A stretch of 64,000 bases of DNA from Patellaria atrata CBS 101060 (Eukaryota), in assembly GCA_010093705.1 (NCBI GenBank), contig MU006107.1, forward strand, positions 356,031 to 420,030. The letters run 5' to 3'. Positions within the stretch are counted from its first letter, which is position 1. Every line of letters begins with the position of its first letter. Both the position numbers and the translations under genes were made by a program. Shown one piece after another: positions 1 to 64,000 of this stretch. The notes beneath the pieces were generated by a model. The model saw nothing but the letters and a program-made list of their open reading frames with translations. It made no database searches and was not told the DNA's origin.

Positions 1-178
1 GACAGACCGGTCCTTTGTCTCTCGAGCTGTACCGGACGAGTGCTGTATAAATGCTGTACGAATGCTTTACCATGCTGTACTGTATTCTACGCTCCACTTT
101 CCTGTACTATCCTGTACAAATTCTGTACTATGCTATACTGTGCTGTACTGTTTGTACTCTACACTCCACTGTACTGTA

Positions 179-220
179 CACTCACTCACTCACTCACTCA
201 CTCACTCACTCACTCACTCA
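179..220. repeat. (CACT)n microsatellite, ~10 units, embedded in degenerate CTGTA/TACAG pentamer-rich sequence (~40-280)
   Basis: Direct reading: cactcactcact... The short ORFs here (THSLTHSL) are artefacts of the repeat. Confidence 0.95.
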
Positions 221-926
221 CATATCCGACACCTCATTTCCCCAAGGATACAGTACACTACACTACAGTACAGGATAACCTAACCTAAATCGTACGGCAA
301 GCTGAGGTTACCTTGATACTCTGTAATACCGTAAGCGGAACCTACTTTGAGTCTGATCGACCTTAAAAAGTACTCTGGTGATTGTTGCGGTACTGGAAGG
401 GAAGGTGCGGCAGAGGGGTAAGGCAGGTACTATACCTTGGAGAGGGCGAGGTTCGTGTCGACGATGGAATAGGAAGGACGATGGACCTCCGTACTGTGTA
501 TACCCACCCTCAGGCCGATTAATTAAGGCAAGGTAAGGTAGTGAAGCGTGAATTCGAAAACGAGAGATAAGGTATGTGAATATTTCCCCTCCACTCACGT
601 AACAACTGCCTTGATAGAGGCCCACCTCAGTTAGTAATACCAGCAAAAATCAAAGCACAAAAAGTAACACATTTCATGAATTCATAACGCTCGATTTGGT
701 ATATATGCAACAGATACACTTTTTGTGAACCCCATCTATATACCTAAAATCCCCACCATCCCTACAAAGAGCCAAACCCTTCAAAAGAAGGCGGCGAGAA
801 GAAGAAGTTGCTAAGATAAAACAAGTATCGCACAAGAATAGAACGGTGAAGAATGACACGCTCTCATCCTCCCATATAGTCAACATAATACCCTACATTG
901 CCCCTATATTGAAGTGCATGGCTAGT

Positions 927-2483
927 TTACGAAGCATAAGCCTGACCAACCGTGTTCAAATTCGCCCCACTAACCAACTTGCCCTCGGCTGCCATGAAGT
1001 ATGCATACCTCTCCACAAAGTCCTGCGCGTCCATCCATTCCATGACTTCCCTCAAGAACTCGGCGATCTGTTCCGGGCTGCCGTCGGTGGTGCCGAACTC
1101 GGTGACCCAGACAGGCTTGCCGCTCATCGTGTGCGCCTTGGTTACGTGGTCCTTGAAATACTGAACGTTGTTGACGCTGTTGTACCAGTGCACGTTGACG
1201 AAGTCGACCGTGCAGCCCGAGCACGCCGAGAGGAAGCGGTCGAGGTAGTCGAGACCCATGGGTGCGGGGCCGTCGGTGACCGAAGGCGACCCGATACGTG
1301 CCTTACCGGCGAAGGGTTGCATGTGCTTCTTGTACGCGACAACCGCATCCGGGACGCTGAGACCGGACTGATCGACGTGATCAGGTTCGTTGAAGGAGAA
1401 GAGGCAGGTCGAACCGGCGTCGATGGCAGCTTGTGCGTTCTTGGCCCAGATGGTAGGGAAGTCGTACTTCAAGCCCCACATGGTTGGGACGTACTCGAAG
1501 CTAGAAGGTAGGCCGTCGGGTGTGGTGCCCCAGTTGTAGGCCCAGGAGATCTTGCCGGAGTTCTCAAAGCACTCGGTAAGAGAGGCGTCGTTATAAGACA
1601 AACCACGCTTGCTGCCGCTGTGGGGAGTAGTGGGGGCGTATGTGGGTGCGGCTGATGGGACAGGAGCTTCTGAGCTGGAGACTGGGACGCTCGGGACAAC
1701 GGATGTAGAGGGTTCAGGAGCAGGTGTATACACGGGCTCGTCTACTACTGAAGTAGTGGAGGGTTCAGGCGCAGGTGTATATACAGGTTCCACCGCGACT
1801 GGAGATGTGGTAGGTTCGGTTGAAGGGTACTCAGCAGGTGGTGAATTGTCGACCTCATGGCCCACGAGCTGGCTGGTAGCAACAGGGACAGTAGCAACCG
1901 GAACTGAGGAGGGAATCTCATATGGGACCGGGCTAGAGGTTACCGGAGCAGCTTCGGAGTTGACAGGAACTACCTCAGAGCTGACTGGGATGGCTTCAGA
2001 GCTGGCAGGCGCACCATATCCAGAGGGAGTTACAGTAATAGTGATAGGAATTCTTTCTGTGACATATACAGTGCCTCCACATTGACCTTCTCCATTCGCA
2101 GGAGTATCAACGGGAGTATCAACAGGTGCGACGTGAGCTTCTGAAACAGCTTGTTCAGCGGCGGAGGTGATAGGAGTGGAACCGACAGGTGTTCCTTCAG
2201 GTGTTTCTTCAGGAAGTGTTACGAAGACGGTTGAAGTTCTTGTTATGGTAGACTTTCTGGTCCTGTAGGACGTCCTCGTACCGTGTTGACCATGATGACC
2301 ATGACCATGCTTAGAGGATGTGGGTTCGGTAGGAGCGGGTGCCCCGTAGGAACCTGTTCCAAGAGGAGTTGTGGAGATGGGAACGGTGCTGTTGCCGAAC
2401 TCATAGCTGTAACCTCTATACGGCTGAGCGAGAACGGAAGAGACGAGGGACAGAAGCCCAAGTTGGATGAGTCTTCCAGACAT
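927..2483 (-). CDS. Secreted GH128 (Asl1-like) beta-1,3-glucanase with long Ser/Thr/Pro-rich N-terminal region, intronless, 518 aa
   Basis: Signal peptide MSGRLIQLGLLSLVSSVLA; C-terminal domain with KRGLSYN, SWAYNW, FEYVPTMWG, FNEPD (acid/base Glu) and WVTEFG (nucleophile Glu); repeated EPVYTPAPEPST units. Confidence 0.88.
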   Translation of the reverse strand: MSGRLIQLGLLSLVSSVLAQPYRGYSYEFGNSTVPISTTPLGTGSYGAPAPTEPTSSKHGHGHHGQHGTRTSYRTRKSTITRTSTVFVTLPEETPEGTPVGSTPITSAAEQAVSEAHVAPVDTPVDTPANGEGQCGGTVYVTERIPITITVTPSGYGAPASSEAIPVSSEVVPVNSEAAPVTSSPVPYEIPSSVPVATVPVATSQLVGHEVDNSPPAEYPSTEPTTSPVAVEPVYTPAPEPSTTSVVDEPVYTPAPEPSTSVVPSVPVSSSEAPVPSAAPTYAPTTPHSGSKRGLSYNDASLTECFENSGKISWAYNWGTTPDGLPSSFEYVPTMWGLKYDFPTIWAKNAQAAIDAGSTCLFSFNEPDHVDQSGLSVPDAVVAYKKHMQPFAGKARIGSPSVTDGPAPMGLDYLDRFLSACSGCTVDFVNVHWYNSVNNVQYFKDHVTKAHTMSGKPVWVTEFGTTDGSPEQIAEFLREVMEWMDAQDFVERYAYFMAAEGKLVSGANLNTVGQAYAS

Positions 2484-2994
2484 GGTTGATGAAGATGGAG
2501 GAACGGTTAGATGTTGATTTTTGAAAGAGTTGTTGATATTTGACAGAGAATGGATGGGGATGACTTTCTAGAGTGCTTATCCACGACAGTTGCCGACCAG
2601 GGCTATTGCAAAGGAAGAAAAAAAGAATGAATTGTCTTAACTAGAAGACAATAGAGAATGTAACGAGCGAATGCTCTGTAGTGAATGTGGTTTGCAACAA
2701 GTCAGGCACGAAGGCAGGGTGAAGAGGAAAAGAGGAGGAAGAGAACAAAGGAAGGTGGATAATATGGGCTAATAATATAGTCACGGGGGATAAGAAAGAA
2801 GTGTCAGCAAACCAAGTCAAAGAGGTGAAAGCCCAGACTTTCTTTGGCCAGCGCTTTGTTTCATCATAAGCATGGCCTGGTGGCTACGCAAGCTTATTCG
2901 TGAGGTTAGCGCACGCCTGCGCAGTCAGCAAAGAAAGACAAAGGGAGAGGAGGCGAGAGGAGGAGAGACCAGGGGAACAAGAAACGGGGAAGGT

Positions 2995-3030
2995 GGAAGT
3001 GTGGGAAGTGTGGGAAGTGTGGGAAGTGTG
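2995..3030. repeat. (GGAAGTGTG)x4 tandem repeat upstream of the GH128 gene
   Basis: Four exact 9-mer copies read directly. Confidence 0.9.
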
Positions 3031-4450
3031 GTGGGGTACCTTAGTAATTGGCTGTGTTTGGCTTGATTCACGTTGAGATTCAGGTACAAGCGCAAGATTA
3101 TAATCGAGCTAAAAGTAACTAAAAGCAATGGCGTGCATCTGTAACAAGCCAACGCTGAGCCCCTAGGCCGATTGGCGTCGTGTTTTCCGCACCGAGCAGG
3201 CTGATTCACGTGTTTACACCCTCGATTGGCTGCCCCTAATGAAAAGGGGGCTGCGGATCTCCAGGATACTCAAAGCTTGTTCATGCCCAGGAGTTTCGAA
3301 ACCTCCGAGCGAGAAAACTTCTGGTCTTCCGGAATTCAGGCTCGAATCAGGAACCGCCGGGTGCGGGTCTCCTCCCAGAAAAGGGCTGGTTCACGATAAA
3401 TGCACCAGAGACATCTCATCAAAGAGGGGATCATGCTGGCTTTGCTGATAATTTTGCTAACCAAATCCCGCTCTGACGGTCCTGTCTCCATCCTTACACG
3501 TTGGCATCCTAGCCACGTCGTCGTCAAGAGATGCGAGACTGCGATGATTGTTGAACCATTTCAAAGCCAATACGCCCACGTAGCCGGAGATAAAACCATG
3601 GAGACGAAAACAAAGAGCCGCCTACTTGTCCAGAAAGGGATCTTTTGTAAATAATCAAAGCACTCGAATTATTAGAGGCGTAATATAGGCTCTATTGTGG
3701 CACGTAAGCTACATTATCGACATTGGTATAAAGCAGCTGTCTGACCTTACACGGTTGGAATTTCCCTTGACCTGTTGTGTACTGCAACTGTATCCAACAC
3801 ATGCTCATCTGTCTGACCCAACAAGGACAACCGTACCTAGATTTCTAATAATAAAAAGAGTCCGCATCCTATCCTGAAATAAGGTAGACAATATCTAATC
3901 ATTGAAAGCAACTATATTCTTCTCAAGACTAGAATACTGATAAAATCTTGAGAACGTGAGAAACTGCTCTCAACTATGCAGAGAAACACATCCTCTATTA
4001 GTACGTAAGCTATTTCATGCGGCGCTAAAATATTCGCATTTGCGCCGTGCTGCAACGTGCTCTCTTCGGCTCTCCAACCCATCAATCAGGTTGTGAATCA
4101 ACTCCAGGGACATTCATCAGAAATGGATAGAAAGCCAACGGATCAGAAGAAAGCCGGAGAAGCTCGAACACCACCTCCAAAGTGATGGATATTAATGATA
4201 CAATGTACAACATACTGATCATGCTCCCAAGATACCCATGACCCTGACTCAAGATAACCAACCCATAGTTTAGCTCACCTTACGCCATGCAGAAACGCAT
4301 CGTACCAGTCCTCTGGGTAACCCTTTTCCCTTCCACATCATGACCTTTGCGCCAGCAATGCAGGTCATATCAGAATTCATCGGTTTGTAAATATCGCTAT
4401 GCATTTGAAAGATAACCGGAAAGAGAACAAATTCATTAGAGACCAATCGA

Positions 4451-7159
4451 TTATGCCAGATATCTGTATGATGGGACGGCGGCATCTTCTATACGCTCGA
4501 GGAATTCTCGTTCAATCAAGCTCTCGATACGCTTCTTGATCATGTTGACGTCCGGTTTGAACCGAGAAGCCAGTTGGGTGATCGTCTCGGTGAGTAGCTG
4601 TTGGTGCGCAAGCTCCTTCCGTTGCCTAAAGCACGAAGCCATGTTAGTGAAAGTAGACTATCGCGTAAATATGTGAGAACATACTTCATTATACGGACGA
4701 CAGCTGCTTCGATGAGATTCTTCCGAGCATCATCGTTCCTCTTCTCCGTCTCTTTGCGCTCTTTCTCTCCTTCGACTTTGTTCCCAGCGGATATAACACC
4801 AACCTTGATCTTGATGAACTTGCTTTGGAATGAGTCGTTGAAGAAGAACTTATCCCCAGCGTTGATTTCCCTACTCATGGGTTCCTTGCGCAAAATTCTA
4901 GTCTTCGGTGCTACTGCCAAAGACTGCAGGTTTCGTCTTAAATCATGTGTCGGGATATTCGTTCGGGCTTGAATCTCTTCTAAACTTAATGATTGATCGG
5001 CCGGTAGATCATTGAAGAGCATTAGTATTATCATTGCATACGTAGAGACGTTCAATTCGTGCCTCCGCTCTTTCAAAGCACCATTGTTAGATGCTACCTT
5101 CGCAAACGTGGCGCGGATATCAGCCGTTCCCATATTCGGCTGCCAGGTCAAGAGTCGTCCTGAATGCTTCTGAGCATAAAATTTCTCGAATCCTTGTTTG
5201 ACTCGCTCAATTGCTGAAGGGAATATACACTTCGTCTGTGTACCATCGCCTTGCTCTCCAGGACCGCTAGTACCATCCATAGGCCAGGTACCGCTAGTAA
5301 GGACGTTGATAGAAAGGTCCACCCGTTGTGGATCCACATCTCCCAGACCGGCAACATACTCTCTATATTTGTTAGAAAGGTCCTGGGATATCGCCATGTC
5401 TTTGAACATAGCTTCCATTTTGAGCGTGAAATTGTTCCCTAGCTCGATCTTCATACGCATCAGCATTTGCTTCTCTACGTCCACGCTTACAGATTTATTC
5501 ATAAGTAAACGTCTGCCAAGATGTTTCTTATAATATCTCTCAAACATGTCTTTGTCTTGGATATAACGGAGTAGTGTGATCGCTTTTTCCAGGATGATAT
5601 CTGCTTCAGACTCAGATTTATCCTTAAGACCCTTCTTCATATTCTCGTCAATGAAGAGCGAAACGTATTCAGAAGAACGCGGGAAGAAGTTAATGAAATC
5701 CGCAAAGCTTCTTGTCAAAGAGGTTTGAATAACTTGGTCGGATTGGAAAGCATCCTTCCATATCTGATCGAATCGGTCCTTTAGCTGAAGAACATCCTCA
5801 ACCCATTTCAGAGCTGCGAAAGTCTGCTGGTTAAGTACCACAGGAGCCTTGGATTTCTCGGCTCCATCTTCTCCAGGAACTATTAGAGGTTGGCCGAGTG
5901 ACGAATCCATCGCGGCCTTGTTTACATCAGCTCCCATCTGACCTATCCGCTTTTGTACGGCCGCTGTCAAGTGGGTCTTTTTGGGATCTACTCGCGCATT
6001 AAGGTCGTACACCATCCCAAGTTCGTCCAAGCGGTCATTGTCGATCATGAATATTACACCACTTTCCATGTCGATCACTTCTTGAATCTTATTAGAGATC
6101 AACTCTTCTTCCACCACTTTCTCAATCTTCCCTCGAGTAGTCTCGGAAAGAGATGCTTTACATCGGTCTTGTTCTTCCTCGAGCCTCTTCTTGGTGTGCC
6201 TACAATATAGGCCAGCTGTAGAATCTCGCAGAAGAGTCTCACCTTCTGAGCGATAAAATTCTCTGCTAGCCTCAAGGAACTCTGTTTCAAAGGACGTAAT
6301 ATAAAGTCTCTGATCCTCGTTTTCTACGTCCGTCTCGTATAGACCTTCGAGCATATAGATGCATGACTTGATAAGAGACTTGTTGATCTGATCCCCTTCG
6401 CGTTCCATTCGTATTTGCTCGAGAATAACGTGGTTCAATATGGAAAGAATCGAGAAATCCGATGAATCGGGAAAAGCTTGAGGCTTTAAGATATTGTCCC
6501 GGAATAAAGACATCGCACATGCAAATATGTGAGCCTGTCTATGGTCTGTACAATACACTCGGTCCTAAACAGATACTATTAGTCGCTATTGTCTTGTTTC
6601 TGTGCGGACTGTGTATTAGACCTACCATATACATAAGGACGTCCGCTAACATGCTCATGCACAACTGATGGTTTTGCCACGCATTCTTTAGGCCTGTCAA
6701 GAACTTTTGACCAGAGATACGTCTCTCGTTTGGAGTTGACCCATTATTCGCTCCTTGTGATATGAGACTGCTGGTCAGTTGCTCCTGTATATAGGACCGA
6801 ACCTCCGTGCTTAACCAGTTCTGTTCAAAATCTCGCACACGTTTGTACAAGGCTTCGCCCCGTTTCTTTAGTACAATCCTATATGCATATCGATATAGCT
6901 CCTCGTAGGAAAGCGTAGACGCGTTCTTTGTGTGTATCTGACGAAATGCGGCAGACAGAATTTCCCACATGCTTTCGAAGTCTACATCATCTCCGTTTAG
7001 GCCCTATGTCATAGTCATTATCTCAGTAAGGATCAAGGACAACAAAGTTGAGCCAAAGGTACGGTGATGTTCGTAGTTGGAGTAGCTTTGGATAATTCAC
7101 AGTGCACTACTTACACGACGAGGCGGCCTTATCTTGCCTCTTCCTCTGCCGGTGAGCAT
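4451..7159 (-). CDS. CUL3: Cullin-3; exons 7159-7115, 7003-6626, 6564-4685, 4625-4451 (825 aa)
   Basis: N-terminal GKIRPPRR, LSYEELYRYAY, cullin domain DKDMFERYYKKHLGRRLL, neddylation motif IEAAVVRIMKQRK, C-terminal IKKRIESLIEREFL; three GT-AG introns keep the frame. Confidence 0.95.
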
Positions 7160-7601
7160 AGTGAGGCCTTGTTTCCTGGCTTTGTTACTGTAGAAGAAAG
7201 TAGGACTAGCTTGGTTCTATGTCCGATTCTATAAAAGTGTAGTGGTAAACCCGAGGGGTATAGTCGAGGAAAAAGAGAAGCTCTTGTAGAAAAGAGAGAT
7301 TGTGTGAACAAAACTGGTCCGACGCCAATGCTAGGCTTAGATTTGTAAACTGAGAAATGTCCCGTAGATTTTCAAAGGAATCATGTAGCAACAGCCTGGG
7401 TACGTGGTGAAAGATCAAGCTCGCTCGTGGTGGGTTGTTTTCAACCGCCGGAATTTCTTCGGCTCAGCCTTGTGACAGCTTGCTGCGCATGAAAGCATCT
7501 TGAAGAGTGAAGTCATTTGCCATATGTAGTACTGATTCAGAATATTTCACCCCTTTTAATCTTCCTCCCACTGTCAAACTTTAATTACACTCTACGTCAA
7601 C

Positions 7602-8621
7602 ATGAACCACAAACAGTCTTTCCTGCGCTTCCTCGCGCAATCTTCAACTGCTCCGCGCATCCTCCCATCTCCATCGTTCGCCGCAAGTCATCGCCGTCTC
7701 CCTCACATTGCACAACCTGCCAGGCTTCGAACTCTTCACCCGCCGCACCGATCCTTCATTTTCGGCAGCATACGTCTCGAATCGACCTCTCCGTCTTCAC
7801 GACCATTGACAGATAGAGTCGAGAACGATGCAACCGCAAACCAAGCGTCGCGCCAGGCGGTGCCGTCCTACATAATGAGCTTCACATGTCGCAAATGCCA
7901 CGAGCGCTCCTCACACAAAGTATCTAAACAGGGATACCACCACGGCACAGTACTCATAACCTGCACGGGGTGTAAGAATAAGCATTTGATCAGCGATCAT
8001 TTAAAGGTATGTTGAAAGAAAGTTAACTGGACAAATTTGTTGTATTTTTTTTAGAAAAGAGGGACGCAAATGCAAGGGTACATGTTCCCTGTCAAGCTGA
8101 TCGGTTAGCACATACGGCCATAGAACAAGGAAAATAGGGCATCCCGTTCGCTCTGCCATACTCAAGCCTTGTATCGGTGCAGTAGTAGTTGGGTGGGTGA
8201 CCACCAGCGAATGCGCACTGCTGTATGTTTTTACTTTTGAATCTGCGCTTGTTGCTAATTTTTTTTACTATTGACTTGTTCTCTATGCTTCCGTTTCTTT
8301 TTGTTCACTAGAAAGAGTCATTTATGTCCACAGCACCCGGACTAACATACTTCCCAGATATTTTCAGACACAGGCATTACAATTGAAGAGATCCTTACCA
8401 AAAAGGGCGAGACCATCCAAAAGGGAACCCTTGAGTTCTCCCCAAATGATGAAGTCATCACTACTCCGCCTCCATCCTTAAGAGAAAGTCTTGGCGACCA
8501 GATATATAAGAAGTGGTCCCATCTGGATGAAATAGCGAAGAGAGACGCTGCTGCGGCCAGTCAAGCAGCTTCTACTTCTTCGCGGAAAACATCGCATGTA
8601 CCGTGGAATAAGAAATCGTAA
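7602..8621 (+). CDS. ZIM17: Mitochondrial DNL-type zinc finger Hsp70 escort protein (Zim17/Tim15/Hep1); exons 7602-8006 and 8358-8621 (222 aa)
   Basis: Arg/Ser-rich presequence; FTCRKC...SKQGYHHGTVLITCTGCKNKHLISDHLK|IFSD. A phase-0 intron 8007-8357 (GTATGT...ACTAAC...CCCAG) restores the DHLKIF motif. Confidence 0.92.
8110..8228 (+). rRNA. 5S rRNA: 5S rRNA gene (119 nt), intronic in ZIM17
   Basis: ACATACGGCCATAG...TAGTAGTTGGGTGGGTGACCACCAGCGAAT...GCTGTATGT matches the Pezizomycotina 5S pattern. Helices I, II, IV and V pair by inspection, and a T-run follows. Confidence 0.95.
8228..8232 (+). terminator. RNA polymerase III T-tract terminator of the 5S gene (back-up T-run ~8259-8267)
   Basis: TTTTT at and immediately after the 5S 3' end. 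Confidence 0.75.
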
Positions 8622-9079
8622 TGGGCATGAAAAATTATGATGGATCTGTATATTATAGGTATTCTATGATTTATATTCAAAATCGGTGGAACAAGAGCTG
8701 TTTGATGGCGTTGTATACACTCTCATGTATGACCTAGAACTGACTGGTTGTAAAAAAGAGTTGCTTCGTCTCTACTTTTGTCAATGCATTCTCAGTTTAT
8801 CTTATACCTACATTACGAGAAGGGCCGACTTTGCTGTGAAGTTCGTAGACATTTCACCATAGCTCGAAATGGAGACTTTACTCCGTCCAGCTCATGGACG
8901 GAACAGGACGTGCACAAACATAGAGGGATGCCGTCGGACACAGAAAGGAACGTATTAAAACTTTGAAAATATTCAGTTCCACTTTCCTAGCACCAGCAAA
9001 TGCACGAGAACCAAGTCTACTCTACAAAACTCCAGATCTATGCATTAATACCTTCCCTAATCCGCAACCCCAAGCCACT

Positions 9080-12000
9080 TCACCAACCCCTTCTCCGTCC
9101 CCTAGCCTCCGCAGCTACCTCCTTCCTCTTCGCCTTCTTAGCCTCCGTCTTCTTTCTCTTTTCCCTACCCCACTTCTCAGGATCCCTAACAGCCTCGATG
9201 CGCCTCTTTATTCTCCTACCTTCCCTCTTCTCCCTAACCGCATCCCTAACCTTCTGCAACGCAGCCACATATTCCGTCGTCCCCAACTTCTGTTGCACGA
9301 TTCCCATGGTCTCCGCAGCAGTATCCTTTAACGCCTTGTAGGCGTTCGTAAAGGCCGGGTTGGAGGAGTGCGGTGCCGGAACGTTGGTATCGGTGAGGTT
9401 GTGTAGGGGTAGTAATATGCTGAACAGGCTAGGCGTGAGCGCCTCTTTACTTAGACCGTTACATAATGCGGCTACTAGTTGAAGAGATGCGGTCTTTGGG
9501 TACAGGGAAGGGCTCTTATTCGACTCAAGATCGCGCCTGAGAATCCAGGAGAGGCGCTCGAAGAGATACTGCAGAGCTGTTTTCTTCTTCGGCCGACTGC
9601 TCTCGTTATCGTCTTCAATGCCGTCCTCGTCGTCCTCCGACTCTTCATCCTCTTGATGAGTATACTTCCAGCAAAGGTTATTAGCATCGAAACAGCGGCC
9701 TAGGAACACGAGGTTACGAGCGGTTTGATTCGTGATCTCCTCAGTCACACCAGATACCTTGAGCATGCGCGTACTCGCAGCCGTCAACCGTAACATATCA
9801 TCAGCAGTAAGCTGAAGGCCGCCAGATCCGTTGAGAGGCACAGACGAGAGACCGTCCTTAGCATTTGTGCTTCCGATATCTTGGAAGAAAAGGCCGACTA
9901 GCCGCGCGGCAGATAGTTTAACCCATGCATGAGGAAAAGAGAGGCATGAATGGACTGATGACCATATCCCAGAGTTTGCTGATTGAAAGGTGATGTTCGG
10001 TGACAATTCACAAAGTTTAGCGAAGCTTTGCAATGCATAGTACAAAATCTCCCATTCCGAATCTTCGCCTGTGCTTGTGTTCTGATTGAGGATCCGATCT
10101 ATCTCGTTCAGTACGAGATTCACTTGTTTATCTGAGCTTCTCCCTATCTCAAAATAGAATGTCCAGCATTGTAGCGCAACCCTTCGTAATAGAGGTCGGT
10201 CAGTTTGAGTCAACCAAGTCCGGAGTAAAGCGGAAAATGATTTCATTGACTCCTTGCCTGCCCTTTCAAAAATTTTCTTTACTAGCATCCCGGCCATGCC
10301 ACGGCAATCGCTGGACTCGTCATTCACCATGACCATGACTAGCGGGACGAACATTGTGCTCAGCATTTCCTGGATGATATCATCACCAACCTTATTGAAT
10401 ATAAGATTAATTGCCTCCATAATGGACTGTCTACCCTCGATGTATTTGTACTCTAGGTTCTTTACGAGGAATGCCAGCTGTTTGGCCAGCCTATCTTTTC
10501 CTTGGGGATATTCCATGAGAAATTGGAAGTAGACCGCCCGCGCAAGATCTCGTGATGTTCTCGTTTGATTGGTAACCATGATAGAAGCGACTGTGTCCAA
10601 GACCTCGTACAATTCGACTATGACTATCTTGCGGCTCATGATCGCTTTTATGAAATTGAATGTAACACCTTGGCGGTCAGGTTCTTCCAAATCAGGATTA
10701 AGTCTCAACAGCAGGTAACTCAAATCCGCCTCTTTGACCTCGGTTCTACGACGCTCCCGGAGGATAGCAGATACAAGTTTCAAAGCAGCTTGAGCTATTT
10801 CCGAGTTCATGGAAGGTACACCACGTATGATTCGAACTGCTTCAGATATGTAAACCTTCGAGTTCGCGTCGATGTCCGGTAATGGAACCTTGATGATTGT
10901 GGTCAACAAGCGTATAGAGGCCATTTGGACCTCTTCTTGACCCTGAACAAGAGCGTCCCCTATCACTGGCATAAATCCTGAAATGTTTTCTGGGGTCCGT
11001 AAGCTATCATGTTTGTGAAGTATTGTCCGGAGGATATCCAATGAAAAACGAATAATCTTGTGGACGTGTGAAGTCGTTGCACCCTTCGTAATAGATTTGT
11101 TCGCACTTTTCATTGCAACTAGATACCTTCTTGTCCTATAATCTTCGAGATTTTCTTTGCTAGGATTCTCTCCGTTCTTGTAAGCATCTTTGATGATTTC
11201 ATAACAAAATACCAGGATGGCACGATCTTCAATGGAGTTATTGTGTGATATACCCAATCCAACTCGACGAAGCAGCTCGTCTATTTTCCTTACGGTCTTG
11301 AGGTCCAACTTTTCCTGAAGCAAAGCCTTAACCGGTTGGACGAGCTTGACGAGGTGACTAGTCGATGTTACTTTTGCGATCAACTCCATAGAGTCGTAAC
11401 TCTTACTGCTCTTGACCTCCTTCATCTTACTGATGTATTCTTCAGCATCCTTTTCTTGGCCAGTTGTACCAAAGATATCATCCATGATAATTGTGACGAT
11501 GGAATTCAGACATGAGTCCAGATCTCCAGGTTGTAAAGTTTCGGACATGGAAACTAATATCGAATGTACCGTGAACGACAATACATGGAGCTGATACCCA
11601 CGAAGCAGAGCAGACCGTAGCTCCTTGATAATAAATTCGAGATACTCTGGTCCGATAAGAATGGCTACGTCAACAAGAGTCCGTCGAACCATGTCTCGAG
11701 ACTCTTGCGCTCTACTGCGAAGTATGTGGGCCATATCCATCAAAACTGGAGGCAGTCTCTGATTAAATTCCTCAAGTCCCAGCATCTTTAGCAGTTTTAC
11801 TACTGCAACGGCTACAGGAACGCGAAGACTAACAGTAGACTCATCTTTATTGCGAACATGAATCGTCAGAGGTGGAAGAATGTTATTCACCAGTTCTTGA
11901 CTCAGCTTTTCTTGACTCGGGATGGTTTTAACAAGTTTACTTTCCTTTAAAACAGCTTCTAGCCACTCGTCCTGTTGTGCGCGTTCATTGGAATTCGCTG

Positions 12001-15000
12001 GTAATGAAAAATGTTTCGTACTGATATATCCCTTGGCTTGGGTCGCTCGGTCGAGACTGTCGACCAACAAACTAAGGAGCTTAACAGTAGTCTTCGCAAG
12101 CTCCGGTTTGCTATTCATATATCCAGTGTACCTTCGAAAGATAGCTCTAAATTGTGGCCACTCGAGAGACATTGATAATACGCCTATAGTGTTAACAGCC
12201 TCGGCCGCTAAATTATGCGCACTTGTATCTTCGGCCTGATCGAATATGTAATGTTCGATCAAAGGGATCAAAAAGTGGCTGACATTTTTACTGTGCAAAT
12301 TAGCGGTTTTTGATTCCTTAGCAAGACGTCTGAGAGCTCTTAAACGACGGTGTAGTTGAATGTGGAGAATGTTGGTGAAGAAAGAGGCTTCATCATCCCC
12401 ATCAACGAGAAGTGGGCGCATATCACTAACTGTTTCCCAGGTAGGTAAATGTTGAACCGCATGGTTAACTATCGACAAGTATTCCACTCTTACAAGTTCG
12501 GGTTGGTGCCGTACTCCCTCATAGATTCCAGTCAGAACGACTTGATCAAGAAGCTCTTGGCGTTGCTTGAGCTCGTTATCACCGTCGAAACAGCTAGTTT
12601 CGACGAATCGACGTAAAGAGAACGATGCATTAGTACGGATGACTAGCTCTTCCGTGTCCTTGATGAAAAACAACATGTTAAAGAGTATCGGCCGCCATGA
12701 CTCCATCGATAGTGTAGGATATAAGTCTTCGTTTATCAGGTTGAAGGCTTTTGAGCGGCCATCAAAGTCAGGCTCATCAAGTCTTGTCTTGGAATAGGAG
12801 TTCAGAGCAGTACACAATTGGGCGGCTTGAGAGAGTTCCTCGTTCTTCTGTGCTAGTGCTTCGAGAACACCGCAAAGGAGTTCGCGGCCAAACCGATCCT
12901 GGAAAGAAGCAAACAGTGGAGTGCATGCTTTATACACTTCGACTAGTAGTATATTTTGGGATTTAGGATGGCAAATTGGAATAAAATGCCCGAGTACTTG
13001 TAAGAGATTGATCTTTGTTTTTACACTGACCCTGTTTACTGGTTGTTGTAATAGATATGCAGCAATATCTACGAGGTTATAAACCCCGTCTGTCTCCTGA
13101 ACGAAAGACGCGAGCTCGGATACAACCTCGATAGCAGCCTCGAGAATGTCTTTACTCGGACTCTTGCGTAATAAGGATCCAATGTGAGTCAGCACATGGT
13201 TGGTGTGCTGTGGTAGAATGCTCGTTCGAATATATTCCCACTGATCGTTTTGTGATAAATTGGAACTTGAGTCTAACCCAGCTATTCTGGCAAGATTTAT
13301 CAGTATGTTATTGATTACGAAGAGTTTAACTTCATCCTTCGCAGAAGGGACATCCAGACAATTAACAACTGTAGGTAGAATCTTATTGTTCACACTGTTT
13401 AAGAACGGTGCTAGATGCAACGTGGTGCTCCATATTGAGAACATGCGAAGGATCCCGGAGACAGATTGTGCTGTTTCCACTGGTAAAGTCTCTAATCTCG
13501 GATTAACAAGCTGCTCCAGAATTTCTGGAATGTACTTGTCCCATTCGAATTTCGGATTATTGCTGAATAGTGAATTTAAGCAGCGATAACCGACTTGACG
13601 GATAGATCTATGTAAGGACTCAGATTGTAGATCGTTGTTCTGGTTCGGTACCGACGACGGAGTAAGTCTACTGTTGGACTGAAAGAGACACAAGAGAACC
13701 GCACCGATTATATTATCAGTAAAAGGATTGAGCTCAACCCCTAGAGTTTCAAGCATGTCTTCTAACATGTTTAAAAGCCCGAGTTGCTTTCTTGTATCCA
13801 ACAATCCATGTCTTGTCAGATCGCGGTTGTTTTCTATCGGGAGTCCGTATAAGGTTCCCATTGCAATCTTCAAGAACTCGTTCATATCTTTTGACCCTAG
13901 TCTCGACAAAGCAATGAAGACAGCTTTACGCTTACTCTCTTGCCCTCGTTTCCCGCTAGCTGAACCGGCGCGTGTAATAACCTTGCCGTAGAGCAGTCGA
14001 AGTAAAACAGGCATAAGTTGAGAGCGGTCTTCATCCTGTAGGCTACTATCATCATGACCAAGATCAAGGAAGACCGAGACCTGGTCTCTGAATCTTACAT
14101 CGTCAAGTAGATTGAACAAATTTTCCTCATATCGATTGATAGAATCAATTTTCCATGTCAAGATTGCTTTCAGAGCTACTCGTTGGATTTCAACATCTCC
14201 ATTAGACAGGAGAGAAAGAAGAGCCGAAAAGACTTCGTCGGACTTGAAAAGAGCGCGTGGATTTACAAACTGTACAAAGAGGGATAGCATTGACTTCTGG
14301 TCTTTCCGCGTCCACCGAGAATTGTGCTCATTGGGGGAATTATACGCATCTACATCTCCCGCATCTAGAGCTTGCGGAACTGGGAGGTTTTGGCTGTCTG
14401 ATAATGCCCAATCAAGTAGTACTGGAACTAGCATGCGAGACCTTTTTTCCGCAATTTGTGGAATCGCATTGAGTACTCTGAGACCTTGTGTTCGACAATT
14501 GGAGTTTGTTGACGGCACTCTGGCGTGCTCCTTTTCGAATTGATATTGAAGGGTATCAAGAGCGGATACAGTTGACAATATACTTTGCTGGATAATTGTC
14601 TGGTCTTTCAAGAGATTGGTGCACTGGAATTCCGTCGTGAAACTCTTCATAAAGCTCTTTGAATCAGGGTCTAGAGGGGTTTTGATAGCTTGAGGATTTT
14701 GGGATTGTTCGATGTCACCTCCCTCTCGAATCCAGTCAAAAACGATATCAGTTACTATTAGTTCACCTTCTTTAGTCAAACAAATTTCTTTGAGTGCTGC
14801 GCAAGCATCTTCCCAAATCTGGGAAAGCTTAACGTGGAGTAGACCGAAACAATAACTGACCACCGCTTTGGCAAGCAAATTGTTCGATAAGATGTTCCTG
14901 TAGTCGCTCGATAACTTTCGGATGTACATCGACAAAGATCTTAAATTCTGAACGTCGAAAGAAAGATTCTCGATGATTATGGCCGTTAGGACAACTTCGG

Positions 15001-17037
15001 ATACTTCACCCTGGGTCAACCGCATGACGGAAGCGAAAGTGTTGAGGCACTGAGAACGTAGTATATGCGACGAGCTGCAGAGTCCTCGGAAAATGTAGGG
15101 CAAAATACGTTCTAAATTTACGGGAGCGTGACGAGGGCCTTCCTCATGTTGCTTGATACTCTCTTGTACGACCTCCCAGAACAATGGCATATTCCAAAGT
15201 AGGTCACAATGTCGACATATTATATCCCAATAAGAACTCTCAAGTAAACATCGCGGATGTGTCTGTGATGCATATCTCATCCCGTTGCCGAAGATGAACG
15301 CAGTTGCTGGAGACATGGTAATGGTCTTGGAGGTCTCACTATTTGAGAGACAATCAAGTAGTATGGCACGGACAGAATCTTGGGGTTCAGATTCTACAGA
15401 AACGTTTCTAAAGACTTTGAGAAGACCATCGCAGAGATAAGTGTGGTGTTCTAATCTCTCGCCGGAAGACCACTCCTGAAATACCTGGATTATATGAGCT
15501 TGCCAGGATGCGGGACACGTAATTTTCGTCTTAGATGGGTGATCGAGTCCAGATAATTTAGGGACCAAGATGCAAAGTTTTTCTATGTTGTCTTGCCAAT
15601 GGCGAACAATGAACCTGTAAATGATATTAGCAGAGAGCTAGATAATTTGTAAGTTCGGTCTCACCTTTGAAAATACGAGAGAACTAATCTATCGAATCTG
15701 TCTCTGTCTAGCTCCGCAAACGCATTACAAAAGCTCAAGAATTCATCCCCCCAAGGACATTTAGCAATATTCTCGACTACGCGAATGTGTAAGAGAGCTA
15801 GGTCGAGAGGTCCATAGTGAAAGACTGAAGCTACTGCCGATACAACAGAAGAAGAAAGCGAAGCGTCATTGCTTCTAAGCATTTCACCCACAATGTTCAC
15901 AAGTTCAGAGGTTATTTCGAAGACGAGCGACCAGTCTTCAAGACGGGTACCTTTCCTAACACTGCTCATTACCAGAATGATTCTGGTGGCAATAGCAGCG
16001 CGTGAACCACTTTTAGTAGAAATCAACAGACCTATCTCAGTAAGAAGCACTTCAGCTAGTTGTTTGAAAGTCTTCGAATCCGTATGGTGGATTACTGCAA
16101 TTAGAATGCCCCGTACAACTTCTTCATCGAGGCTTTCTTTAGGCACTTGAGACGGCTCGACATCATCCCGAAAAATGTAATTTATGAGTACACTTAGAAT
16201 CGCGGGTCCTGCGGAATGAACTCCTTTACCTACTCCTTTGATCGAATCCGCGAATAGAGTCATTATTCCTTGTTGATATTGATAGGTATCGCTGTTATCA
16301 GATGTGCCCTCTAAGTCTTGAAAGACATGAGTAACAATACGCTCAAGCGGAGCTTTGTCGCGGTGATATATAGATCCCGCCTTACGGATCAGAAAACTTA
16401 GTGCTTCAGCTGCGAAGCGTGTAATGAAAGACTTCTGGCGTGATTTGCCTAGGAGTGGGGCCACTAAGTCATACACTGGCCGTAGATCTGGAACGAGGAG
16501 TCGTGATAGATACTTGAAAAGCCAGGCTAAACAAGTAAAGCTCCATTCTATAACTTCGACATCCGGATGTTCTGCGGCGACATGCGACACAGTCGAGACG
16601 ACCCTTGAGAAATGTTTCTCAAACGTCGCGCCGAGATCGTGGGCAAAGTGTGAGACTAAACTCAGAAGAGGTTCCAAAGAATAACTATCTGCTTTTTCAA
16701 TGTATTCTACAAGCAGGTCTGCTATGCGATCACCGTAGTGCAATATCTGAGGCAAACTTTCGCATAGTGGGTGAACGGTACGGGAAAAAGCAGTGTAGTT
16801 TTCGGAAAGGTTCAGCTCGTCCCAGTCTACTAAGGAACTTTTGAAATACGAAGTGGTTGTGGAAAGACCCTCGCTGGCGAAATCGTAGCGACGTGTTCGG
16901 CGAATTGGGTCGATATTGAGCTTTGCGATGCGTTTGGTGAACGATTCGAAGTGATGTTTTCTAGATGGCTGTGTGTCCCCCTTCGATCTAAAAATCGAAG
17001 TTTGGTTCTCAATCCGACCTCTTGACATTGCAGGCAT
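9080..17037 (-). CDS. UTP20: U3 snoRNP/SSU processome HEAT-repeat protein Utp20; exons 17037-15665 and 15614-9080 (~2635 aa)
   Basis: N-terminal HHFESFTKRIAKLNIDP, W-ELNLSENY, DRIM-type region, LLRGYQLHVLSFTVH, KMKEVKSSKSYDS, basic C-terminus; a 50-nt GT-AG intron joins the two ORFs in frame. Confidence 0.95.
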
Positions 17038-17112
17038 TGTGAAGTCACATCTAGCAAGCCGTGTTCTTGTCCTGCAAAAAGTTTCTCAGTGTCAGTTTAC
17101 ATCGAAAGATGC

Positions 17113-17146
17113 TATGCCAAGCCCAGAAAAAAGTTGGCTTGGCATA
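17113..17146. promoter_or_regulatory. Inverted pair of TATGCCAAGCC flanking an RRPE-like GAAAAAAGTT in the UTP20/DRN1 bidirectional promoter
   Basis: TATGCCAAGCC at 17113-17123 and its reverse complement at 17136-17146; the same 11-mer recurs at 38984-38994. Confidence 0.55.
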
Positions 17147-17334
17147 AGTTATAGTTGATTGATTACCTAAGACGCTCTATTCCCGTCCTGCACACGCCAC
17201 CCGACTTTCGACCCAGCCGAAAATTACCCTACCCTTTACCTCCAGACCTTTTTATTTACCACCGGTTCAACCCATTCATTGGTGATTGCGAAGACACCCA
17301 TTAGATAGCAATCACACGCGTTCAAGGAGTCAAG

Positions 17335-19378
17335 ATGCCTGCAGAAGAGATTGAAGCACGAAAAGACACGAGAATGTAAGTAGAACTCCCTTAACACTTG
17401 ATTGTCTTCTCTGGTTGGTCTGCTGTGTATTGACCGCTGAGGTGGTGATTTGCATTTACAATTACGAGTTACAAGTTACCTACCTTACCATACCTTAGGT
17501 ACTGTACCAACATGTAATACCCTTCGAAGTAAGGTATACCTTAGGACAAAGCTACGTTCCAAGCAATCCTATTCAATGTTACAGTTAGGTTGCTACGGAT
17601 ACTGTGAGAAATACATATCCAGTCCTTAAACACTTCCTACTCCGGATGACTATCATTACGAAAGGACTCAGGTTAACCAGTAGTGATTCACAAGCTGCAC
17701 CTCTTGCGATATACTGATCTTGCTTCGAATTTAAAGAGTTTTCTGACAGCTTTGTAGACTCGTAATTGGTAAAGTTCAGGGCAAAATTCGCCCTCTGTTT
17801 GAGAAAATATCACAGTACAGGAACAAAATTGATCTTGTCTTCATCCTCGGCGACCTGTTCGATTCTAAAACCAGCTTTAGACAAGACACAATCGACGATG
17901 TAGATGCTCTCATAGATGGAAATATCACTGTTGATATCATGACCTACGTCGTGGTCGGTGATTCACCTCTTCCTCCAAAGGTCCTCCAAATAGTCGAATC
18001 CTCAGCAGGACAGCTCGCTTCTAATTTGGTTTTTCTACCGAAGCGATGTTTCCTCAAGATCAGTGCAGACGGTTTAACAGTTGTAGTCTTGGGTGGTCGT
18101 CTCAACCCCAAAACCGTAGGGAAAATGGCGAACAACTATACGCCGTACTATAGTTATGACGATGCAAGAACTTTGAAAGGAGAAAGAAATGTAGACATTC
18201 TAATCACAAATGACTGGCCTGCTGCGATCCTTACACGCTCCGTGTATCAATCCGTGGAAATCGACATCAAAGAACAAGAGTGCATAGCGGACTTATGCTC
18301 ATCACTAAAGCCACGCTATCATTTTTCGAGCTCAGATGCGTTTTATCAGCGTGAGCCGTTTGTGCATAGCGACAGTGTCAGCGAAAACACGGAGTATTGG
18401 ATGACTCATTTTATCAGTCTTGCGGATTTCCAAAACGAAGCGGGGGAAAGATCGAGTTTTGCTTTTGTGCATAAGCCGGCCAATGCAGGACCGGTTCTTC
18501 TATCGACCATATCTCAGACTGCAACATCATCACCACTGTCTCTTGTTGGCAGTAAGAGGAAAGCTGGAGCTTCCCAAGAATCATCTCATCGTTTCGCGAC
18601 TGAGACTCGTCATGATAGAAGAGCCAACAAACGCCAGAAAGTACCACCGGTAACTACGGATACTTGCTTTCTCTGCATCGCCAGCCCACGTGCTGATACA
18701 CATCTGATCGTATCGGTCGGAGACCAGGTGTACCTTACCCTAGCGAAAGGACCTCTGATAACCCGAAAAGCATTTCCCTTGCTCCACTTCCCTTCACATA
18801 TGCTACTAATCCCCCTTGGTCATTCTCCTAGTATAGCAGCAATGTCTCCGGATGACCGAAAGGTAGTGTACCTCGAAATGCAAAATTATCGGAGAGCGCT
18901 TCAAAAGATGATTGCCATCAAATCTAATTCACAGTTCGGCGCGATAACTTGGGAAATAAGTCGTACTACGGGGATACATGCGCACTGGCAGTTTCTGCCA
19001 GTCCCAGTTGAACATATTCGAGGAGGAACACTAGAGGCCGCGTTCAAAACTCAAGGCGAAATGGACCGTTATCCAAAGTTTCAGATCAGAGATGTGGGAG
19101 ATGGCTCTGAGGAGCATACTGACTTCTTCAGAGTTCTCATTTGGCATCGGGATGATTCAGGTACAGATTCGGAGCGCTCACTTATCTTGCCATTGGATGG
19201 ATCCTTTCGATTTGACCTTCAGTTTGGCAGGAAAGTCATGGCAAAGCTGTTGAATCTGTATGACCGGGCAGATTGGAAAGAGTGCGAACAGACGAAGTCT
19301 GAGGAAGATGCGGATGCGGACGCGTTCAAGGCCGCATTCGAACCATTCGAGGCCTCGTTGGCGGAAGAATCCGCGTAA
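17335..19378 (+). CDS. DRN1: Cwf19-like/Drn1 protein (pseudo-metallophosphoesterase plus CwfJ C-terminal domain); exons 17335-17375 and 17758-19378 (553 aa)
   Basis: ILVIG...FILGDLF, VDILITNDWP, LKPRYHF, FYQREPF, CFLC, YLTLAKGPL, HAHWQFLPVP, FDLQFGRKV; 382-nt GTAAGT...CTGAC...GTAG intron. Confidence 0.88.
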
Positions 19379-20654
19379 GAGTGATGGCTACTCCTTCACC
19401 TATGAAGGTTTTCCCATATTGCCATGGTGAGTAGGATCTCATCCATTTTTACCCGAGGGCCCCAATTTGCTTATTGTACTATACCCCTTGCTGCTTGATT
19501 TCCACTCTGTTTACCGACGTCCAGCTGCTTCAATGTTAATTCTTCTACAGCCTCCAGTCGCTCTCATAGTAGACGGACTTTTCTGATGTTTGCACACGAC
19601 TGCTCTTTTCTCATGTAAAATAGTTTCGCTCACGACTTTCTTACACGCACAATCGCTCCGCCTAGTGTCTTATGGTGCAACTAATGTAGTACACTTACGA
19701 AGGGATGGAATGTATCTGTCACGTGCAAAAGCCGGCAGTAGCATTACGAGCACTTCACTGCAGTAGTTCCAAATGGAATCCTTGGTTGATCAAACTTCTC
19801 GTGTCTGCAAGCTCATCTGTTGGGCGACGGTCTCGTACAAAGTAGGACGAAAGGACTTTTCGGGCCAAGGGGATGTGGGGTTCCAAAAAAGTGGTGATCA
19901 ATACCTTATTAATAATTCTCAAGTACGAGATGGAAGATGCGCCACTACCATTCCTAAAACGAGAAAGAGATTCTGTCTAGGTTACTTTCCCCCGCCATCA
20001 TGGGATGTACAAGTAAGGTATTGAGGCTGACGTTATTATGTCTCTCAAAGCGGGGCTCTCAAATTTTCCGAAAGCAGGTACGCGGGCTTACATTCCGATA
20101 TCCCAGAAACGTTCTACTTCTTACTATTCATTACCTTAAGGCACCTAGCGCACACTTTTATTTTGGATGTTCTATATCTGTTGCCGCAGCTATACGTAGA
20201 ACTACTGTAGGCCTACCTTTTAAAGCCCACAACCACCTTACTCAAATCCTATTGTATCTCCACCAGCTCCTTGGTCGGATTCGCTCTTTCCCTTATCCCA
20301 AGAGATGCTAAGGCAGGTAGGTTCTATTGATTAGAACTAGTCTTTGTTGATCCTTCCTCGGGGATGCGCTTTCCCGATGCTGATCATCAGTGACTTCCCG
20401 TTCGATGCAGCCACTGGTTGCATTCTACCTATATACGTCAGCACCAGAAACCCACCACCACTCGTGCCACTCTCTTACTACCTTACCTCAATAAATTCCT
20501 TCAAATCTTCAATCCAACTTTTTTCTCCATTGATTCTTCTGTCTTCGCCTCTTCACCTTTTCCTGACACAATTTTTATGATCCCTTTTGATCTCCTGTTA
20601 TTTCTTTAATCCTCACTATCACATCATAAAGACGCCCCCTTAGTCACCTTGCAC

Positions 20655-22373
20655 ATGATGCTGACCTCAACTGTTTTTGGCCTCACCGCCGCATTTTCTC
20701 TCTCCTCCGCTCAGGTTCAAAAGGGCTTTAATTACGGCAATCGGTTATCGAATGGTGGCATCAAAGTTCAGGCTGACTTCGAGAATGAATTCAACACGGC
20801 CAAAAATTTTGCCGGAAACTCTGGGTTCACAAGTGCACGTCTCTTTACCACAATTCAAGGCGGAACGACGAATGATCCTATTGCTGCTATCCCTGCTGCC
20901 ATTGCTACCAGGACGACCCTCCTTTTAGGTCTGTGGGCATCTGCTGGATCTACAATTATAGACAACGAGATAGCTGCTCTAGTGAGAGCCATCAATCAAT
21001 ACGGTACAGCTTTCACAGATCTCATCGTCGGTATTTCGGTAGGCAGCGAAGATTTGTACCGTATCTCACCAACCGGCATCGAGAACGGTTCCGACCCCGG
21101 TGCTGATCCGAATGTGATTGTGGACTACATCAACCGTGTTCGCGCTGCCGTCGCCAACACCGCTGCAAAAGGTAAACCAGTCGGCCACGTCGACACGTGG
21201 ACTGCATGGGTAAATGGATCCAACAAGGCTGTTATTGCTGCAAGCGACTTTCTAGGTGTTGACGCCTACCCCTATTTTCAGAACACAATGGCAAATGGTA
21301 TCGAAAACGGTAAAGCTCTTTTCCATTCAGCTCACGACCAAACAATAGCAGCGTCCGGTGGCAAACCTGTGTGGGTAACAGAGACTGGTTGGCCGGTTAG
21401 TGGGAAGACTGAGAACCTTGCTGTTCCCAGTACTGCCAACGCAAAGACGTATTGGGATCAGGTCGGTTGCAGTTTATTTGGAAAAGTCAACACCTGGTGG
21501 TACATTCTCCAGGATGCTCTCCCAGATACTCCTAATCCGAGCTTTGGTCTAATCGGGTCCTCGAACCCGAATCCTCTGTTCGATCTTGGCTGTCCTGCGG
21601 TAAGTATCTCGTCATTGGCCGTTTCCAGCGCCACTCCAAACTCAGCTTCGTCTAAACAACTCAGTAATCCCAACTCAACGCCCCTCCCATCGCCCGTCCA
21701 TATAGTTGCAACTACTGGTACTCACATGGGATATCACTCGTTTACATCTGTATCCGCTATTCCACCTATTGTCCCTTACCCACCTTCGAGCACTAGATCA
21801 CTTACCGTTACTACCTTACAAACACTTGTCGCCCCTTCGAATTATCCCTCCCCCGGCAGCAATCTCCCTTTCAACTACAGCGGCTGTGCTATGGAACTTT
21901 CCAAGGAGTTCGAATTTCCTCACTTGATTCTTCCAGTCGATAGAGCGAACCCTGAGATAGCATTTGGTTCCAGCTATATTACACATTTCTCGCCGGATGT
22001 CTCCACGTTGTTTACTTTCGATATTCCACCAACATTTTCGGGAAAATCGTGTTCTCTGGAATTCCATTTACCGTCAACGGAGCAAGTTAACCCAGCGAAC
22101 CTTGCTCTAAGCGGGAGTGGAGGTATCAAGGTCTCACAGCTTACGTATCCAGCCACGGAATCCATGGCATACAACAACATACCAGCAGTCGATCACGAAG
22201 TGGGAAGGATTGATTTGGTACCTGGACATGTCTATCAGATTGCCAGTTTTCCGTGCAACCCCAGTAGCCGTGTAGGGTATCGAGTCGATGCTACGGGTAC
22301 CTTGGATCTGGAATATTTCCACCACTGTGGACATGGCCACCTTGCCCTGGGTTTGTATATTACCGAGTCCTGA
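20655..22373 (+). CDS. Secreted GH17 beta-1,3-glucanase/glucanosyltransferase (EglC-like) fused to a C-terminal But2-like domain
   Basis: Signal peptide; [43 protein letters not shown]-terminal [11 protein letters not shown]...STLFTFDIP...CSLEFHLP typical of the But2 C-terminal domain. Confidence 0.88.
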
Positions 22374-23217
22374 TTCTCTGTTTTTCTTTTTAACACATGT
22401 ATTTTGGTTCTGCATAGCGAGGCGAGTAAAGAGAACGGTACGGCTACAATGTGATCGCGCATGGAGGGGCTAAGGGCGTTTTCTGTAAAACACAATTTGT
22501 ACGCATGGATTGGGATCCGGGGGCTAAACACTTTGGAGGGGGCAATCATCATACGAGTAATGATCAAGGTTATTGCTACTGATATATGATTAAAATTCTT
22601 CTTGCATTCATAACAATGACTATTCCACCAGCTCAGTTCTCACAGTTGATTACCTGTACTGTACAGTTGCAAACTGTTATGTGGCGTGTAGTCATCGATA
22701 CAGCTCAGGCCGGATGGTTACACTGTACAACTCACAACTTATACATCTGACAATTAAACTTTTCAAAACCTTTAAGTTTCCTATTATCTCTGCTGTGTAA
22801 TAGACGGATGGTGTTGTCCTCCCTACTCATCTTCCATTACGAACAAATATGTCACATTCCAAAGGATACAGATCACAAACTCACATCTCAGCAATGAATT
22901 AAAAACCATCCATTTTTCTAGCAACCCAATAAATATACTCCAAACCATCCATCAAAGACGAACTCAGCAGGTCATGAACATCGCTCGCACGCTCAGAACG
23001 CAACGCTACTTACACCAGGAGAAGAGTCATTCTCGTAACCAAAGAAAGAGAAGAAGAGGGAGAAAGACGTAATACACCTGATAGAGAATTTCCCATCGAT
23101 AAATCCATACCTAGAATCAATTTGCCGAATAATTCCATACTCCATATTGCTACCCCCTTACACCGAACCTCCATTCCAAATTACCAAGTCCTATACAACA
23201 GTACCCTCGATCGAAAC

Positions 23218-26200
23218 TCATCCTCGACTGACGACAGATCCCTCTTCGGCCTGACGTCGGAAATAGTCCGCTTCGCTCTCGTTGCCTACGATCGCAGTCG
23301 GCAGATCGGAGCCCAAGGCACTATCGCTCGGTGCAGCGAAGACCATCTTCCCAGTCTCCGCCGTCAAGGGGATCATGGTCGTATCGCCCTCAGCGCCTTG
23401 ATGTTCGCTGTGGACGTCTTCCTCATGCTCAGCACCGCTATCCTCACCCTCACTCTCTTCATCAATAGTATTCTCGAGATTGCTCCTGATAGTACTGCCA
23501 TAACTAGTCCTACGGTCAATATCCGTACCCGTGATATAGTTGCTAGTACCATATGTCAAATCGCTATCCGTGACCCCGTAGCTTCTCCGTCCATCCACAC
23601 TTGGCGTGATGCCTTCACTGAGCTCTGAGATGAAGCTACTTGTGGTAGGAGCGTAGCTGTGGCGCCTCTCGGTGCCTGCTTGACTGTTGTCGTCCTCAGA
23701 TTCTTCCCCTAGGGTCATATTCTCCTTGTCGTGATCGGATTTGCCTCTCTTGGCGTCCGAGACGCTGCGGCGGACCGTGCCCCATGTGGGTTTGGGCAAG
23801 TGGTTAGTCTTCACAGAGTGCGAGCGCTTGATGTTGCTGACCGCACCTTTGGGGGAACCGGACAGGGAGCTGTGTCCGCCTGTAGGAACGTTGTGCGTGA
23901 TTTGGCTAAGCGAGAGGATGCGACGGTTGGCCGGATTGGACTGTTGCGCGTTGTTGCGTCGAGGTTGGGGTCGGTTATTCAGGGCTATGTTTAGGCCTTT
24001 GGTGGCAGCGTCTTGACCGGGTAGTGGCCCGATGGTGCTATGAGACGCATTACTTGAGGCCCGTTGAAAGGGGATGGATGGCTTGGGAACTCCTTTTGCC
24101 GCCTTGTTGAGTAGCAGGGCGCGAGATTGGTTCATGATACCTTCCATGATCCGGCGTTCCAGGGCATCAGCTTTGGCATCCATGATTTGGAGCTCCTCGC
24201 GTCGGATGTCCAAGGCAGTGTGGAGCGAAGAGACATCAGCCGCCAGACGAGACTTCTGAGTATATAGAGCTTCACGTTCCACCTTCATGGATTCAATGGC
24301 CGCACGAAGCGACTCTTTCTCATCATTGAGACCGCGAACTTCAGCTTCTAGCTGCTCCTTTTGTGCGGTTCGACGTTCAACAAGTAGGGCAATTTCTTCG
24401 GCCTCGCGCTCTTTGCTTTCATGGCCTTCGGTAATTAGCTGAGTTTGACTGGTGACGAAGTTGGACACTTCGGCTGCTGTAGCCATCACCTGCTTATGGA
24501 TCTGGTCCAGACGTTCCAAAGAGGTGACCATTTTGACGGACTCCCTACTTTGGTCCATGAGCTTGTCAAGCTTCTCATGGATTTTAGTATCATCAATTGG
24601 TGGAGGAGCTTCCACGGCCGGGGGCGGAGGCGGTAGCAGTGCTGGAAGGGCCGAAAAGCTCTTTTTGATCTCCTCGACTCGCGCTTTAGACTCTTCAGCG
24701 GTAATTCGGGCTTGCTCTCGAACCGTTTCTTGCTCTTTCTGCGCATGTTCATAGTGCTGATTGACCAAAGCAAGAACCTCCCTCAGTGTAACCATTATCT
24801 TGGGGTGAGCCTCAGTTATATCGCCGTGAACCGCGCCGACAGCATCGAGGACCTTGACAATCTCATCGCGAGTGAGTTGATGTTCTACCTTGGACTCACC
24901 ATGATTGACATCCATCTTAGCAAGAGTATCGTCAAGTCGTGAGAAAACACCCTGAGAGTCTTCTGATATTTTCTCCGTGGTTTCCGTAAATGAGGTGCCC
25001 AGACCTGCTATCGAGCTCCCAAGTGTGTCGATTGTAAGTTTGAGATCCTCAGCCATGGCCTTCGTGCTGCTTAGAAGTTCCTCGTGAGATGCGGATTTCT
25101 CTTCAATCGCACGAGCCTGCGCATCAGCAGCCAAAAGAGCGTCATCATACTTCATCATGATGGCATCGAACTTCTCTTCCAACTTTTGTGACAGTTCGCC
25201 GATTAGGGTAGCTTTGATTTCATCATGTTTTTCGAATAATCTTGTCGACTTCTCGTCCTGTTCGGTCCTGAGGCCCTCGAAAGTACCATGTGCACGTTCG
25301 AATTCACGGGAGACAAGTTCCATGAGCTCTTTGATATCAGAATTGACACTACTAGTAGCATCAATAGTATCATCAAGGCGTTTAACTGCATCAAGAACCG
25401 CAGTAGTCTCCAGTGTTCCGTCCTCAATTTTGGTCTTGAGCTCGTCCTTGACTTCATCCACGAACGCACGTAGCCTGAAAATACCCTCTTGAGTATCTTC
25501 TGCTTCCTTCTTGCGATCGTCGAACGCCTTTGCTGTGACAGCGATATCCGCCTCATAGCTATCCTTCATCTTGTCATGACTTTCGCGGAAATCATGAATT
25601 AGGCCTATGATTTGCTCGATGTCTGCCTTAGCGATAGTCGTTTCAGGATCGGGGGTTTCCAATTTCTGCTTGATCTCTGTACAAAGAACCCCGAGGATAT
25701 CAAGATCAATCTTGGAGATCTTAGTAGCTTCATCTTCAACTGGAATCAAGACTTTCAACTCGTCAAGTGCCGTCTTCATATCACCCACAAGAACCTCAAC
25801 AACTGCAATATCTTCTTTGGAAGCAGACTTCTCCTCCAGTCGAGCACCAAGCCCTTCGAGGGTCTCGTTTGTCGTTCTAACGAGCGCTTCGATTGCATCA
25901 ATTTGTTCCTGGCTAAGAGTCGAGGGTGCCGGTAGATTAAGTTCGTCGATTTGTGCCTTTGTATTTCGTAGCAATGTCTCAATAGCGTCTGTATCTTCTT
26001 TTGTGGCTACATTTGGATCATTCTCACGTTCTTGGATAGTAATATTCGCAACATTCACTTGTAGATCCTTTAGCATATCCTCAATTATGAGGAGATCATC
26101 TTTCGTAACTGTGCTAGTTGGAGGTTCGGAGGGAGGGTCGACTACTGTTGGAGGGATCTGAATGTTGACGTTCAACGCCTCGACCTTTGTTTGGATCTGC

Positions 26201-29200
26201 GAAAGCATTACCTCTAGGTTCTCTAGGTCGTTACGTCGAAGCGTATCTGGTTGAGTTTCTGTCAACGGCATATCTCTCGGTATATCCCTCGTGAATGAAG
26301 CGTCCGGACCTTCGGCGAGGACGACTTCGTTACCGGTCGGTTCAATGAGTTCTTCGGAGTCACTCTTGTCACTTCTCGACTTCAGCTTGTCGATATCTGA
26401 TCGAAGATCCGCAAGTCCATCTTTTAGCGTATCCAAAATCTCATAGGAGACTGTCATGTCGACAGGCTTATCAGCCATCTTGACGACATCAGAACGAAGA
26501 CTTTCTAGCCCGTCGTTGATCGCATCTAGAATTTCATTCTTGGATGACTGGTGACGCTCAGGGCTATCAATCTTCTTTTCGAGATGTGAACGAAGGTCAT
26601 CCAGTCCGAGCCTTATAGCATCAAGGACTTCCTCAGTATCTGCCCTGGTTGTTCCCCGAACTCCGATAGACTGACGTATTTGTTCGAATTCGCCTCGAAT
26701 CGCTTCAAGGAGTTCCGCATCAACTGCATTCTGAGGTTGTTTGTCATGGATATCGGCTAGGCCTAACCTTAATGCTTCGAGGATCTCTTCTTTGTCCGCT
26801 ATTGATCCCGACCGCACTAAAGTAGAGCTGAGGGTTTCGCGGAGGTGCTCAAGTTCTCCTTGGATCGTGGCTAATGCTTCCTTCGCTGAGGCATTTTCAT
26901 CTGATGTCAAGGTAACCTTCAAACCATCTACACATTCTCGAACAGCATCCACTATATCTTCTTTATCCGTCGAGGGATTGGATTTAACTAGAATAGTAGC
27001 GAGGGTCTCCCTAAGATGTTCGAATTCCTCTTTCATAACCGTGAGTACCTCGCCGCTATTGTTGCCTTCAGCTCCGCGTTCATCCAGTCGAGAATGCAGA
27101 CTGTCCAAACCATTTTGGATTGCATCCAAAACGTCGTCTTTGTTCGTTGAGGAGCCATCAAGGATAGTCACCCTAAGCTGGTCGAGTTCGACTTTGAAGG
27201 CTTCTTGCATTTCTTCCGAGGAGTCTCCACCAAGTTCGCGTGCTCCAACCTGGGCCTTTAGACTTTCGAATTCTTCGTGCAAGACTTCCAGAATATCATC
27301 TTTGTCCTTCGATGATGGTACAAGTCCACCCACAAAGGACTCGTGCAAATGTTCAAATTCGGATTTGATGTAATCGAAGAGCTCCGCTTTGCTGAATGCT
27401 GCATCTCCACCAGCTCCTGTAGCGACGTATCCCTCAACGTCGGAGCGAAGCTGTTCTAGGCTGCTCCGGATGGTGTCCACAATCTCGTCCTTGCCTGTAA
27501 CATCTTGGGAGCGGTCAACGTATGTCTCGATATCTGAACGCAGAGTCTCCAATCCGTCTTTCATGGCATCAAGGACTTGTTCTGTATCACGGCCACTTGC
27601 CGATGAATATGCTTTGAACTCAGAATGCATGTCGTTAACTAATTCTTGCAGTCGGTTCATTACTTGTTCTCCGTATCCCCCAAAGGATGAACCGGATTCT
27701 TCTAATCCTGCTTTTACTGCATCAAAGAGGTCATCGCGCCTAATTTTAATTTCCCGAGGAGCATCAGAACCATGATTCGCTAGGCCTTCCTTAAGAGCAT
27801 CAAGGACCGTCTCCCTAGTCAGTTGGTCTCCGGCAGGTTGATGGAGGAGGGGTTTCAAGTCATCTAAACATTCCCGAACAGCGAAAAGAACTTCCTCACG
27901 GATTTCAGCCGTTGGGTTCACTGGGGCCGGGGGGGGGAAGTGTTGTAGCGCCTCTGAAACAGCTTCCATAACCTCCTCTTTGCTAATACCATTTGTAGCG
28001 TTGGCTGAACGGTAATGTTCTAGACCCTCTCCAATGGTTTGCAGGATCTCTTCTCTTTCCAGGCCGAACTGTTGTAGCTCAATTTCGGGTTTGAAAGATT
28101 CACATGCCTCTTTCACGGCATCAAGGATAGATTTTTTGTCCATTCCAAGGTTCGTTTCATCTCCAGGGTATCCTCGGTCCAAGCCTCGTTCTGCTAGGGC
28201 GTGCTTGACTACATCGTAGATCTCTTTGCTGTCCACAGAAGCTCGGGAGATCATAGAGGAACCTGATTGACGTCTATTTTCGCGGATGACTTCATCCATA
28301 TGTAGTTTAAGTTCGACAAGACCTTCTCGAACGATACGGCCAACATCTTCCTTGGTCTTGCCATCTTCGATTGAGAGGTGATTACCGCGCACAAGGCCAG
28401 CTTCGTCAAGCTGGCGTGCAATATCTCGGCCCATACCGAGTACTTCTCCTCTCAGTTCTCGTACTAAACCCTTGACTTCATGAGAAGTGCTTCCTGATCC
28501 AATGACGCTCTTCATGATCTTATTCAACATCTCCATAACCTCAGAACTCATGGTTTCGGCGCTTTTCGAGTGTGAAAATGGTTTCTGACTATCAGATCCA
28601 AAAGCGCCGGGTTTGGATAATGGTCCTGATTGTGCAAAGCTCCCTGCTGATCCCATTCCTGCAATACCGTCTCCGTTCACTCCTGCAGCCCGTAAGACAA
28701 TTGCACGATTCTCTGAGCTGCTTTTGATAAATTCAGTCAGCTCTGTAACCTTTTTTGCGGTTTCGCCAGACTGCTTATCAAGTAATTGGGACAAGTTGGT
28801 AAGCAATCGCTCTTGTCCCTCTTTTGTCACCATCTCACGAATGATCTTCTCGAGCATCGCCACGCTAGCAGCGCCTTCGATCGAATAGGGTGACGGACTG
28901 TCCACTCTCTCGTCAATCATGAAACTGCTCGGTGAAGGTATCCTAGGTAGTGTAAAGCTCTTCGTTGCGGAGGGAGGGGATGCATGTGGTGGTTTACCGT
29001 CGAATATGGTCGCTCCAAATGTACTACTTGAGCGAGGCATCCCAGCACTTCCACTCCCCAATAAGTTTGGTTGAGATGCAGAGTTGCTCACGGTATTTAC
29101 TAGATCACGTAAGCTCTTTCTGATGTCCTCATCTCGGGAGTTGGTAGCTTCTTTCAAGCTGATGAGATCTGTAGCGTTGTCTTTGCTCCTTCTGCTTAAT

Positions 29201-30060
29201 TGCGCCATTTCACGTTGCAAGTTTGTTGCAATTGATGTCAAACCTGATAGTTGAGACGAAAGCGCATCGATCGACTGTGTTTGTGGAGTCCGAGCGCTAT
29301 TAGTGATATCTGCTAATGGGGGGTCGAAGTCTCGAACAGGCATTGTTTGCAGAGCCAGCATTGTCGCTGATGGCGGCGTGTTTTCTCCTAGTATAGCTTT
29401 ATGGGTCATTCTAGAAGATGGACGAAGAGAAGGCGTGTCTTTAAGAAAATCACGTCCGGAAGGGGTCGGGGTTCCGTGGCGACCAGAACTCTTTTCAGGA
29501 GAGCAGCTAAATATGTCGTCTTTATCGATATCTTTCATATATATCGGCGTAGTTAAGCCTGGAATTGCTCGCTCAGGAGACCTCTCCGGGGACCGATTTC
29601 CATCAAGGTAGCTCCTGAGATCTCGTACATGGCCGGTTTGGAGCGACTGCATTCGCTTGTGTTGTACACCTTTGATCAATGATCTCTCTGGAGATTTCTG
29701 TGGCATTGGATTTGTTGTATACGCGCTTGTATGTGCGCTTTCACGGGCCTTTTCTTGTAACGCTTGGGCCGCGGCTGCGATGGTAGCGGAGGTATTTGGC
29801 CGTGTTGTGGCCACGTTTGGTGAGCCTGGATTCATCGGTAATGGTGGTGGTGCGCGTTCTGGATCAGAACTATCCCACCTGCATTAATGACGAGTGGTTA
29901 GTAAAATTGGATCACGTAGAACTCTAATAGCGGACTGTTGATAAGTAAACACGACTTACATTGGGATCGGTGATCTGCTTGAAGCGGAATCTGTAGAGAA
30001 GGAATGCTGATGCCGGACAAGTTCCCTATCTCGGGAGCCTTCTCTGCTCACTGAAGGCAT
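23218..30060 (-). CDS. Large conserved fungal coiled-coil protein (often annotated 'chromosome segregation ATPase family'); exons 30060-29960 and 29878-23218 (2253 aa)
   Basis: 6.6-kb open frame with heptad-rich acidic repeats; splicing restores IPMWDSSDPERAPPPLPMNP; LQREMAQLSRRSKDNATDLISLKEAT. Function unknown. Confidence 0.8.
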
Positions 30061-30527
30061 CGCCAATTCTTGATGTTGTGATTGTGATAATTCGCGTATT
30101 TCTTAGGAATGCAGATGGAGAAGTTCTCGATGACTTGTTTTTTGTACGCTAGAACACTCGCATCCTCGTGAAGACGCTCATAAAATTTCCAGCGAGCCAG
30201 CGCAGTAGCAATTGCTTTTAAGTTGAAGGTATTGATGAGTTGTACTCGAGGTTTTACCTTTTAGTATCCAAGCGGTATATGATGATAGCGAGGAAAGTAA
30301 ACAAACAAGGATCAGGCGCTCGGGAAAACTTCGGACGTCAAAGCTTCAACCCGCAAAGTCTCGTCACCTTAAGAGAATGGAAACTCAGCTTCCTGAGTGG
30401 CAGCTACGATTAGCAGAGCCTCATCCAACCACACTCACCTCTGTGATCTCAACCTATACCACTGCAATCATAATATCCCGGCCAGACAGTCCTAAAACAA
30501 ATCCGTTTTTCCCACAAAGACGCGCTC

Positions 30528-31863
30528 ATGGCTGCCGCTACACCCGAAGACGCGAAAAGGATTGCGGAGGCGCAGAAGCTGTCCAAATCTGAGCCTGCGA
30601 ATGCGGAAAGAATATATCAAGAAATCCTGAGTAAGGATCCGGGCTCCAACGAAACCGCTGTAAGAAACTTTGAGACCGCTTTGATTGCCCTGGGAGAACT
30701 GTACAGAGACCATAAGAAGGTCAATGAACTTGCAGAGCTTATACAAACAGCTCGGACGGTTCTCTCATCATTCGCGAAGGCAAAGACCGCAAAGTTAGGT
30801 GAGCTTTTCTCGGAGTCGCAACCGTATTAAGCATTTAGCTAATGCTCAAAATCAAGTCCGTCAGTTGCTTGACCTCTTCACAAGCATACCGAACACCACC
30901 GAAATCCAAATAGCTGTCACCAAGTCATGTATCGAATGGGCGATATCCGAAAAGAGAGGGTTTCTTCGACAGAACCTAGAGACCCGACTTGTCTCACTGT
31001 ACATGCAAAAGCAATCGTATTACGATGCTCTAACACTTATTAATAGCCTGTTAAAAGAGTTAAAACGATTGGATGATAAGTTGGTCCTTGTCGAAGTTCA
31101 ACTCCTTGAATCAAGAGTATATCATGCTCTTGGGAATGTGCCTAAAGGTCGTGCCGCTTTGACATCAGCGCGAACATCGGCGGCTTCAGTATACACTCCT
31201 CCTTTACTCCAGGCTGGTTTAGACATGCAAAGTGGCATGCTCCACGCCGAGGACAAGGACTTCAACACTGCTTTTTCCTATTTTATCGAGGCAATGGAAG
31301 GTTATCACTCACAGGATGAAGCACAAAAGGCCACCTCAGCTTTGCAATACATGCTCCTGTGTAAAATAATGCTCAACCTCGGCGACGACGTCAATAACCT
31401 CATGACCTCCAAACAAGCAATCAAATATGCGGGCAAAAACCTGGATGCCATGAAGGCCGTAGCTCGTGCACACACGAATCGAAGTCTCGAAGAGTATGAA
31501 AGAGCGCTGTCGGATTTCCGTTACGAGCTAGGGAGCGATAGGTTCATCGCCAACCATCTCCGCCGACTCTATGACGCTATGCTTGAGCAAAATCTCATCA
31601 AAGTTATCGAACCGTTCAGCAGAGTCGAAATCGAACACATTGCTAAGATGGTCGGTTTGGACACACAGCAGGTCGAGCGGAAACTGTCACAGATGATCTT
31701 AGACAAGGTGATCATCGGGGTATTAGATCAAGGCGCGGGGTGTCTGATCGTATTCGATGAGGCTGAGCGTGATCAGGGTTATGATGCCGCTCTAGACACT
31801 ATCGAAAAGCTGAGCAACGTGGTCGATGTACTTTATACAAATCAAGCATCTTTACTGGAATAA
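30528..31863 (+). CDS. RPN6: 26S proteasome lid subunit Rpn6; exons 30528-30798 and 30857-31863 (425 aa)
   Basis: FAKAKTAKL|VRQLLD, KRLDDKLVLVEVQLLES, DFNTAFSYFIEA, PCI domain LEQNLIKVIEPFSRVEI, KLSQMILDK; intron uses an AAG acceptor. Confidence 0.96.
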
Positions 31864-34000
31864 AGGCAAGGGTAAGGTTCCAAACGAAGGTGCAAGGTAT
31901 ATCGGACGTGGAGGTTAGGGCAGCCATGTGGGCGAACCGTCGGGACTGGTTACGTCTACGTGGTGGTGGAGTATGCGAGTATACGGTAGCATAGACGGCG
32001 TTCATGCCTGGGAATACCATATAGAGTAAAGGGTCCCTCGGATAGTCATACTCTTTTCGAGCCTCCCTGACAAAATGAGGGCATTCATCCCACTAGATCC
32101 CACCCGCCAGTCTACCGTACTTTGTTTCAGATCCAGACGGTGTTTCTGCGAAATTTCCCCAATTTCCCCAGCATTCCACGCAGATCAGTGCACCTCTTTC
32201 TGGCTTAAGAATCCGTTCTTTCGAGCTTTCTCCCTCGCCTTTCGCCTTTACTCCTGACACGGCTCAGGAACCTCACACAAATTGCCCACCTCTCTAACCT
32301 TTACCGTACGCGAACCTGCCTGCAGCCAGCACGATGCCAATAGACGGAGGCGAATCTTTAAATGAAATACATTTGACACCCCGGACAGCATGGCATCTCA
32401 TTGCATCTCTCTCTTTTTTTTGATTTCCAAGCTCGATGTTGTGTCACCTTTGCCCTCGTGCTGAACCCCCTTCCCGTCGGATGCGGCATTCATTGCTTTT
32501 AGAGCGCGTTGGTTGATTTCAGCGCTCAAAACACAATACAGTGATCATCAGTCAGGATTGTCAGAATGGTTAATAAGGTGAGCGGAGATATTCTAAAAGC
32601 TTCATCGTCTAATTGGCTCGTTTCTAACTCGTTACAGTCACTTTCTTCTCTCATACTTACAATAATGTTCACGTTTTGTGCGGACAAACTAACGACTTCC
32701 GAGCGGCCTTGTCCGCAGAACTACATCTCTGCCAAGACCGGAATTTTTAATGTTTTGAATGGTACTACTGGATGCCCTGAGCGTACACATTATTCAAAGT
32801 CCTGCATCCACCTTGTTTCTGATATAGTAGTCTCTGCTTCACTACATATCCTCAATTGCCAAGACTTTCCTTTTCTGTTATCTTAAGAGAAAAACATCCA
32901 CTCCCGAATCTATAAACGAGCCGGAAGTACTGCCACCGCTTCGGCACTTTCCTACTCAGAACTATGTTTGACTACATTCCCTTGTACACATAAGGCAGTT
33001 CTGCTTATTCTTCCATAGAGAATTGGCCCGACCACTCTAGCGCGGACGGCGCTTCAAAGATATCCTCCTTTTCCGCTGTTGTTATCCAGGACCAAGAAGA
33101 GTGCAAAGACCCACCAGGTAGGTTTAACTTTTCTCAAGTCGGACAAACGTTCTATTTCCTCAAATACACACCTTTACTATCCTCTGGAAAAGGGAGCCGT
33201 TACTGGGAGCTGGTCCTTGCGCCACGCCATCTTCAGATTTCCTTGCATACCGTATCAAGCCACATCACCCCTAGTCAACACTGGTCTCTTCAGGGAGCGG
33301 CAAAATTAACGAGATAAATTTCATGCTTTCATGATGTAATTTATCATGGGCAGGTTCTTGCGACACCGGACACCAACACGGAGTTGCCTTGATGATCTTC
33401 TTCCCTCTTCGGAGCGGTCGATAAGTCAATCAAGCTCTACCATGCCTTTGGTCTTGGGAACCCACGCTCTTTTTGTCAAACCGGGCTGTATCTGTAGGCA
33501 TTGTATCACAACGACCATGTGATGGCAACGCTCCAATCATAGGATTTGACTCCCGTGTAAGCCAGATACATGCGGGTAAGACAGGGTCTGTGACATCGCG
33601 GCTGTGGCATTAATGCCTATCCTCTCGTCTTGTTGGGTAAAATGGTTTAGACTGATTTCCTCGAATAAGAACGAGAAGGATCCCCAAGGCGACCGGTGGA
33701 CCCAGTAACCAATCCCCTTCGCCTTGAAACGCCGCATATGTGGTGCGGGGCCCCCTATAGCATGAGCGTTCCCACGGGAAGGTTGGTGGAGGGGTGTGGT
33801 ACGTATACACAGGCTCACAATGAGGTTGAGAGGTCGAATTGTTGGTCCCGATCCTGTACCCGTCAGCTCAGTGACTCACCTGATGCATTTTCGAGAGGGC
33901 TAACGACAAGAAAGATCGTTCTTCGTCTGTACAAAATCCGCCGAATCCGTATCAGCTAGTTCAGAAACGATCAAATTCCCGTCAAAGCATTTGTTCGGCA

Positions 34001-35080
34001 ATGGCTCCCACAGCACCGGCCCGTATACTCCTGAGCAGTGATAACACTCTCGTCGGCTGCCATATCATTAGCCAGGTCCTTTCATCGCGAATATCAATAC
34101 GGGTGGTAGACACAACTCAGGCAGCGCTCAACACCGTTAAAAGAGTCTTTTCCGACGTGGATGAAGCGCAGCTTCAACTAGCAGTGGTCCCTGATAAGAT
34201 TGCGCCTGGAGCTTTCAACACTGCTCTTAACTCCCCGGACATCCAGTTTGACACCATTATCCATACAATCAGTGTGGATTTCAGTGTATACGATAAGGAC
34301 CTAACCGGAGTTGTCCGCGTTGTGGGAAATCTGATACGGAACGCTGCGGATGTTGCACTCAGAGTTCGCCGTTTGATTATCGTCGTCGACGGGAGTAGAA
34401 CTCCTGGTCACTGGCCTGGCCAAAGTTGGCGCAGAGCTGCTGGAACAGCTAACCAATATAATGCTTTCAACGACTGGTGGACCGGAATAAAACAACTCGA
34501 GGATTATCTGCGAGGCTTGATGCATGAGGCAAAACCGCATTTCGATCTCGTGACAATATACGCGCCGACAGTATACGGCCCCTTAATGGAAGAGGTTGAT
34601 CGAGAAGTGATCTATGAGGCGGGTAACGGTAGAATTTGGGACTGTTTCTTGAACGCGAGGGAAGAAGAAGAACTACCACCAGACGACCTCTACTACTTCA
34701 TTGATGTCAGGGTACGTAATACTACCATCGTTTTCGGAGACAAACGGTCATTGTCCGAAGGATATGCTCATTGACTTGCTCTTTAGGATCTCGCATTCGC
34801 TACCATTCAGGCCGCACTTGTCCCGGAGGCAAGTAATCAGAATTTCATTCTCTGCGCTGGTTCGCTTCTTTCCCAGAAGATATCAGACGTTCTTAGAGCT
34901 CGTGTACCTGGCATCCCAGGTCGCGTTCCCAGAACCAGATCGTCCAGTGCAGCTGCGACTCCTGTCCCGCAAAGGATCGATTCTACACCCGCAAGTGCAA
35001 TTCTCGGTTTAGTGAGATACCTCAGTGTTGAGGAGACATTATCATCCCTAGGCCAGCAACTTATGGCGTGTGCACGATGA
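34001..35080 (+). CDS. Extended SDR/Gre2-like epimerase-dehydratase fold protein with degenerate motifs; exons 34001-34711 and 34787-35080 (334 aa)
   Basis: AVVPDKIAPGAFN, FDLVTIYAPTVYGP, FIDVR|DLAFATIQA and SVEETL resemble Gre2/aldehyde reductase II. The nucleotide-binding glycines and catalytic Tyr are missing. Confidence 0.75.
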
Positions 35081-37014
35081 GCGAGATGAACGAGCGAGAC
35101 ATTTAGACGTTCAATGCTCTTTGCACATTAACACATCAGAGGTTCAACGCATGCACCCCACCAATTACTACGGGCTTGGTATGATGGCTGGTTCCTTTCA
35201 TGGATGTTTTCCTCATTGAAGTGCCATTTGGCTCCGTTCTTGCAGCTGCTTTGAGGCTCGCTTGCTGTCGATCTTCCAGCTGTGGGAAGCTCTGGGTTTC
35301 TAGCTGAGGTGCTGGGGAGCTTAGTTATAAGCACGTGAAAATAACATATTCTACTTAGTTACCCGGGGGGGTTTCCCAGCAGAATGGTTCCCCGAAATCT
35401 TGACGAATCTTTTTTTTTTGGTTAATTCTCAGTTACCTTCCTATCGGGTGTAATGAACTGCCGGAATGGGCAAGCTGTATAATTGCCACACCGAGGTAGT
35501 ATTGGCCAGAAGAAGTTGTAGCAGAATGTACCTGTGAAAAGTATCTTGTACAACACAGTACAGTACCTCTACTACGATTATTTTCCTAATTGTTTCCCGT
35601 ACCTTTACCCTCTTCCCAAGACGCGATTGTACCTTTCACCATCAGAGTCTAGAACGAATTAGATAATAGCGCATAATGTTCCGTCGAAAGCCGTGAATTT
35701 CAAGCTTCCAACTTCTTGTTGAGCAACCGGCAGGGCACTGATTCGCAAGTTTGTCAACGCATGGCAAGCCACATCAGTAGTCACTATCGTTTGGGACAGG
35801 CATTATTCGACCTGTTGACCGGAACGACATTGTACAATATTCAGTCATCCAAGACAAGCCTGCTTTTTCGTGCCTGCTCTCGTATCATGATACATCAATG
35901 GTATTCTTGCTGATGGATGTGGCGGAAAAGCCGATAAGTTCCTAAGTTGAACGTTATATTGACGTAGCACAGGGGCGTACATCCGTCCCCGCAAAACCGT
36001 CAGCACGTGTGAATTAACTCAGATGGAGATTTAAAAGAAAAGCAGGGAAAATGCAAGGTTCGAGGAGTTGTTGGTGCGGAGAGTGGAGGTACGTACGTAA
36101 GGTAGGTGGATTAGGGTTTTTGTTCGTCTCGTCAAAAATTACTTTACCTAGCCGCATGCGGTTTTGAAACGGAACTTATTGTATTAAACCTTAAAACTGT
36201 CAGGACTACCCTGTGACGTCGAGTCATACAAAGTTCCAAAGTAAAGTCCAAATAAAATCCCAAATACATCCAAATAATAATATGACCTTCAATTGGGTCA
36301 GGTCCCTCGCCTGACTGAAATCTGTCCACTGTACCTCTAACAAATAGATGATGATGTATGAAATCATGTTGCACAGCATAGATTAGACATAACTAAAGGA
36401 GTAAGGTACAGTACCTACCTTACCTCCACTTAGTATGAATACCTTAGTCTCAGGAAAAGTAGAGTAATGACGGTGGAAATATTCACTTCCAGTATTATAG
36501 ACCCGTTATGATTTTTTACCTAACTACCTTAGGGGGTAATTCGAGGTGCTTATCAGTTGAGCCTATCGCGGTAGGAACGTGCCCCATACAAAAGTTCCAC
36601 CTTAGGATGATAGCAACCGTCTGAACCTCTTTCACATGTCAAAAATGGCGCTTATTCGTCACACCTCCCAACGGTTCTCAAAAGCTCCTGGTGCCCGCAA
36701 ACGTCCTTTTCTGCATACTCCTACTTACCTTTTCAAACCCTCAACGTTGCCCAAAATCTTTTAGAAAACTTCATTTCCAATTTCACCGTCTTTCATCAGA
36801 AAGTCTCTGACAGGTAAGCTTACAGTGCATAATGCTAAATGAATAGCAATATCTCATATGACCCCATTCAGTTCCACAGAGTGTTACACATCTAAATAAC
36901 CCCAAGGATTCATCGTAGAATCTGAAGAAAAAGTGTACGTTCATGCAAGTTTCAGACCTCATCTGACGAACAAAAAATATTGTGATACTGTTGCTTATCC
37001 TTTGCAGCTGCCCC

Positions 37015-37666
37015 ATGCCCCACGCGGAGACCGCCACCATGACTGAGACGCTCACCAACGGCGAGAAGCACTCTTCTCAATTCATTTCGGTGAGATCCTC
37101 AACCCACCGGAGGGACCCCCCTCCCCAAATGAAAGAAGTTGCCTCCCACTAACGCACCACCACCTGCTCAGCACCTAACATCCTACCCTGTGGTCTCAGA
37201 CGGCATCACGACCTACAAGTCTAATCCCTACGGTGCCAAAACTCTGGAAGTCGCTAGCAACGCATACAGCAAGTTCGCCTCTCCCGTAATCCCCTATCTC
37301 AAGGGCCCTTACAGCTACGTCGCCCCATACGTCGCCAAGGCGGATTCGCTCGGCGATGCCGGTCTGAGCAAGGTCGATTCCAAGTTCCCGATCGTGAAGG
37401 AGGACACTGGAAAGCTCAAGGGAACCGTCATCGACTATGCCGTCCTACCCCTGGCCATCGCCGGCAAGGGTAAGGAATACCTCTTCAACACCTACAGTGA
37501 TCAGTACAAGAAGACCGGTGGCGACGGCGTCGGAACTACGGTGAAGGCTATCATTAGCACCGAGATGAAGGTCGGCGTGGACATCTATCATTTCCTGCTT
37601 GGGTACTTCAACAAGGGAAAGGAGACTGCCAAGTCGAAGGCGAACGATCTCAACACTAGCACCTGA
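37015..37666 (+). CDS. CAP20: Perilipin-like lipid droplet protein (CAP20/Mpl1 family); exons 37015-37089 and 37172-37666 (189 aa); probable 5'UTR intron(s) 36814-37007
   Basis: SQFIS|HLTSYPVVSDGITTYKSNPYG, PYVAKADSLGDAGLSKVDSKFPIVKEDT; strong codon bias. Confidence 0.88.
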
Positions 37667-38220
37667 TTATCCTGTTCTGAGCCTTTTCAGCTGGAAGCTT
37701 GTTCAAGGGTAATCGTGGATAAGGATTGGATCATGTATGGGCTGACTTGTAGAAGTGTTGGTGTTGGTTGTCTGATCTTTTCAGCTTGCTTTCTCTTCTC
37801 AGCGCTCAAAACCGGATAATGTCTTTCATGGTCAGTGAACTCTAGACTCTCCCTTATTTGGATAGGAAAGTGCTTTTACAGGGATTTAGGGATAGATTTG
37901 CAACATAGATATTTCTCCATAGTTTAAACCAACATAGCCGCAACTCGTCGTATGTAACAGTGGGGTGATTATCTTCGTAAGTTTTGAATATCGTAATAAT
38001 GCGCCACAAAGGTACCATCGATAAGAAACAAAGTCGGGCCGGTATGAGCTTAAAGCACTATTACGGTCATCATAGAACAACATATATATAGGTTAGAAAG
38101 TGTTGGGTTGAATTTCGATTTTCATTTGCTGTTCAAGATCCATGTACCAAGGACAAATAAGTAGGATCAATACCACTCATGCCATCGCCCTTCCCAACGC
38201 ACCCGCAATGAAAGATGCCT

Positions 38221-38887
38221 CTAGAAACCTATGTAATGTTAGAGCTGTATTGTCCCTTGGGCGATCCCATAATAAAATTCAAGAAAAGTGAGACTCACGC
38301 AATGGAGTAAAGAACCACCTATTCTTTCCACTCTGGTATCTCTCCTCCAACGCCTTCTTCACCGTTTTCTTCGCATCCTCTCGTTGAGATACCTCCTTGA
38401 AGGTATCGTTTGTGAGCACACCCTTCAATCCCTCCAACTCCAGAGTGTACCGTGTGGGCATCAGGTGGTTGTAGTTGACGGTCTTGATGAATGGCTTGAC
38501 CTTTGAACGCTTGGTAATGCGGTTTTTCGACATACGGCGGGTGACTTGTGACGGGTAGCGCTCGATACCGGCGACGAGGGCGTGAGGGAAAGGGTGTGTC
38601 TTCGATCCGCTATCGAGGGGTTGGATGATTACGACCTATTGAATTTCCCTCTATTAACTTTCATTCACTTTTCGTGCAGTCTTTGCAAACGTTGTGCCCA
38701 AAATTGTCGCCTCGTGTATCCCTCTCTCGAATTGGCGCCTAAAAGGTGTTTCCTGAGGAGTTAATTACCTTCTTACCGGCATATCTGCCTCGGGTGATGA
38801 TGGCAACACGGCCAACCTTGAGGACTGGGTGAGACGGTTAGCTATAATTGTGAGTGGTAAAGAAACATAAGAGATCTTACACTTCAT
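38221..38887 (-). CDS. RPL27: 60S ribosomal protein L27 (eL27); exons 38887-38881, 38824-38769, 38635-38299, 38228-38221 (135 aa)
   Basis: [25 protein letters not shown]...[11 protein letters not shown]...[17 protein letters not shown]...[11 protein letters not shown]. Confidence 0.97.
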
Positions 38888-38973
38888 GTTGCCTGTGTTA
38901 TGTTAGTAAAGGAGAGTCGTGATGTCGCTGTCGTTCTCGAAGATCTAAGCTTGGTGGTCGGATGCTGTGTGGT

Positions 38974-38994
38974 ATCGAAAAACTATGCCAAGCC
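38974..38994 (+). promoter_or_regulatory. ATCGAAA..CTATGCCAAGCC motif in the RPL27/SOF1 bidirectional promoter; RRPE-like AACTTTTTTTCG at ~39049-39060
   Basis: Matches ATCGAAAgatgCTATGCCAAGCC at 17101-17123. Confidence 0.5.
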
Positions 38995-39105
38995 ATAAGC
39001 GAGCGGCGGAATAGCGGGATTGACATCTTTCTCCTCCGCCATGTCCAGAACTTTTTTTCGAGAAGCTCGTAAGAACCGTCGAGTATGGCTTTCTGAGGCG
39101 CAATT

Positions 39106-40556
39106 ATGGTTAGTACCTATAACGCAAATAGTCATAGAGAATACATCTCACTAACCATTAGCACAGAAGATCAAAGCGTTCGTATAGGTCGAAACCCTCA
39201 CAGTGCATATTTCCTAACGTCATATACAGGCTCGAACGCTCGACTTCTTCAGTACAAGCTCCTGGCAGCGATGTCACTCGCCAGCAACGGAACCTCGATC
39301 CTGCCTTGCATCCATTCGAGAGGGCAAGAGAGTATACACGGGCTCTCAATGCCACAAAAATAGAGCGAATGTTTGCTGCGCCGTTCCTGGCGCAGCTCGG
39401 CAAAGGCCATGTAGATGGCGTCTACACCTTAGCTAAAGACCCTAACTCCTTGGAAAGATTCGCAAGCGGAAGTGGTGACGGCGTTATCAAGGTCTGGGAC
39501 TTGACGAGCAGAGACGAAGTATGGCAGGCACAGGCGCATGAGAACATAGTAAAGGGCATGTGTTGGACGAGGGATAGTAAGCTTCTCTCATGCGGGACGG
39601 ATCGTACAGTAAAACTCTTCGATCCATACAACACCTCAGCCGGAACTGCTCCTGTAGCAACATACTTAGGACAAGGCGCTTTTACAAGCGTCTCACACCA
39701 CCGTTCAGATCCCGCCTTCGCTGCTTCCTCAAGCGCGATCTCCATCTACGACCTCTCCCGTCCCTCCTCCACACCCGTCCAAGCACTCTCTTGGCCCACC
39801 TCCGTCGACACCATCACCACCGTCTCCTTCAATCAGACGGAAACCTCCATCTTGGCCTCCACCGCCACCGACCGCTCTCTCGTCCTCTACGACCTGCGCA
39901 CCTCATCCCCCCTGCACAAGGTCGTCCTCACCCTCGCCTCGAACGCCATCTCTTGGAACCCAATGGAAGCTTTCAACTTCGCCGTCGCGAACGAGGACCA
40001 CAACATCTACATATTCGACATGCGCAAGATGGACCACGCGCTCAATGTGCTCAAAGACCACGTCGCCGCTGTCATGGACGTCGAATTCTCGCCTACCGGC
40101 CAAGAGCTTGTTAGTGCATCGTATGACCGGTCCATCAGGCTCTGGGACCGTGACAGAGGACACTCGAGGGATATATATCATACCAAGCGCATGCAGCGCG
40201 TCTTCTCCTGTAAATTCACACCGGACGCGGCATACGTCCTCTCCGGCTCCGATGATGGGAACATCCGTCTCTGGCGTGCACATGCGTCCGCTCGCGCGGG
40301 CATCAAGAGCGCCAAACAGCGCCAGCAGCTAGAGTACGACGATGCGCTCAAAAAACGGTACGCCCATATGCCGGAGATCAAGCGTATTGCCCGCCATCGT
40401 CATGTGCCGAAGACGGTTAAGAGGGCGGCTGAGATCAAGAAAGAGGAGATCGCGGCGATCAAGAGGAGAGAGGAGAATGAGAGGAGGCATAGCAAAAAGG
40501 GGGAGAAGAGGAGACGAGCGGAGAGGGAGAGTATGGTGTTGGCGACGGAACGGTAG
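39106..40556 (+). CDS. SOF1: U3 snoRNP WD40 protein Sof1/DCAF13; exons 39106-39108, 39167-39177, 39230-40556 (446 aa)
   Basis: M|KIKA|LERS...RNLDPALHPFERAREYTRALNATK, WNPMEAFNF, SRDIYHTKRMQRVF, HMPEIKRIARHRHVPK. Confidence 0.96.
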
Positions 40557-41387
40557 GCGGTAGGTTCGCGATTTGGAATTGCATAGCGTTGGCGTTGGGT
40601 GTGATATCGGCTTCTTCTATGTATTACTGGGGCCATCATAATTCTATATACTTACCTGCTCGTCGATATATACTTCCGTACAATCTCCGCTATAAAATAC
40701 ACGTGCCCTCATCGTTCACTTTACCATTCCTCGCCTCTGTACAGTACATCTGGCAAACAATCATTGCCTTGCTATTACTTTCGCGATAGCTGGAAACTCT
40801 AATTTTCCGTCTGCTCGAGTCCTAGGTGCACCCGAGCCTCTTCCGTAACACTTTCGTTTTCCCAATATAGTAAGTAAGTCTGAGATGGTATGAGGGGAGA
40901 GCGTGCGATAGGGGAGAAATGCATTGATAGGTGAATAAATCCGTCTGCGAGAATATGCATTTTGACTTGTGCTGTACGAACCCGTACAATCTCATGCGGA
41001 GATTCAAATAAGAAAGTACCAACCTAGGTAGGGAGTTGCAGGTACAGAACCATCTGGTACATCGAGAGTGGCAAGAGTCACAAAGGAAGGAGTTGGGGAA
41101 ACTTGAGGTACCTTATGTATACTCCAGCTACCAGGCAAAGCAAGCACAGAGAATAGGAGAAAATTTTGGTGTAGCCTTTAAGATAACCTAAGTAAAGATT
41201 AATTTTCCCTGATCTATCTACCTTATGCGCGCAACAAAATGCAGCACTTCCATCTCCATGGTTTTAAAGGATAGTGAAAGCATCCAACACTACCTTACTT
41301 ATCAACCCAAGTTACCAGACACGCTTCAGATACCATAACCCACATCAATTCATCGCATACCATTAAGTCCATGCATTTACCGTATCA

Positions 41388-43164
<1,777 letters not shown>

Positions 43165-45044
43165 CTTCCCTGCGCGCAGAATTTCCTGAAAACTGGGTAC
43201 ACGCTTCAAAGTCTGACGAGCCAAGTTCAACATGGAACGAGAGGCGCTGTGGCTTCACGATTGATGGTGCTTGGGAGGTAGGAATTGGGAATGGAAGAGA
43301 AGAGGGAGTTCCTCAGATTGGTATGGCGGTCAGGGAGGATAGTTTAGACAAATGTGTGGAACCGTTTCGTGGCGGGAATCTGCCTGCAGGCAAGTTGCAA
43401 CATAATAACACCAAACTGGAACAGGGGTACTTCGTACAATTTCTGTTATTTACCTTTCATCCCAAGTTTCTACAGGAACTGATGTTTACTACTGGGATTT
43501 TGCTGCGGCGTACAGTTCTGGATGATAAGTGAAATTGTGATTTGATACAGAGCGTTACGGATAAGGTAGTCCCCTGGAGGAGGAGAAGTTCGGAGGACTC
43601 CTTGCTTGCACAAAAGAGCTCCCCTCTCCCTCTAGATGTGCCCCTTTTTTCATATTTTCCCCTCCTTCTAGCGGTTCAAGCGCGCACAGATTCACAGAAG
43701 CATGAGACATGAAAGCTCAGATCAACAGCTGGGGGCTTGTCCTTTATCTCAGCAGTGGCGTGCGCCTTTTAATCAATCTGTTTGGTCGAAAAAGAGTTTG
43801 AGATGTTATCCGCTATCTTATCGCCTACTTCTCCCTTGTCGTCAAATTTGGAGATCCCAGATACGCAATCACCGAATGTTCATCTGCAGAAGAAATTGTC
43901 GTCTCTCTATTTGCTGGAAAATAAGCATATATTCAACTATCTTTCTGATTTGTGTGATTTTGTATGTACCGCACTTTTATAGAATATCCCCTCATTATAA
44001 GGTACAAACCAGGACCAGCCTCGGTGTGTTGAATCATCTTTTTCTGATATCTTTTTCGAGAACTTCGAGACGGGACGGGAAGGACAAACATGGAGACGCG
44101 GATTCCTCGTAATATATGCTCTAACAATACCGTAGACTCCAACTGTTCTGAACCACTTATTCTGGTTACTACGCGTAGTGTACCTTTTTCTATAGGTGTT
44201 TGCTAGGCGTTTCGTCTCCTGCAGATATGGATATATTTTCGGTGATATATTAGCCCTAAGCTGAACCTCTGCAGCACAGTGGTTTGACGTGAGTACAGTA
44301 TGTCCACTCTTCCGCCGCACGCCTCATAGCTACCGTACGTAAAGACATCAAGAGGTTTGAAAAAAGGGAGAGGCATTTCCCTTGCCAGTTGTTCTTCTAT
44401 CAGGAGGGATATTTTTCCACGATGGAACTACTACTGTACTGTATGATGCGGCGATCTTAGATTCTTGCACGGTCTCGATAAGCTTCGGGTATAAGCACTC
44501 TTTAGCCTCATTCCTCAACAGATGCATTTTCATTCTTTTCAGGACAAAGGGGGATGGAGAGAAATGGTAATTCAGAGTTGTAAGGGCCTCAATTATTAGG
44601 ATTCAACAGACAATGTTCGTAGTTCATACGATCAATTACTCCATTTAGACTATATGCTATCTACTATCTACCCCCTAAAAGAAAACTGGCTTGACGCTTG
44701 CGAAATCTGGATTGATATGGCAGCCTTCGCAGCCAGCCACTGAGGTGAGTTCACGAATTTGCTGAGCCCGGGCCCCTAACTTCAGAGTTACCCCTTCCAC
44801 ACACCACTTTATCAGTCCCGTCCCACCCCTTTCCTCTTACATTTTCCTTTTTTTTTTCTTTCTTCACACTTTCTACCTTTCTTACAGCACGTACTCTCCC
44901 TCTAGCTAATAGAGTACGCTGTTCGACGCATTTGTTGCGTAGTCACTCGTTCAAAGACCGCATCCAAGGACAGCCACAACCCATTACCTGCCCACTTTAA
45001 AAGTTCCCACCTCACGAAGAGGCCAAGATCAAAAAACTCCCACA

Positions 45045-46497
45045 ATGTCATCAGAAAACGAGAAAGCGCGTATATCCGGCGAGTCTCAACGAGACACTGC
45101 TGCTCCAGTGCTCCCTGTTCATAACCCTACGGCAGAGAAGCCTGATCCTCCAGTTGTCGCCTTCCACCCGGCAGTATACATTACGTGAGTATCCAGCTAT
45201 CTAAGAAACAGCTTTATTTTAGTGAAGAACAATCCAATTGACGGAGAATCATAGGACATGGATCACCCTCAGTTCAAGCGTCATCATCTTTAACAAGTGG
45301 ATTTTGGACACTGCAGGCTTCAGTAAGTTTTACGAAGAAAAAAAGTCCTCTGGTAGCTCTCACTAACAAGCACTAGGATTTCGTACGTATCCTCTTCTCA
45401 CCACCTCGTAGATAACCCCTTCTGACCCTCAACAGCAATTTTTCTCACAACATGGCATCTTGCATTCGCAACCTTGATGACACAAATGCTTGCGCGTACA
45501 ACCTCAGTCCTGGACTCAAGGAAAAAGGTCCCTATGACAGGTCGCATCTACCTCAGAGCTATTGTCCCCATCGGTCTATTCTTTAGTTTGAGTTTGATCT
45601 GCGGTAACCTGACATACTTATACTTGAGCGTTGCCTTCATCCAGATGTTGAAAGCAACCACTCCTGTCGCTGTCCTCTTGGCCACGTGGGGCTTGGGTGT
45701 CGCGCCTCCCAACTACAAGACTCTCGGAAATGTCTCCATTATCGTTTTTGGTGTGGTTATCGCATCTTTCGGAGAGATCAAGTTCGTTTTCATCGGCTTC
45801 ATGTTCCAGCTCGGTGGTATCATCTTCGAGGCTATCCGTCTCGTCATGGTACAGCGTCTCCTCAGTTCCTCTGACTTCAAGATGGATCCCCTCGTATCCC
45901 TCTACTACTTCGCCCCAGCTTGCGCCATCATGAACGGTGTCGTCTGCCTGTTTGTTGAAATTCCCAACATGAATGTGCAACAACTCTACGATCTTGGTGC
46001 CTTCACCCTCTTGGCTAATGCGCTTGTTGCATTCTTGCTCAATGTCTCTGTTGTTTTCCTCGTAAGTTCAACATTGAAAGATCTCAAATTTGAACTACCA
46101 CTAATCCTTCGAAAAGATTGGCAGAACTTCATCCCTGGTCCTCTGTCTCTCTGGTGTGCTCAAGGATATCCTCCTTGTCTTCGCTTCTATGCTCATCTTC
46201 CGGGATCCGGTCTCCCTACTCCAAGCTTTCGGCTACAGCATTGCTCTCGGTGGTCTGATCTACTATAAGATCGGCGCTGATCAGCTCAAGTCGTACACCG
46301 CTGATGCTGGCCGTGCCTGGGCTGGTTATGGCGAGCGTCATCCGGCTCAGCGCAAGCTCCTCATCTTTGGCGGTGTTTTGATTTCCATGTTCATGCTTCT
46401 TGGAGGTCTTGCGCCCTCGTACGCACCAGAGTACACTGATGCCGCGAGAGAGAAGCTCAATGATCTCATTAGCAGCCAGGGACAGCGTGGTGGTTAA
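45045..46497 (+). CDS. ugtA: Nucleotide-sugar (UDP-galactofuranose) transporter, TPT/DMT family; exons 45045-45184, 45255-45322, 45377-45382, 45436-46061, 46117-46497 (406 aa)
   Basis: WITLSSSVIIFNKWIL, FPIFLTTWH, YLYLSVAFIQMLKA, MDPLVSLYYFAP, IGRTSSLVLSLSGVLKDIL; divergent neighbour of UGM, as in the Aspergillus glfA/glfB pair. Confidence 0.9.
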
Positions 46498-47311
46498 GCG
46501 AATGTGCATTACGTTTAATGTTACTGCTACCACCTATTATTTACGCATCTGCGCTATCACGAAGGATTGCTAGACTTGGAAAGAGACACCCCCCCCCCCC
46601 TCCTTTGGGTGGTTTTAGGGGAAACGAAAACGTGCATACATTTCTAGAGATAATCAAGGCGCGTCTTCCGCTTTCCGTCTTTGTTTTAATTAGGGTTGTA
46701 CACGGAGCTGCTTGCAATGGGGTTTTAGGCGGCAATGGGATTTTGCAAACATGATATAGATCATTATTTGACGTGTTTTCGGAGCTCATGCAAGAAAAGT
46801 GGATTTGTAAGCTACGACTTCAAACTTCAGGGATCTAGCGAGGTAATTTCAGTTTACTGTTTATGGTAATTCGGTGTACTCTAGATTTTGAATCGGTATA
46901 GCTAGGATAGAGATATACACTAATTTGCGTCATCTGCGTTGTTCTTCGGTCATCACGCATTCTCAATACGTCTCAGACTCGTAATTACGTGAGAGAGGAT
47001 TACTCAATTTGGTATTACAAGTAGAGACTCATCGACACATTAACGAATGATGGGGTTATCAAAAGCTCCTCCAGCCCTCCACTTACCCGAACTACATAAA
47101 ATTCAAATTATCAGACTCCCTTTCCACATGTCGTCCCAAACTCGAATCCTAAAAGCCAAAAGTAGAGTACAGCGTAGTCAACAAAGGGGTATCAAAAAAG
47201 GGGGCCATTTTAGGAACCCTATCATTAACGTCTGCCTCGTCTCATCACAGACCATCGTCCAGATTGTTACCAGTCTCAATTTGGTCCTCGTTTTATCTCG
47301 CCAGGGTGAGA

Positions 47312-48477
47312 TCACATATCCTCAACGACTCGAGCGTTGATGGCACTTTGGAACCCCGCGTTCCCATGCCCGTACTCCTGTTCCGCGGAGTTCTCGCCAA
47401 TGCCACCTCCATGTCTGCTGGATCCCTCGCCGGGGTCATCTCCCTGGCTCAACATGCTCTGTACCGTCTGATTCTGAGCGGGCAGGAAGATGACCTTTGA
47501 GTTGGCCGTCTTGGCCATCGCCTGCATGGCTTCCAGGTAGCGGATCTGCATGGCGGGCGCGGAGCTCAAGATATCAGCGGCCTGGCGCATGAGCTTCGCG
47601 CTCTCAACCTCAGCTCTGGCAGCGATGACCTTAGCCTCTCCGGTCCGCTTGGATTGCGCGGCCATGGACAAGGAATCCTGCAGCTCTTGGCTGAAGATTA
47701 TGTCTTTGATGAGCATGGACTCGACGTCGCAGCCCCAGCCCGACGCAATCTCCTCGATGATTTCGCGGATCGATTGGGCGATCTCTTCGCGCCGCTCGAT
47801 CACGTCTTGGAGCACGCGGGCGCCGATGACGTGGCGGAGGGTCGTTTGGGTGCGCTCGATGAGCGCTTGGCGGATGTTGGAGATGCCGAAAGCGGCTTTG
47901 TGTGGGGATGTGATGCGATAATAGATGACGGATGTGAGGCTGAGGGAGACGTTGTCTTTGGTCATGCAGATTTGTTTGGGGACCTCTGTTCAATATCATC
48001 AGCATCGTTGCCGTATATCGCCAAAACTAGGGAGAGCAGATGTATGAGGGTATACGCACCAACAATCTGAATCTTAACATCAACCTGGATCAACTGTTCA
48101 GACAGTGGGTTTATCTTAACCAAACCAGGATCGACGGCGCGGGCAAAACGACCAAACTTGGTAACAAGGCCCACGTTGCCCTGTCCGACGGGTTTGTAGG
48201 GGTTTGGACAGATGATGCAGCACGGGACGGCTCCCATCGTACCGATGATGCTACCCAGAGTGTTGATCATGCCACCGTACCAACTGTGCGCCGAGTCATC
48301 TTCAGAGTCTGCGTGGAGGATCTTTGCGTAGCTAGGTTGAAGGTCCTCCCGGCGAGGAGGTTGAACCTTGACCATAGGTTCATCTGGTGCTCCAGCACGA
48401 GGTCTTGTGGAGGTTGAGGTCATGCTGTCCTCGATGCCATTAACGTGGCTCTTGCCGGTATCGATAGGAGCACTCAT
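47312..48477 (-). CDS. Stomatin-like SPFH/band-7 protein; exons 48477-48060 and 47985-47312 (363 aa)
   Basis: GAVPCCIICPNPY, GLVTKFGRF, VPKQICMTKDNV, QTTLRHVIG, AMQIRYLEAMQAMAK. Confidence 0.93.
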
Positions 48478-51196
48478 TTCGGCGGGTGTGGATGATGAGA
48501 GGATGCTTCGGTGTCGACGACAGATGGGGAGAAAGTGCTGAGAAGCAAAGAGCTTTGCTAAGGTAAACAACCTAATGTATGATGCACCTTGTGAACTTCT
48601 TAAATGGAATGCGGAGTAAAAGCCGCTAGCCCTCCACTCATAAAGCTTGTCTATCTAGTCGGGGCTGTGCGCTAGAACTAAGCCCTTCTCGGAGTTGAGC
48701 GTTTTCTCCCCTACCTTACATAAGGTATTCCCTAACAGATTTAAGACTTCTTCCCATCTTCGTGATTAAGGAAAATTACCGCACTAGGTTAATTTCAGAT
48801 TGGTTCCAAAGTCTATGATGCAAACGTTTTTACACTATCGCGGGCTGTTATATACGATAAAACGCATCTCAGGTCGACGTTTGAATTCGCGTATGCGGCA
48901 AGGCGGCAAGGTGGCAAAAGACAATTGTACATCGTACATCACTATGATCATGACAGACGGAATCAGCCTCGGCGAGCCAATGAGAATTACAATGTGTGAT
49001 CTTAGGTTATGTGTGTTATCACTAGGCAATGATCTTGGATTACACTCATTACAGTAAAGTATCATCATCGCCCAAGGGCTTTCTTCCTTCCCCAAGCCTC
49101 CTGTGCCCTCCGAGGCAGAATTGGGGCGAATGTCAGTTCACCTTTCGGTTTCCCATACACATGCCATACTACTCCTTATCAGGCAATCCAGATCGAGACA
49201 AAAGAGTGCTCCAAGGTAAGGTCTATCGCAACACCTGTCGCATACCTGTATATTATGACGCCAAGCTACTGGTAAAGTTCTTCAAACTCATGGACTACGG
49301 TACGTCCTGGCCTAATAAAGTACAGTATTCTAGCTTCCGTTATTTCCTCAGTCATGTCGTTCATTTTCGTACTGTTCTACTATATATAAGAAAATTTAGT
49401 TTCCCATGCTCGAACTTCTAGTAGTTGACGATGCCCGCTTGGTAACGAGTTCTAACAGTAAGTCTATCATCGACTATTTTCTCCATGGAAACAATTGGTA
49501 TAGCGAATCCTTCAATCCATTGTCCACGAACATGAGGGATTTCGACTCCTGAGCGAACGTCCAATTCTGCTCGCGTAGCCAAGTATAAATCCGATAAAAC
49601 GCGAGAACCAAGGAAGTCCCATCCCCGTGAAAGACCGATGGTCTGTAGTCGTTAACCACTACATACTACGATACTGCACTACACGTACAGTCAATACATG
49701 GAAATCTAGAACTTATGGGGCACCTACCATGCAATTATTCCACTGTACACTGCTCATCCAGTGCATAATGGGATTGCCTTTAATGGAATGGCAATTCGAG
49801 CTTTAATGAGTTGTCCGGTGAAGAGTCAGCCAGATATTCCCTCAGCCATGCTCAAAATCTTCTGCAAGCTGAACCCTGGTAGTACATAGCCCCAACATGT
49901 GTTCGACTACTGAATTTACAGTTTAATGGTCATTCAGTTGATAGCCAATCTTACTACCTTGTAAATTTCTTTCCAATCGTTTGATTATAATATCCATCCT
50001 GCAGTGTGAGAGGACCGCAACGTGATGAACCATGAACGGGGTTTAAGACTACCAGTGAGAGATATCATGATATTACTCGCAGGATAGACTGCGTCGGGCA
50101 AACCTAGAGCTCTAGGATTCGGCATTCTGATTTGCTTACGCTGTTCATGGCGCTCATGGCAACTTCAATTCCCCTTTCCCTTACGAGATGTAAGGGTGCC
50201 GTGTCAAAACCTTTGGATCGAGCATGAACTTACGATGCTCACTGCTATTTATTCATCTGTTTCAATCTTGAAGACACTTGAACATTGGGTGACGAAGATG
50301 AATATTAGGCAACGAGAACGAAAAGAACCGCAGTGGTCCAAGCGATTTTAACGCCGTTTAGAAGGAATTCATCACAACTAAGAAAGACTCTTATCCAACC
50401 TTCGTCGAACGAGAACGATACACTTGGGTTCCCCTTGAGAATCATGACAAGTGATCATTGTCGGTTTAGAAGAAGGGCGGGTTCTATGTCGTTTCTAACG
50501 AAGGTGACACAGTCCCTTGTCATGGCAGTAAAAGAGTTAACCTATCGCTCAGAACTCTGTACTCTACCATCTTAGCTTATCTTCTCAACTAAGGAGGCAG
50601 TGAAATATACTCGACGGGACAGGAATTACAAAAGATGGAAATTGGATAGCGAGAAAGTCATGGGCGAGACAATAAGACTAGTCAGGACGTCCTTATCCAC
50701 CTTGTCATGATGCCATCTTTCGAGCACTATTTGCAACACGCTTTTTTGACCTTCCATGGCCCGGTCTTGATATATCGAATCCATCCTGTGGGTATTTTAC
50801 GTAGAAGTGACCCATATCACAGACCCAGCTATGTTCTAGAGTAACTTTCTGAATATATATACCCGTTGCGTAAGTTAACAAAATAAGCATTACCCGACAC
50901 AGAGCTCTGGTATCGTTTCGGACGGGAAAAACCATGTTCTTAGTTAGATCACGACAATCCGTCGTTCAACAAGGGGGGTGTGACCTCAATAATAACACCA
51001 TCCCACCAACAGACCGATTGGGTATACCCTACAACACGATAGTTCTATATTCGTACTGTGCCGGCTTGAAATCTCATTCCGATCGTATCTTCAAGGGGTA
51101 GAGCGTAGATGTGACATCGAGAGGTGCACGTGAACATCCTATCATGCCATTAAGCCGCGGTTGAGGATCAAAACTCAAAAGAAGTCTTCGATATAC

Positions 51197-51210
51197 CGGC
51201 ATCACTTCGG
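51197..51210. promoter_or_regulatory. AmyR-type CGG-N8-CGG site ~460 bp upstream of glucoamylase
   Basis: CGG catcactt CGG; nearby CreA-type SYGGRG matches at 51322-51327 (rc CTGGGG), 51453-51458 (rc GCGGGG) and 51466-51471 (GTGGAG). Confidence 0.55.
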
Positions 51211-51668
51211 TTGCAGTCAAGAGCTAGCTCATTGGAGTTAGTCCCTAGGGAGGACTAGCTAGATGCAGAAAGCAAGCCGCGGACAACCTGACAAGCGAAG
51301 ATTTGATTTAATATATCGTTACCCCAGACCAGGAATCTTCAGTTACTACTCTATACTTCCGACCTCTACATTCACCATGTTCACCATGTTCGCCATGTCT
51401 TGAGTCCGTGCCTAACACGTATTCGCCATCAACACCGTCATGCGCCTAGTATCCCCGCGCCGCTTGTGGAGAAGGTGGTACCTATAGATGGGATATTTAT
51501 GCCACAGACGACATGGGAGAAAGCACCTTCTATAGATGGAGATGAAGAGGTACAAACTCACCTGATCACGCTGATGAGCTTAAAGAGACTTCTTCCTCCT
51601 ATAGTCCTATGAGTTAGGTCCAGTAGCTCTCATAAACCTTCCATACAGTCCTTACCCCTGAGTTCACA

Positions 51669-53500
<1,832 letters not shown>

Positions 53501-54065
53501 GTCGCCTAGCTTATACAACGTGTGCACGTTCATAAACGAAATCAGGTCTTTCTAGCTTTTAGGATTTTGAAGGAACTCTTCAAGATCCCTAAAACTGAGT
53601 TTGACCTCTCCGTTATATCTTTACTCAATATGTAAGTAGCGCATTATGTAGGGACGTATTGTATTCAGGAATATGATATCGTAAGCCTAAACTTATTGAA
53701 ACGATGAAATGAATACGGCTACCTTCCATAACTATATTTTTAATCAAGGAGTGTATGGCGGTATGAGCATAGTATAGGACTAGCACAATACGAGAGAAAA
53801 CTCTCGATCGAATCTACAAGGACAGATATGCATAACATATTCCCCTTCATCCTTATATCGCTCTCCAAAAAAGCATTTAGCTGGTTCCATTGCGCAGGGG
53901 TAGGAAATTATTTCAGGCTTGCAAACAGAATACCCCTCTTTCATCAGGTTGTTTCTCTCTAATCTATCTTCTATGTTGGATTACCTACATCGTAACCTAT
54001 GCTTTGAACGACGCTTCCGATTTATTGATCCCTTTCAACCCATCACTTAATCTAGTTCAAAAGAC

Positions 54066-55918
54066 ATGACACACTTCGATCATAACCCTTTAAAAGCGGC
54101 GCGACACACAAGATTGATCGAACTTCAGCCTCGCAGCGCGGGCGATGGTCTTCGATGTCTTCTCAAAACTATATCTATCGACGAAGCCCCAAAGTATGAG
54201 GCATTATCATATGTCTGGGGCCTCACAACTGAAGGACATTCTATATGTGTCACGCAAGCTTCCTCTGACCGCTCTGGAACGCTACCCATCACCGATAACC
54301 TATACAAAGCCCTCCAGTGGCTTCGTCAGGAGCATGAACCCCGATTGTTATGGATAGATGCTATTGTCATCAATCAAAACGATCTTGAAGAGCGTATGCA
54401 GCAGGTTTCAATAATGAGAGATATCTATTTTCGCGCATCTCATGTAGTAATTTGGCTAGGGGAAGCCAGTGAGGACCTTGGACTTATCGATAAGTTCGGG
54501 AAAGAGTCTGATGAGGAGTCTGGTTTCAATGTTGGGGATTACACGGTTATGTATGATCCTGCTTTCCATCGTACCCTGGAGTGCTTTTTCAACTTCCCCT
54601 GGTTCAACCGGACGTGGACTCTACAGGAGTTTTCCCTTGCAAGAAATGCGACTTTCATTTACCCTCCTTATGATATGGCGATGTCTACTTTTACAGAGCT
54701 TGGCTCAAGACAATACCCCCTGCGTAGTGAGGTAGGGCGACTGCGAACGGAAGTTGAGCGACTTAAATATCACACCGCATGGATTAAGAGTGCGTACGAC
54801 GACGATATTTCCCTCGATCTGGGCCATTTGCTTGTAGTAACACGTTCTAAACTGGCCACTGATCCTCGAGATAAGGTCTATGGACTTTTAGGCCTTGTAT
54901 ATGACACATTTAGGGAGATAATCCTACCTAACTATCACTTATCGGTTCCAGAACTTTATACGCACGTTATGAAGACTTTAATACTACATTCCGGCACTTT
55001 AAAAGGATTGGTGAATGTACAACCGACATCGAAGAGCGATTTGCCTTCGTGGGTGCCAGATTGGAGATTCCAGCCTACACGCCGTATGTTCTCATTACCA
55101 GGACCTATTCTTCGCGGTGATCAGTTATTCTGTACAGGCGGTCGAACATTCGATCTCCATACTAACTTCAGTACTCAGTTGTACGTACACGGGCTTCGAT
55201 TCTCAAAGATCAAACACGTAGGTAAGATACAAGGGGATAACTCACCTTACGACCCGGCCCCTTGCTATCGTGACTGGATCACGGCACTGAAAGATGTACT
55301 ACATGAGCCCTATCCTGGAGATTTACCTAATGGCTTTCTTGGGACTATAGCTTCTCAGAGTAATACTCAATGTTATTTGGACGCACTCGTTCGATCGGTA
55401 GCGTTCGCTAGCGAACCACTAAACATTTTCGCAGGTGACGATGAAATTATGCCACCCTGGATCTCTACAATACACAAAGAGCTGGGTATCGGAGAGATCA
55501 AAATCTGGTCTAGCCATTACACAAACACGAACAAATGGTACTGTCCTGGGAGACGGTTCTTCATGACAGAAAGTGGTCACATCGGACTCGCACCAGCAGA
55601 AGCGGCTATCGGAGATATCGCTTGTGTTATTTACGGTTTGGACGTGCCTTTAATATTCCGAGTCGACGCAGAGACGGAAGTGAGCAGGGAATTCCACTAC
55701 GCATCATCTCCTGTTTTAAAAGGGGACTTTAAGAATGAAAAAGACCTCAAGGAGTGGGAGTCCAAATTAGTAGCTTGCAAGTTTGTAGGAGGTGAGTACA
55801 GAGTCGATTATGGACGTTGAGTAATTGTTGATGGATACCAGAAGCTTTCGTGTATGGTATAATGATGGGACAAGCTTTAAAGCAAGGTTTACCGGATACC
55901 TGGTTCTGTATCACCTAG
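54066..55918 (+). CDS. HET-domain (heterokaryon incompatibility, HET-6-like) protein; exons 54066-55791 and 55842-55918 (600 aa)
   Basis: YEALSYVWG, LWIDAIVINQND..ER..QVSIMRDIY, WFNRTWTLQE, TDPRDKVYGLLG, LPSWVPDW, GRRFFMT; splicing restores the C-terminal VGEAFVYGIM. Confidence 0.92.
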
Positions 55919-57649
55919 TGGTTTTCATAATAAGGTACGTTGGGTTCTGTACTCTCAAGCTCCATCTAGTGATAGTGTCTCTAAGGTAGAAAATAAAACG
56001 AGGACTAGCTTAGGAGGAACGGTGAACTTGTGCTAGTGACACTCGCGCATTGGGTCTCCTTTCTTCCACCGCTACTAGATCGTCGAGGTTATTTCCAGAG
56101 GAGTTGTTCCTATTGAAAGAGTCTGATAATCGAATCTCGTACATGTCTCAGTCTATCATCGACGTTGGAATGAGAATACGGATCTCATCTGCTAAGAGTA
56201 GGAGAATAATGCGGATAGATGCTCAAGGCCGGCTAATGATTGTGCATGACTCCCACATGTAGATATCAGTTCGTTCATATGTTATCCACAACAGTACCCT
56301 TTCAGTTGGGACAATCAAGACTCTCCCGATGGTGAGATTGTTGGGATTCGACCGGGAATAGTGCGATGTCAGACATTTTCATGTTACACTAAGACGGTAC
56401 AGCCCGAGGAGAGAGACCATTATCTGAAAGAGAGTAAACGGGTACAGTACTTCCTATGTCGATACATCAAAAATTTCCTTTTCTTGCCAAAGCCGGCTCT
56501 TGAAACTTCCAGGAGCTCATCCCACGCCTGTGTAAATAGCGATGGCAAAGAAGGACTGGAAACCAGACTAACAAAAGAGCGAATATCCGCAATGATGACA
56601 GAGGTATAACTAACAGAAAGACATGTGATTATGTGTTGACGTTTAAGTTAGAACTAGCACTATGGGCTTTCCTCAGCAATTCCCACCTCCACCCCGTTCC
56701 GTTATCTTCAACTCATCAGTTCGGACGACATGGGTAACGCAGCTGTCCATTGCCATCTTTATCTTGATACAGCAATTGAAGCTTTTCTGCCATAAGCCTT
56801 ACGACTAAGCTCGAGGCCGCACGTGGTGGTGCTGATCTCAGCAGCAGGAACGCGTTTGCCGGAGTTTTTTTTTGCCGCACTGCCCATATCCGACTCTCTA
56901 CAGTACACTTGTATCAGAAACTGATCCATGCGAGACTACATGTTCGAACTTGACGCAATCTTTACGGTAAATCCTTTTCAATCCTTAATTGAATAATCTT
57001 CACCGGAATTCAATGTATGAAGTATGGCTGGAGCTCTCTGGAACTAACCACGAGGAGGGGCCCGCCACACTGACTCTCAACTTTACACTTGTGAACAGCT
57101 CGACTTGAGTTTTACTCCAATAGATATTAATCCAGAAATAATCCTCGTAATCAAAAGGATTCAGCTGATAGGTGAGGCTAACGTCGGGAGTGCATGTCTT
57201 AGTTCTAGCTAATCTGTCACGATTTCAGGAAGGGCTACAACAACGACACCAGTTTACATCTGCGTACGACGAAGTACGAGTATGGCGGCCTCGGACTGCG
57301 GGTGAGGTTCTTGACTTTGGTTCAGCACACATAGCACCATGTGCACGCACGGCCAGTCCTGTGAAGCTTCGAATCCTTTATGCTCGTTGCACCCTGCTCT
57401 ACCGAAACTATTTGTCCGGTCTAAATATGGCCTATATATCCCCCATATCGAGGGAAGGCAATGTTCAATGTTCATACATCTATTGGCATTGATATATCCT
57501 ACTTTTGTGACTTTACCTCTGAGCCGCACGTCAGTCTAGTACCGGATGACGCATTAACGTCCACCTGGTAAACAATAATTAGACGGCCCTGGGCGCCATT
57601 GAGTCAACTGACTATTCCCAAGACACTCTGTTAGGATACCCGATAGACC

Positions 57650-59408
57650 ATGAAGACCCTTCAGTCTTGGAGAGATAAATGGTATCACCTGCACTCGTAC
57701 CTGCATTATGCAAGCCCTACGGAACCTTTAACTAACTGTTTCTTAGGAGAGAACGAATCATTCACTTTTCCCCCTCATGGTTTACCGTCTGTATGGGTAA
57801 GTGATATGCATGCCAATACCATATATTCCCTAGATGACTTGTCTAACAATGTCATAGGTACTGGTGCCATGTCACAAGTACTTGTCAACTTTCCATACCC
57901 GTATTCTGGTAATACTCGATGGATGCGAGACCTAGGATATTGCTTTTGGGTACGTTGCCTACGCTATTCTCGCTTGTTCTTTGAAATTCTCATTAGCAAC
58001 CGTCGTTTATGCCCTGTCAGGTATCAAGGAGCTAATATGATTCTCAGATCCTGGATATCGTTCTTTTCATAACCTTCACCACCTTTTCCGTCATTCGATA
58101 TGTTCGCTATCCGGCGCTGCTGAGAATCATGTTATTAGAGTTTCCCGCGTCGTCGTTCCTAGGAGCTGTGCCAACTGTAACTACTTTTAGTACCCTGTCC
58201 ATAATTGTACATTACTTACTTACCTAGACTGTGAACACGATCATAGTTGGTCTCGTCTTCTATTACGATTATAGCGAAACCGCAGCATGGGTTGCGTTCG
58301 TTCTCTTCTGGATCAGTGTCGTGTTAACCATCTTTACCGGTGTTGTTCTTATCCTCATTCAGATGTTTCAGGAGAGATTGCATACCATGAATGATGTTGC
58401 TGGAGTGTAAGCGATTCTAATCTCGATGTGCGCATCGAAAACGCTGATGCCTGAATAGATGGCTCATGACAGCCGTTCCAAATGTTATCACCGCTGCTGC
58501 AGGGGCAGTCATTCTTCCTTATTTGTATGTTATCAATGAGAAGGCGGCAGTGAGCGTTCTCGTTGTTTGCTTCCTCTTGTGGGGCCTAGGAATGTCCCAG
58601 ATCCACATGATCTTAGCCATCTATTTTTGGAGATTGATTTCTAAGAAGACGCCGTCCCAGCGGTTCATACTTTCTGGATATATGCCCATTGCGGCCTTGG
58701 GACAGGCTTCCTTGGCAATCTATCATATGTCGATCTTCTTCTGCGATTATCTGCAGAAATCCAGATTCGTCCCTACGCACTCGAGGACCGTGTCTGACCA
58801 AACCCTCGCGGCGATCGGGGAGATGATATATTGGTTCGGTCTCCTGACTGCGTTGTTTCTCCTCGCCCACGCTTCGTTCTGGCTGGTCCAGAACACCACA
58901 GCGTTCATTTATGCATGGCCTATGCCTTTCAATGTTAGTCTACTCTTTTTACCTTGGGGCACTTCCTACTCTTCGAGGTTGAATCGCTAACACCACATAG
59001 ATCGGCTGGTGGTCGTTTACTTTCCCCTTCGCCGCTTACACCAACGGCTGGGCTGTCGTGGCTCGCGATTTCCGTAACGAGGGAATGCGCGGTTGGGCCG
59101 CTATGCTCGGTGTTCTGTGTATAATTTTCTGGTTTTACGTCGCAACATTTACTGCGTATCTAGGTTTCTGGAAGGGGAGTATGTTTTACGACCCTGCGCT
59201 TGCAGATTGGTCCGTTAAGGAGAAGGAGGTGGACGCCGCTGGGGGAATGGCCGTGCAGGACGTAGTTGTGGAGAGGCTGGAGGACGAAGAAGCAGGTATA
59301 CGGAAATCTGTGAAAAGAAGTCTTTCTGACGACAGTGGTTTCAGTTCATACAGTTCAGGGGAGAGCCTAGTGGATCAACATGGCCGTGATAGCAGTAGCC
59401 GTAAATAG
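57650..59408 (+). CDS. TDT/SLAC1-family (Ssu1/Mae1-like) anion channel or dicarboxylate/sulfite transporter; exons 57650-57681, 57747-57796, 57858-57949, 58048-58176, 58228-58406, 58459-58933, 59001-59408 (454 aa)
   Basis: HFSPSWFTVCMGTG, FLGAVP, YFWRL, ALGQAS, FNIGWWSFTFP gate motif; six GT-AG introns keep the frame. Confidence 0.85.
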
Positions 59409-59644
59409 ATCCTGTTGCAGGCCGCGACCGAAACGAGAGAACACTAAGTACTCTGAGTAGTTGGTTTTCAAAACGGACTATATCTACAACTTTGACTGGC
59501 AACGCTCTTACCTATTAAAACAAGCCGAAGGTCCGAGTCTGACTGACCGATGTGACTAACGTAAAGTCTTCCCTTAAATGCTCACCGGGCATCTCCTCAC
59601 AATATTACACGATCCCATCCAACTGCTTTGATCACGATTAAGAC

Positions 59645-62600
59645 CTAGATAGCAGTATACGCACCGCTTCTGATCTTCCTTACACCTGCAATTTCTTTCC
59701 ATGTGTTATTAGGAGCGGGAGTTGGTTCCTTATCCCTTTCACCCTCATCTGCAAAAGGGTCTACTTCCTCCTCAACCTTCCGTCCCTCTTCCTCTCTAGG
59801 TACCATGATACTTACACTGAGTCCACTTCCCAGCTCCGAAGCATTCTCGCCCATGATTTCCCACCGCGCTTCGACGTTGGCCGGTTTCGCCTCTCCCTCC
59901 GTGAAGAACCGCGCGCGAAGCTGCTGTGTGGTGCCATCTGGGGTGAGAGTCACATCTCCAACACGCCAGTAAATGAGCATTTTCTCCTTGGAAAAGCTGC
60001 CGACTGGTTTGGACTGGCAGGAAATAGGTTTTGTACTGGCTGCGTCGAGATGTAGGATTAAGATCACGTTGGAGAGTGTGACACTTGTCCTGTTCCCCAG
60101 ATTGAATGCTGGGTTCAATGCATAAGAGAGAATTGCAGAGGTCTGAGCGGGCTCAATCTTATACACTGGAGTGAGCAGGAGCGGGGAGTAGTTGGCCAAG
60201 TTGGATTCATCAAGGTGAAGTTGGTATTTAAATGCCACGACGGTCTTGGCTGCTATTGAGGACAAGTTGACGGAATATACGCCGGATTTGTCTGCAACCT
60301 GTTCAACGAAAACAGGATTTGGTGCTACTTTTTCTAGTACGGGAAAGTTTTCGAGCCGAATACTCTCAGTACCGAACGGTGTTAAGAGGTCTTGCGGATT
60401 ATACGCCAAAGCTAATTCACCAATTGCGATGGCCTTGGTTATTTTACCTTTGGTAAAGGTCGTACTTACGGTTTCCACAACGGATGAATTCAACCCTGGC
60501 GAATGGAGTTCTGGATGCTTGATCGTGATACTGGTAGAGCTGCTCAGTGAACGGCCCGATCGGACGGATTGCGTATCTGACGCTGTAGGCTCATCCCCTA
60601 GCAGGCTCGAGCGATGAATGACTTTGAATGGTGACCCTGGTGGGACAACTGTTGGGGGGGACGTCGGTAAAGGGACGTTCGTCGCAATTTGTGTAGTACT
60701 CTGTATAACTGGGGGAAGTACAGCGTCATTTGCTAGTTGAATATCAGAGGGTTGTGGCGATGGGACAAATATTGTATTCCGGACATCCCTTCGACCTCGT
60801 ACTGTCCCACCTTTCCTCGCAGGTGCTTGAGCAGCTTGCTATTCTGGATTAGTCAAATCACCAAGTGAAATTGCCTCATTTGGAAAAGCTTACCGCTCGA
60901 AGAGTGTATGCTACGTTAGCCAAGGCTGTTTCCGCATCAGCATCCTCTTCGGCTATAGGAGCATTTCTTATGTCTAGTTTAAACTGAGGTGCATTGCTTT
61001 CGCTGGCACTATTTATACGTCAATTCAAAACTTCGTATCCCAAGAGAACTTGCTTACACCGCCTCCTGCTCCGCCTGGGATATTGCATCGGAACCTGAAG
61101 GAGGAATTGAAAACCCTTCGGCATCCTTCGGGAGCTTTATAAAGGTCAGTAATCGGATATTACATTCTTGAGGAAGGGAAAACCACAAGGCTTACATCAT
61201 TATTGGCGCTAGACGGTTTGGTTGGTTGTAAAGGTTCCAAAAGAGACGGAACAGGTAATTCTGGAGCCTTTTCACCATTGATGACACCTGAACTAGAGCC
61301 TGGCTCTGCACTGTTTGCTAGTGTCCCATTAATATGGTCTATAGATCGTCGTTTTTGTTTCGGTGATGAGGTGGAATCAGATTGCCGCGGTGAGGACGGT
61401 GTAGCACGGGTTTCCGAGAGTTGGCGTGACGGTGATGCCTGCGGCGACTCCTGCGGTGGGGGCAAGTCTTTTGACTTTCCTGCTGATCTTCCGAAGGCTC
61501 CAAAACTAGATGCAAGGTTCGAGGAAGACTTTCGCTCCGGAGATGAACCTCTTCCGTACGGGTGTACACTTTGACGCCTCCGTCCTAAAACAGTACCTAG
61601 ACGTTTCAACCCGTGCAGACCACCGTGTCGTTGCTCTTGTACTGCATTAAGTTAGTTAATTCGTGGTAACTTGATAGTTTTCTGGACATACCGGATCCGG
61701 ACCTCTGGCTTGAACCATCATCGGTGTTGATAGTGGGTGTTGATGGAGGAAGGCTTCTAGACGGCGTAGGAGTACCTTTCGGCCGTTGTACCGGTATCCT
61801 TCCCTCTGTGGTCTTCAAGGCGAAAGTCTTGATCTCATCCGCGGTCTCGATGTTCAAAAGTGAATTTAGGCACTGCTCCGCGGTGATTCTACTCCTCTCG
61901 ACTTGATCTACCTCATGTGTCTCAAATTGCGTGAGAACGTCTCGTAAAAAATTACAGCGACTTTCATCAACTGCCTGCAGCTGCTCGAATACATACGGCG
62001 CCTGCGACTCCCACTGACTTGTAGCATTATCTAAGTCTGAAGTTGCATTCGCAACTTTCCCCGCGGCAGCTTTGGGGCCTTTCTCTTTGAGTTTATCCGC
62101 CTTTTTGTTCGCACTATCAATATCCTTGGCCATTGCTGCAAGGTTTCCACTTATTGTAGACATGGCCTGCATCTCACGATTTGTGCGCTCGTAGTCCCTC
62201 AGAGGTCGTTCGACATCAGTCTCAATTCTAGTTGCAAGAGTGTGATGAGAGTCCGCGATGGCTTCAGTCGAACTTATTATTCTATGCCAGGGTTGGGAGA
62301 ATATCCTAGGGATACCTTAACTTACTCCGGCAAGCAAACTGGTATCAAGAAGATGTCTGTACATACCCTAAGTCGGACGACTCATCTGGACTTGGTCTTC
62401 TCGCCAGTTTCCGCAGCCCTTGAGCGTACGCTTCTTCGATCCTCCGTCTCTCCTGTATATTCTATTAGCGCAAGGATTGGGCGTTAGAAAGCCGCGATGT
62501 TAACCTGCAGCCAATCCGCGATTTCCGAGTTGATTTTCCCAACATGCTTAACCCTATCTAAAAGTATGGTGACGGCTTGCGACGGTTGGAGGGTAGCCTT

Positions 62601-62688
62601 GCAGCAATTTTCTCAGTACTCAGTACATAGCATATCCAGTGTGCACACTCACCAGCATTGCTGGGTATTCCTGCCTCTGGAGATCCAT
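59645..62688 (-). CDS. SYP1: Muniscin/Syp1 (F-BAR plus mu-homology domain) endocytic protein; exons 62688-62653, 62597-62505, 62452-62367, 62305-61692, 61641-61196, 61134-61058, 61008-60894, 60838-59645 (886 aa)
   Basis: MDLQRQEYPAML, IADWLQERRRIEEAY, WESQAPYVFEQLQAVDESR, RGRRDVRNTIFV, muHD GLNSSVVETVS...GELALAY...LEKVAPNP. Confidence 0.9.
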
Positions 62689-63205
62689 TGTGTATGCGCT
62701 AGTCACAAATATCGTACAGATAGAGCCGCTATTACATGAGGTACAGTTCGTCCGGTGCGCGCTGCGCAGTTTGAATGTTCAGTTCGTGTATATGGAGCTG
62801 TATGGCTAGGAGGTGAGGTGAGTGTGAGGTGTTGAGCTTCGACGGAACTTGGGGACTTGGGACGAGACGGGAACACCAGAACTAGAAAACTAGTGCCAGT
62901 TCTATTCTTGCCAAGGTTGAACCTCAAGTGATATAACCATTCGCCCTTCTTCAGCATCCTAACCTAAAGGGTACCTCACCTATGCCATATCTCCATTACA
63001 AGGCAATTTGAGCGCTCAGAAGAATTTTCTTCTATTTCCCTACCTAATCCTGTTTATAACTCCCGTTTCATCCGGGCTGATCGGTTGTCCACAGGAGCCA
63101 CACACGTGTGGGTATAAGCAACTGTAAAATCTGTAAATAGGTCTATCCGTATCTTCATCTATTAGTATTTCTTATATTGTTCTAGTAACATTGGATTATC
63201 TCAGC

Positions 63206-64000
63206 ATGTCACAGTCTCATCAGGCAATGACGTGGCGGTCATCTATTAGCTTCTCCGATAGACTCTCCATCATCGTTAAAATGCACGTACGTCTATCTCC
63301 TTGAGTGCTTACAAATTCTTTCGTCTGTCATGTCTCTCTAAATTGAAATTCGTTTTCGGTTCCATATCTTTCTGCGTGTTAATGTTTTGCGTCCGAAGAA
63401 ATTGCCGAACCATTTACAATAGTGCTATCACTATGGGCTTACAGTGTTTCGCAGCAACTCGTTCTATAGAACTGCGAATCCTCATATATCAGTACCAGTA
63501 GCTCATCAAGAAGCCAAAAAATTAGAAGGCGAGGCGTATAACTCTGCTTCATCCAGTGTAAGAGGACCTGAATTCTGTAACAACAGAGACTGATGAGCGA
63601 GAGGCCGATTATGAGGTGCGCTGTCAGAACATAATCTCACAGCTTGAATTACAGGCAGAGACATGTGATTCTCCCTTAGAGGTGAGTAAATCGCTGAAAA
63701 AAAACTACTTTTTACGCCAAATCCCTCTTTCTTCAAGCAATGCCGTAACAATCCAATATTCACATATTGGTAGGATCCAGAGGAATATCCTTCCGAACTC
63801 TTACCTGCGCCTATCCAAATTGGGCACTATAAGCATGCACACCACCATAGATCCGGACTTTTTTCTCATGTGTATAGAGCACCCACCCTAGAAAAGCGGT
63901 CTGAGGATTCTGTACTATCGAAGAATAGGCAGGAATTTGTAGCCTTGAAGGTGACGACGCCGTCGCTGATGACAGCTCCCCATGATTCCCGTCGAGAAGC
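63206..64000 (+). CDS. Partial CMGC protein kinase resembling fungal Csk1-type CDK-activating kinase; continues past the window end; 5' exon boundaries uncertain
   Basis: Exon from 63774 reads ...IGHYKHAHHHRSGLFSHVYRA...FVALKVTTPSLMTAPHDSRREA (kinase subdomains I-III); upstream exons WRSSISFSDRL, EAKKLEGEAYNSA, DYEVRCQ. Confidence 0.7.

Follow-up and report, generated by a model that had tools for sequence, protein, structure and literature searches.

Dispersed 5S rRNA genes in many copies, pseudogenes among them, are well established for filamentous ascomycetes. The 5S rRNA genes of fungi are reported to occur in 50-200 copies, with many pseudogenes (PMC5555474), and their evolution is described as a birth-and-death process (Rooney and Ward 2005, as cited in PMC5555474). 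For Podospora 87 5S genes are reported, 72 of which are full-length and dispersed (PMC2441463). The sections of PMC5555474 and PMC2441463 drawn on here place no dispersed ascomycete copy within a spliceosomal intron of a protein gene. 5S genes have also been described as targets of Starship transposons. In Yarrowia 48 of the 108 5S copies are reported to lie 3' of tRNA genes (PMC2566860), and in the human genome intronic Pol III units are reported at high frequency (PMC3509611). A search of the literature outside subscription journals returned no paper in which a fungal 5S gene is placed in a spliceosomal intron.

The 64-kb stretch of Patellaria atrata CBS 101060 DNA analysed here, termed the window and used for all position numbers, contains a 5S rRNA gene placed in the sense orientation within the intron of a ZIM17/Hep1-type gene, which encodes the escort protein of mitochondrial Hsp70 and carries a zf-DNL domain. 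The copy resembles the dispersed 5S genes of Neurospora and Podospora in being a single unit of roughly 120 nt, one of tens in the genome whose flanks are unrelated to each other. It is also similar to the intron-nested Pol III genes of animals, in that an independent unit of the Pol III type, with its promoter inside the gene, is located in a Pol II intron; however, the animal units are mostly tRNA, SINE-like or type-3 genes in long introns, whereas here a 5S gene fills a third of a short fungal intron. The tRNA-5S arrangement of Yarrowia shares the feature of a dispersed 5S gene riding in the sense orientation on another transcription unit. In a clear difference, the Yarrowia fusion is of Pol III with Pol III, recurrent and expressed, whereas the ZIM17 case is single, has a Pol II host and has kept its terminator, and a 5S RNA derived from co-transcription would be hypothetical here. 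Intron-encoded snoRNAs are likewise structured small RNAs in the sense orientation in introns of housekeeping genes, but snoRNAs have no promoter of their own and their presence at the host locus is conserved, whereas the ZIM17 5S is absent from all 79 related loci.

The arrangement of the features is given in Table 1. The cullin-3 gene precedes ZIM17 on the opposite strand, and the UTP20 gene that follows is convergent with ZIM17 with the two stop codons about 460 nt apart. The G+C content is even (0.44-0.52) and no tRNA genes were found in the window. The setting is ordinary gene-dense DNA with housekeeping neighbors and not a repeat island.

Table 1. Features of the ZIM17 locus and its neighbors, in window coordinates
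Feature	Position	Strand	Evidence
Cullin-3	4454-7159	-	100% identical annotated protein
ZIM17/Hep1-type gene exon 1, 135 codons, ending ...HLISDHLK	7602-8006	+	zf-DNL PF05180
Spliceosomal intron, 351 nt, phase 0	8007-8357	+	Splice signals and family alignment
Imperfect direct repeat, upstream copy, TTGTTG-T-ATTTTTTTTA	8037-8054	+	Local alignment of intron flanks
Full-length 5S rRNA gene	8110-8229	+	Rfam RF00001, canonical fold, identity to high-depth contigs
GTATGT, donor-like consensus hexamer in the 3' strand of 5S helix I	8223-8228	+	Sequence
T5 run, Pol III terminator-like tract	8228-8232	+	Sequence
Imperfect direct repeat, downstream copy	8249-8267	+	Local alignment of intron flanks
ZIM17 exon 2, 87 codons and TAA at 8619-8621	8358-8621	+	BLASTP and family alignment
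UTP20, small-subunit processome component, one 2185-codon open frame	9083-15637	-	

The zf-DNL domain (PF05180) occupies residues 92-135 of exon 1 with a Pfam score of 75.2 bits against a cut-off of 27. Two CxxC pairs (Cys-96 and Cys-99, Cys-121 and Cys-124) fall in columns that are nearly invariant in the family alignment. Exon 1 has 92 relatives with E <= 0.001 in the protein collection, mostly from Dothideomycetes and many of them named zf-DNL or ZIM17. The best of the ZIM17 relatives are about 50-63% identical, and the top match covers 64% of the query, with 63% identity in exon 1.

Read without splicing, the frame of exon 1 reaches a stop codon at 8013-8015. The intron that follows exon 1 has a GTATGT donor at 8007-8012, an ACTAAC branch point at 8341-8346 and a CAG acceptor at 8355-8357, all three of which are consensus, and the branch point is placed 12 nt before the AG. 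With positions 8007-8357 removed, exon 2 opens with IFSDTGITIEEIL..., and in alignment A1 the relatives continue after HLK exactly as exon 2 does, giving an HLK/IFSD junction. Exon 2 alone matches the relative P0003 by BLASTP with an E value of 1e-7, starting from residue 1 of the exon at IFSD and covering 25 residues with 44% identity and 84% similarity. The continuity at HLK/IFSD, the exon 2 match and the splice signals together mean that the intron model 8007-8357 is well supported, and joining of 8006 to 8358 is predicted from homology and splice signals. An acceptor at 8367, using the next AG at 8366-8367, was considered and rejected, as it would remove 10 further bases and shift the frame off the IFSD match. 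The relative P0007 (227 residues) continues with VNSSPFHSKED... after HLK and not with IFSD, apparently because the gene caller failed to remove an intron at this position.

The 5S gene is the only Rfam match across the whole 64-kb window. It scores 81.9 bits with RF00001 against a gathering score of 38 (E 7e-16) and covers model positions 1-120 of 120. This bears out the original prediction of a full 5S gene in the sense orientation within the ZIM17 intron, with Rfam placing the gene at 8110-8229 compared with the 8110-8228 first given, a difference of one base that falls in the T run, where the 3' end is ambiguous. The poor covariance-model score named as refuting in that prediction is not seen. 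The T-tract terminator named in that prediction is likewise present in the sequence as the T5 run at 8228-8232, and a second T run (T4, 8235-8238) stands behind it. The internal region of the gene is a good match to the Rfam consensus. Folded alone, positions 8110-8229 form a three-way junction with two arms and a 9-bp helix I closed by the 5' and 3' ends in both the minimum free energy (MFE) and centroid structures, with a predicted energy of -41.6 kcal/mol and a z score of -2.0 compared with shuffled sequences. The same fold is retained as an autonomous domain, again in MFE and centroid structures, when the whole intron is folded. The fold of the whole intron is not better than that of shuffled sequences (z -0.28), with no sign of structure in the intron flanks.

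The intron site was compared at 79 loci encoding ZIM17 relatives, taken from metagenome contigs that were scanned with alignment A2. Both exons are present in 77 of these, the other two loci being cut before the junction. An intron occupies the same phase-0 site in 36 of the 77 loci and is absent from 41. The introns shared at this site are 33-144 nt in length, most of them 45-57 nt, so that the 351-nt intron is 2.4 times as long as the longest, and the GTATGT donor is found in just 5 of the 36. The site after HLK shows marked presence and absence variation, and in two loci (L044 and L045) the intron has a GC-AG form. In the window itself, three introns of the cullin gene measure about 59, 61 and 111 nt when mapped with its annotated protein, which is 100% identical. 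The intron is therefore unusually long for the organism, as had been claimed, and also for its site.

No 5S gene accompanies ZIM17 at the related loci. The search covered 314,967 bases in total with up to 3 kb on each side of the genes. With nhmmer (E <= 10) there was no match at the 79 loci, and blastn (word size 7, E <= 10) returned only matches of 13-22 nt with E >= 1.1, none of which is a 5S gene; the intronic copy of the window, used as a positive control, gave 2.3e-35. Rfam was run on 20 of the 79 loci, among them the two introns long enough to hold a 5S gene, and found nothing. With the intron shared by 36 of 77 loci and a 5S gene at none of the 79, these comparisons argue that the intron site is old and that the intronic 5S is specific to the Patellaria atrata lineage. 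This lineage, which belongs to the Dothideomycetes, is isolated, as the next-best match of the cullin, after the 100% identical Patellaria atrata CBS 101060 protein, is only 66% identical. The suggestion in the original prediction that an insertion had enlarged an ordinary short intron fits these comparative data.

DNA-like contigs from two runs of one sample (X1 and X2) were used to look at the physical join between the 5S gene and its flanks; these runs are possibly the source of the assembly itself, so that the contigs are not independent proof. The contigs of all four runs examined are DNA-like and show no splice joints. In both X1 and X2 unique contigs enter the 5S gene from the two sides, covering 7300-8137 and 8204-8900 with zero differences. 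Many other contigs match only the 5S gene and leave it at 8103-8109 and 8230-8233 into unrelated flanks, and as they diverge at these positions nothing beyond the 5S gene is part of the repeat. Short contigs of high depth (about 2400-2850, with flanks at 326-445) are identical to the intronic copy over 8149-8233, and for its 3' 85 nt at least the intronic copy thus has the majority 5S sequence. The summed depth over the 5S gene exceeds the depth of the flanks about 37-fold in X1 and 52-fold in X2, a ratio that is not a copy number and is therefore read only as tens of 5S copies.

A possible trace of the insertion is found in the intron flanks, where an imperfect direct repeat, TTGTTG(C)T(A)ATTTTTTTTA (Table 1), brackets the segment bearing the 5S gene with one copy 55 nt upstream and the other 19 nt downstream of the gene. 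The flank alignment has a score of 24. Of 2000 shuffled sequences 1 reaches this score, as do 7 of 3000 natural segments of 128 nt from the window, and the natural segments are the fairer null because T runs are common. Removal of the 194 nt between the two copies together with one copy leaves an intron of about 139 nt, which is inside the range of the relatives. A target-site duplication or a DNA insertion guided by microhomology is possible on this evidence. There is no poly(A) tract after the 5S gene and no direct repeat immediately at its ends, and the 5S copies share no body or tail outside the 5S; for these reasons a 5S-derived SINE or a simple LINE-mediated retrocopy is not supported. 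A 22-nt look-alike of the 5S 3' end and trailer (8219-8240) lies at 8253-8274 with 77% identity and overlaps the downstream repeat copy. Two TTGTTC-type decamers are located at 8276-8285 and 8301-8310, 25 nt apart, and the TTGTT motif occurs four times in the intron when the TTGTTG of the flanking repeats is counted, a pattern suggestive of duplications on a small local scale. Positions 8075-8090, approximately -35 to -20 of the 5S gene, form a nearly perfect palindrome, AGGGTACATGT / ACATGTTCCCT, at the place where an A/T-rich element stands in other copies.

Splicing of short fungal introns works by intron definition. The consensus strength of the true donor, branch point and acceptor could compensate for the length of the ZIM17 intron. 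The 5S gene carries its own donor-like hexamer, GTATGT at 8223-8228, which pairs with ACATAC at 8110-8115 in the 5S folds, and this pairing in helix I may hide the hexamer from recognition as modeled. Used with the native branch point and acceptor the hexamer would define an intron of 135 nt, a more typical length than 351 nt, and the product would retain the stop codon at 8013-8015. A second potential decoy is formed by a T8-AG at 8046-8054 following TTAAC at 8023-8027, an acceptor-like element that could give a 48-nt intron from the true donor. Premature stop codons are expected in the products of both decoy introns.

Several alternative explanations of the locus can be weighed using these data. 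The intron would be chimaeric if the 5S repeat had joined two unrelated contigs during assembly, a concern raised by the tens of copies and by the lack of a spanning contig among those listed. However, the two sides belong to a single conserved gene whose halves follow each other correctly in order, strand and phase, which a false join would not yield, and unique contigs enter the 5S gene from either side, making the artefact close to negligible. An error in the gene model would have a different consequence, with ZIM17 ending at the stop codon at 8013-8015 and the 5S gene being intergenic, or with the downstream open reading frame being a dead remnant. The ZIM17 protein of the window was not found in a collection of 5.8 billion proteins searched at 74-2000 residues, in which the neighboring cullin is present at 100% identity, and this could be taken as a sign that the gene as modeled does not exist. 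Against it, exon 2 starts in phase with IFSD, its 87-codon frame is open and it matches a relative with an E value of 1e-7; the donor, branch point and acceptor are consensus, and 36 of 77 relatives have an intron at the same site. The alternative entertained in the original prediction, that the gene ends at 8015, is at odds with this homology evidence for exon 2, and an incorrect gene model is regarded as very improbable. We know of no case of a Pol II-derived 5S RNA. A snoRNA-like route, in which 5S RNA is trimmed from the spliced-out ZIM17 intron to provide a Pol II-driven source, would draw on the sense orientation and on the autonomous 5S fold domain in the intron (MFE and centroid). In Yarrowia, dicistronic tRNA-5S transcripts made by Pol III are reported to be processed to 5S RNA with no TFIIIA involved (PMC2566860), which indicates that 5S ends can arise by processing. 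The intronic gene has nevertheless kept its own terminator, tens of ordinary copies exist elsewhere, and the absence of a 5S gene from every related ZIM17 locus means there is no conserved 5S-in-ZIM17 arrangement; this route is considered remote. Taken more broadly, any use of the intronic 5S, whether by trimming or through bound factors or a GTATGT-hiding fold that set the level of productive ZIM17 mRNA, is judged highly unlikely.

The remaining alternative concerns transcription of the copy itself. If the intronic 5S were a fully active Pol III gene, its TFIIIA/TFIIIC/TFIIIB complex could hinder or modulate Pol II and couple the two genes, the 5S gene lying in the sense orientation some 500 nt away from the start codon of ZIM17. 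This reading takes up the polymerase roadblock and co-regulation raised as possible in the original prediction, and it is weakened by the sequence upstream of the copy. The features in favor of activity are the full length of the copy, its majority sequence with identity to the high-depth 5S contigs over 8149-8233, the consensus-like internal region and the T5 terminator; an active gene would be just as likely to match the majority 5S type. The 5S genes of Neurospora and fission yeast need an A/T-rich (TATA-like) element about 25-30 nt upstream. Near -27 (8079-8088) the intronic copy reads TACATGTTCC and has no A/T-rich element, in contrast to the three upstream flanks listed for other copies, beside which there are 10 more loose ends. 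Between about -31 and -22 these three flanks have ATATAC, ATATAA or CATAAT; two of them come from single contigs and the third is a consensus of 5-6. This difference leaves the Pol III activity of the intronic copy uncertain. Strong interference would in addition be costly, as ZIM17 is a conserved single-domain housekeeping gene with intact exons. Weak or no Pol III transcription thus appears slightly likelier than full activity, which is a lean and not a decision, and full activity with coupling of the two genes is a less probable reading that deserves to be kept in mind.

The explanation preferred here is a passenger insertion specific to the lineage. One of the tens of dispersed 5S copies of a filamentous ascomycete would have inserted into a phase-0 intron of ZIM17/Hep1 that is old and conserved and, together with some flanking DNA, would have lengthened this intron from roughly 50-140 nt to 351 nt. 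ZIM17 itself is intact, with both exons open and conserved and consensus signals in the intron. In the pre-mRNA the 5S part is predicted to fold on itself, which would bring the intron flanks together and cover the donor-like GTATGT. In structure the 5S copy is a good gene, with an intact internal region and a T5 terminator; it would be a tolerated passenger and not a device, with its Pol III activity leaning toward weak. The insertion history is one that we infer from the sequences compared. The structural part taken separately, a real 5S gene in a real intron enlarged in this lineage, is highly probable, and for the joint explanation, which includes the lean toward weak Pol III activity, a rough probability of 0.55 is assigned.

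The ZIM17 case is a further example of two known things, the dispersed 5S genes of fungi and Pol III genes nested in introns. Introns make up an estimated few per cent of the genome, about 3-6%, and with tens of 5S copies one or a few intronic 5S genes per genome are expected by chance on this estimate. As a neutral passenger, which is the expectation, the intronic copy would be a curiosity and not a discovery, whereas if the 5S set the level of productive ZIM17 mRNA it would tie a helper of the mitochondrial chaperone to ribosome synthesis. On the practical side, the ZIM17 gene may be missing from public annotation, possibly owing to the 351-nt intron with its 5S gene, and this odd intron may have defeated gene prediction for ZIM17. 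The locus offers a clean natural case of a Pol III gene in a short fungal Pol II intron, the splicing of which would rely on length and strong signals. It could serve as a test bed for Pol II read-through of a 5S gene, for how a 5S fold helps or hurts splicing when the 5S brings its own GTATGT, and for the question of whether dispersed 5S genes can land safely in introns during their birth-and-death turnover.
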